This document shows, one piece after another, positions 1-60,606 of a stretch of 60,606 bases of DNA. The DNA is from Carcharhinus longimanus (Eukaryota). Positions within the stretch are counted from its first letter, which is position 1. Each line of letters opens with the position of its first letter. The notes beneath the pieces are model-generated. The model was not told where the DNA came from and searched no databases. It saw only the letters and a program-made list of their open reading frames with translations. The translations under genes were made by a program, and so were the position numbers. The stretch is taken from NCBI GenBank assembly GCA_030264375.1, contig JASCQW010000122.1, forward strand, positions 46,436,774-46,497,379, written 5' to 3'.

Positions 1-290
1 TTCAATGGGCAGAGAATTCCAGAGATTCACTACCCTCTGAGAGAAGAAGTTCCTCCTCAACTCTGATCTAAACTGACCCCCGACTTATTTTGAAGCTGTG
101 CCCTCTAGTTCTGGTTTCCTTTCTAAGCGGAAAGAATCTCCCAACCTCTACCCTATCTATCCCCTGCATTATCTTATGTGTCTCTGTAAGATCACTCCTC
201 AGGCTTCTAAACTCCAACGAGTACAGGCCCAATCTACTCAATCCCTCCTCATATGCTAACCACCTCATCTCTGGTATCAACCTTGTCCTC
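1..290 (-). mobile_element. CR1/HER1-like LINE ORF2 3' fragment
   Basis: Minus frame reads YEEGLSRLGLYSLEFRSLRSDLTETHKIMQGIDRV...TRGHSFKI, a typical CR1 ORF2 C-terminus. Confidence 0.85.
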
Positions 291-1209
291 CCTCCAAGGC
301 CAATATATCCTTTCGCAACACTGTGCCCTGCTAATGTCAGGTTCATTCAAAAGACTAAATTTGTTTCAGTTATTAAAAGAGAAAATGTCATCTTCTTTAC
401 TGCATCTTACAAAAAAAAAGTTTTCCAATCCATTGTGCCATTTTTCAAGTGGTCCACATTTTGTTCCTGTGAATTTTGCTTGTCAGAGTGACCAGAAGTT
501 AGCTTTGATAATTGACCAAGTTACAAAGAAGTGCTGCTTCTTTTTGATTGTATTTCATAAATTTAAAATGGACACATAAAAAAAAACAAAATTGGTAAAG
601 GGTTTATGGCAATTAAGCTATTTTTTGAAATTCAAAATTAATTTCATTGTTGTAAATCAAAACCAAAGCCAGTTTCTGAAAAAACTGCCACTAACCCTCT
701 GAACACTATCAGTGGATCAGCTATCATCACTGCTGCACATGCAATGCATATTCACTTGCCAACAGTTTAATTTGGGTGACTATATCCACATGTTCTTGAT
801 AGAAATCTGGCTGAGGGGTGATGACATCTTCCTTCTTAATGAAATCTACCCTAATGTCCATACGTTCCACCACTTGCCCAGTAGCTTTGTGGTGGTGTTG
901 CACTTTGATCTGACGCCCAACTCAACAACAACTTATATCACGCCTTTAATGTGATGAAATGCCCCAAGGTGCTTCACATGGGGTACTGGAAAACAAAATA
1001 TGATGCCAAGCCATATTAGGTTGAATGATCAAAAACTTGGACAAGCAGGCAAGTTTTGAAGGAGTATCCTCGAGGAGGAAAGTGAGGTACAGAGGCAGAA
1101 ATTTGTGGGGAGGGAACTCATTTGGCACTTTTTCCTCCTTGGAGCAGCTCATTTTGTATCACCCCTTTCACCTCTCACTTAAAATTCTCACTCCCTTCCG
1201 CCCATCCAC

Positions 1210-1375
1210 GGGGCAGCACGATGGCATAGTGGTTAGCATTGCTGCCTCACAGTGCCAGGGACCCTGGTTCAATTCGGGTTTTGGGTCACTGTCTTGTGTG
1301 GAGTTTGCATGTTCTCCATGTGTCTACTGGGTCCTCTGTTTTCTTCCCACAGTCCAAAGATGTGCGGGTTAGGCG
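1210..1375 (+). mobile_element. HE1-type tRNA-derived SINE (5' part)
   Basis: gggcagcacgatggcatagtggttagcattgctgcctcacagtgccagggaccctggttcaatt: A and B boxes plus the shared core. Confidence 0.85.
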
Positions 1376-1636
1376 GGACCACATAAAACGCCATCAGTTA
1401 ATGTTCTCATTTGCAAAAAATGTTCATTATTCCAGGATCATCCCACTGAGACTTTGCAACTTTGGCGCAGACTGAGTTTCCCTGTTGACTTCGGTGGGAC
1501 TGGAAGATCTCACCAGGAGGAGCTGGAAAATCATACCCCTAGAATGCAAAGATAAAGACTGGCTTCTTTTCTCTTCCACAAACTATCTCAAACCACTTCC
1601 CTTTCTCCTTCAACCTCATCTCCTGTAAGAAGTTTT

Positions 1637-1748
1637 CAGACTGGCCTGAAAACACTCAATCTTGTCTGATCTTGGAAGCTAAGCAGACTCAGGTCTAGTT
1701 AGCACTTGGATGGGAGACTGCCTGGGAATATCGGGTGCAGCAGGCTTT
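1637..1748 (+). pseudogene. 5S rRNA-derived copy (5'-truncated, diverged)
   Basis: ...atcttgtctgatcttggaagctaagcagactcaggtctagttagcacttggatgggagactgcctgggaatatcgggtgcagcaggcttt aligns to vertebrate 5S rRNA from about nt 10 to the GGCTTT end. Many CpG-type substitutions. Confidence 0.9.
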
Positions 1749-2345
1749 GGGATGGCACTGTGGCACAGTGGTTCGCATTGCTGCCTCACAGTTCCAGGGA
1801 CCTGGGATAAATTCCTGGCTTGGGTCACTATATTGGCCATGCTAAATTGCCCCTTAGTGTCCTGGGATGCGTAGGTTAGAGGGATTAGAGAATCATAGGA
1901 TTAGAGAATCATAGGATCATAGAATCCTACAGTGCAGAAGGAGGCCATTCTGCCCATTGAGTCTGCACCAACCACAATCCCACCCAGGGCCTATCCCCAT
2001 AACCCCATGCATTTTACCCGAGCTATTCCCAAGGGACCAACTAGGGGGTAATTTACCATGGCCAATCCATCTAACCCGCACATCTTTGGACTGTGGAGAA
2101 AACCGGAGCACCCAGAAGAAATCCATGAAGACATGGAGAGAATATGCAAACTCCACACAGACGGTGACCCAAGCTAGGAATTGAACTCAGGTCCCTGGCA
2201 CTGTGAGGCAGCAGTGTTAACCACTGTGCTACTGTGTTGCAGGATAAGCATATGGGGTTATAGGGATAGATCCTAGGTGTGATTGTTGTTGGTGCAGACT
2301 TGATGGACCAAATGGCTTCCTTCTGCATTGTTGGGTTTCTATGAT
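1749..2345 (+). mobile_element. HE1-type SINE split by a nested antisense copy
   Basis: Head at 1749-1887. The body resumes at about 2238 and ends in a ctatgatt tail. Confidence 0.75.
1888..2237 (-). mobile_element. HE1-type SINE, full length, nested
   Basis: Reverse complement of the HE1 head at 2180-2237. Tail (agaatcatag repeats) at 1888-1930. Confidence 0.85.
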
Positions 2346-4209
2346 TATAAGTGTGAGAAGCTCATGGACTCTGTGTTACTAAGACCAAGGCCATTCAGTC
2401 AGCTGCCTTTGCCATGCCCCTCCCTTTCACTAGTCAATCATTACCTACAGTTCCCTCCCTAGCACAACAGCCACATCTTTCTCCTCTCTCCCCTCTTCAA
2501 GCTCAACTTGGCCACGAGACCCACCTTGTGCTCCATCAACCCTATTCCCACTGAAGTACAGACCACCTAACTAACCCTCCTCATCCCCCATTGGCCGATA
2601 TTAATGGGTCCCTCTCTTTAAGTGTTATCGCTCTCTCTCTCTTTTAAATCTGTTGATGTCACACCTCTCCTCAAGAAAGCAGACACCACCATCCTTGCAA
2701 ACAACTACCCCATCTCCAACCTCCTTTCCTCTCTAAAGTCCCTGAAGCAGTCATCATCTCCCAAAGACATGCCCAGCTTTCCCAGAATCCTGGAGAAATT
2801 TTCCCCTCCCAGTCTCCATGGGAATTGTAGGCAGACCATGCAAAGGTCCACTGATCTCGGGTGGAATTTTCTGGTTTTGGAGTGAGCGCAGCTGGGAAAA
2901 TCACGCCCAGTGTGCACGAATGCCTCCAGTCAGTTTTCAGCCCATGCCACAGTCCTGAAATGGATCTCAGCAAAATCACAAATGATGTTGTATGTGACTA
3001 TGGCAAAGATTAAACATCTGTTCTCTTCTTTCTCGGCTTATCTTTGACCTTTGCTAGGGTTGATCGCACTACCTTTCTCCAACACTTCTCCACTGCCATC
3101 CAGCTGGGTGGGATTGCACTCACATGGTTCCATTCTAACTAATTGGAGCCAGAGAATCACCTACAATGACTTCTCTTCCTCTTTCTGCACTGTTTCCTCT
3201 GCTATCCTCTAAGGATTTATCCATGTCCCCTTTCTATTCCTCATCTATATGCTATCCCCTCGGCAACATCATCTTAAAGCAAAGTGTTAGTTTTCACACG
3301 CGCGCCAACAAAGCCAGCTCTACCCCGTCATGACCTCTCGCAACTCAACTGTTGCTAAAATATCAGATTACTTATCTGACATCCAGTATTGGATGAGCAG
3401 AAGCTTCCTCTAGTTAAATATTGAGAGGACAGGAGCCATTGTTTCTCCTCCTGCTCCAAACGTATTTTTTGAGAATAGACTAGTCTTTTCACAACTTAGT
3501 GTCACATTTGACTCCAAAGCGAGCTTCCAATCACATACTAATGCCATCACTGATGATATTTCCATCTCAGTAACACTGCCCAGCCTCCCTCCTATTTCAG
3601 TTCATCTGCTGCTCATTAATGCTTTTGTTTGCTTTGAGATTTGGCTATTCTAAATCACTGCTGGCTGGATTTCCATATTCTATCCTCATAAATTTAAGGT
3701 CATCCAAAACATGTCTTAACTTGACAGAATCCTGATCACCTGTGTTTGCTGACCTACATTGGCTCCCCATCAAGCAAGGTCTAGACTTTAAAATTCTCAT
3801 CCTTTTTTAAAATTCCACCATCACTGGAATCTCCTCCAGCCCCACAGTGATCATTTCATTCGAGTCTCTTGAAAATCGCTGACCTTCATTGCTCCGCCAC
3901 TGGTGGCTGCACCTTCAATTGCCTAGAACTTATAGCTCTCCACCACCTCATGCCTTCATCCTTTACTTTCTTCACAAAGCTCTCGGTCTTCTGACATAAT
4001 ACGGTTACTCAGATTTTACACCACTATCTAAGTTTTTGCAACAGAAAGCCTCTCCATTGTTGTAAAAATGGCAGTAGTGGCTGAAATACACAAGACCCAA
4101 GCACAAACATGACTGTTCCTGCCTTTGCATGGGCAGGAATGGGGCCGGGTCTGGATGTTTCATGGAGATGCTGGCTATATAAAACAACAGCTGCCTCCAG
4201 TCATGACAT

Positions 4210-5192
4210 GTGATATATATAAATGATTTGGAAGAAGATGTAGCTGGTCTGATTAGTAAGTTTGCGGATGACACAAAGACTGCTGGAATTGTGGATAGTG
4301 ATGAACATTGTCAGAGTATACAGCAGGATATAGATAGGTTGGAAAATTGGGCAGAGAAGNNNNNNNNNNNNNNNNNNNNNNNNNNNNNNNNNNNNNNNNN
4401 NNNNNNNNNNNNNNNNNNNNNNNNNNNNNNNNNNNNNNNNNNNNNNNNNNNNNNNNNNNAATAAATGGCAGAACCATCAAAAGTATAGACACACACAAGG
4501 ATCTGGGTGGGCAAGTCCACAGATCCTTAAAGGTGGCAACACAAGTGGAAAAGGTAGTGAAGGAGGCATATGACATGCTTGCCTTTATTGGACGGGGCAT
4601 AAGAGTATAAAAGTTGGCATATGATGTTGCAGTTAGATAGAGCATTGGTTACACCACATTTGGGACACTGCGTCCAGTTCTGGTCGCCACACTACCAGAA
4701 GGACGTGAAGGCTTTGGAGAGAGTGCAGAAAAGGTTTACCAGGATGTTGCCTGGTATGGAGAGTATTAGCTACGAGGTGAGATTGAATAAACTAGGGTTG
4801 TTCTCTCTGAAAAGACGGAGGTTGAGGGGTGACATAATAGAATTTTATAAAATTATGAAGGGCATAGATAGGATGAACAGTTGGAAGCTTTTTCCCAGGT
4901 CGGACATGACAAACACAAGGGGTCACACGTTTAGGGTANNNNNNNNNNCCCCCCCCACCCCCCCCCCCCCCCCCCCACATTTTACACAGAGGGTGAGGGG
5001 GGCCTGGAATGCACTATCAAGCAAGGTGGTTGAGGCAGACACACTAGGATCATTTAAGACTTATTTAGATAGCCACATGAACCGACTGGGAATATGGGGA
5101 TACAAACAGATGGTCTAGTAAGGAACAAATGATCGGTGCAGGCTTGGAGGGCCGAAGGGCCTGTTCCTGTGCTGTATTGTTCTTTGTTCTAT
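4210..5192 (+). mobile_element. CR1/HER1-like LINE RT and 3' end
   Basis: IYINDL...ISKFADDTK and VQFWSPHYQKDVKALERVQKRFTRMLPG motifs; tail gttctttgttctat. Confidence 0.92.
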
Positions 5193-5199
5193 GTGTAGG

Positions 5200-5722
5200 C
5201 TGCATTTACAGCCTTCTGGACTGAACATCAAGTTCTACAACTTCAGAGGATGAACTCTCTCCTCCATCTTCACCGCATTTCCATTTGTTATATTTCATTT
5301 CATCTCATTCGTTCATTTTATCATTCTTCTTTCTCACACCTATTTTTCCACTTCTCCATTCTAACTCTCCTTCTTTCCACACTCTCCCCTCCCCCACTTC
5401 AGTGCGACTGCCACATTCCTCAGGCAGTCCTTCAACAATCTGTACCTCTGTTCTGTCATTTTCGCATTCTGACCACTCAATGAACACTTTTAGCACCTTC
5501 CCAGTCTTCCGCATCCTCATTTGCATTCCTTTTAACCAATTCAACCCCCCTCCCCATCCTTATAGTATAAATCTCTGCTGATTCTCTTTGCTCTCAGCTC
5601 TGATGAAGGGTCATCGAGACTCTAAACATTGGCTCTATTCTCTCCCCACAGATGCTGTCAGACTTGCTCAGATTTTCCAGCATTTTCTGTTTTTGTTTCA
5701 GCATCTGCAGTATTTTGCTTCT
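5200..5722 (+). mobile_element. Penelope-like element 3' end (GIY-YIG C-terminus, pyrimidine-rich UTR, decayed hammerhead)
   Basis: LQPSGLNIKFYNFR at about 5206-5247. agctCTGATGAagggtcatcgagactcTAAAcattggct at 5596-5634. Confidence 0.7.
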
Positions 5723-7357
5723 CCCTTAGTAAAGACTAGGTCAATGACTTTCCTAGAATATTGCTGAATATCACAAACTGTTTCAATTTACCAGGATCCG
5801 AGAGAGAAGGTACAGATGGACACCAAAAAAGTCTCTGTGGTTCGTCATGCAAAAACATGGATGGATTGAAAAAACTAAATCCATGGGGAGTTAAAAGGAG
5901 GCCAGAAGAGTCACCTAGATTGGACGAGAGGGAAAGTCTCTAAGAAACGAGAAACCCTCGCAGAGAGAGACAGTTCTAATATTGCCAGGCTAAGAAAAGA
6001 ACAGAAATAAACACTCAGGAGCTAAGACTCGCTCTTGACTGATTTTGGGAAAATTGCATAGACATGCGAAGGACGGTGTAAACTATACCTGTGAAGCATG
6101 ATTTGTTTCCTGAGTTGGGCTAAAACTAAGAAGGGGCTATTCCATTCTATGTTCTAAAATTATAAGTTTCCTATATAATTTTTAGTTATTGGTATTTTCA
6201 CTCATGTATTACAGTAAACATTTCAAAATGTAAAATCCTGATATGTTGTTTATTTCTAAACGTTATCAGTATCTTTGTAAAAAGATACATAAATATTAGG
6301 TATTACACAAAGTAAATCCAGATTATTGGTTCAAAGTAAACGAGAAAAGTGGGACTGTCAACAGCAGGTTCAATGAATGAAAAGTTAACTTAGATCTGAT
6401 ATTAGAAAACCATCTTAAGGAAAGAATAACAAATGTCAGACCTGGTCTACCAAAAATATTAGCCAGGTAAAGTCATCGTGATGATCCATGGCATTACTTC
6501 CAACCTACTCGAGCGTTGTTTCTACCTTGTTTTGCTTTCTCATTGTTCCGATCGTCACTCAACCTTTGATTCCTATCAACCCCATTTCCCTAACTCCCAA
6601 CCCCTCACAGCATGCCTCCCATCCTCATCCAGCCGATTGCTGCCTTCTGCCTGAAACCGACGAGTAACTTGCCAGCAATTGACCTGGACGGAGAAGAAAA
6701 TCAGGCAGGCTAGAAAGCCACCAGCCTAACCATTATGGTAAGTTAGCATACCCCAGTGGCCCAACCATTGATTCTAATTAAAGCACACATTCTTCATAAA
6801 ATTACATGCTTTCTGTCATTCACAAGCAATTTTAAATACATAACAATAAAAGCAGGTGTGTTCTTGTTGATTAGAATACAATAATTTGGCTATTTCCTGG
6901 GTAATTTTGCAATGGACGTCTTATACTGGCACCTTCTCATTGAACCGGATCTCACCTGCATAAAGATTGCAGTTAATCATATTCTATTGGCAATAAACCC
7001 ACCACATCAGCAAACCAGAAATGAAATAGCTCTTTTCGTACACCGGTAAAAATAAATCTTAGTTACTTTCCTTGATTTACAACGTAATTTATTACCTATC
7101 AACTTAGGTTATTTAACTGTTCATGAAATTTTATGTGAGCTCTAAAATTGTTAGTTTATGAGACATTAGGTTAAGATATAATCAGATGTGTAATCACGTA
7201 TTCCTCGCCTGTGATGTTGCATCACAGACTAACTCGATTTCTTATTAAGTTGATCATTATCTAAGTCACAAGTATTTAAAGTTAACATGCAATCAGAACG
7301 TGCACTGACAAATAAAATGACTAGTAAACCATATTAAAAGAAAAGCCATGTACTTAC

Positions 7358-7366
7358 TCCTTAAAT
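7358..7366 (-). CDS. PCDH15: Protocadherin-15 9-nt juxtamembrane microexon, (Q)FK(E/D)
   Basis: Minus strand reads TTCTTTCTTGTTCCTTCTCATTATTGCATTATATCAG|ATTTAAGGA|GTAAGTA. Phase 2 to 2 continues YRQ into FK, as in mammalian YRQFKV. Confidence 0.85.
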
Positions 7367-10300
7367 CTGATATAATGCAATAATGAGAAGGAACAAGAAA
7401 GAATATTGTTAAACAATTTCTTGTGCTTTCGGTTAAGAACTCATTTCATGCTGTGCACATGTTATCAATGGCCCCACAGTAGGGCTGAAATTATGAGCTT
7501 CTGCCATAGGCACACATGCAGGTTGGAGATAGCGATGGAACATAGATCTTCTGGTTGTATAATCTGAACTCATCAATAGTGAGGATTTGAGCTGGCAGGA
7601 GTCTCAGAATTTCAGCGCTCATATGTAAGGTACCATTTTAATCACTTCCATTAGCAATGCTGAGCCAAAAACCATCTGGAACAAGAAAATAACACGACTA
7701 TTCAGTTTCACCCTTCAATGCCGTATTAGGGTGCTTGAAAACAAACCAAACTCTGATCCCCCTACAAATACTTTCAATTCGGGGAGTCAACAAACTGTGC
7801 TCATGACATGCAAATTCAATTGCCAAACAGCGCAACACTGACATACATCAACAGAGAAAATGAACACAATGCCGTTATCTGCAAANNNNNNNNNNNNNNN
7901 NNNNAAATGAAATTGAAACAGAATCAGAAGTGTGACGCTCTGATGCTGCTGAGTGAGTCTCGGATAATTTGTTGTGCAGTGAGAGGCATAACCTGTGATG
8001 AGCTAGAGAATTTTAAAGAGGGAAAATCACGTGCAAATTTAGAAGGCCAGCAAATAGGTTAGAGCATATTCAGGGGTGCACAGTGTTGAAGGTTGGAAGC
8101 ACGTAGATTTCAAGCCATCTGCCCTGAGGTGCTGTCAATTGAAAGCCGGCATGCAGCATCATTGTTTAGTCAATGTTGCAAGACTTCTAAGGTCTGTTGG
8201 GGAGTTGCACCTATGTGAGACTGGGCTGCCTGTCTCTTTAGCTACAAGAGGATAGGGGTACAAAGGTGTGCAGGTTAGGTGCATCGGCCATGCTAAATTG
8301 GTCCTTAGCATCCAGAGATGTGCAGGTTAGGGGGATTAGCATCAAATATGCGGGTTATGGGGATAGGATGGAGGGGACGGTCCAAGGTGGAATGCAGACT
8401 CAATGGGCTGAATGGCCTCTTTCTGCACTGTAGGGGTTCTATGGTTCTTTGGCTCAGTCAGTTGGCTCTATTTACTTTGGTAAGATGGGTATGGAGGGAT
8501 ATGGGCCAAACGCAGGCAATTGGGACTAGCTTAGGGGTTTTAAAAGAAAGGGTGGCATGCACAAGTTGGGCTGAAGGGCCTGTTTCCATGCTGTAAACCT
8601 CTATGACTCTAGATCATCTGGGATTTAAAAATAGATGGATTTATACCAACCCAGGCATTCGAGTGAATATTCTTTACAGAATCATCAGTACCTTGCAAAT
8701 CTAGTCACCATCATACATCGAAAGACAAACAAAGCTGGTGCGTGGAAATGCAATCACCTCCAGATTTCCCCTCCAAGTCGCTTGGATGTATATATTGCCA
8801 TTCCATCAATTTTACTGAGTCATATTCCAGGAACTCCCTATCTAAAAGCACCGGGGAGCAACATCACCTCACAGGCTGCAGTTCAGGCTGGTTTGCAAAG
8901 AAGGTCAGCACCTCGTCAAAGGTAGCTAGGAATAGGCAAAAGAATGCTTTTCTTGGCAGCAATGCCTGAAAGTAAATTTTAAAATTGGGATGTATACACC
9001 CCACCGTTACCCATCTTGTGCGTTATGTTGAGATTTCTTTGTGATGCCAATCATGGGTCAAATTTCTAACTGACACCGCCTAAACCCAAGAATACTGGCC
9101 ATTGCTGCAGTGGGGATGGGGGAATGAGGTCATCAAATGCAGAGTCATCACATTCATAGATTATATCATCATTCATGGAGATAACACATAGGCCCATCAC
9201 GGTTTGAGGTGGGAGGGCACAGCAGGGAGTGCAAGCAACTGAGACACACAGTGAGCAGGAGCAGAGTGAAAAATAAATATGAAAATCAACTTCTGTTTTC
9301 TGTCTCCCAATCAGTTTGAGGCTGCAGCAGATAGGGAAAGGAACAAGCACTAGCTCCTTCCAATGTGTTTCTACGGTAAGAGTACAAAGACAAAAAATTC
9401 CAGATGCTGATGTCATCCAGTACCAGACACTGTTCAGACCAGTTAAAAATCAGACTGTTCAGAGCTGTCCAGTGCAGAGATAGTACTGGGGGCAGATGTG
9501 CCCACAATTGCAGCCGGCATGTTCCTACTTCTGAGCCATTTCCGAACATGCCAGCTTCAGTGGGTTGTTGGCTTCCTACTCAGAAGTGACGGGTAGCCAA
9601 TTAAGTTCCTTTAGATCCTATTAAGTCCATTGGGCAGACACCAACCAGAACTTTTCAGTCAGCCAACAAACCGCCCCCCCGCCTGCAAAAGGCCGAATCC
9701 TGGCCAATGTATAGAGATTGCCTACCACAGGCAGACCAGCTCTACCTACCATTTTAACACCCGTTCTCACCATGTAGCCATAAGCGCAAAATGGCCACAC
9801 CTGTGGCCACAAGCCACACTGTGAAGGGGGGCCCCACCACAATCATGGGTTGGCAGCTGTGTCCGCTTGGTAAATTTTTAAGAGGTCTTCAGAAAGCCTC
9901 TGCAGCTTGAGACTCCCTCTCTCCTACCTACATGGGAACTCCCACCTCTGACGACAGAGCTGTTCAATGTCAGCTCAGGAGGTCCTCCTGTGGACCCCTC
10001 AGCCTCAAGAGCCCAGCCTCCCTTCCTAATTGGATAGCAAGAGTGCACCCAGCCACTGACTGGCCTATGTTCTAAAAAATCATGTTGGACCTCAGGCACT
10101 GATGTGATACAGGGCGGAGAGCCCAAAAACGCAGCCAACATTGGAGTCCCCGTCCCATGATAAAAATTCAGTCCATAGCTCCATCAACTGTGCAAGCTGC
10201 AAGGAGCCAACTATTAAATTCCCCTTACAGTGGGCGAGTCATGCTTAATGATTTGCCATCCAGATGGCTGTGGAGAAACTGAGAACCAATCTGGAGGGAA

Positions 10301-10464
10301 TTGAATTCTGTTCAACTGCACACAGCAAGTCAAATGTACTCTATCACTGGGCCAGCCAACATTGATTAAAGGTGACACAGTGGCAAAATGCTTCAATTCA
10401 AGATATAATGAATTAAATCACAGGTGTTAGTTACCGCATAAAAGTGCATCAGGTGTGTACTCAC

Positions 10465-10683
10465 TGTCTGTAGGTAACCATAACAATCAGAATTGCAGGT
10501 AAGCAGCAGAGGATGATAATGATAGCCAGAGCCAGCAGAGCACCTTCCGTGTAGCCCACCGCTTGTGCCTGTTTCTGTACATTTGCCACCACGCCCGGCA
10601 TTCGAATTTCCAGAATACGACCTCCTTGTCCTAAGTATGGCTGAAAGTCTTTATTTATATCTAGGAGTTTGCCATCCAGGAAT
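10465..10683 (-). CDS. PCDH15: Protocadherin-15 exon (end of MAD12 plus transmembrane helix), 219 nt
   Basis: GTTAAAG|A TTC CTG GAT... to ...TAC AGA CA|GTGAG. Translates [72 protein letters not shown](Q). Phase 2 to 2. Confidence 0.96.
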
Positions 10684-10907
10684 CTTTAACGATCACAAAC
10701 ATGAATGAATTATGGAAGAGTAAGGTGCTTACATTAAAAATGGAATTAATATTTATAGAGTTGCTGGGTTGTGTAGAAATGATGACAAAGGGCTAACAAC
10801 TTAAATGGTTAACTTGGAGCTCTTTAGTAGCTCTGACATGCTGAGTCCCACGTGACTGACATCACCTCCTGTGTACAGGTCATCACAATATACAACATGA
10901 ACACACA

Positions 10908-11043
10908 GGGTGCGATCTTACCGGCTGCTCGTGTCACACTCCCACTGCAGCAAGGTCGGAGAATTTAGGGCCCAGCCATATCTCTGTTCACTGCAGCGGG
11001 ATAGGAAAATCCCGTCGGTGTGAATGGCCGTAACATTCTGGCC
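10908..11043. mobile_element. Short non-autonomous DNA transposon (MITE, probably PIF/Harbinger type)
   Basis: Imperfect terminal inverted repeats gggtgcgatcttaccggc...gccgtaacattctggcc, with 'aca' on both flanks. Confidence 0.6.
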
Positions 11044-12631
11044 ACAGTCTACAATACTGGTGTTAACTTGGCTCTTTTCAAAAAACAATCACCTTTCGTG
11101 TTCCTGCTACTCACTGGGATCTATAGGTCATTGCCACTACCATGTTACTGCATTCAAGTTCAAAAAGGCAAATTAGTGCTGTGTGATAACTTTGCTAGCG
11201 ACTTCCACATCTAAGTCATATATACAAGTGAAAAATATAAATGAACTGTTAGTAAGGAGTGGTGAAATGAGAGGGGAAAAGAAACTTAATACAGAGAAGT
11301 GTAAAGTATACCTTTGTGGTTGAAAGAATTAGGAAAAGTAATGTAAAGAACTGGTACATTTTTAAAGAAGTGGAAGCAGAGGGTGCAGGGGTGTAAAGAA
11401 TCACATATTTATATAATACCTTTAACATACAGGTGTAACATCAAACAGTCTTTGTCAGAACTTTTTATTTGGAGGCGTGGATTGATGGAAGAAAAATTTA
11501 TTTTGCAGCTTCCATGGTGTTAATCCCACCGTTTTATGTTTCTTTCAATAGAAATAATCAAAAATGCTAATTCTCTTCTTCTTTCACAAGGTTAATTGAT
11601 CTATGGGGATTTCTATTTTAGCCTTACGCGTGGCATTCTGGCCAATCAGGGCTTCGTGGCAGAGATGCTCATGTCTGGGCTTCTCATGTGGTAGGGAAGG
11701 AGAGCAGAAATAGTAAAAATTGCTGCTTTGAACTTTTTTTTTGCTTTTCTTTCAGTTTTAATGAGCATCTATGTCATCACTGTTCCTAAACAATTGCAAA
11801 GAACATCCTCCATAGCTCTCATTAATGAGCACATAGGGACAAACATCACAAATGCTTGAATGTCGACAAATGACCAGCCTCCCAGAACATCTTCATGTGA
11901 CACGGTGCCTTTATAAGAATTTGAAGTTTGCAATACATTTAAAATCCTGCTATGCATGTCTCATTAAAAAAAAGAGACTGAAGAGAAGATAGGCATCACA
12001 TTTTGTAAAAATCCAGTAAAGGGTGTCTAGTACATTGAACTGTTTACAAATGAGTATACAGTCAGACAGCTCTCCGAGGTCCATTGTCGAAAGAGGTCCA
12101 TTGTTTGATTGGATATAGACCATCATTTAGGAAGTTTGTTAAAAACCTGAGATGCCACATCTGATGCTGACATGAAAAGTCAGTGCTTATTGTGCAGACT
12201 AATGAATGAAAAATATCACAGCCTATCTCTTCCACTTCTGATACTGTAGGGGAGATTTAAATATACATAGGCAAGGCGAAATAATAGTCCATGCACTGCT
12301 TTAAGAATAAGAGAATCTGTAATGTTACCATATAAACACAATACGTGTGAATGACATTCAGCTACTGCTATTAGCTCAGTAAACGGGATAACATCTCCAT
12401 TAAAATAAATAACAAAGCACATCACACAAATGTATTAGACACTCATACATTATTAATCAGCAGCAGTGAACCCTAATTTTCCTGTTTAATACAGATGTTC
12501 CCCACAATAAAAGGTCTTTAATTAATTGTGCCAACTTTCAACAGAAGACAGATATCTGCCGCACATGGTAATTCCAGATAAACACAAAACCTGGGCAAAT
12601 TTTGAAAGAATTAATAATGCACTGCACTTAC

Positions 12632-12808
12632 TTGAAGAGCTCATTCCTCGATATGGCTCTGTTTGTCAAGGGGTCGATGGCATAAACCATGAGATCTGAC
12701 TTAGAATAGTCCTCTTCCTGAAAGCCATCTCCATGTCTGCGTGGACCAATGGATTCCACTACTACCTTGGCACCTGGGATCTGATCTTGTACATAACGTT
12801 CCAGAATT
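12632..12808 (-). CDS. PCDH15: Protocadherin-15 exon (MAD12/SEA-like domain), 177 nt
   Basis: GCTTTTAG|A ATT CTG GAA... to ...CTC TTC AA|GTAAG. Translates [58 protein letters not shown](K). Phase 2 to 2. Confidence 0.97.
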
Positions 12809-12959
12809 CTAAAAGCACAATTTTAATAAAATAGAAGTAGATGACTTTGCATCGCACTTTGCACATTTTTTACAGTCAGGCCTACCTCTCATTGTTGCAG
12901 ACAAGGCAGCTGGAAGTTCAATGTTTCGCAACCAAAGCCTCTTTAGTTATTAAAAGTAC

Positions 12960-13275
12960 TTGGGTGACACAGTAGTTAGAACTGCTGCCTCACAGCGCCA
13001 GGGACCCAGGTTCAATTCCCACCTTGAGTCACCGTTGTGTGGTGTTCATATGTTTTCCTGTGTTCTGCATGGGTTTCCTTCAAGTGCTTCAGTTTCCTTT
13101 CACAGTACAAAGAAGGCTAGGTTGATTGGTCATGGGTAAATTATCCCTTAGTGTCAGGGGGACCAGCAGAGTAAATACACGGGGTTACGGGGTTCAGCTC
13201 GGGTGGGATTGTTGTTGGTACAGGTTTGATAGGCCAAATGGCCTCCTTCTGCAATGTAGGAATTCCCGGGTTCTA
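12960..13275 (+). mobile_element. HE1-type SINE
   Basis: Same head, core and tail as the other copies. Confidence 0.8.
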
Positions 13276-14732
13276 TACATGGAGGCATTTGACATAGGAT
13301 AGGGAGCTGAAGGTCAAACATCAAAGGCCTTAATTTCACGGACGATGCATATTTCAATAAATCCAGATAAACATTGAGGGTACATGCATTGTTGCAGTAG
13401 CTGAATTAGTGCAGCGTTAAGAAAGCTGATCAATGCTGGCACACATGTCTCTCTCTCTCTCACTTTCCATATTCTCTAACAGCTAGGTTTCTACATAAGG
13501 GGTTAAAAATGGCTGGCTGGGTGGAATTTTAAGGCCCCTCCCATCAGCAGGATTTTCCAGTCCTGTTGAAGTCCATGGACCTCTGAACGACTTGCTGCGT
13601 TTTATGGTCTTGCTCCCGCCATGACAAGGCTATGAACAATTCCACTCGCTGTCAATTTGTCGCGACACTGCAAGGATATCTCACTGTCTGGGTCACTGCA
13701 ATTGTGGCAGCAGCATTTTTGACAAAAAAATGCCTCTGAGGCCCACAAGGGCCCTGCAAATCACCTATGGACTGTGGCATTAAGTAGGGTTGACCAGAAC
13801 GTGCTCATTGTGAGATCTAGCATGGAGTCTGAAAGAACTGGAGAAACATCACTATGAGGAAGTAAGAATATTTCTGTATCCCCTGGTTATGACTGTAACA
13901 CTATATTCTGCACCCTCTCCTTTCGTTTCCCACCCTATATACTCTATGAACAGTATGCTTTGTTTGTATAGCACGCAAATAGCAATACTTTTCATTGTTT
14001 CCCAATCCATGTGACAGTAATAAATCAAATCAAATCAAACCTCTTAGTACAGGGGTGAAGGACATATAGTGGTATTGTCTTTTTATAGTTAAAGTTATTG
14101 TACAGATGGTGAAAAAAATTTCCAGATGAGGTTAATGCTTCAAGGAGATACATGGATAATGTATTTAAGTTTGGGATGTCAAAGATAACCAAGACTAAGT
14201 TGGTGAATGCACTTCCAATTTTCTGCTTACTTTAGTGGTGAAGGATGTGGATGGGTCATAAGGATAAAAGTAAGAGTTGCATGTACTTGCAAGAAACACA
14301 GCACTTGATTCCGTTTGGATGCAGCAAGATAATTAGTACAATTTAAAATGACAGGGAATTAATTTTTAATCCATATGCCAAAAAGCAAAAAGGAGTTTAC
14401 TGCTGTAAGGAATCTACACGACATATTATTATACCTAATCTCACGCTGGTCTCATTTTTAAATGCAAAATTTCCAAAGACTAAGAAGCAAAGCAGTCCTT
14501 TAGAAACCTTCAGCTGTTCACAATGTGAATTGTGTAATGAATAGTAAAGGAACCACTGGCAAGTATTGATTTTGGCAAGGTGCGACACAGCAATGGCTAC
14601 ATGCTGGTAATCCACTAAATCATATTAAATATGATTTCATTACATGGTTTGCTCACATGCATAGATTGTGCACAAGTATGAAAGTACCTGAGGTAGTTGA
14701 GTAGAATGTATGTTTAGGGCCTAATGTAGCCT

Positions 14733-15125
14733 CAATGTTGATAGCGTCCCACTGCCGATATCATCCTGCTGTTGATACTGCTCCATTGCTGTCACCATCA
14801 CATTACTGGTACCGCCACAATGCTGACACTGCCCCAATGCTGATACGGCCCCAATGTTGATAATGTCCCTCTGCTGATCCTGCTCTACTATTTGTAACAC
14901 CCCACTGCCGTACTGTCAAAGCAGCTGAGATAGCGAAAGTAGAATATGCACTTGGGACCTAATTCTGCCCCGCTGATAATGCCGCCCGCTGCTCGTACCA
15001 CCCATTTGCTGATACTGCTCCATGTTTTGGCACTGTCCCACACTTCAATATTGCCCCACTGCTGATACTGTCCTGCTGCTGTTAATGCCTCACCGCTGAT
15101 ACTGAGCTCCTACTAACACTGTCAC
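14733..15125. repeat. Degenerate 17-bp minisatellite (about 20 units, consensus close to actgctgatactgcccc)
   Basis: Consecutive units aatgctgacactgcccc, aatgctgatacggcccc, aatgttgataatgtccc, with an interruption near 14915-14960. Confidence 0.75.
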
Positions 15126-16112
15126 ATATATAAATGCTGCCTGAGGAAGAAACTAGAATGAGGGGGAATTTAATGTTAAATAAAACATTGGAAGAGAAAT
15201 AAAGAGGCACAGGAAAATGAGATTTTAGGGGAAATTTTAACAAAAACACAGAGAAAATAAATAACTCCCTGTGGCAAGTTTAACAGGAAATTAAAGGTCC
15301 AAAATAACAAGCTCTGAAAGAAAATGGGGAAGTGAAGGGTGCGATACTGTTTATAGAAAGTTAACAGTGAGGGGAGATGGGGATTACAACTCAAGAAGCC
15401 AACGCTTGGATATTTACATTTAAAAGGTTATCAGTGATTAAAATGTGAAACATATTTGCATTCTTACCTGCACCTTGAATTTAACGTGAAACACTTTGTC
15501 ACTGACAAATTACCAGCCTTTGAGAACTATAAAGCATCCAAAAGTGTTTTTCTTTTAATATTTAAATTTGGTTTGTTCCACATGGCATTTGTTGTCAGAA
15601 TTTTATCAGTTACAAAGGTTATTGTGGAATTGGTGTGGCATTTTATGAGGTGATTCACAGACTTGAAGTGATGTTGTGGATCTTTACAACACATTTAACA
15701 AGCTTTATTCATATTGCATCTTTAATGTAATGGAATGTCCGAAGGCATTCATTGCTCTAAAATGCGCTTAATCTATTTATGTTCAATGCTTGTACTATTC
15801 TTTGTGAAACATCAGCTGAAGGAATCAGATTCATTCCACCTTTAAAACGACAGACAAAATAATTTCATAAAACAATGTAAAATCTTCCTAAGGTAACAAT
15901 GGCCTGCGAAGGTTTTAGGTTTATGTTCTTTAAAGCAATTTATCTGATTGAAGTTCCTGATCATCTTTTGCATTTCATATGCTATATTCACTGGACTTTT
16001 CGTATATCTCAAAAACAATTAAAATATCAGGACTGATTTAAAATAAACTCTTGCTTCTTTCTATTCATACAAATAAATGTTTAGACTCTAAGGTATGAAA
16101 ACTACACAATAC

Positions 16113-16201
16113 CCGATCAGCTGATCCTTGTTCTCTTCCACCAGAGTAGGAGGAACATTTGAAACAATTACTTGCATATCCAGTTCATTGACCACAGATA
16201 C
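16113..16201 (-). CDS. PCDH15: Protocadherin-15 exon (end of EC11, start of MAD12), 89 nt
   Basis: TTTCTCTAG|GTA TCT GTG... to ...CTG ATC GG|GTATTG. Translates VSVVNELDMQVIVSNVPPTLVEENKDQLI(G). Phase 0 to 2. Confidence 0.96.
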
Positions 16202-17270
16202 CTAGAGAAAGGACAAATACAATTCTGTTCGTTTTAACATGACAAGCTTTTACTGCAGATGCCTTAGCCACACAGTTAATACTTTTTAAATGATTTATTC
16301 AGCTGTATTTTAAAAGCTGCATGAGCCTCACTGTTTATAATGTACAACATCAGGTGCAAAAGGATAAAATCATGTTCTCAGAGTTTCTGATTTCCTTATA
16401 GAAACCTCAGGTATACACACATATATAAAATAACATTTAATAATGTATCCCGATGTGTTCAAACAAGTTGAGCATTCGAGGCTTGCATGCTTTTGCTCAG
16501 AGGGTGGTGGGTGCGTGGAATCGGCTGCCGGCGGTGGTGGTGGAGGCAGATTCGATAGGGTCTTTTAAGAGATTTTTGGATAAGTACATGGAACTTAGTA
16601 AGATGGAGGGTTATAGGTATGCTTAGTAGGTAGGGACATGTTCGGCGCGACTTGTGGGCTGAAGGGCCTGTTTGTGCTGTGGTTTTTCTATTTTTCTAAA
16701 AATTGACTAGGGCACACTCCCAGAAGGATGTTGATGCATTGGAAAGAATGCAGAAGAGATTCACCAGGATGCTGCCTTGTTTGTAGGATATGACCTACGA
16801 AGAAAGGTTGAACAAACAGAGATTGTTTTCATTGGAACTTTGGAGGATGAGGGTGGACCTGATAAAGGTTTACAAAATTATGACAGGCTTGGATAGAGTG
16901 GATATTTAGAGTCCTTTCACCAGCGTCAAATTACTTGGGGGCATAGGTGGAGAGTGAGAAGGGGAATGTTTAAAAGAGATGCCAGGGGCACACAGAGGGT
17001 GGTGAATGGCTGCAATGCGCTGCTGGAGGAGGTGGTAGAAGCAGATTCGATAACAACGTTCAAGAGATATCCGGATAGATACATGAATAGGCAGGGAATG
17101 GAGGAATATGGACCGTGCAGAGGCAAGAAAATATTAGATTGGGGAGGCATCTGTGTCGGCACTGACTTGGTGGGCCGAAGGGCCTGTTCCTGTGCTGTTC
17201 TTTCTTCTCTTTGTTCAGGGGACACAGATTTAAGGTAAATGGCTAAAGAAGCCATGACAACCTGAGGAGA

Positions 17271-17504
17271 ACACAGTAAGAAGTCTGACAACGCCAGGTT
17301 TAAGCCCAACCGATTTATTTGATAGTAAACTCACAAGCTTTCGGAGTTTGCCCCTTCGTCAGGTGAGTGGAGAGTTCTGGCCTCAGACAGAGCATATAAC
17401 AGCACAGACAGTTTACAGGTTACTCGTTAGAATGCGAGTCTTGGTGTTGTCAGACTTCTTACTGTCTTTACCCCAGTCCAACGCCGGCATCTCCAACATC
17501 ACGT
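17271..17504. mobile_element. Penelope-derived inverted-repeat insertion (copy A)
   Basis: cagtaagaagtctgacaac...gttgtcagacttcttactg inverted arms. TSD caacctgaggaga at 17258-17270 and 17505-17517. Confidence 0.8.
17329..17368 (-). ncRNA. Minimal type I hammerhead ribozyme motif
   Basis: ACUCAC-CUGACGA-A-GGGG-CAAA-CUCC-GAAAGCUU-GUGAGU: 6-bp stem I, intact core, stem II, and palindromic AAGCUU for a dimeric stem III. Confidence 0.75.
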
Positions 17505-18384
17505 CAACCTGAGGAGAGACATTTTTCACACAGCGAGTGCTTGGGGTCTGGATGTGCTGCCTGAGAGTGTGGTGGAGGCAAGGTTCAATGTTGACAATAA
17601 AGAAGGAATTGGATCAATATGTGAATAGGAAGAACGTGTAGATATATGTGGGGGATGGTACTGGAGGTGCATTGCTATTTGGAGAGCTGGCACAGATGGG
17701 CCAACTGGCCTCGTTCTGTGCTGTAATAAAACCACGATTCTGTAATGGGGGCATCACAGACATGGTCAGAAGTTATTTCCCATTCCTAATTGTACTTAAG
17801 GAGGTTGCCTTCTTAAATTGCAGTGGTCCAGATTGTACATATATACCACGGGCACATACTCAGTGCTGTGAGGGAAGCAGTTCCCAGATTTTGACTGAAC
17901 AACAGTGAAGGAACAGTGATATATTTCTGAGACAGGATGGCGTGTGACTAGGAAATTGCTGGTGGTGATGTTTCCATGTATTCGTTGGTGTTAAAGGTTG
18001 CGAGTTTAGAAGGTGCTGCCGTATGAACCTTGGTGAGTTGCTGTCGCGCATCTCGTGGATGGTATAATTATCCTTGTGGGAGGGTGCAATGCATATTTAC
18101 CAGAATGATACCGTGGTAAAAAATTTTAATTGTGAGGGCAGGCTTAATAAATTTGGCATGAATGCCCCCGAGGTCACCATGGTCTAATCACAGTGCCGAG
18201 CAGGGTGAATGGAGAAGGGGCAGGGGGCGTGGGGTGGGGAATAGGAGGGGACAACTTTGTCAGTATTTAAGACTGAATCAAGCCTGATGCTCAATGCACA
18301 AGGCCTGCGTGGAATATGTAAAGAAGTTAAGGCTAGTTAGCAGGCAAGGCACAGTAAATCTCTTCACATAAAGGGTCATAGAGT

Positions 18385-18605
18385 TGTAAAGACCCATCTG
18401 GTTCACTAATGTCCTTTAGTGAAGGAAATCTGCCTTCCTCACCTGGTCTGGCCTACATGTGACTCAAGAGCCACAGCAATGTGGTTGACTCTTAAAATGC
18501 TCTCTAAAAATGGCCTAGCAAGCCATTCAGTTCATGGGTGACTAGGGATGGGCAATAAATGCTGGCCCAGTCAGCGACGCCCATGTCCCACGAGTGAATT
18601 AAAAA
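18385..18605 (+). mobile_element. SacSINE1-like SINE, 3' half
   Basis: cccatctggttcactaatgtcctttag...gggcaataaatgctggcc, same family as 41358-41740 and 58100-58478. Confidence 0.7.
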
Positions 18606-18697
18606 AAATAAGGCGACAGAAATGTAGAAGGAAGCTGACAGCAGAGTTCACTTAAAGAGAGACTGAACACTTCCCCAGCGAGAACGGATGGATTTGT

Positions 18698-18906
18698 ATA
18701 GAGTATAGAACATAGAACACTACAGCACAAACAGGCCTTTGGGACCACAAGTTGCCGAATCATATCCCTACCTACCAGGCCTATCTATAACCCTCAATCC
18801 CATTAAATCCCTTGTACTCATCCAGAAGTCTCTTGAAAGACCCCAACGAGTTCACCTCCACCACCACCAATGGCAGCCAATTCCACTCACCCACCACCCT
18901 CCGAGT
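18698..18906 (-). mobile_element. CR1/HER1-like 3' terminal fragment
   Basis: Reverse complement resembles the plus-strand copy at about 16495-16695; gttctat tail repeats. Confidence 0.8.
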
Positions 18907-19205
18907 CTGCCCACTGTATTATCACTAGCCCTCCCTTCCAACTCCAACCCACAAACCACATCCCCCCCCCATCCCAAACGCCTATTACTGCCCATAAATA
19001 CCACCCCCCTTCCACCCACCCACCCAGCCCCATGCACTGGCAAACCTCGTCACCGCGTTCAAAAATCCTCTTGGTTGATGGTTGAGTGCGGGCGACCGAC
19101 ACGGGCACCTCTTTCGCACCCCCTCCTCCTCGGCAACGGCATCGCCCACCTCCCCCCCCCACCCCCCCCCCCCCCACCCCCCACCCCTGCGATCGGGGTC
19201 TTTAC

Positions 19206-19325
19206 CTGCCGGCACAGTGAGGCACTGAGCCCGTTGTAGAGCGCTAGAATTCCGTCCGTCCGGACGACGCGTACAGCCATCCCTATCATCCTCAACTTCA
19301 CCTCCTGTTGGGTCTGTAGGTGGAC
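19206..19325 (-). pseudogene. SLC25A10: Isolated intact exon of the mitochondrial dicarboxylate carrier (equivalent to the second coding exon), inside a PCDH15 intron
   Basis: TTTCTGCTCTCTCCCTGTGCCAG|GTC CAC CTA... to ...CGG CAG|GTAAAG. 40 codons with no stops: VHLQTQQEVKLRMIGMAVRVVRTDGILALYNGLSASLCRQ, nearly identical to the SLC25A10 segment as I recall it. No other SLC25A10 exons seen. Confidence 0.9.
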
Positions 19326-19743
19326 CTGGCACAGGGAGAGAGCAGAAACAATCATCACTCACCCACCCAAGGGAAAGGGCAGTGAACTAACTGACCCTCT
19401 GTCACTAGGGGCAGGGGAGTTTACAAGATGGCAGCTCACCACCGCCTCCTCATGGGCAACTAGGGACGGGCAATAAATGCTGGTCAGCCAGCGACACCCG
19501 CGTCCCACGAATGAATGAAAGAAAAATGAAACATGTAGAGGGTTATGGGGAAAGAGCGGGGAGGGTGGGACTAACTGGAGATCTTTCAATGAGTCTATAA
19601 CAGGCACAATGGGCCTCCTTCTAGCTCAGTTGGATTCTGTGCANNNNNNNNNNNNNNNNNNNNNNNNNNNNNNNNNNNNNNNNNNNNNNNNNNNNNNNNN
19701 NNNNNNNNNNNNNNNNNNNNNNNNNNNNNNNNNNNNNNNNNNN

Positions 19744-19872
19744 CCTACGCCTGTCTGCACTCGGTTCAGGCAGTAGCCCAGAGATGACCACCTTGTCGGT
19801 TCTACTTTTTAATTCCATTCTCAGCTTCTCATATTCCCTCCCCAGATCCTCAGTCCGCACTTTTCCTACGTC
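19744..19872 (-). mobile_element. CR1 ORF1 esterase-domain fragment
   Basis: DVGKVRTEDLGREYEKLRMELKSRTDKVVISGLLPEP. Confidence 0.7.
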
Positions 19873-19884
19873 GCCGGAACCCAC

Positions 19885-20435
19885 ATCTCCTGAATCCCCA
19901 AAGCCTGTCCACCATCCACAAGGCACAGGTCAGAAGCATGTTGGAAAACTCTCCACTTGCCTGGATGAGTGCAGTGCCAACAACATTCAAGAAGCTTGAC
20001 ACCATCCAGTATAAAGCAGCCCGCTTGATTGGCACCCCATCCACAAACATTCACTCTCTCCACCACCGAACAGAAGTGTGTACCATCGACAAGATGCCCT
20101 GCAAAAACTCAGCAAGGCTCCTTAGACAGCACATTCCAAATCCATGACCAGTACCATCTGGAAGGACAGGGACAGCAGATTGGTGGGAATACCATCAACT
20201 GGAAATTCTCTTCCAAGTCACTCACCATCCTAACTTGAAAATCCATCACTGTTTCTTCATTGCCACTGGGTCAAAATCCTGGACCTCCCTCCTGAACAGC
20301 ACTATGAGTATAGTTACATCCTAAGGACTGTAGCGGTTCAAGAAGCAACTCATTACTTCCTTCTCAAAGGCAATTAGGGACGGGCAATAAATGTGGATCT
20401 AGCCAGTGATGCCCACACCCCAAAAATTAATTTTA
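19885..20435 (+). mobile_element. LINE 3' fragment (second shark CR1/L2-group family; shares its tail with the SacSINE1-like SINE)
   Basis: MEYSPLAWMSA.PTTLKKLDTIQDKAARLIG-like motif and gggcaataaatg tail. Related pieces at about 8700-8970, 17780-18065(-), 21400-21600, 29130-29905(-) and 57235-57885. Confidence 0.75.
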
Positions 20436-21609
20436 AAAAGTCCACAGTCCCTCTCCACAGGGACACACTTCAATAATGTGTCTGAAAACCTGAGGTGCAG
20501 ATTGGCAAACTCAAAGCTTAGGGATGCCAAAGTGTGCAAATGGATTCTGTGGACTTAAGCAACATGAACAATAGAATTTACCGGTACAAAACACTTCAGG
20601 GTAAGCTTCCTACTGCGTCCCTATTTAGGGTCACCTTGCCTGCTATCAATTGAATTGTGTAGCTCTCTAAAAAGAATGTCAGTCCCACTTACAAGTCCTG
20701 ACTCTCAGCAACAGAGGTAAACAGTGCATCCACCAAAGGATCAGGCGTCATTTGTTGCTTTATTTTCTGGGAACAGAAATGTATACTTTTTTCCAAAAGT
20801 AGACTCATGTGAACTTACAGGGTTTGAAGGCAAGTAAAACAACTTAAGTTTCACTGATTGTAAATATATCCAACAGAAAGCTATGGCAAACAGTTGCTAA
20901 GTTCAAGTTTTAACCGATGAGTGGCTCATTCATCCATCTCTGAGATTGCATTGTGACTCGCCTTGCCGATGGCTCCTGTGCAACCGTATTCTTATGACTG
21001 TCATGACGAATTGTTGCTTCTTGCCCAATCCATACTGAAACATTGCATGGGCCATTTTGATGCAACTTTTTCACTATTTTGACAGAAAAACATTACAAGC
21101 ACCCTCACTTCCTCCACACTTACAAACATCTGAAACATTGCATTCGTAAGCCAAGTGTTTGGCCAGTCAGGGTCTTGGTTTGTATATGATGTTACATTGG
21201 ATATGTGTTGGGTATTGGACTGTGCAAGGTTGCAATTCAGTTTATATTTACAAGAAAAGAAAATGCCTGAATGAGTTCACCTGGCAATCAATTGTTTTAA
21301 ATAAAACACAGTGAAAGAGATCAGCAAATTTATCAGAGAGAGCCAGGACTTAATTGCGCCTAATTTGTCTCCTGAATACACTCAAAACATTAAAGTCACT
21401 CACCATACTGACTTGGAAAAAAAAATCACTGTTCCTTTGTTTTGCTGCGTCAACATCATGGCATTCCCTCCTGAACTGAATTATGGGTCAACCCACAGCA
21501 CATGGACTCCAGCGCTTCAGGAAGGCAGCTCACCAGCACCTTCTCAAGGGCAACTAGGGATGGGCAATGAATGCTGGCCTAGCCTATGTCACACAAATGA
21601 ATACAGAAT

Positions 21610-21897
21610 GGCATGGTGGCACAGTGGTTGGCACTGCTGCCTCAGCGCCAGGGACCCAGGCTCGATTCCTAGTTGGGTCACTGTCTGTGCAGAGTCTGCA
21701 CATTCTCCCCGTGTCCACGTGGATTTCCTCCGGGTGCTCCGGTTTCCTCCCACAGTCTGAAAGACATGCTGCTTAGATGCATTGGCTATGCTAAATTCAC
21801 CCTCAGTGTACCTGAACAGGTGCTGAAGTGTGGCGACAATGGTAACTTCATTGCAGTGTTAATGTAAACCTACTTGTGATACTAATAAATAAACTTT
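21610..21897 (+). mobile_element. HE1-type SINE with alternative tail
   Basis: HE1 head plus aacttcattgcagtgttaatgtaa...aataaataaacttt tail. Same subtype at 42150-42432(-) and about 47357-47430. Confidence 0.8.
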
Positions 21898-22977
21898 AGA
21901 ACATTAACAGAAAGCCTGCACTTTCGAAAGGGTGCACAAAGGACATTCTATGTAATACTGATTCACTGAAAAGATCCACCCAAGTTTGAAGGAATAGAAC
22001 TTTGTTTTACTGCAATTGTTTATTATGATCTACATTGAATATCAAATGAATGGAATGGTTAAAATGGCATTCTGTTTTATCTAGACAAAGGCCAAAAAAG
22101 TTGTAAGTGCTGAATTGAAATCTTAAACACAATTGAAGAATGTCCTCTCTCAGCATTCTTGCTGGGCACAGAACTGATTACCTGGCATGATTTCAGAGCC
22201 CCAACAAGACTATAAATCAGGACTGAAAGCCTCCAATGCTTTTCAGATAAGCTCCCTGCCATGTTCGGGTTGTGTGTGTGGGGGGTGGGGGGAGGTGGGG
22301 TGGGGGTGAGGTGGTGGTGGTGTAATGCAGGACAGGGCTGGTGGAGGAAATAAATGACAACACAAAATAATTTAATCTTACATTTGCTTCACTCATGAAT
22401 CCATTACTTTATCAATCTAATCCGCTCCTAAATTGGTGCCTGAAAGAGATCCTCAGCAAGTATTATGTTCACAGTACATTGCTTTGTATTGTTACAGATG
22501 CGACTATTGCTAAAGTAGGAGTGGCAGTGTTGATTTCTATCTTAAAGATTTATTTTGAAGCAGTTTCAACAGTCGTTCGCTGATTTGAAGAGCACTAAAG
22601 GAGTGTCCCATTAAAATCTACTTTTAAAAGTATTCTATTAAAGTAACAGAAAACAGGTGACCACCACTGCCCCCTCACACCTCCCCCACATCCCCCCCCC
22701 CCAACTCCAGCACTACCCCCACTGAAATGGTGAGCACACACAATTGAACTGGCTACTCATTTAACTTGGGATACACTAAACCAATGTGGAAACTTCATCC
22801 TGATTTACTAATTTCTGGATAGATGCATTGCTGTAATGAATTCCATGATACAATATACAGTGAGTCTCATGATGAAAACATGGCATTCATTTTTGATTTA
22901 AAGAAGCACCTTGAATGGAAGATGCCCCATTTAAAAGTAAAGCAAAACAACTCAACAAACGCAGATCCTGTACTTAC

Positions 22978-23193
22978 AACAACTTGAGCACTGCTGCTCA
23001 ATTCTGTCCCATAGTTGTCTGTTGCAATGACTTCGAATTTATAGTATGATCGTCTCATGTTTCTGAACGTAATAGATGTCTTGATAGCGCCAGTGTACTC
23101 TTCTATTACAAAACCTTCCTTTCCATCCTTTGTGGGTGGTATGATTAATCGGAACTGAGAGATGCTGTAGTTGCCACTGTCCTCGTCTTCAAC
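22978..23193 (-). CDS. PCDH15: Protocadherin-15 exon (EC11), 216 nt
   Basis: GGCAG|GTT GAA GAC... to ...GTT GTT|GTAAG. Translates VEDEDSGNYSISQFRLIIPPTKDGKEGFVIEEYTGAIKTSITFRNMRRSYYKFEVIATDNYGTELSSSAQVV. Phase 0 to 0. Confidence 0.97.
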
Positions 23194-26100
23194 CTGCCGA
23201 TATATAAAACAATGAAACCTCATTGCCTAGTCACACATCACATTTATTCATAAAGCAGGGGCCTTGCCACTAAAAAGATGATCCATCCTCAATGTTGCTT
23301 TGATAGATGCTGGCAGGAAGGATAGAGCATCTGATCCATAGGCACAGTGAAAATTCCCACCAGGAATAACTTGAGATCGTGCAGCGCAGCAAGGCACCAA
23401 CTATTTTGCTTCCTCTATAGCAGTGCTGTTTAGGTCCTCAGCTAACTCTCAAAGGATTGGACCTATTGACAAGAGAAGGGTTGGCAACTGGAAATGCAAG
23501 TAAGTCAAGTGGAAATTGACCTCCTTCACGGTGAATGGAGTCAATAATATGACACAAGGTCATGTCCTTTGTGAAGCAGAACTGCAGTTAATCTTTGAGT
23601 GGCTGGCAGAGGAGAAAAATGGTTGACAAAATACGAAAAATAAGAGTATAGGAACGGGAGTAGGCAGTTCAGCCTCTTGTCTCTTCTGTCATTCAATATG
23701 ACAATGACTGGTACGTACAGCTCCATTTACCCACCTTAACTCCATATCCCACAATACTCCTACCCAGTAAAAAAAACAGTCCGTCTCACAATCTTGGAAT
23801 CTCCAATTCAGAATCCTTTGTGTGGGAGAAGTCCAGATCTCTACAACCCTTTGTGAGAAAAAGGGTTCTTAGGTTTCGATGCTAAATGGTCAAACTCTAC
23901 TTTTAAGATCAGGCCTCTGATTCTTGGCTTCCCTCAACCAAAAGGAATAGTTCATTCAATCCACCATATAAAGCGATTGATCCAAAGAAGATAGTCACAG
24001 GTCATGTTCAATTGCAAAAACAAGGATTTTGTGTGGTATTGGATTTTGTTATCAGTGGCGTTGCAAGAAAAAAAATCTGATCCATAAAACTGCTACATTC
24101 AGCATAGTTGGACAGTACAGTATGTTGATCAGTGCTGAGAGTGCAGAATGTTCAGACATCTTATATGCTGAGTGTATCCTGATGAACAATCTACCATAAT
24201 GATTGAAAGAAAATCACTGGCATAATGTGGTAATATACTTAGATGAAGTGAACACCCGACACAGTCCATAAAATTATTAATCTATATGTGAGAAGCACAA
24301 TTGACTTTTTCCTGGCTTAACACTCCGTAAATACTTACAATTTTTGGCAGACAAAACTAATATTTGCAAGTTGAAAAACACAAAGCTAACAATGCTCCCG
24401 TGTGCAAAAAAAAACCCCTCAAAATGTAAATACCTTGTGTGCTAAGTACAATTTATAATTTATTACAGTTTATATTCATTTGAAACCAAATAAACATCCA
24501 TTTGTCTCATGAAATGTGATCAATTATACTCTTACATTCCAATTTTGACTTTATATAAAATTAACTGCAGAAGGAGGCCTTTCAGTCCAACAGGTCGATG
24601 TTGCACATGAGCTTCTTACAATCCCGCTTCATTTAACTGGTTGGCATTATCTTCTGCTTTTTTAAGCACTCACGAACATTCCTAGGTTCCCCTTAAACAC
24701 AGCATTTATGTTTTCCATATATATTTTCCAGTAAGAGAATCAAGGGAATTGAGAATAAGGTGGAAAAGTAGAGTTCAGGGCTATTTAGTCAGATCAGTCA
24801 TAATCTCATTCACTAGCGGAGCAGAGTTGATGGGTTGAATGACCTACTTTTAGGCCAATGGCTCTTAGATCTTATGATTTATAAACTCAGAGGGTAACAT
24901 TTGAAAAACCCTTTGAAAATTGGACAGCTCACAAAGTGCTCACAAAGACATGAACGTTCTTTTCTCCAAGACATAGCTCTATTGCTGAACAACGTACTTC
25001 AGGATAAACTGCTTCAATTCATTTCGCAAGGCAGCAACTCATCACACAAGACAACAACTATATTCACAGATCAATGTTCCCAACGCGATTCCCGACCATG
25101 GGCTAGAGAACCAGTGGAAAAACCAGCAGGCCCTTAACTGGCCGCCTTTTTCTGGGATTTAGGACTCCAAGGATGCATATCTCACCTGCTGAGTACTCCG
25201 GCTATTCCTAGACTGTCGGCTCTCCATCAAGGGCAACACTACTGGGGGCAATGGGTGCTGCCGGCAAGGCCTTCAAGAGACGTTATCGATGGAGTCCTGA
25301 ACAGCAGTGAGTTGAGGTCACTCGAATGGGTCACTGAGGAGTGTGGGGAGAGAGGGGTGGGGTGGGGAGACGTTAAATGAAAGGGCTAGCGTTAGAGGTT
25401 GGCTCTCAGTGGGCACCCTGCTCCTAATGTCAGATCTCTAGATTGGGCAATAAATGCTGAAGAAAGAGGGATTCCCCCTGGGAGTTGACATCTTCAGTGG
25501 GATTTGTTGGGAAGACTTCAGGAAGCACAGGAACCGCATGCAGGTTCAGGAGAATCCCTTAGCCACCACTAAATCCTGGTAGGCTCGGGGATACTGACCT
25601 TTGAGTCGCTCAGGAATGAAGAATTAGCGAAGAGGCAGGTTCCCCGTGTTGACCCAATCACATCGCTGACCTAATGGGCTCAGTTTTCTGAGCGAGGAAT
25701 GGGCCACAGGCCCATTCTGGGGACTGACCCTCCTCCTAGCCTGCTCCAGTGGGTGCCGTTGACTACCAGTCAATGATTTTCTTAAAAGCATTCGCAACCA
25801 AAATTCTGTCTAAATTCGGCCAGAAGAGGGAGCTACCAGATCACAAACTGATCTGCAAAAATACATCCATCATTCTAGGGTACCAATAAGATCTGAAATA
25901 CAGTCAGTAAGATAAAGACCTACAATTATATTCAAAGTAAATGTCTGAATGTTGAATTCTCTTGCTAAATTATTTAGCTTGGAGAAACAGAGCTAATGCT
26001 GTGACTATGTCAGCATTATTCAAAATAAAACTAGGTTGCAAAGCGCAGTTTAATTTCAAAATCACCATAAAGCTTGGCTGGCCTTTTGTGCAAAAGTAAT

Positions 26101-26194
26101 TTAATAAGTTCCACGCTAAGAAAGAAAAGTAATAAATTCATCCTCATTCTTATCTATGAATTTTTACACTCTTATGCTGGGGCTTAGGAGTGAG

Positions 26195-26635
26195 TAGGGC
26201 ATTGAGTTTAAAAATTGGCAAGAAATGTTGCAGAATTGTAGAACCTTAGTTAGGCCACACTTGGAATATAGTGTTCAATTCTGGTCGCCACACTACCAGA
26301 AGGATGTGGAGACTTTGGAGGGAGTACAGAAAAGATTTACCAGGATGTCACCTGGCATGGAGGCATTAGCTATGAGGAGAAGTTGGAGAAACTTGGTTTG
26401 TTCTCACTGGAATGATGGAGATTGAGGGCGACCTGATAGAAGTCTACAAGATTATGAGGGGCATGGACACAGTGGATAGTCAGAAGCTCTTTCGCGGGAT
26501 GGAAGAGTCAATTACTAGGAGGCATAGTTTTAAGGTGTGAGGGGCAAGGTTTAAAGGAAATGTTTGAGGCAAATTTTTTTATACAGAGGGTGGTGGGTGC
26601 CTGGAACTTGCTGCTGGGGAAGGTAGTGAGCAGAT
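26195..26635 (+). mobile_element. CR1/HER1-like LINE fragment
   Basis: TLVRPHLEYSVQFWSPHYQKDVETLEGVQKRFTRM. Confidence 0.9.
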
Positions 26636-27804
26636 ATTATACTGATCTGCTCACTTNNNNNNNNNNNNNNNNNNNNNNNNNNNNNNNNNNNNNNNNNNNN
26701 NNNNNNNNNNNNNNNNNNNNNNNNNNNNNNNNNNNNNNNNNNNNNNNNNNNNNNNNNNNNNNNNNNNNNNNNNNNNNNNNNNNNNNNNNNNNNNNNNNNN
26801 NNTCTATTTGCTTTTATCTACTCAATTACAGTAATTTTAAATGTTAGCACTTTCATATATTGCTCATGTTCTTTGTTTCTTTACAATTTTGTCTTGTGTC
26901 ACTTCATTGTTTGATAAATGCAACCTATAGGGCCAAATCCTATTACTTAGTTCTGAAATAACGTTACTTGATATTTTACCATGTTTAATGTCAGACGAAT
27001 CACCTTGGCTAATTTTTATAATTGTGTAATTTTAAGTAACAAAAGCTTTCAAAACTTGCAGTCTTAATCAATGTAAATGAGTCAATCAATTCTCTTAGTT
27101 GACAAATGGCTGCTGAATGATCAACTGCACACATTTATTGGAAATTTGATTTCTAACAAAATTACTGGTGGATGGTACATGGAAGTTAAATCTGCTAAGA
27201 TGAAAGTCTGGAAGAGTGGAGAACACTTCCTAATTATTTTTTTCCTGCTGTCTTGCAAAAGGTGGGAGTCAAGCAGAGCTTAAAGAAATGTCTAAACATA
27301 CATTATAAAGCTTTTTCAATTGATTTGTTCTGGTATTACGTCTCTGTCGCCAACCACCGCCTTGCAGAGAACCATTGGCAGCAAGGGACTGAGCCGCTGA
27401 GATTGATTCACTTCTCACATATACATCACCTGGCCTTGTGTTCCAGTGTGTACACTGGACACCTAAGGAGAAACCTGACTGAATATGGCCAACAATACCT
27501 TTCTGTTTTGCAACAAGCGACCCTTGATCAGGTTGGGAAATATAGTTAGCTTTCTTCACTTTAATCCAGCAGCTGTGTTACTAACAGTGGTACTTTACTG
27601 GTTACCCCAGTTCAAATCAACTAATTCAGGCTGAGGAAGGTTCAAACTTGTGAATTTTCTGGTCTGCACGACTCAGTGGATTAACTAACTGGATCATTAA
27701 GGGAGCAAAGGTAATTTTTCGATAACGTGCGAGGGATCCCCGTTAAAATGTTCTCCTCTTGCTTGACAAACGTTCTCTCTTTTTCCTCAAGCCTAGCGCC
27801 CTAC

Positions 27805-28120
27805 TGGAGGTCTTGTGGCACTCTGCGTAGCATCCCTGCCTCTGAGCCAGAAGCCCCGGTTTCAAGCCCCACCCCTGGACTTGATGGCCTAGGAGGGTGC
27901 TTTCATGATGCCGTCAAACCAGGTTGAGTGAGCCAACCTGAAAATCTTTCCAAACACACCAACGGCTGGGAAGGACTCCTAGTGGGCCATGCTGGATGCA
28001 GAATGGTGTCCCTCAAGCTATAAGCCCTTGATGACATTCTAGAACCTGTTCTGGGAATTATCAGCTATGGAAACAGATGAGAGTCTGTCTTAGTGAACCA
28101 CAAGGTGTGGGAAGAGAATT
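27805..28120 (+). mobile_element. tRNA-derived SINE (third family)
   Basis: tRNA-like head gtggcactctgcgtagcatccctgcctctgagccagaagccccggtttcaagcccc. The 3' end is approximate. Confidence 0.5.
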
Positions 28121-29906
28121 AGAATAATCCCTGAGTGGATGGTGATTTGTACGTTATTTTGGATGAGTTACCATTTAAAGCTCATTAAAAAAGGTTACAC
28201 ACTCAATTTCAGTCATAGAGGAGAAAAATATATTTCCATGTATTCCTCAGGAATAGCATAATTTAGTACTGGTGGTGATTATCAGGTGGGATGCGAAGAA
28301 ACCCATTATAGGTCAGCAGTAAATATCAACTGTTATTGCACACAATGCAATTTCTTCTTTGTTGGAAATTAAAGCACTTTGATTTGTTTAGGCATTATTG
28401 GAGGCAGAAGATTAAAAGGCAGGCCCAGTGACGTGTACGAGATGGATAGCGATTTACGCTTACTGGAGTTAATTAGGCTATCTTATCTCACAAAAGCAGA
28501 CATGCTCTTTCTGGATTTCATTGTTGAGAGAGGAACCTAATCATTCCACAAGACCAGATGCCCTGAAAATTCTGACTGTCTGCAAGTGGGCTCAATTGTT
28601 TCACTTTCACATCATGGCAAAAGCAAATTTGGTTTAAATTATTGTTTTTTTTTTGGGTAGGCGAATTATTTGTATTCATCAAAGGATTTTAGTAGTTGGA
28701 TATTTCTCCACTCCTTCCAGTCTATCAGCTTCAGTGAGTTCCATGTTCCATATGCAGCAGGCTAGAAAGAGCAAGCTTGCCCTACTTTGTTTAACATGGA
28801 CATATTGCTTGCACTGACTTGAGATTTTCCATATCCTTATGGCCATTTTGAGAATGATAATTTATTCTGGGTTGAGCCAAATATTTGGCTGCAGACCAAC
28901 ATCTGCAGTAACAGGTCTTTAAACTGTTGAAAATGATACTGAGCTGAACTGTTTTAAGTTTTAATCACGTTAAATTGAGCGGGAGGAGGAAACTGCAATA
29001 TAATGAAGCATTATTATCTAAGCTTTGGCATTATATTAACGTTTTAAATTCTGTTACGGTGCATAAGCAGTTTAAAAAAAAGGTTTCACTCAGAAATCAT
29101 GTTTAACTTCATACAATTGTTGCAACCTTTTTTTCATTTGTTCATGGGATGTGAGCTTCATCCACAAGGCCAGTATTTGTTAAACATTCCCAGCTGCCCT
29201 TGAGAAGTCGATGGTGAGCTGCCTTCTTGAACCACTGCACTGCAAGTGTTACATTCATGGTGCTGTTAGGAAGGAAGTTCCAGGATTTCGTCACATGACA
29301 ATGAGGGAACAATGTTTTTCATTCCAAGTCAGGATTAAGTACAACTTGGAGAGAAACTTGTAGGTGGTGCTCCTCCGATATGTCTGTTGCCCTTGTCATT
29401 CATGGGTAGAGCTCGTGGGTTTGGAAGGTGCTGTCAAACAAGCCTTTATGCATTGCCGTTTTTCATTCTAGTAGATGGTATACATGACTGCCACAGTGCA
29501 CCAGTGTCTGAAGGAGTGAATGTTTCAGGCCATGGATTGGGTGGTGGTTAAGTGGTTGCTTCGTCCTGGATGGAGCTGAGAATCTTGAGCAGCATCCATC
29601 CATCCCAGTACAGAGTGTGCCATTAAACTAAAGATGTACCTTATAGATGGTGATCAAACTTTGGAGAGTGAGGAGGTGAGTTATTTGGTATAGGATTCTC
29701 AATCTCTGCCTGCTGTTACAGTATTTATAAGGCTGGTTCAATTAAGTTTCCAACCAATAGTAATTCTCAGGATGTTGATGGCAATGGGATTCAATGATGG
29801 TAATATCACTGAATAGCAAGGGAAAATGGTTAAATCCTTTTGGTTGGATAATTGCCTCACAGTTGTCTACACAAATGCTACTTGTCAATTATCAGCCCAA
29901 GACTGA

Positions 29907-31003
29907 GGGTGCAATCTTACAAAAAAAGAATTCTGAGTGCTGAATGAATGAGAAAATGGGAGAGTTTCAGACTTGAATTTTGGGCGAGTTTGTAAGGTGG
30001 TAATCTTCTGCCACCTTATCACAGAAATGTGATTCTTACCAGAGGTGGGGATGGTGGTGGTCGTGGTNNNNNNNNNNNNNNNNNNNNNNNNNNNNNNNNN
30101 NNNNNNNNNNNNNNNNNNNNNNNNNNNNNNNNNNNNNNNNNNNNNNNNNNNNNNNNNNNNNNNNNNNNNNNNNNNNNNNNNNNNNNNNNNNNNNNNNNNN
30201 NNNNNNNNNNNNNNNNNNNNNNNNNNNNNNNNNNNNNNNNNNNNNNNNNNNNNNNNNNNNNNNNNNNNNNNNNNNNNNNNNNNNNNNNNNNNNNNNNNNN
30301 NNNNNNNNNNNNNNNNNNNNNNNNNNNNNNNNNNNNNNNNNNNNNNNAGTCCCACTGTGGCCAATTTCTCCCCCTACCCCCACTGGTTAGTTCCTGTGCC
30401 AGTTTCCACACCGCCCCCACCCTAGCCAATTATTCACTCTGCCCATCTTCCCCTACTTCTTCCCCGATGTTCGCTCCCAATACTTGGCAAACCCTCCCGC
30501 CCCATCCTCTTGTCAATCACCCCTTCCACTGTACTGGGAGATCTCATGCCATCACCACCTCCCCCCCCACCCCATAGACATTGTTGCTCCCCCCATGCCG
30601 ATTGCCCCCAGTGCTGGTCTACCCTCCTTGCTCCCCTCTCGTCCCTCTGCTGATCAGCCCTGCCTGCAGAGGTCCACCCTTCCTTCCCTCCTCAATGGCC
30701 ATCCCTGCTGAGTTCCTCCATTCCACCCCTCCCCCTCATTATAGCTCCACCCATTTGGCACTGCCCCAGCAAAGCTATGGTGCCTGGCGGTCAGTGCCTT
30801 GGTACCAGGTGGGCACAGCAATACCCCCAACCAGCTGGGGGTTTCAATGACGTCCGATCCCTCCAGTGCGGGATGGTCTCCCACTGGTGGAGACTACATA
30901 ATTCGCGCTTGAGAGAAGTTCAACTGGCGAGCGGATAGCTTAGAGTGAACCCGGACCTTGACCCACTGTAAGTCTGCTGGGACAAGGTCATAAGGTTGCG
31001 CCC
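29907..31003. mobile_element. Non-autonomous DNA transposon with 13-bp TIRs (PIF/Harbinger-like)
   Basis: gggtgcaatctta...taaggttgcgccc (11/13 match as inverted repeats). GC-rich interior with an internal gap. Confidence 0.6.
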
Positions 31004-34000
31004 TAGAAGTTTTAATTGGGCAGTGGAGCTGCAGCACTGAAAGGCCATCAGCTCAGAAGAGTCTGAAACAAACTAGGCCAAACACTTCATCAACCCCAAT
31101 ACACCTCAGTATGTTCCTGTAATTCCGGATCCATTCTCCACCTGAAACTGGTTTCCATTACATAACACTGAATTTTACAGCTGTATGAAGCACAAGATGA
31201 AAAAACAATTACGCTGAAAACTCTCTTTTAATTGAGAATAGGCCCGTTGGTCAGTGACATAGTGGTTGAGGCTCAAAACCACCACAAGAGGAACAGCATC
31301 AGGAAGATACTTCAGTCAGGACGGAATGGGATCATGGCAAGTCAGGGTGAATGGTGTACCACATAGTGGCACATGGGAGTGGACCAGAAATGCAAGTTCC
31401 ATGACCCTGATAAGCACTAAGTTGTGAAAAATTATCATGTAACTAGCCTGCAACAATATGTGATACAGAAGTATGACACTGGATTGTGACTCTGGCGTAA
31501 CAAGAAAGGTGCACAAAATTTTGCTCTAAAACTCTCCATGACTTCTCTCCTCTCCATGTCTCCCATTCCTCCAGCTCCGCAACCTTCTGAGAACTCTGTT
31601 CGAATTTCTCTAGCCTTTTCTGCACTCCTTGTTTCCTTCACCCAACTTCAAAAGCCATGTGTTCAGCTGTGAAATCCTAAACTTTGTAATTTCCTGCCCA
31701 GACTACTATGATTCTCCAGCTCTCCCTCTGTTCCTCCTTCAAACCCATGTCTTTGACTAAACTATTGGTCAGATCTCCAAGTATTTCATTCTTCGGCTTG
31801 GAGCAATTTTTCTGCCTGATTATGCTCCTTGTAACAACCTGGGGGAATGTTCTACTACGGTAAAGGCATTGTACAATTTAAGTTTTTATTGCTCTTTAAA
31901 TTATAGATACATGTGGTGAGGCAAAGATATCTGCATGGCATTTGAGATTACTTGAGTTGCCAAGCGTCAAGCAAACTACTTCAGAAAACAACATTGCCTA
32001 TTCCCTCTGAATTTAAGTGCATGGAAAGTCTTATTGATGAAACAAATCAGTAAGTCATGTCAACTCTGATTTATAACCATTTCAAGGATGTAGACCAACA
32101 GGAAACCAAAATGCCAAGAGTAACAAGTCTTGCGATTTATAAGTGAGTCGTTTGTCTTCCCGATGCAGAGTTATTTGTAGGGCTAAATGTAAGACTAAAA
32201 TACAAACAGATTTACAAAAACACTAAAACCTATCCTACCCTAGTCAGAGCTAGCCAAATGAAACCTACCAAAGGTCTAATTATGACAGGGAATTCTCTTC
32301 GCTGTCCCTTGTGATGAGATACACGTCATTTTCTTTACAATTATATCCAGGTTTCCAACGATAATTATTTGTGCAGAGTCCATTCATTGGAGCAGGCTAT
32401 TTACCAAATCAGTACTAATATGTCTCCTGTTGTCACTGCTAAAGAAATTGTGTTCCAGAGCTGGGAGATTACCTCAGACAGCCGCTGTGTCCTGGTGCAT
32501 TTAATTTGTAATGTTGCCAAGTTAATTTTTGAAAGAAAGGGAATTATGCAATCCTCTCATTAAGGTAAGATAAGAGGCACATCAGGTGGCAGCCAGAATG
32601 GAGCCAATGGAAACTGAGCCTCCGAATTTGGAGCCTTATGATGTCTCTTGACCTTCCTCATACTGAAGTTCTCAACAGATGTTCTCTTAGAGTATTTGCT
32701 TGAATATTGCTGTTTTCTTTCTGTTTTCAGATTCATGAACTGCCTGGTATTTTCTAATTATTGGTTAGTTCTGTAACATAAACATATTTTTCTATTCAAG
32801 GTGTAATAAATGTTTATTTTTATTTTTTGAAAAAAGTGCATGTTTTGTGCAATTGCTGAATAGTTTTCCACATGTTACTATCGGGAAAGAACATTGGGTA
32901 CATTATGGAATGGATATCATATCATATGCTATAAGGATAACATATCAATGTGTACACATTGGGGATGTGGAAATGTCTTATGGTCAAGATAACTTAGGGT
33001 TACACTCTGCATTAGAAGATATGAGGTCCTGTCTTCAATGGTAAACTGTTGTATATAGTGGGTAGGATCATTATCTTTACAGCTTTGGAAGGGTGTATGG
33101 TATATGTTCTCTTTCAAATGTCCTTTTCATTCTCTCTTGAGTGATGATACAGCAGTACAGGTTCGATCTTTTGGTGATCGGCTGGGACGCAGGGTGGGAG
33201 GGCATAAAATGACAAAGGAAGGAAGTGGATGGAACACCCATAACCTTCCCACTACCATGTTGTTTTATCAGCAAAGGGGAAGATAGAGGTTGACCCTTCC
33301 ACTCAGATGTGAATCGAGTCACCTAATTTGCCTCCTTTGCTGCCACTGGTGGGGTGTGTAAGGCCCTCTGCTGCCTCAGGAGATTGTCCAGTGAATTCTG
33401 ACAGGCTTGGAGGTGGAGCCTCCTATTTAGGCACTATGTGGACCACTGATGGTCCTCCCACAACAACACCCAACCCACCCTCAGCAACCACACCACCAAA
33501 CCTTGCCAGTGCCTGCCTGGCTGGACCTGGCGTTCCTAGACCTCACTCACGTGGCTTGGAGGGCAGCCTGTTTCTATGGCCGTGGCCTTCTCATTTCCAC
33601 ACGCAGTCCCGACAGTGGCCACCGCTCCTGGTGGAGATCCTGAGACCTCAGAAATGCCGGGCCTTTGGTTGGTTGGCAGCTCCTGGGAGGGTACCCATCA
33701 TGTGAAGGAAATTAATTAGCCGGTGGATGGTCAATAAATATTGCTGGGGGGGGGGGCGCCACAACTGACTAAGGCAGGGGTGCTCCTGGCTTTTGGATCT
33801 GCTGTAGAGCTTCCTGAGGTGCTGATAAAACTCCCATCTATGTATGTTTTAATTGTGGAGAATTGTAAGAAGAAGCTGTGTATTTTCACAGCTCCTAGTG
33901 GGGACATACATTACTCACAATAACCGTCGATGTTCCAATGCTGTTAAACTGACAACACATGTGTTTGTCAGGTGAGTTACATTTTGCCACTAGGGGAAGT

Positions 34001-34949
34001 GCGTCGTTGCAGACGATAGTGACGATTGCACTGTTTGTTCTTGGGTCGTTGGGAGCAGCATTGGAGGGCGGGTAAAAAAAAATTGCCGAGCTGCCATGCG
34101 CCTATTGGCTCCATCACTGCCTTTGTGGGCTGTGAGAACTGTGTTCAAGAAGGTTGCCATCCTCAATCAAAACGTAGGTTCAAGAGTAGTTACTTTGAAA
34201 ATAAGTTTGCCAGCCATTATCAGGGAAGATATATCTAGTGAGAGAAGTGTGATTTTAATCATTCATTTAAAGGGATTATTTTTTAATGCATTGCTCTGAA
34301 AGCAGGGTTGAATTGAATATAAATGAGGGAATTAATACAGCGCTAACCTTGTCACTGAATCTTTGATGTTAACAATAAAGCAGCTGCTTCGTGAGAGGGA
34401 AACATTTGCGACCGCCATGTCCTGACAGAGACGCACAGACAGCGAGTGGCTTATCAAAGAATCGCAGGAGCAATGACTGCAAATTCCCCAGGATGGAGCC
34501 TCACGAGCAATACTATCACATTTTCCACATCTTGCACCAATAGAGATGCTTTAATATAATGAAACAGCCCCAGCTGCTTCACGAGAGCACAGTCAAACGA
34601 TATTTAGAACTGGGCATCAGAAAGATATTATGCCAGATGACTAAAAGCTTGGTCAAACAAGTAGGAGTTCATTTTAAAAACTTCTTTTGTGATTTTGAGT
34701 GTTTTGAAGGAAGACAGAAAGGTGAAGAACCTTAGAACAAGAATAAATATCAGAACATAAGGTAAATGGGAGCAGCAGTAAATCATTCAGGCCCTTGAGC
34801 CTGTGCCACCATTCAGTGCAATCTCATAGCCGGCCGAGTTTAGTGCCTAAACATAAGCTGCTCACTGAATTTAAGACTCCACTTGCGGGGGGCAGGGGGA
34901 TGTGGGCAGGCACAGAGCAAATGGCTCACCAATGTTCAATTTGGGTTCC

Positions 34950-36110
34950 TCAAAAACAGGGCAAATCCAACACAGCCAATTATTGCCCCACCAATATACT
35001 CTCAATCATCAAAGTGATGGAAGGTGTGACTATGAGTGCTGTCTGGTGGCACTTACTCTGCAATAACTGGCTCACTGATGCACAGTTTGGATTCCAAGAG
35101 AGGCTTTTGGCTTCTGGCCTCNNNNNNNNNNNNNNNNNNNNNNCAGCCCTAGTTCAAACATGGACAAAAGAGCTGAGGTGAGGTAAGAGTGACTGCCCTT
35201 GAACATCAAGGCAGAATTTGACTGAGTATGGCATCAAGGAGGCCTAATAAAACGAGAGTCAATGGGAATCAGGATTAAACATCTCCAACTGGATGACAAT
35301 CATCGCAGACCCAAGACATTGACGCAGGAGTTTCTCAGGGTAGTGTCCCAGGCCCAACCATCTGCACCTGATTCATCAATGACCTTCCCTAGAGTATAAG
35401 ATCAGAAATGGGGATGTTCTCTGATAACTACACAACGTTCAGTATAATTCATGTCTCTTCAAATAGTGCAGCAGCCCAAACCCGCACACAGCAAAACGTG
35501 GACAACATCAGACTTAGAATGAGAAGTGGCACATACCATTCGGATCACAGAAGTGCCATGACTAGGCAATGACTATCTCCAACAAGACAGAATTTAACCA
35601 TCTCTCCTCAACATTCAACAGTATTACCATTGCTGAGTCCAAAAACATCACTGGAGATACCACTAACCAGAACCTTGACTGCACCAGCCAGTGATACTGT
35701 GGTTTCAACTTGAGATAGGAAGCTGAGAATTGTGGGTTGAGCAACTCACCTCCTGACATCCAAAACCTAAACACCATCTACAAAGCACAAGTCAAGAACA
35801 TCCAACCATCTAACCAGGAGAATCTAACCATCTCACTGGAAAAGCCACTTCCAGGCAGTGCTTACTAGAGCATGTCAGAATCTGAGCATTCCGCGACAAG
35901 AAACACACCATCTTACTCCTGACAGTCTGTACATCACCTACAAAATGGAAGTCAGGAGTGTGATGGAATACTCTCCATCTGCTTGGATGACTGCAGCTTC
36001 AACAACATGCAAGAAGCTCAATACTCTCCAGGACAAACCAGCCCCGTTGACTGGCACCACTTCAACCATTCAGTTTTTCTGTTACCAGTACACAGTAGCA
36101 GCAAAGAACA
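34950..36110 (+). mobile_element. LINE RT remnant
   Basis: KSNTANYCP...TDAQFGF...ALVQTWTKEL..., GVSQGSVPGP and MEYSPSAWM motifs. Confidence 0.8.
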
Positions 36111-36932
36111 AGCAACAAAATCTTGCTACAGTACCTTCCGAATTGCAATCTCTACTGCTTACAGAAACAAAGTCTGCTGGCCCATAAGAACAAAACCATC
36201 TGTAGCTTGTTCTCCAATTTAAAGCATTCTGACTTGGAGCTCTACCACCAAAGGGGACCAATATAATAAAAAACTTTAATATTCACCTTTTGGTTAAGAA
36301 TGACTAATAACCATAAAAATCAATATCAAAATGTAATCTTGGACTTGTCTACAATTAAGTTCATTTTCAATTAAATTCTTCATAAAATAAATAATTTGAA
36401 ATAAATGCTGGAAAACCAATGTACAGATCTGAAATTTATTAGGAGTTCTAACCCCAGTGGATTCTATAAACAGTAGCATCTGTTCTAATTTATGCTTGGT
36501 ATATGTAATGATGCAAATCTAGCTAAAAACCATTTTGGTAACTGGAGTAGAGATGTAATTTCCTGTTGCTTGATTACCTGCAATTCAAATTGAAGTTGTA
36601 CAAAAATGTTTCTCGCACTGTTTTATTTACATTTCTTAACTCAACAGCTGGATAATTTCAATTTTTCACATAAAAAAACAGCTGAATTAACAGGGACGTG
36701 TGCAAGAGCCACCAGCGAAATTCACCGTGAACATAAAATGTCTTTTTGTTGGGGATTAAAATTTGAAAATTGATTCTGTGTGAACACTGGCTGATTTGGA
36801 TCATGTAGCAATGTGACAAGATTAAGGTTTAGATCAAGTCAGAATTTCTATTGCTTTTCACAGTAACCTTATAATGAAAGCCACCACTCAGATCATTAAA
36901 CAGCCTCCAGTAAATTTGTCATCTTCACTCAC

Positions 36933-37060
36933 CTCAACACGTAGCACAGTGGTGAATGTCTTGGCATCTTCAGTCACCCCACCCAGATAGAGAGACTTGG
37001 TAAAAACAGGGGCATGGTCATTTTCATCTTGTACCTCAATGAAAACCTTGGCTGTATTTG
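36933..37060 (-). CDS. PCDH15: Protocadherin-15 exon (EC10-EC11 linker and start of EC11), 128 nt
   Basis: TTTTCCAG|CA AAT ACA GCC... to ...GTT GAG|GTGAG. Translates TNTAKVFIEVQDENDHAPVFTKSLYLGGVTEDAKTFTTVLRVE (DxND-x-P calcium motif). Phase 1 to 0. Confidence 0.96.
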
Positions 37061-38814
37061 CTGGAAAAGAGGATTTGAAATTGCTGATTCTAGCCAGAAG
37101 CTCTCTGATAGATATGCATTATTTAAACTTATAAATTATGAAAAAAGGCAAGTATAATGGTCCATTTTTAAAGCTTCCTGCTGAAGTAATAGGCTCCACT
37201 GTTCTGCTGTAGTGAGCTGATCACATATCTTTGCAGCCTATGGAGATGGATTAATTTCTTGAATTTTATCTCAATTTATTTAAATGCTAATTATTTTAAG
37301 TGTGTTCTGCACAATTACATTTGAATACATGTTCTACCTCATCACTGCACCATTTCTAATGTACTCAGTGTTGGCATACTGATCCTCTTTACAACAGCCA
37401 ACTTTTGCTTGCAAATTAAATTGCAGATTAAAGGATATAAGATCCCATAAACATGTTGACCTGGTGGTTCAATAGTCAACCCACCTTGTGATACATTGCT
37501 GAACCTTATTTCTGGTACAGGAATGATAAAAGGGCTCGGTATTCATCACGTATATTGAGTGCTTGTTTAGAAGTGGGATAGGAGAGAAGATAGTCAGGGT
37601 TCAAATTCCTAAGCACTGTTGTTCTCGGAAGTGCACTTTTGTGGACATAGGATTAAAGATTGTCAGGTTTAGTTTTACTGATTCCCGACCAAATCCCTTA
37701 CTCTCCGCTGCACGTAACTGAACAAGTTGTTGTTATCCACAGACTAGGCTCGAAAGTGCAAAATAATTAGTTGGATAAAATAGTAGAAGGATGGAAATAC
37801 TGGAAGAATCATACCCCAATATTATGTAATGCCTTTAGCAATATAGGAATGAAATTTGAGGGCAGGGCACAAGTATAATTAAATTTAACTCCAGAATCAT
37901 GTTATAACATTAAATGAATATTATTTCGTGTAAACTTATTTCACTGCACATATCATTGCATAAAATCTTACTTTGATACTAAATTTAGCTCTTCAAAGAG
38001 TGAGCAATTTCAATAAATGTCCTTCCAGAAATCAATTGATCCACCAACAAATATCAAATTGATCACAATCTCTACTAATTAGAAGTGTTTTCTCAAAGGT
38101 TGTTCATAAAGATACAGTAAGGCTGTGATAAACACATCTGTTAGAATTACTCTTTTTTTTTACCAACAATCCTCTTACATTAAACACTTTGAATTTCAGC
38201 TGTGTTGCCATGCAGAACATACAACTTAAAAGGGGAAAAAAAACACAAAAAGGGGGTAATTCAAATTGGGTGTTTCTCAATAGTCCAGCCTTAATGGATA
38301 TCCATTATACGACTTATTAAAGAACTCATAGAAGGAAATTGGATATGCATTTAAAGGCTATGGGTGGCGGGGGTTATTTCCCTTCAAAGAGCAAGCATGT
38401 ATTTAATGGGCTAAATGGCTCCATGTGCTAGACTTTGCCAGCTCTCTGGAAATGAATTGGCTTGTGGGAGGGTGTGGAAAAAAAACGGAAATCATCATGA
38501 GGGGCATCAGACATCATCTGCCACCATTGGATATTACTGGCAATGTGAACCTCACCATCGTGGTCATCCACACCTCAGCTAATTAAGCCAGTTAAGGGTC
38601 AATTTCCACTCTCCAGTGCGCTCTGGAAATGCCGCCACCCACACAAGAGTATTGGCAGGTGTAGAATTGATGGGTTCCAATGACTAGCGACCAAGGGCCT
38701 ACAACACAATAGTTTATTCAGTACTCTGAGCAGCTCTTACATGCTTCTACTCTATCAATGCTCTGTGGAGAACTTGCGCACTTCCATCATGTGGTCTTTT
38801 AAATCACCATGTCA

Positions 38815-39080
38815 TGACATAGAATCATACAGTGCAGAAGACGTCCTTCAGATCATCAAGTCTGCACCAACATATGTGAAACACCTGACCTCGCATCTAA
38901 TCCCACTCACCAGCACTTGGCCCAGAGCCTTGAATGATGTGATGTGTGAAGTGCTCATCTGGGTACTTTTAAAAGACATGAGGCAACCTGCCTCTATCAC
39001 CTTCCATGGCAGCACATTCCAGAGCATCACTACCCTCTGGATACAAAAGTTTTTCCTCACATTGCCTCTAATTCTCATAC
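38815..39080 (-). mobile_element. CR1/HER1-like 3' fragment
   Basis: IRGNVRKNFCIQRVVMLWNVLPWKVIEA. Confidence 0.8.
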
Positions 39081-40597
39081 TCAATGACCACTGCATGACC
39101 CATGATAAGGTCCTCCACTGCAGGGTCACCCCACTGCCCGTATCCACATCTCCATTGATGGATTGTACAGCTCTGCTTGGTCCTTGGCATGGTTTAAAGA
39201 AATACTAGAAATACTAACCTTTGTCCTCCTTCCTGCAGACTTAGCAGTGGTCACCTCTACCTTGGCCAAGGTCGCCAAGCTGTTGGCCCCCTGATTGGGC
39301 TGGCAGCTCTGAGAAGCATACCACCATTCAATTAGTGGCAGCCTTTTAATTGGTAAAATCCCGCTGCCTTCCCACGCGTGCTTGTTCCTCTGTCTCAGTC
39401 CCAGTGGAGGAATTAATAATTTTTGCACTAATCTCAGCCCCACAACATTAGGATTAAATGAGACATCAGCGCAGTTTTGCTTAATTACAAACATGACTAA
39501 CAATGAACATTAGTACCTCATGGGTGGCCAATGGGTTAGTTACAATGTGATCATGAATTAAGGTCTCACTGGTGTCTCATCCTCATGTATCCTGGACACC
39601 CTGCATTGGATTTAATACAGTCTCATTCAGCTAATCCAGAGGCATTGTGCTTTAGAAAAATGCTTATAAATCTGAAGCACCAGGGAGAAGAAGATATCTC
39701 TGGCCTTGTATTTAATTTTGAGCTGCAAGTTTATTTACACCAAAATTGTTCCAACTCTATTCAACGTTTTATTGCATCAATACTCAGAAAATATTTTAAT
39801 TATAAAATGAATAGATCTTCCTTCCTGACTCTGTTCAATGAATCAGACAAGACTGTTTCCTTCACCCTGTTTGGCTTAGGATACTTATTCAAATCCTTGC
39901 AATTGTTCAACATAGTGTATGTTCCATGGCTTACAATACAGAAGGCAAGAGGTTAAGTCACCCAAAACTTGCTGGGTCCAATTTTAGCTGACATAAATCC
40001 ATGAAATTTTAATCTCTATCCAAAACTTAAATATTTGAACATGCACGCTGCTTGCTAGTAAATCGAAAGCACCGTACCAGAACATTAACAGTGAGTGAAG
40101 AAGCCTGCTGAAGCAATGCAGAATTTTAAGAGAAACTCAGATCTGTTTCAAAGAAAAGAAGGAATAGCACATTTATGATATAAAGGCAGCTTCGAGATCA
40201 ATAAAGAATTTTTAACCTACTGAACATACAAAATATAAGATGGTGACAGTTTTGGGAAAAACCCAAGACCTTGGAGAAGGTGGAGCAGAAATTCAAAAGC
40301 TGAAAAGTTAAAGCATCTGGCTGAAAGCATCTAAATTGAAGAGACTCAGGGTGATCATCGAAGGAAGCTCCATAATCAAATTGGAAGCAGAGGGCAGAGG
40401 AAGAAAACTCTATTGTGCAGTTGAGGAGTCCAGAGATTATGTGGAAGTCCAGTTTGAATGCCCATAAAATGCAGTCAAAGGACCCAACTGGGGTGAACTA
40501 AAAAACAAATTCTTGGCTAAAACTAGTTTGGAAAAGTTTTCAGTCTTTTAAAAGTCATTTCCAAAGGCACCGGGACCAGCCTGTGTTCAGAGTTGGC

Positions 40598-40947
40598 CAT
40601 GACGTGGAGGTGCCGGCATTGGACTGCGGTAATCACAGTAAGAAGTCTCACAACACCAGGTTAAAGTCCAACAGGTTTATTTGCAGCAAAAGCCACTAGC
40701 TTTCGGAGTACCTGCTGCTCCTTCGTCAGGTGAGTGGGAGTGCAAGTGATGGTCACATAAGCAAACAAAAGAAACAAAAGTAGGAAATCAGAAGAAGTCC
40801 AGATTAAGATGTTTTTATACTCCTTTGCTGAGTTTGCAAATCAACTCTCACTCACCTAACGAAGGAGCAGCAAGTGCTCCGAAAGCTAGTGGCTTTTGCT
40901 ACCAAATAAACTTGTTGGACTTTAACCTGGTGCTGTGAGACTTCTTA
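40598..40947. mobile_element. Penelope-derived inverted-repeat insertion (copy B) with captured spacer
   Basis: Inverted arms of about 105 bp. TSD ctg(t/c)gttcagagttggc at 40581-40597 and 40948-40964. Confidence 0.85.
40694..40732 (-). ncRNA. Minimal type I hammerhead ribozyme motif
   Basis: CAC-CUGACGA-A-GGAG...CUCC-GAAAGCUA-GUG. The opposite arm has a core mutation (CUAACGA). Confidence 0.6.
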
Positions 40948-41357
40948 CTGCGTTCAGAGTTGGCTTCATAAAATGTGGCGGCTGAGCGTGGCACAAAGGA
41001 AAAGAAAATCAACAGTTTAAAAACCCCAGGCAAATCCTAGAAATGATGTTAAAACTCCCCCAAATCCACTGGTATTGCAGGGAACGCCTGGAGTAGTTGA
41101 TCAATTTCTGCACAAAATAAAAGACAAAGATGTTGGAACCCCCATCGTAGCACACGCTTGCCAAACCCAACAAGTGCGGGAAGACTCTGAGGAAACACTG
41201 ACTATGACACTATCTTTAAAACCAGCAATTAAATCTGTACTCACAAAAATCTTTTAAACAACTATGGGTAACAAACCAACTTTACTAATTTGGACTGATT
41301 CAAGAGCCAAACCAGATGAAAAATTGGGCGTGCTGGGGGAAAAAAATGTTTAATTTA

Positions 41358-41740
41358 GCGGAGATAATGTTGTAACAGTAATGTCACTGGATTAATAATC
41401 TAGAGACCTACAGGCTAATGTTTGGGGACATGGGTTCAAATCCCACCATGGTAGCTGGTGGAATTTAAACTCATTTAATAAATTCTGGAATATAAATTTA
41501 GTCTCGGTAATGGTGACCATGGAACCATCACCAATTGTTGTAAAAAGCCACCTCGTTCACCAATGTCCTTGAGGAAAGAAAGTCTGCCATCCTTATCGAG
41601 TCTGGTCTATGGGTGATTCCATACACACAGCACTGTGGCTGATTCTTAACTGCCCTCTGCAATGGCCTAGCAAGCTACTCAGTTCAATTCGAAATGGGCA
41701 GCAAATGATGGCCTTGCCAGTGATGGTCACATCCCATGAA
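41358..41740 (+). mobile_element. SacSINE1-like tRNA-derived SINE
   Basis: gtaatgtcactggattaataatctagagacc...gggttcaaatcccaccatgg head, conserved core and LINE-derived tail. Confidence 0.75.
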
Positions 41741-42149
41741 ACAACAGGCAAACAAAAGAAACCATATCTAAGTAGAAAATCAGAAGAAGTCCAGATTAAG
41801 ATGTTTTTATACTCCTTTGCTGAGTTTGCAAATGAGGTAATCCTAATGTAATAGACTGATGAATCCTCAACCAACTTTGATTAAATATTAAAAGCCTTCA
41901 GCAAATATGCATAAAATGCATAGAAGCATAAAAGAGAGACAGAAACTTCACACTAAAGCTACGAAAGTAAAAAATAAATACCCAAGTGAACTATATAACG
42001 GTGGCAGACAGACAGAGGACCATCCAGAGGTCTTAAAAATTTTTTTTTTTTGAAAATGATGACACATTTCCCAAACTGCATCAGCAAGTGGAAATGCAGA
42101 ACTCCCTGACTCTGATCAACTGGAATGTCGTAGAGAATTTAGGTTTTTT

Positions 42150-42432
42150 TTAGTTTAGTTTATTTATTTGTCACAAGTGAGCTTATATTAACACTGTAAT
42201 TAAGTTACTGTGAAAATCTCCTAATCGTTACATTCTGGCTCCTGTTCAGGTACACTGAGGGAGAATTTAGCACGGCCAATGTCCCTAGCCAGCCTGTCTT
42301 TTGAACTGTGGGAGGAAACCCACGCAGACAATAGGGAAAACATGCAGACTCTGCACAGACAGTGACCCAAGCCGGGAATCAAATCTCAGTCCCTGGTACT
42401 GTGAGGCAGCAGTGCTAATCACTGTGCCACAG
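42150..42432 (-). mobile_element. HE1-type SINE
   Basis: Reverse-complement HE1 head at 42370-42432. Confidence 0.8.
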
Positions 42433-42721
42433 TCGTTCAAATGAATTAGGAAGCCATGATTTGTACCAGAGTTGGAACAAGTTAAAACTTCAGTGGAGGC
42501 AGACCTGGCTAACAGTGAAATCAAAATGAAGGACCGGGACAAATCTGTGCTGCAGGCAGAGACAGAAAGGCAATCTAAGATGGGAAAATGTAAATCTGAA
42601 GCTGAGGAACAAGGAAGGCATTAGATGCCTCAAACTGACTGACTTGTCGAAAAATGAAATAGTGGAAATGAAAATCAAGAACACAGAATGGCAAGAAAAA
42701 GTGAAAGTTCTCATGAAGGAT

Positions 42722-42923
42722 AGTAAGAAGTCTCACAACACGAGGTTAAAGTCCAACAAATTTAATTGGTAGCACGAGCTTTCAGAGTGCTGCCCCTTCA
42801 TCATCACCAGATTAAGGAGCAGCGCTCCGAAAGCTCGTGCTATCAAATAAACCTATTGGACTTTAACCTGGTGTTGTGAGACTTCTTATGTGCCTATCCC
42901 AGTCCAACACCGGCGTCTCCACC
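42722..42923. mobile_element. Penelope-derived inverted-repeat insertion (copy C)
   Basis: Back-to-back inverted arms with almost no spacer; degenerate TSD ctcatgaagga / cttataaagga. Confidence 0.8.
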
Positions 42924-43621
42924 TTATAAAGGAGAAAGAATTGCTGATGAATCAGACCAGTTGCTGGCGTGCAACATTAACAAATTAAATTCTTGAATTT
43001 TAATCCAATTGGAAGTACTTGAAAGAGAAAATGCACAGTATGGATGAGCAAATCCAGACTTTGAATGCAGACAAAATAAATTCTAAGTAACAGATTGAGG
43101 ATGCAACAAGTAAATTGAAAGAGTCAAAGGAACAGTCAGTGACCACAGAAGAAGGATCCTGAAAAGAACTAAATGCCCAAGTGAAGCTGTTAAACTAGTT
43201 GAATGATACCTCTGAAACAAAGATAACTGAATTTACCAAGATAGATGTTAAGGTGAATGAAAAGATTGATAAGCTTGATAAAGATTTGAAAAAGAGGGTA
43301 AATAAATATTTAGGTAAAATTCTGAAAGCAGCAGAAAGGAAGATTAAATTTTGAAGCGTATGCTGCCACAAAGAGCAGAACACACCACAAGCAAAAAGAA
43401 CCACCAGTTTTGTACCAAGAATAAACAGAGTGAACATTCTCTTCAAAAAGAATCAGATAAGCTCCTTGCCCTGGAGCAGACCAAATGTGGAGTTGACAAG
43501 GAGAGGTTCAATGCCAAGAAAAGGAGATTTAAAAAAAAGACAATTAAGTGCCAGAAAGGCAATCTACAAAGTTAAAACATATCAACATATCAGAGCCTGC
43601 CACTCCTCCAAATGTAACCAT

Positions 43622-44510
43622 TAGACCATACGACATAGGAGCAAAATTAGGTCACTGGGCCCATTGAGTCCGCTCTGCCATTCAATCATGGCTGATTTTT
43701 TTTTCCTCATCCCCATTCTCTTGCTTTTTCCCCATAATCCCTGATCCCCTGATTAGTCAAGAACCTATCTATCTCTGTCTGAAAGACACTCAATGACCTG
43801 GCCTCCACAGCCTTCTCTGGCAAAGAGTTCCACAGATTCACTACTCTCTGGCTGAAGAAGTTCCTCCTCATCTCAGGATCAGCCCTTTAGCCTGAGTTTG
43901 TGCCCTCTGGTNNNNNNNNNNNNNNNNNNNNNNNNNNNNNNNNNNNNNNNNNNNNNNNNNNNNNNNNNNNNNNNNNNNNNNNNNNNNNNNNNNNNNNNNN
44001 NNNNNNNNNNNNNNNNNNNNNNNNNNNNNNNNNNNNNNNNNNNNNNNNNNNNNNNNNNNNNNNNNNNNNNNNNNNNNNNNNNNNNNNNNNNNNNNNNNNN
44101 NNNNNNNNNNNNNNNNNNNNNNNNNNNNNNNNNNNNNNNNNNNNNNNNNNNNNNNNNNNNNNNNNNNNNNNNNNNNNAGCCTTACACAGCTTCAGAAGTA
44201 CATCCCTGCTCTTGTATTCTAGCCCCCTCAACATGAATGCTAACATTGCATTTGTCTTCCTAACTGCCGACTGAATTTACATGTTAACCTTAGGAGAATC
44301 TTGAACAATGACTCCCAAGTCCCTTTTGTGTGTCTGATTTCCCAAGCATTTTCCCATTTAGAAAGTAGCCTATGCCCCCATTCCTCCTTCCAAAGTGCAT
44401 AACCTCACACTGTTTCACATTGTATTCCATCTGCCACTTTGTTGCCCACTCTCCTAACCTGTCCAAGTCCCTCTGTAGCCCTCCCCCTACCCCCCCAACT
44501 TCCTCAATAC
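43622..44510 (-). mobile_element. CR1/HER1-like LINE fragment
   Basis: LQRDLDRLGEWATKWQMEYNVKQCEVMHFG and MLAFMLRGLEYKSRDVLLKL. Confidence 0.9.
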
Positions 44511-44523
44511 TACGTGTCCCTCC

Positions 44524-44921
44524 AGAACAAGATCTGGGAGAATTGTCAAGCCTGAAGACCACCTGAATCTAAAAGTCAGAGGCTTGAGGAGGAGAGTAGG
44601 GGAGGCATAATGGTACACGTGATAGAAGTGTAAATATGTTGGACATAGAGTTGGGGTTGTGCAGCGTAAGGGTATCTAGCATAGCAAGGATTAGTGTGGG
44701 ACTAGGTAATTATTGCCCACAGAGCAATGTAAACAGACACAATACTTGAAACTTGAGAGAGTTGTGGACTGGACAGGGACCTGTGTAGAAGCCAGCATGG
44801 TATAAGCTCTGAGCTGGACCATATGCTGTACATATGTATATAGTTATGTGTTATCAATAAACATTGAACCTCTTCGATGAGACCGAATGAGCATACAACA
44901 TTTCTGTCCTCACACACTACA
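44524..44921 (+). mobile_element. Gypsy-type LTR retrotransposon 3' end (pol C-terminus, PPT, LTR)
   Basis: RTRSGRIVKPEDHLNL, then purine tract aggggagg (44598-44605), then a roughly 315-bp segment containing AATAAA and ending cactaca. Confidence 0.65.
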
Positions 44922-45420
44922 CTTTTTTGGGTGTCTAGCTGTTTTCTAACTGTTGTGCTCATCATTGTACATGCCCCTGCCTCCGTCCATCTTTGTTCAG
45001 AAGTCCAACTGTGGAACAAATGTAGTGTATACTTTGAAAGATCTGGGTAGCAATGGTAGAAACCAAAATGGGTTTCCACCAGTCACTTGCTCATCATTGT
45101 GTCCCATGCATCTAACCAGGAAGTTAGCAACCATTCATTGCCTCACTGTACCTAACAGCCTGCTGTGACATGAAATCATCACTTATGGATCTACTGGGTC
45201 TCAGTTGGGGTGACACTGAAATACTCTCTTGTGTCTCTGGGCTTACAAAGACACAAAAACATCAAATTGTGTTCTTGCTCCTGGCACCGCTTTGTTTCTG
45301 TTGCTGGAAATGAATATGCACACGTAACATGATGACAGCCCTGGAATCTGATGGGGATGCTGACTGCAGCAATAGTCATTGCATAGTCATCATTCAGTAA
45401 AGAATGGCCACTCGGTCTAA

Positions 45421-45658
45421 GTAAGAAGTCTCATAGGTTAAAGCCCAGCAGGTTTATTTGGAATCACGAGTTTTCAGAGCACTGTTCCTCCATCAGGTGA
45501 ATGGTCTCCATTTTGAGCCGGCAATTTGCAGTGTCAGCGGTAGCCATGATGTGGAGATGCCGGCATTGAACTGGGGTTACACCTGTTGGTCTTTAACCTG
45601 GTGTTGTGAGACTTCTTAATGTGCCCATCCCAGTCCAACGCCGGCATCTCCACATCAT
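45421..45658. mobile_element. Penelope-derived rearranged insertion (copy E)
   Basis: Forward arm, a second partial forward terminus (catgatgtggagatgccggc), then an inverted arm ending gccggcatctccacatca. Confidence 0.75.
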
Positions 45659-48419
45659 CACTCAGTTGTAGATGGAATGCTTCACCAATATAAATCACTG
45701 AAACCTGGGGAGAGGTAGAAGGATTGAGGATGATACTTGAATGAAAAAGCTTTGAATGAGGGGACAGAAGAGCAACAATAGATCCAAAGTATTAAGTATA
45801 ACATTTCCTCCTGCTAAAAATAGCATCAATTTCTGCACACACATTGTGTAAACTGCAAGCTGCATTGCATAACGTTGTTTTCCCCTAGCTGTGCATTTCA
45901 CATAATTAAAATCTTGCTTCTTAAATCAGCACGTGGCGCTTAGTGTGCTGGCTCAGCTGGCATTTTATATACAATGTCTGGGAGCAATGGCAGCAGGGAG
46001 CAATAAAGAAGACAAGTTACTATTCTCCTGATTACACTTTGGAGATTTATTCTTCTTGCTGCTTGAAACATTGTTCTTTTGTCACAAAATTCCTGTTCCA
46101 ATGAAATCTGAAGAGTGAAGTAGTTTTCACAGTATATCCTTCCCTGCCTTTCATGCTCCCTTCCAAAAACTGAAGGAATAAATTCAAGGCTGAGGTTGTA
46201 GGTAGGAGTTGCTGAAATTGTAAAGTATAATCTTGAGTACAGGTTTTAATTTCAGATTTTAAACGCAAATTAAACATTTTAGACGGTTAACCGTCAGGCC
46301 TTTGGTCATCTTAAATTATATTCTGAAAATATGAATTAAACTTTTGTTTTGTAGATAAATTATCAAATATCTTTCGAACAAAATATCTCAACAAGCTTCT
46401 AATTTGAGAATATTATGCTGGCAAAGTGAAGGATTCAGTGTCCACTGTGTAGAAGCCAACCAAGTTTGAAGGGTACAAGACCAAGATGATTAGATGTCAT
46501 CAAGCATCAGTAGAAACATGAGCAGATTGACAACCATGTAAAGGTCTGTCCTCTCAATTAGCAAGGAATATGAGAGAGAAACAAAAGATAATGGCACCCA
46601 TTATTGACTGAGGATGAAGACTTAGTAGGCTTGTTTAACATTTTCTTGTTAATTATTTCAGTGAAATCATTAACACAAATTAACATTAAAACAAATTAGC
46701 TAATAGCTTTCATAGAATCCCTACAGTGCAGAAGGAGGCTATTTGGTATATCTGACAACTTTTCCCCCCGGCTCTATCCCTGTAGCCCCATGTATATACC
46801 CTNNNNNNNNNNNNNNNNNNNNNNNNNNNNNNNNNNNNNNNNNNNNNNNNNNNNNNNNNNNNNNNNNNNNNNNNNNNNNNNNNNNNNNNNNNNNNNNNNN
46901 NNNNNNNNNNNNNNNNNNNNNNNNNNNNNNNNNNNNNNNNNNNNNNNNNNNNNNNNNNNNNNNNNNNNNNNNNNNNNNNNNNNNNNNNNNNNNNNNNNNN
47001 NNNNNNNNNNNNNNNNNNNNNNNNNNNNNNNNNNNNNNNNNNNNNNNNNNNNNNNNNNNNNNNNNNNNNNNNNNNNNNNNNNNNNNNNNNNNNNNNNNNN
47101 NNNNNNNNNNNNNNNNNNNNNNNNNNNNNNNNNNNNNNNNNNNNNNNNNNNNNNNNNNNNNNNNNNNNNNNNNNNNNNNNNNNNNNNNNNNNNNNNNNNN
47201 NNNNNNNNNNNNNNNNNNNNNNNNNNNNNNNNNNNNNNNNNNNNNNNNNNNNNNNNNNNNNNNNNNNNNNNNNNNNNNNNNNNNNNNNNNNNNNNNNNNN
47301 NNNNNNNNNNNNNNNNNNNNNNNNNNNNNNNNNNNNNNNNNNNNNNNNNNNNNNNNGTGACTAGGGGATTTTCACAGTAACTTCATTGCAGTGTTAATGT
47401 AATCCTACTTGTGACACTAATAAATAAACTTCAAATGTGCACTATATAGAAAACATATTAGGAGTTGTTCAACTGGTATAACTAAAATATTTTCTAGGCT
47501 AGGATTCACTGTACACACATTGGCTTTCTCAGAACAGTTCCATGTTCGATATTAACATTTATTTCCATCCTTATGAAACATCCGAGCCACCAGCAAAATT
47601 CTGGCTAGCAATGCTGAGAGGCAGAAGTTAGCTACTAACAAACGGATTTACCTTTTCAAGATAAGCCTTCCACACCAGTGAAACAGAGGCGAAACTATCA
47701 GAGAAGGCCAGGTGGTATATTCTAAATTCATCTGCAGTAATCCAAAACAATACAAAGCTCAAAAAAAATGCTGGAAACGCTCAGCATGTTTGGCTGCATC
47801 TGTGGTGTGAAATACCAATAACAAGATCCGGCCTGTATTTTATGCCCCCCAGCAGATTTGAAAGTGGGGGGAGGGGAATCTCATAACATCCAGTGAGTAC
47901 TCTTCCCGTTGGCGGCACAACTTCTCCTGACCTGTGTGAAATTTCAGGAGGGGCAGTGGCGTCATTGGGTGACCTACATACATTTGGGCTCATTAAGAGA
48001 TCAATTAATGGCCAATTAAAGGTCTTATTTCACCCCAGCTGGTGTTTTACTATGGTAGGTAATATCCATGCCATTTGGAAAGGCTAGCAGCTTTAGCTGC
48101 AAGGGATGGTACGGAATATAGGAGGGGGTGGAAACCTTCTTTATGGATCCCCGCTATCCATGTAAGCAATGCCCCTAAAGGTCATTCTTACATTTTTACT
48201 CTCCCCCCGAATCCCTGATTTTCCAAACTCCGGTCCCTACCCCCTCACCAGGGCCTACCTTAGTGTCCAACACCTGTAACAACTTCCATTGGGGATTGCC
48301 TGTAGTTCCAATAGTGGCCACTGCTCCACTTGACATTAGTAGGACAACAAAACCATTAACAAGCCAGAAGCTCGCTGAGCTGGGACGAGCAGAGCATCAG
48401 TGAGACCATAGCTGCAGTA

Positions 48420-48792
48420 CAATGTACAAAACTCGTCACCTTATTTAAGAAAAAATGTAAATGCAGTTCAAAGAAGTTTTACCAGGCTAATACCTGGAAT
48501 GGGTGGATTGTCTTTTGAGGAAAGGTTGGACAGGCTGGCTTGTATCTACTGGAGTTTAGAAGAATAAGATGTGAATGGATTGAAATGTATAGGATCCTGT
48601 ACAGGATGGATGTGGAGAAGATGCATCGCCTTGTGGGAGCATCTAGAACTAGGGGTTACTGTTTAAAAATAAGGGGTCGCCCATTTATAATGGAGGTGAG
48701 AAGACATTTTTTCTCTCAGAGGGTTGCGAGTCCTTGGAACTCGCTTCCTCAAAAGAAAGTGGAAGCAGATTCTTTGAATATTTTGAAGGCAA
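48420..48792 (+). mobile_element. CR1/HER1-like LINE fragment
   Basis: SRTRGYCLKIRGRPF...FFSQRVASPWNSLPQ. Confidence 0.85.
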
Positions 48793-49632
48793 AAAGATGT
48801 CACCTGCTATGCAACAAAGTCCATTCATAGCCAGGATCCACCATAAGATTATGCCAAACATGGATCATCTTTGTGAGTAAACGCACTTTCTGAGGGTGAA
48901 TGGAAAGAAAAGCAGCAATGGTTGGTTGTTGGTTGTTGGCAGGGTCCAAGGAAGCATTGCCAGATTCTTATAAATTCTTTCACAGGATGTGGTCATCAGC
49001 ATTTACTGCTCATGCCTGATTGCCCTTGAGATGGTAGGTGGGGGCAAGAAGGAGATCAGTAAGGTTAGCCCCTAACAAGAAGGTTGCTGTGAAAGAAAGG
49101 AGGAGCAGATGTTCTTAAAGAAGCATTGATGAAGTGCCTTGAAGGATCCTTCCAAGAAGGTCAAGAAGCTCCACTTTGGAAATTACATTTTGCTTTTCTA
49201 ACAGAACTATTTTCACATTTAGAAACGAGCTGAGCTGGGATAGATCAGTCTTAAACTGAATCCACAAATTATATTCAGCTGCAAACCATTGGAAATCACC
49301 ATATATCCTTTTCCATCTTCCCAGGTCAATGTGATTACAATATCTTTTACTTGCAGCTGTTTTAAAAGTGCTGATAAGTGCTTGGAGGAAACATCCCTGC
49401 TAGCCATCCCAGACAGAGAATAATCGGTGACATTATTCTATGCTGAAATAAATAAAATCCAGCCCCCCAAAAAAAATCAAAAATGAATCAAGTAAATTAA
49501 CTAACAATTGTTTTGGAAATATAAAAACTAAAACAAAACATGTAAAACTCAGATCATGCTACATAATTTTCTACATTTGTGATTTAACATATGTAAATTG
49601 CTTCCTCATTCAAACTCAATGGGGAGGGGTGG

Positions 49633-49759
49633 GGGGGTAGTTTTCCCATCCTGCCCATCACCGGAATCGTAGCAAGCGAGGGGCGGGACACGCAAACGTC
49701 TGTTGACCTCGGGTGGGATCTTCTGATTTCGGGGTGAGCGTGGACGGAAAATCCCACCC
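49633..49759. mobile_element. MITE (PIF/Harbinger-like)
   Basis: gggggtagttttcc...ggaaaatcccaccc terminal inverted repeats. Similar short elements near 1470-1540, 2860-2910 and 13519-13650. Confidence 0.55.
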
Positions 49760-50248
49760 ATAGCCTCTGCACAAGAAAACAGTCCCCAGTCCCAGTTGGA
49801 CTCAGAGTAACATAATAAAGCACACTGAAGTTTCCATCATTCTGACATTTTCTTTCTTGGCGAGGCAAAGATTTCAGAGACTTTGAATAAAAGGCGCAAG
49901 ACATTAAAGACCACCAGAGGACTGCACTTCAACATTTAACTACTTGCTTGGGTGATATTTCACTGGTGCCAGTATTTAGCATTCAGCACAATGCAAGATC
50001 AGTTCATGCAACATCCCTCTCCTGCAAAACTATTGACTTACTAACGTAAAAGCAAAAGTATTGCCGATGCTGGAAATCTGAAATAAAAACGTATAGTGCT
50101 AGAAATACTCAGCAGGTCCAGCAACAACTGTGAAGAGATAAAGAATTAACATTTTGAGTCGAGCAAGATTCTTCCAAACTGATTTGCTGATTTAATGATG
50201 CGAGCTAATGGTTTTAAATTTCTTAAATTATTTTCTCAAATAAATACA

Positions 50249-50850
50249 CGGCACGGCGGCACAGTGGTTAGCCCTGCTGCCTAACAGTGCCAAGGACCCG
50301 GGTTCAATTCCGGCCTCAGGTCACTATCTATGTGGATTTTGTACATTCTCCCCATGTTTGGAATTCTATGAGGATGTGACTAGTGCAGTAGACAGAGGGG
50401 AACCGGTGGATGTGGTGTTTCTCGATTTTCAGAANNNNNNNNNNNNNNNNNNNNNNNNNNNNNNNNNNNNNNNNNNNNNNNNNNNNNNNNNNNNNNNNNN
50501 NNNNNNNNNNNNNNNNNNNNNNNNNNNNNNNNNNATCTTATTGAATGGTGGGGCAGGCTCGAAGGGCTAGATGGCCTACTCCTGCTCCTATTTCTTATGT
50601 TCTTATGTCTCCGTGGGTTTCCTCCAGGTGCTCCGGTTTCCTCCCACAATCCCGAGATGTGCAGGTTAGGTGGATTGGCCGTGCTAAATTCTCCCTTAGT
50701 ATCAGGGAACGAGCTAGGGTAAATGCATGGGCTTGTGGGGTTAGGAACTGGGCGGGCTTGTGGGGTTAGGAACTGGGCGGGATTGTGGTCAGTGCTGACC
50801 CAATGGGCTGAATGGCCTCCTTCTGCACTGTAGGGATTCTATGATTCCAT
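50249..50850 (+). mobile_element. HE1-type SINE interrupted by a CR1 fragment (50358-50605, spanning a gap)
   Basis: SINE head 50249-50356 resumes at about 50606. The insert encodes EFYEDVTSAVDRGEPVDVVFLDFQ and ends in a CR1 tail. Confidence 0.8.
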
Positions 50851-51510
50851 GAATCCTTAGGTGATGATCAATAGCCACTCTAGGAAGGTCTCTGCAAGTT
50901 TCTTCACAGAGTCACTTTCAGGTATTTGCTCATAATCCTAATGTTGGTACCTCTGAATTGTAGAATGTATGACAAACTGGTTAGGCTAAAGGAAGTCTAT
51001 GGGAGCTTTATGAGTCAATATTACATGGGAGCACCAATGATGTGGCTCTGTAAAATTGCCCATACAAAGCCCATTTTGTTGAGCATTAGTTAGCTGACTA
51101 AGCACTCAATACGATGCACACATTTCCACATGGATATTCCCCAATGAGTCATATTGGGAAAGGGAAGAATTAGGCATCTATCCCCCATGCCTGAAGCAGG
51201 CATTGAGCTCTTCATATATTGAAATAAGTAGACTAATGCTAGCTTCAGGTCTGATTTCCAAGACTGAGTTAGCTCGTGTAGGAAGTGTCTCAGACTGCCC
51301 ACACTCAAAAGTTTCTGAGCTTGAGGAGCACCTGGCATCACCAAGGAACTTAATTTTGTAGAGCACTTGCCAACGAAGAAGTCAACTACTGTACCTAAAC
51401 ATTAGAAATGTGTATTTGGAAAATTATCATCCACATTTATGACTAATTAAATGCAATCCAATGATCAACTTAAGTGAGAAACAAAAAGAAATTCCATCAT
51501 CTTGACTTAC

Positions 51511-51651
51511 TTCTTGAAGGAACCCTCAGATTTGACCTGAAGAACAGCAATGAATCTGCCTGGATTCTAATTTCATAGTCTTTTATGGATTCATAATCCA
51601 ACGTTTTATTTGTTGTAATGACTCCTGTCCGATTGTTGATCTTAAATACAC
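51511..51651 (-). CDS. PCDH15: Protocadherin-15 exon (C-terminal half of EC10), 141 nt
   Basis: TTTTCAG|GT GTA TTT AAG... to ...CCT TCA AGA A|GTAAG. Translates GVFKINNRTGVITTNKTLDYESIKDYEIRIQADSLLFFRSNLRVPSR, with the cadherin LDYE motif and the PCDH15-specific NLRVPS loop. Phase 1 to 1. Confidence 0.96.
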
Positions 51652-51858
51652 CTGAAAATGGAAATGCTTAAAATGTTATTTACACAAGAACACAGCAGCA
51701 GATTTTAATAACTTGAATTATTTTTGATTTGTTTTAAGAATGAGAAACGTATCATTGGAGCACATTCAAATTCTCAAGCTTTTATCATCAAGTGCTCGAA
51801 GGTCAGTAATGCTGCACGATAAGAGAACAGGAGGAAGCCAGTGAGTGTAAAGTGAGGA

Positions 51859-52081
51859 TGTGGAGATGTCAATATTGGACTGGGGTAGGTACAGTAAGAA
51901 GTCCCACAACACCAGGTTAAAGTCCAATGGGTTTATTTGGCAGCATGAGTTTTTGGAGCGCTGCCCCGTCATCAGATGAGCGAAGAGTTGGGTTTACCTG
52001 ATGACGGGGCAGTGCTCCGAAAGCTCGTGCTACCAAATAAACCTGTTGGACTTTAAACTGGTGGTGTGAGATTTCTTATCA
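51859..52081. mobile_element. Penelope-derived inverted-repeat insertion (copy D)
   Basis: Inverted arms. TSD taaagtgagga at 51848-51858 and 52082-52092. Confidence 0.85.
51995..52029 (+). ncRNA. Minimal type I hammerhead ribozyme motif
   Basis: UAC-CUGAUGA-C-GGGGC-AGU-GCUCC-GAAAGCUC-GUG; stem I is only 3 bp. Confidence 0.55.
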
Positions 52082-52599
52082 TAAAGTGAGGAGAAGGGAT
52101 CTGGGGGCAGGATTCCAATATAACAGACCTACTTGCAGTGGAGAACCAGCAGAGTGTCAGGAGCCTTGTTGTCATTGAAGCCACTTTTGCAGTGGTTCCT
52201 GAACTCAGCCATGGCATTAACATCCCAGTTCCAGGTTTCCTGATTAATTGCAAAGTGTGGGCGTGCTAACAGCTTGTGTCTGTCAAAGGAAGGATTTCTG
52301 GTTAAAGGATCAAGGGCAGGGACAGAGTGGCTGAACTGTGCATTGTCTCCTGAGGCTTTGGCAACCACAAGTATAGAAAGGGAATATAGGAAGGCCATCC
52401 CTGGGTCGCTAACTCTTTCCTGGAAGTTCTGCTGTGGGGCTTGAGATTCTGCAACGAAATGCTGTTCCCCATCGACAAGGGAAATATTCCAGTCTTTCAA
52501 ATCAGGCAGATATGGACAAAATTGGCCAGGAAAGTGAGCAGCACAATCTAGTCCTTTGAACTTGCAGTGGCCCAAGAGGTTCAGCGTCTTCAACAGGGT

Positions 52600-53340
52600 A
52601 GGAAAGGTCAGCTGCATCCTAGTTTCATTAGCCAACCTCCACACTCTGACATCTCCAGCATTCTTTTGCACATCACTTCTGAAATCAACTCAACTTGCTT
52701 CTGCACTCATGCCTCCCTCTTCTGGCGCATCCTCATCTGAACAGCCAACACTCACATTCACTTTCACCTTCCTGACATCTCGCACACATGCCTCAAACTC
52801 ATTTTCCAAAGTTAGTGCCATTCTCTCCTCTCCACACAATCCATTTCTCAGAGTCACAGGATCTTCCGGTCCCACCAAAGCCAAAGGACATTTGAACAGT
52901 TCGCCACATTTTCTGGCTCATCCCTGCAGCGATATGCTGTAAAAACACACCCTCTGTTTTTTTGTCTCTGCAGGAAAAAGTGCACAACTCCAGGGAGAGG
53001 TAGAAAATGAAGAATGATCCTCAGTGATAGCCATGTTGACGGCCACTGGCAATGCTTGCTGAGCATTTGCTCAAGGAGATGGCAGCTATCAACAACAGCC
53101 TGCGTGAGCCTCTTGCGTGACTACTGCACTCAAATGTCCAGAAAGCGGAAACTGCACTTGTAAATGCTGTGTTGGGGGTATTGCCTCCCTCAAGCTGGAT
53201 CTCTGTGTCAATTCTCTCTGTCCTGTGGGCAGGCATGGTGTTGAGGAGAAGGTGTTGCTCCTGTTGCCCCTGGTGTTGTTGCTACTCCTCCCATTGTGCT
53301 TCACCAGATGTCCATGGTGCGGTTGTATTAGCAGCTCCTA
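52600..53340 (-). mobile_element. Decayed PIF/Harbinger-type transposase remnant
   Basis: Frameshifted RRQYPQHSIYK...FLDI...RKRL...AVVDSCHLLEQ...ALPVAV, resembling the HARBI1-type N-terminus, followed by an acidic C-terminal-like stretch. Confidence 0.45.
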
Positions 53341-54689
53341 AGGTGCAGTGAAGACTGACAGCAGTGAAGATCAGATGAAATGGCATCCAGAAAGTTGAAA
53401 GTCACCTTAGAAGCAGCAAAATCTTGCTTAATGAACAAGTCCTGTGAGTATATATATTTCACACAGGCAACCCAGCAGCTTTCAGTTTCACTGTTTTAAG
53501 GCTTTTCAGTGAACACTGATTTCCTGCTGCGCTCTTGCCTTGTCGACCCCTATGAGTTTTATACATTATGGGAAGTCCGTGTGCTAGCTGCTAAAATACT
53601 GGGTTAAATTCACAGCTAACTGCCTATTTAAATACTGACAGTACTTTCTGACAACTCCAAGGGAGTTTCTCACACACCTCGAAACATGCATCTGTTGAAG
53701 CTGGAGGTGGGCAGGATCATGATGGAGCTTCTGATCCAATGCTACTTTTTGTGGTTTTAAGTGAGTATAAAAGTTCTCCTGGCTGGTCAAACTAAAGCTC
53801 AGAGTTTCCGAGCTCAAACAGTGGCTGATGGCACTGAAGGACGTGTGAAAGACTGACGGTTTCTTGGATTGCACGTTCTGAGATGTGGTCACGCCACAGC
53901 TATGGACAGTAAGCATGTGGCCATTCAGCACATTTGGAAGAACAGGCAGATGACATCTACGCAGCTATCTTCCACGGCGACTGGCACTCACACACCAGCT
54001 TTCAGTGCTGAATTTTGGGGGGAGCGGACAATGTAGTTTAGAACAAATAAAAGCACCACTGGGCAAATGACTGCAGAGGGGCCACAGCAGAGTGTAAAAA
54101 TTCACTGGCCATGGAAGATTTGATTGTCAGAAGGACAGGTGCTTCTGCAGTCCCCTTCATGAATCTCACAATTTGCATTATATCGGTGGGTAAAGAATGT
54201 CACAGAATGGGTGCAGAACATCCTGCTGGGGAGCAGCTAGGAGCAGTTAGGTGTCAGGGTCCATTTAGAAACTGACATGAGAAAGAAAAGGGCTGATGTT
54301 CTCAGATAGAGTTTCAGGATTGAGGGAAGAATCTAGAGAGCAGGGCTGCAAAGATAGTAATTGTTGGGAGTACTCCCAGTGCTACATACCAGTGGGTACA
54401 GGAAATAAAAGACAAGGCAGGATGAATCTAGACAAGGAAAGCTGGTTGCATCTCAACAAGGCTAGGATCAATGTCCTCTCATTAATGTGGAAGAAGGTTT
54501 AGAGTATTTAATATGGGAGAATCACCAGGATTAAGCAGCAAAAAAGAGAAACAAGATACACAAAGGACTAGGAGGGGCAAACAGCATTACAATAAAGAGC
54601 AGACCAGAAATAGAACGGACAAACAGGGCAGAATAAGGTGGGTTTGGAGTACATGTTGTCAAACACATGCATCATGACAAATAAGTTAC

Positions 54690-55192
54690 ATGCGCTTCAG
54701 GAAAATTATCCCATGGGAAACTGTTCCCCTTTGTAAAAAGATCAACAAAGTCAGGGTACAGATTTAAGTGATTTGCAAAAGGAGCAAAAAATGATGTGTG
54801 AAAACAGTTTTTCACACAATGAATGGTTCGTGTCTGGAATGCAGTGTCTGGAAGTATAGTGGAGGCAAGTTCAATCGAGGCATTCAAAAGGGAATGAGAT
54901 GATTACTTGAACAGAAATGATGTGCAGTGGTACAGGGAAAAGGCAGGGGGATGACACTAAGTCATAATGCTCATTTGCAGNNNNNNNNNNNNNNNNNNNN
55001 NNNNNNNNNNNNNNNNNNNNNNNNNNNNNNNNNNNNNNNNNNNNNNNNNNNNNNNNNNNNNNNNNNNNNNNNNNNNNNNNCAGGGAAAAGGCAGGGGGAT
55101 GACACTAAGTCATAATGCTCATTTGCAGAGCCAGTGCAGACATGACAGTCCAAATGGCCTCTTTCTGCAGTGTAACAATTCTCTGATTCTAC
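54690..55192 (+). mobile_element. CR1/HER1-like 3' fragment
   Basis: FFTQ.MVRVWNAV.GSIVEASSIEAFK motif and tail. Confidence 0.75.
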
Positions 55193-56344
55193 AATAGGCT
55201 GGTAAATTGGTGCCAATTAGAAATGAATCATATGATGAAGCCTCTTAGCTGTGAATGCCACCATTACTAAATAATAGATTGTGGGGGTCTGCAGTGGTGC
55301 AGTGATCAGGAGTAAAAACCTTGATGTGTTTCCCTGGAGTGCCAAGATAAATTGTAGCATCCAACACACAACCCCAAACTAAGATCATCCAATTTACTGG
55401 AATCCTCTTGTTACATCTCTACTATTTACTGCCATTACCAGATTGGACTGTGCACTATCATGAAAGATTATGTTTTGCATTCCGGCTCAAGAAAAAGTCA
55501 CTCTATTTATGCACACAACCGATCTATGCTCTGACTCAGGAATGTTCCCTTGAGATTATTATGCTACTTATTCCCAGAACCTATTACCTATCAAAATGAG
55601 ATAGGATTGCTTATCGAAAGTACAGTAGTGTTTTTTGTCTTCACTGTCTGTGCAGTAATACAGCAGAGCAATTAGCCTGCTTATTGTAGAATATGGCCCA
55701 CATCACTGCACCCGTTTCCTCCAACCCACCAACTCTCAATTTTCATTGAATTTAAATCAAATTTGGGTCAATTTGATATTCGCTGGAAGGGAAAAGGGTG
55801 GGGGGCGGGGGGGTCCGTGAAGATTAAAAATGTCCCAATGTATTTAAATATTGAAGTAAAGACAACTGGTGTATTCAACCTAAACTCCTAATTGGCGGGA
55901 GATACGATCAAAGGTCAGCAGAGAAACAAAATCGGTGGAAATGCACAGGAGTAAGCATTCATTACCATCATGTGGGCTACAAGCTGTGAAGCAGGTTCCC
56001 CATTAGCTCAATGTTCATGCCATTCATTTCAATGGAAAGAAAACTGATCAGAATGGCAGAGGCAGAAGTAAATAGCAACAGTAAATAGCAAAATTGGCCA
56101 TTATTGCAAGTCACTTACGAATCTGATGCAAAAGATAGATTAGTCCAAAATTCAATGCTTCTGAGTCTTGTATCAGATTTAGAAAAACCTATAAATTATT
56201 AATGCTGCTTTGTTTAATTTGTTTTTTTATATATGTTTCTGTGCAATTGGAATGTTACAATTTGTGGAACACATTAAACATTGGTATATACGTATGATGG
56301 ATAACTTTATTAGAGGAATAGTGCCATTTAGTGCCATTGCGGGG

Positions 56345-56772
56345 GCTTCTTCACAAAGAGAGTGGTGGGAGTGTGGAATGAGCTGCCAGATAAGGTGGTA
56401 AATGCAGGGTCACTTTTAACATTTAAGAAAAACTTGGACAGATACATGGATGAGAGGGGTGTGGAGGGATATGGTCCAGGTGCAGGTCAGTGGGACTAGG
56501 CAGAAAAATGNNNNNNNNNNNNNNNNNNNNNNNNNNNNNNNNNNNNNNNNNNNNNNNNNNNNNNNNNNNNNNNNNNNNNNNNNNNNNNNNNNNNNNNNNN
56601 NNNNNNNNNNTCACTTTTAACATTTAAGAAAAACTTGGACAGATACATGGATGAGAGGGGTGTGGAGGGATATGGTCCAAGTGCAGGCCAGTGGGACTAG
56701 GGAAAAAATGGTTTGGCTCAGACAAGAAGGGCCAAAAGGCCTGTTTCTGAGCTGTAATTTTCCATGGTTCTG
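56345..56772 (+). mobile_element. CR1/HER1-like 3' fragment (duplicated across a gap)
   Basis: FSQRVVGVWNELPDKVVNAG motif. Confidence 0.75.
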
Positions 56773-56998
56773 AATTGGGACAGAAGAAAACCACACAAAT
56801 GTTTTAAATGTAATGCACTATTAAAATACTCCTTTAAAGCCATATATAAGAGCAGATCACGTAGCACTATTAACTGTGCACATGTACCCATATGAATGCA
56901 CGTTTAAGATATAGCATTGGAACTGAATTAGAACTAAAAAATTAGATCTTTAGGGCATTTCAGTTGCCTACATTTTAGATGTGGCCAATGAGAAAATT

Positions 56999-57036
56999 GT
57001 CATGATGGCCGAGTGGTCTAAGGTGCCAGATTTAAG
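56999..57036 (+). pseudogene. tRNA-Leu(CAA-type) 5'-half fragment
   Basis: gtcatgatggccgagtggtctaaggtgccagatttaag versus GTCAGGATGGCCGAGTGGTCTAAGGCGCCAGACTCAAG. No T-arm or 3' half follows. Confidence 0.7.
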
Positions 57037-58099
57037 CAGTATGGCAGCTTCCTTGAACTTAAAAGAGGCCAATGATTACTCATAGCCTCTTCTCTACCTG
57101 AGTCAGAATCTGTGGCAGTGAGTTAACAGAATAAAATGAATTGGTTAGGAAGCAAATCGGAGGCAATTCTCCATGCAACTGCATTCTATGATTTTGCGGA
57201 GAAAGAACACACTAATCGTTAGAGTTGGATTGTTAGACAATGACTGTCTCCAACAAGAAAGAACCTGACTATTTCCCCTTGATATTCAATGATACCATCA
57301 TCAATGAATCTCCCTCTATCCACACCCTACAGCCCACTAATGGCTAGAAATATAACTACATCGGTCACATAAAAACTTTGGCCATAAGAACAAGTCAGAT
57401 GTTGGGAATTCTGTGCTGTGTATCTACCATCCTGACTCCCCAAAGCCCTTCCACAACCCAGAAAGCACAAGTCAGAAGTTTGGTGGAATACTCACCAATT
57501 GCCAGGATGAGTGCACTCTGACAACACTCAAGAAATTCCATCCATCCCCTTAGCATTCACTGGTACATAATGGCAACAGTGTGTACCATCTTCAAGATGC
57601 ACTGCAGCAAAACGCCAAGTCTCCTTGCACTGCACCAACCACCAGAAGAACAAGGGCAGAATGTGCACAGAAACACCACCACCTACCAATTCACACACCA
57701 CCCTGACTTGGAAATATATCTGTCATTGTCACTACATCAAAATCTTGGAATTCCCTCTCTAACAACACTTTTGGTGTATCTCTGTATTATATGGACCGCA
57801 GTGGTCCAATAACTTCTCGAGGGTATTTATTGATGGTCGGCAAATGTTAGCCAATGATGCTTGTACCCCAAGAATTAATTTAAAAAAATAAGTAGTGAGA
57901 AGAGGAAGGAGTGTTTGTTAAAACAGTTGTGTAGATGACAAGCAAACCACTGGGAGTACATGGAAAGAGTCAATGCTGTACATTATACACTAGGTAAATG
58001 AACGCAGGTTTGATGTCTAAAATCCAGCAACCTCCTAAATAAGGCCATGCAGGGTTTTTGATTTTCCTGCATTTTAGATTGCCGCCATTAGATTGAGGG

Positions 58100-58478
58100 G
58101 TGGAGACGATGACCTAGTGGTATCATCACTAGACTATTAATTACTGGCCACTGGCCTATTAATCCAGAAACTCAGCTAATGCGCTGGGGACCCAGGTTTG
58201 AATCCCACCATGGCAGATGGTGAAATTTGAAAAATATCTGGGTTTCAGAATCTACTGATGGTCATGAAACCTTTGTTGATTGTTGGGAAATCCCATCTGG
58301 TTCACTCATGTCCTTCAAGGAAGGATATCTGCTGTTCTTACCTGGTTCGGCCAACATGTGACTCCAGAGCCGCAGCAATGTAGTTGACTCTCAACTAGCC
58401 TTTGAACAAGGGCAACTAGGGATGGGAAATAAATGCTGGCCAGCCAATAATGCTCATGTCCCATGAATGAGTGAAAAA
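58100..58478 (+). mobile_element. SacSINE1-like SINE
   Basis: Same head, core and tail as 41358-41740. Confidence 0.75.
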
Positions 58479-59181
58479 AGACTTGTTTTCTGTTGTCACA
58501 AAGTGAGGACTGAGATTGGATCTGGAATTGTTAAAGCTGGTTTGCTGTTGTCTCATTGCTGTTTAGCAGAATCTCACCCCTGCTCCCGTGACATCTTCAC
58601 TGGGACATGGTGAAAATACATACAGGTAGAACGCAGTTTTGTTAGAAGGAATCAATTGACCCAGTTTGCAGGACATGTAACGCGGCTCTGTCACCCTGAC
58701 CCTGTAGCAGTGAGTTCTTCAAGGTGCAGAACCTCATGGAGGAAATCCTGACTCCATTCCATTGGTGGGACAGGTATCTTTGTATCTGGAGAATAGTGAG
58801 GGCCAGGAGAGGCAGGTCTTAAAAGCTCTGCAATGAACTCAGGTCTAAGTGTGTGCAAAACTCTTGGTGATTCCATCCACTGGGATCAGCCTCAGAATGG
58901 CTTTTTCTTTCCTGTGCTCACTATGTTCAGGGAGTGAGGCCCAGATCTCTGGAGAGAAAACTATCCGCTTTCAGCAAGTTGGATTTTGGATAATGCCCCT
59001 GTACATAAGAAATGTGTTAAAACATGTATTTCTGGTAAAAATAAACCTTTGATAATGTGGTTTACTATCTTCTAACTTTGCGGTCTTATGCTCAGTTTAT
59101 ATTTTGTTTAATTCAATTCTATATATATATAAATATTTCACATTTATACACAAAATTATCCACCTCAAAAAATGTTCTTAC

Positions 59182-59291
59182 CACCATCATTTCCGGCTAT
59201 AATTGAATACACTATAGTTTGATTGATAGCAGCTGCAGTTACAGTGACAACTACAGTTCCTATTGGAGCACTTTCACTTACAGGTGAAGGC
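59182..59291 (-). CDS. PCDH15: Protocadherin-15 internal exon (N-terminal half of EC10), 110 nt
   Basis: TTTCAG|G CCT TCA CCT... to ...GAT GGT G|GTAAG. Translates (R)[36 protein letters not shown], matching PCDH15 'PPPVSELA...SAAAINQSIVYSIVSGN'. Phase 2 to 1. Confidence 0.96.
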
Positions 59292-59609
59292 CTGAAAGAC
59301 AAGAAAAATGTTCTAATTTGAGCAATGTAGCAACAAATCAATGAAAAGCACACAAAATTTTTTAACAACTGAAGTCGAACATTTATTATTAAACATTAGA
59401 AATGCTCAGCAATATATTAGGTGTGTGCGCTCACTTAGGTCTTTTACCAGAACAGGTTGATACATTGCACACTCATTGATCTGCAAGTTCAAATCACTTT
59501 CAACTCCAAAAGAATTTCACATCAAAGTGCTGCATAAAGTGAAACCTTACTCATTTTTATAGGCTGTGCTGGTGCGTAGCTTGACTTTGTCAATGGGGAG
59601 AAGATTTGG

Positions 59610-59888
59610 GGGAGCATGCTGGAACAGTGGTTAGCACTGCTGCCTCACGGTGCCAGAGACCTGGGTTCGATTCCTGGCTTGGGGTACTGTCTGTGTGGAG
59701 TTTGCATGTTCTCCCCATGTCTGCGTGGGTTTCCTGCGGGTGCTCTAGTTTCCTCCCACACTCCAAAAGATGTGCGGGTTAGGTGGATTGGCCCTGCTAA
59801 TTGCCCCTTAGTGTCAGGGGGACTAGGTAGAGTAAATGCATGGGGTTATGGGATTGTGCAGGCCTCCTTCTGCACTGTAGGATTCTAT
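59610..59888 (+). mobile_element. HE1-type SINE
   Basis: Head gggagcatgctggaacagtggttagcactgctgcctcacgg through the tail. Confidence 0.85.
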
Positions 59889-60054
59889 ATATTCAAAATT
59901 TGCATTTCTTTATTCTTTTAAAACTATTAGATTTCACAGTGGTTACATAAGATGGGGGAGTGAATAAAGGATCAGTGCTTATCACACACCCAACCTGATT
60001 TGGAAAAAGCAGGCTGGGGTATACTGGGAAGCAGATTTTAAATTCCTCTTATCT

Positions 60055-60400
60055 TAGAAAGTACAGAGAATCAGAGGGGCCTGGGGTGTATATCCATAGA
60101 TCCCTGAAGGCAGGAGGACAGGCAGATAAGTCGGTTAAGAAGGAATATGGGATACTTGAATTATTAGCTGAGGTATATAACGTAAGAGCAGGAAGATTAT
60201 GACAGAGCTATAAAAGACGCTCATTAGGCCACATTTAGAGTACTGCATGCAGTTCTGGTCACCACACTGTAGGAAGGATGTGACTGCACTAGAGAGGGTG
60301 CAGAGGAGATCCACCAAGATGTTGACTGGGCTGGAGTGTTTCAGCTATGAAGAGAGTTTGGTTAGGCTGGGCTTGTTTTCCTTGTAGCAGAGAAGGATGA
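60055..60400 (+). mobile_element. CR1/HER1-like LINE fragment
   Basis: [32 protein letters not shown]. Confidence 0.85.
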
Positions 60401-60412
60401 AGGGGCGGGGGG

Positions 60413-60606
60413 AACATGAGAACTAGGAGCAGGGTAGTCCATCCGGCCCCTCGAGCATGCTCCATCATTCAATATGATCCAGGCTGATCTTTTCGTGGAC
60501 TCAGCTCCACTTACCCACCCGCTCACCGTAACCCTTAATTCGTTTACTGTTCAAAAATTTACTATCCTTGCCTTAAAAACATTCAATGAGGTATCTCAGT
60601 TGCTTC
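60413..60606 (-). mobile_element. CR1/HER1-like 3' tail
   Basis: Reverse-complement tail gaacatgagaactaggagcagg... Confidence 0.7.

What the first reader, a model, noticed from the sequence alone, without database searches (positions are those of the whole stretch)
40581..41833. Penelope-derived hairpin insertion has captured a copy of neighbouring DNA
Seen: the spacer between the arms of copy B (40741-40841) is a same-orientation copy of 41715-41833. 57 nt are identical (40785-40841 = 41777-41833), and the upstream part has two small deletions. The copied piece spans the junction between a SINE tail and its flank, so the donor should be this locus. The whole unit is bounded by a 17-bp TSD with one mismatch. 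Inference: during integration the polymerase switched from element to nearby DNA or RNA and back, which would be a way to package host sequence between ribozyme-bearing ends.
Basis: partly seen in the sequence, partly recalled or inferred. Interest (0 to 1): 0.7.

Follow-up and report, generated by a model that had tools for sequence, protein, structure and literature searches.

The report
Penelope joints patched with neighbouring DNA
An old jumping-gene stub in what is likely a shark genome carries, between its two mirror-image halves, a 100-letter copy of DNA lying 750 letters away; 14 of 32 comparable patches in this genome have their source within 2,000 letters, which likely records how the two halves get sealed during insertion rather than a way of carrying host DNA around.

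Summary
Observation confirmed. 40581-40964 is a TSD-bounded, head-to-head pair of Penelope-type pLTR ends: one with the ~37-nt tail, one without. Its 100-nt centre copies 41715-41833, 750 bp away. The donor keeps a SINE tail that the copy has lost, so the direction is donor to spacer. Contigs of other runs bridge the left junction and both deletions, and one run has an empty site.

It recurs. Of 32 gap-free non-element spacers of at least 30 nt (this one plus 31 picked blind to their flanks), 14 have a local donor. All lie 29-1,829 bp away (median 800; P about 5e-6), on either side and in either orientation. Spacer-donor divergence (10.0%) equals arm-arm divergence (9.6%), so the patches likely date from integration. 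They are uncommon: 0 of 34 other unselected pairs.

Likely mechanism: both target strands prime cDNA, and one free cDNA end briefly copies nearby chromosome before the two ends are joined.

Packaging is not supported: the ribozymes face apart, one core is broken, and the spacer has no second copy.

The scan noted single such cases before, in this and other genomes. L1 has similar patches, but typically within 15 bp. New variant of a known kind.

The parts
40581..40597 (+). Target-site duplication, left copy (17 bp); its last 2 nt also fit the element's tail end
   Evidence: single copy in the empty-site contig of X12
40598..40741 (-). Left arm: 3' end of a Penelope-type pLTR with the ~37-nt tail (profile positions ~1071-1217)
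40690..40732 (-). Minimal type I hammerhead motif of the left arm, core intact (CAC-CUGAnGA-stem II-GAAA-GC-UH-GUG)
   Evidence: motif match; descriptor from PMC4209133 passages; no Rfam hammerhead hit at E<=1
40742..40841 (+). Spacer: same-orientation copy of 41715/6-41833 with two deletions; 40785-40841 identical to the donor
   Evidence: left junction bridged by contigs of X1 and X6
40842..40950 (+). Right arm: pLTR 3' end without the tail (ends at profile position ~1180); hammerhead core broken (G5 to A); its last bases overlap the TSD
40948..40964 (+). Target-site duplication, right copy (1 mismatch); its first 5 nt, in the left-copy version, equal the element's continuation
   Evidence: element continuation from the alignment
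41357..41760 (+). Old SINE whose 3' tail is the first part of the donor
   Evidence: 60-70 other copies align over its body; coverage ends at ~41760
41715..41833 (+). Donor: SINE tail plus unique flank, 750 bp right of the insertion
   Evidence: intact in contigs of X1, X4, X6, X19

Best explanation
The unit is a head-to-head pair of Penelope-type pLTR ends inside one target-site duplication, and its centre is a copy of chromosomal DNA 750 bp away that was likely made while two separately primed cDNA ends were being joined during integration. Steps: (1) Staggered cutting gives the 17-bp TSD (TSD shown; cutting inferred). (2) Both target 3' ends prime reverse transcription, one at the tail start site and one ~37 nt further in (geometry shown; priming inferred from in vitro work on a lizard element). 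(3) Both cDNAs stop short, here near the 5' edge of the hammerhead, leaving two non-complementary 3' overhangs (inferred). (4) One overhang pairs through a few bases with nearby chromosomal DNA, exposed by resection or invaded as duplex, and is extended about 100 nt discontinuously, which gives the two deletions (inferred). (5) It is released and joined to the other cDNA. The polymerase is not identified: host polymerase-theta-type end joining is my first choice, the element's own RT the second. The product is a dead scar, not a mobile package.
For: Recurrence: 14 of 32 gap-free non-element spacers >=30 nt have a donor within +-4.7 kb that beats all 31 null contexts; 13 of 31 without this locus. 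Distances 29-1,829 bp, median 800, P=5e-6 against a uniform spread over the available context; 11 same-orientation, 3 inverted. Age: non-CpG divergence spacer-donor 114/1138 versus arm-arm 115/1197, Wilcoxon p=0.76. This fits copying at integration and excludes gap-filling. Twin priming: 180 of 244 pairs have one tailed and one tail-less arm. In 155 gap-free such pairs the tail-less arm reaches >15 nt further in 40 times and the tailed arm 16 times, so neither is simply a fold-back copy of the other. PAc protein cuts and extends both strands and starts at two sites that delimit the tail (PMC11167929, main text read). TSD-like repeats in 110 of 188 pairs against 4.7% of shuffled flanks; 10 of the 14 patched loci. 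Several copies are discontinuous or carry short extra bases, and in L274 the patch itself folds back (read by eye). Resection of retrotransposon-made ends and 1-2 kb germline resection are reported in mammals (passages of 10.1101/2024.12.14.628481 and PMC7615360).
Against: 18 of 32 spacers have no clear donor within +-4.7 kb; 3 of 15 shorter than 60 nt have one, against 11 of 17 longer ones, and all 18 have assembly gaps within 2 kb. Per-locus divergences do not correlate (Spearman 0.13-0.18, p>0.5), and at this locus the spacer is closer to its donor (4/101) than the arms are to each other (7/106). Junction microhomology here is only 0-1 nt and was not tested formally. In L274 the template strand is the one that simple resection would remove, so duplex invasion or RNA is needed there. 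Element RNA from beyond the tail also turns up in joints, so RNA can serve as a junction template. The insertion is present in X10 and X21, but their listed pieces do not show the spacer.
Confidence: 0.65

Rival explanations
1. RNA-templated patch: the element's RT jumps from its own RNA onto a nascent transcript or R-loop RNA of the target region, copies ~100 nt, and the end is then joined.
For: Joints often hold element sequence from 3' of the tail, ending at a recurrent point, which must come from element RNA or another copy (window copy D; L100, L101, L119, L123, L155, L186). R2 shows template jumping and extra-template junctions (PMC11371274 passages). L274 needs a template that resection would not expose.
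Against: All 14 clear donors lie within 1.83 kb although 4.7 kb were searched on each side. No host gene or transcript strand was established for any locus. Donors are ordinary flank and SINE sequence on both sides.
Confidence: 0.15
2. Later centre-break repair: the insertion began as a tight palindrome, was cut at its hairpin tip generations later, and was repaired with a local templated patch that stabilised it (mechanism recalled from mouse palindrome work, from no call).
For: At this locus spacer-donor differs at 4/101, arm-arm at 7/106. The spacer is not seen in the listed pieces of the more distant carriers X10 and X21.
Against: Pooled over 14 loci the two divergences are equal. Arms in patched pairs are not visibly eroded: 12 of 14 still have one tailed end and most stop near the usual inner point. 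A hole in contigs proves nothing.
Confidence: 0.12
3. Packaging device: host DNA placed between ribozyme-bearing ends is cut out as RNA and moved again as a unit.
For: Adineta pLTRs have moved a host gene in trans, and unrelated sequences were seen between solo pLTRs (PMC3846280 passages). The left hammerhead core is intact.
Against: The ribozymes are on opposite strands; minimal hammerheads need a same-strand partner (PMC4209133 passages). The right core is broken; both cores match the motif in only 16 of 215 gap-free pairs. No second copy of this spacer. The L253 spacer's only other match is not inside Penelope arms. No spacer matched another patched locus among the loci held. Donors sit beside their insertions, which a moved package would not.
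Confidence: 0.04
4. Assembly artefact: a gap-closing step filled the hairpin centre with nearby reads.
For: The assembly has gaps inside 29 of 244 pairs. The right junction is not bridged by a listed contig.
Against: Contigs of two independent studies bridge the left junction and both deletions. Copies differ from their donors by 4-19%.
Confidence: 0.02

Closest known systems
Inverted-pLTR insertions of endonuclease-bearing Penelope-like elements (PMC8557442 and PMC3846280, passages read)
   Same: 5'-truncated inverted copy, 30-40-bp tail at one end only, TSD, hammerhead in the pLTR; host sequence between pLTRs was noted in Adineta
   Different: In the passages read, the captured sequence was not traced to the neighbourhood, and inverted joints were explained by self-priming on antisense RNA. 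Here the joint holds a traceable local copy, and arm geometry favours two primings.
L1 'templated insertions' and twin priming (10.1101/2024.08.27.596794, passages read)
   Same: Non-element template under 250 bp copied in during integration; two cDNAs joined at an inversion point; switching within the element RNA
   Different: L1 templates lie typically within 15 bp of the site (22 instances in that cohort). Here they lie 29-1,829 bp away, median 800, and sit in the joint between two cDNAs.
R2 snap-back and extra-template 5' junctions (PMC11371274, passages read)
   Same: The cDNA 3' end primes further synthesis on itself or, less often, on nearby target DNA
   Different: One cDNA at a fixed rDNA site in cultured cells; no inverted pLTR pair
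Polymerase-theta / synthesis-dependent MMEJ templated insertions (search listings only; details recalled)
   Same: Two 3' overhangs, short microhomology, iterative copying, snap-back
   Different: Recalled templates are mostly tens of bases from the break; the enzyme is not tested here
Non-LTR retrozymes (10.64898/2026.07.22.740005, first part read)
   Same: Short non-coding PLE-derived units with type I hammerheads
   Different: Retrozymes are tandem, same-strand repeats; this unit is head-to-head

Membership tests
EN+ Penelope-like element (Penelope/Poseidon type) | Arm sequence is the 3' end of an element whose ORF ends in a GIY-YIG endonuclease | tested here: inconclusive
   Longer copies run from the arm into an ORF. 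Pfam GIY-YIG E=0.0085, 16.8 bits, under the cut-off of 22.6, in 1 of 6 fragments scanned. No useful PDB hit.
EN+ Penelope-like element (Penelope/Poseidon type) | PLE-type RT upstream of the endonuclease | tested here: inconclusive
   RT motifs recognised by eye in broken frames (motif names recalled). No profile hit; no intact ORF found among 150 scored matches inspected in part.
EN+ Penelope-like element (Penelope/Poseidon type) | Inverted 5'-truncated pLTR with a 30-40-bp tail at one end only | tested here: met
   This locus, and 180 of 244 pairs; 3' ends cluster at profile positions ~1178 and ~1215
EN+ Penelope-like element (Penelope/Poseidon type) | Minimal type I hammerhead in the pLTR | tested here: met
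   Left arm matches the core motif, right arm has G5 to A; cleavage not tested
EN+ Penelope-like element (Penelope/Poseidon type) | Short TSD | tested here: met
   17 bp here; empty site in X12; median 12 bp in 110 of 188 pairs
L1-type templated insertion | Non-element genomic template under 250 bp built into the insertion | tested here: met
   35-136 nt in 14 loci
L1-type templated insertion | Template typically within 15 bp of the insertion site | tested here: not met
   0 of 14 within 15 bp; range 29-1,829
Polymerase-theta-mediated templated insertion | Junction microhomology and iterative copying | tested here: inconclusive
   0-5 nt and short extra bases by eye; copies too old for a formal test
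Polymerase-theta-mediated templated insertion | Dependence on POLQ | not testable with these tools
   needs a cell assay
Non-LTR retrozyme | Two or more hammerheads in tandem on one strand | tested here: not met
   Arms are head-to-head
pLTR-mediated mobilisation of host DNA in trans (Adineta type) | Host sequence between direct pLTRs, moved away from its source | tested here: not met
   Inverted arms; donor 750 bp away; no second copy

The most novel reading that the evidence does not exclude
Penelope integration leaves two cDNA overhangs that search about 2 kb of chromosome on either side, and the telomerase-related RT itself invades and copies that DNA to seal the joint. The hundreds to thousands of patches expected per genome would then form a fossil ruler of how far a germline break reaches, and direct evidence for twin priming as the origin of inverted pLTRs.
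Probability: 0.25. Interest if true: 0.72.

Novelty: new variant of a known kind. Interest (0 to 1): 0.52.

Why it matters
How Penelope-like elements make their inverted ends is described as unresolved in the papers read (PMC8557442, PMC3846280, PMC11167929). These patches are a readable trace of the joining step. They have a defined reach (under 2 kb, median 0.8 kb), the same age as the insertion, and both orientations. That makes twin priming against self-priming, and host against element polymerase, testable by computation in any cartilaginous-fish genome and in the existing PAc assay. The locus itself is an inert fossil, and local templating at retrotransposon junctions is known in kind.

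Tried and rejected
Rfam scan of 39500-46500: only sub-threshold hairpin matches, no hammerhead family. Folding single arms gave no hammerhead fold, so the motif was scored by core letters instead. Pfam on three fragments from L038: nothing. PDB: nothing useful. An apparent donor peak at ~1 kb in the first six cases did not hold: with 14 cases the spread is 29-1,829 bp. A library-insert-size artefact was rejected on 4-19% divergence. Side of the donor relative to the tailed arm: 9 short side, 4 tail side, 1 unclassed (counted), not convincing; orientation 11:3, p=0.057. Rows dropped before the count of 14: L263 (SINE piece 3,557 bp away, score 53 against null 51), L264 (1 of 31 nulls as good), L175, L146 and L179 (gap inside the unit; L175 matches DNA directly beside it), L133, L136 and L142 (under 30 unmasked nt), L138 (right arm broken, not paired). 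Four spacer-bearing rows with 3 kb of context or less (L233, L171, L123, L158) had no local match; the last two look like neighbouring insertions paired by the script. Genome searches for two unresolved spacers: L083/L132 is a piece of another dispersed repeat; L253 matches one degenerate repeat stretch on another contig at 83%. The other unresolved spacers were not searched genome-wide. Missing spacer contigs in X10, X19 and X21 are holes, not evidence. Open frames around the locus showed no host exon, so the RNA-template rival could not be tested by strand. Literature searches for a description of local patches in Penelope joints found none; the library lacks most subscription papers, and no supplements were read.

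Full report
WHAT IS THERE. The window lies on contig C122 of a 2.68-Gb gapped assembly. Its repeats suggest a shark or ray; that label is recalled and comes from no call. From left to right: a 17-bp TSD (40581-40597); a reverse-oriented element end (40598-40741); 100 nt of non-element DNA (40742-40841); a forward element end (40842-40950); the second TSD copy (40948-40964, one mismatch). The arms are 92.5% complementary over 107 nt. The left arm carries a further ~38-nt extension. The centre matches 41715-41833 in the same orientation: 57 nt identical, two deletions (13 and 5 nt net), 3-4 substitutions. Only the donor matches it over most of its length in the genome (8 matches in all, 6 of them partial A-rich). 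Other copies of the SINE end in the motif that the donor keeps and the spacer lacks, and SINE homology stops at ~41760. So the donor is the original and the copy crosses the SINE-flank boundary.

IS IT REAL. 24 runs were listed, all as assembled contigs; 8 were laid. X1 and X6, from different studies and about 2% divergent in the flanks, each have a gap-free contig from the left arm across both deletions into the identical stretch. X4 and X5 show the same with under 31 letters on the arm side. The donor is intact in X1, X4, X6 and X19. So the deletions were already in the copy before these lineages split, while the donor kept those bases. The right junction is not among the listed pieces. Flank-to-arm contigs show the insertion in X1, X4, X6, X21 and X10 (the last about 8% divergent). 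X12 (about 7%) has one contig that passes from the left flank to 40948 through 34 letters: an empty site.

THE ELEMENT. Longer copies near the window continue from the arm into broken frames with RT motifs (recognised by eye) and a C-terminal domain with a weak GIY-YIG match (E=0.0085, under cut-off). The arm holds a minimal type I hammerhead of the kind described for Penelope pLTRs (PMC4209133 passages). It is intact in the left arm and broken at G5 in the right. Among 244 distinct head-to-head pairs collected, 180 have one arm ending at the tail and one ending ~37 nt short of it. This is the published architecture (PMC8557442, PMC3846280 passages). It fits the in vitro finding that a lizard Penelope protein cuts and extends both strands and starts at two sites that delimit the tail (PMC11167929 main text). 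In 155 gap-free tail/short pairs the short arm reaches further inward in 40, the tailed arm in 16, and 99 are within 15 nt; the search patterns bias towards that symmetry. Since either arm can be the longer, two primings fit better than one cDNA folding back.

IS THE PATCH A ONE-OFF. Seven pattern searches listed 426 rows of head-to-head pairs with a set minimum gap: 46 of 46, 50 of 97, 50 of 165, 59 of 59, 21 of 21, 100 of 102, 100 of 122, with some overlap. I picked 75 by eye from the interior letters alone and fetched +-5 kb. 31 passed a scripted filter: no assembly gap, one unmasked run of at least 30 nt. With this locus, n=32. Each spacer was aligned to its own masked flanks and to the flanks of the other 31. 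14 had a clear local donor (scores 53-205, null maxima 28-46). One SINE piece 3.6 kb away was dropped as marginal, and 17 had none. Donors lie 29, 90, 138, 344, 345, 422, 750, 851, 881, 926, 1090, 1096, 1501 and 1829 bp away; P=5e-6 under a uniform spread over the available +-4.7 kb. 11 are same-orientation and 3 inverted, on both sides. Recovery is 11 of 17 for unmasked runs of 60 nt or more and 3 of 15 below; this locus counts in the lower class because the mask overran it. Patches are uncommon: none of 34 other gap-free pairs not selected for gap length has one, and 9 more such pairs have gaps. With 15 pairs in 460 kb, the genome would hold tens of thousands of pairs and, at a rate near 1%, hundreds of patches (extrapolation).

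WHEN. If patches were added long after insertion, they should be closer to their donors than the arms are to each other. Pooled non-CpG divergence is 114/1138 (10.0%) for spacer-donor and 115/1197 (9.6%) for arm-arm, Wilcoxon p=0.76. Against this: no per-locus correlation; this locus reads 4/101 versus 7/106; and arms might have started non-identical (own-arm identity median 88% versus 84% between loci).

HOW. Shown: geometry, TSD, local source, reach, age. Inferred: two cDNA 3' overhangs with nothing in common must be joined. One of them pairs with nearby DNA, is extended in short runs and is then sealed to the other. Here the second deletion reads naturally as a slip that repeats a 9-mer and re-primes on three bases. 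Other loci show extra bases, internal jumps and 0-5 nt of microhomology by eye. In L274 the patch folds back at a 6-bp palindrome and is copied into both halves. A reach of about 2 kb matches reported resection lengths in mammals (PMC7615360 passages), and resection of L1-made ends is inferred in 10.1101/2024.12.14.628481 (passages). L274 needs the opposite strand as template, so duplex invasion or RNA cannot be excluded. Element RNA from beyond the tail also appears in joints, which keeps the RNA-template rival alive.

PACKAGING. A transcript through the unit has only one hammerhead in sense. Minimal hammerheads work as same-strand dimers, and in the PAc system cleavage was not needed for insertion. 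The right core is broken. No second copy of this spacer exists, and none of the 32 spacers matched another patched locus held. I rate packaging at 0.04.

COMPARISON AND NOVELTY. It works like an L1 templated insertion at a twin-priming joint (10.1101/2024.08.27.596794 passages: templates under 250 bp, typically within 15 bp) and like R2 snap-back onto nearby target DNA (PMC11371274 passages). It differs in reach and in element class. Host sequence between pLTRs was noted in Adineta without a traced local source in the passages read. Four searches found no paper describing local patches in Penelope joints; the library is incomplete and supplements were not read. The scan's own notes report single cases in this and other genomes, some with donors 3.7 and 60 kb away (unchecked, not counted as support). 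Verdict: real, recurrent, a repair-type scar of Penelope integration; new variant of a known kind; interest 0.52.

Noticed in passing
window 17272-17500, 42720-42925, 45420-45658, 51855-52079: Four more head-to-head pairs of the same element, each with one tailed and one tail-less arm and short TSD-like repeats; none has a non-element spacer.
   Followed up: yes
window 45505-45579; L100, L101, L119, L123, L155, L186 centres: Joints filled with element sequence from just beyond the tail, often ending at the same point ~75-85 nt past it; suggests a template jump to a fixed RNA end or a third start site.
   Followed up: partly
L186:5056-5450: Two hammerhead-bearing units of ~270 nt in tandem on one strand, joined through the beyond-tail sequence: a retrozyme-like monomer that may be the RNA source of many short pairs.
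   Followed up: no
L274:4841-5194: The captured local sequence is itself an inverted pair (70 and 49 nt) turning at a 6-bp palindrome: a snap-back inside the patch.
   Followed up: partly
unselected pairs in the C122 block and beside other loci: 40 of 70 inner arm ends fall at profile positions 1066-1089, the 5' edge of the hammerhead; profile ends are imprecise.
   Followed up: partly
L069, L104, L079, L081 centres: Short joint inserts made of repeated copies of the bases next to the joint, as in iterative end-joining synthesis.
   Followed up: no
L014:3208-3295: A fragment resembling CR1-type RT sequence (label recalled) between two arms next to an assembly gap; may be a nested insertion or a mis-join.
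   Followed up: no
L253:4941-5057 and L293: Spacer matches one degenerate repeat stretch on another contig at 83% over its whole length: a possible distant donor, or a local one hidden in a gap.
   Followed up: partly
window 40000-43600: Strongly A-rich + strand (AT skew ~0.18) with lysine/glutamate-rich broken frames; the target may be a decayed LINE.
   Followed up: no
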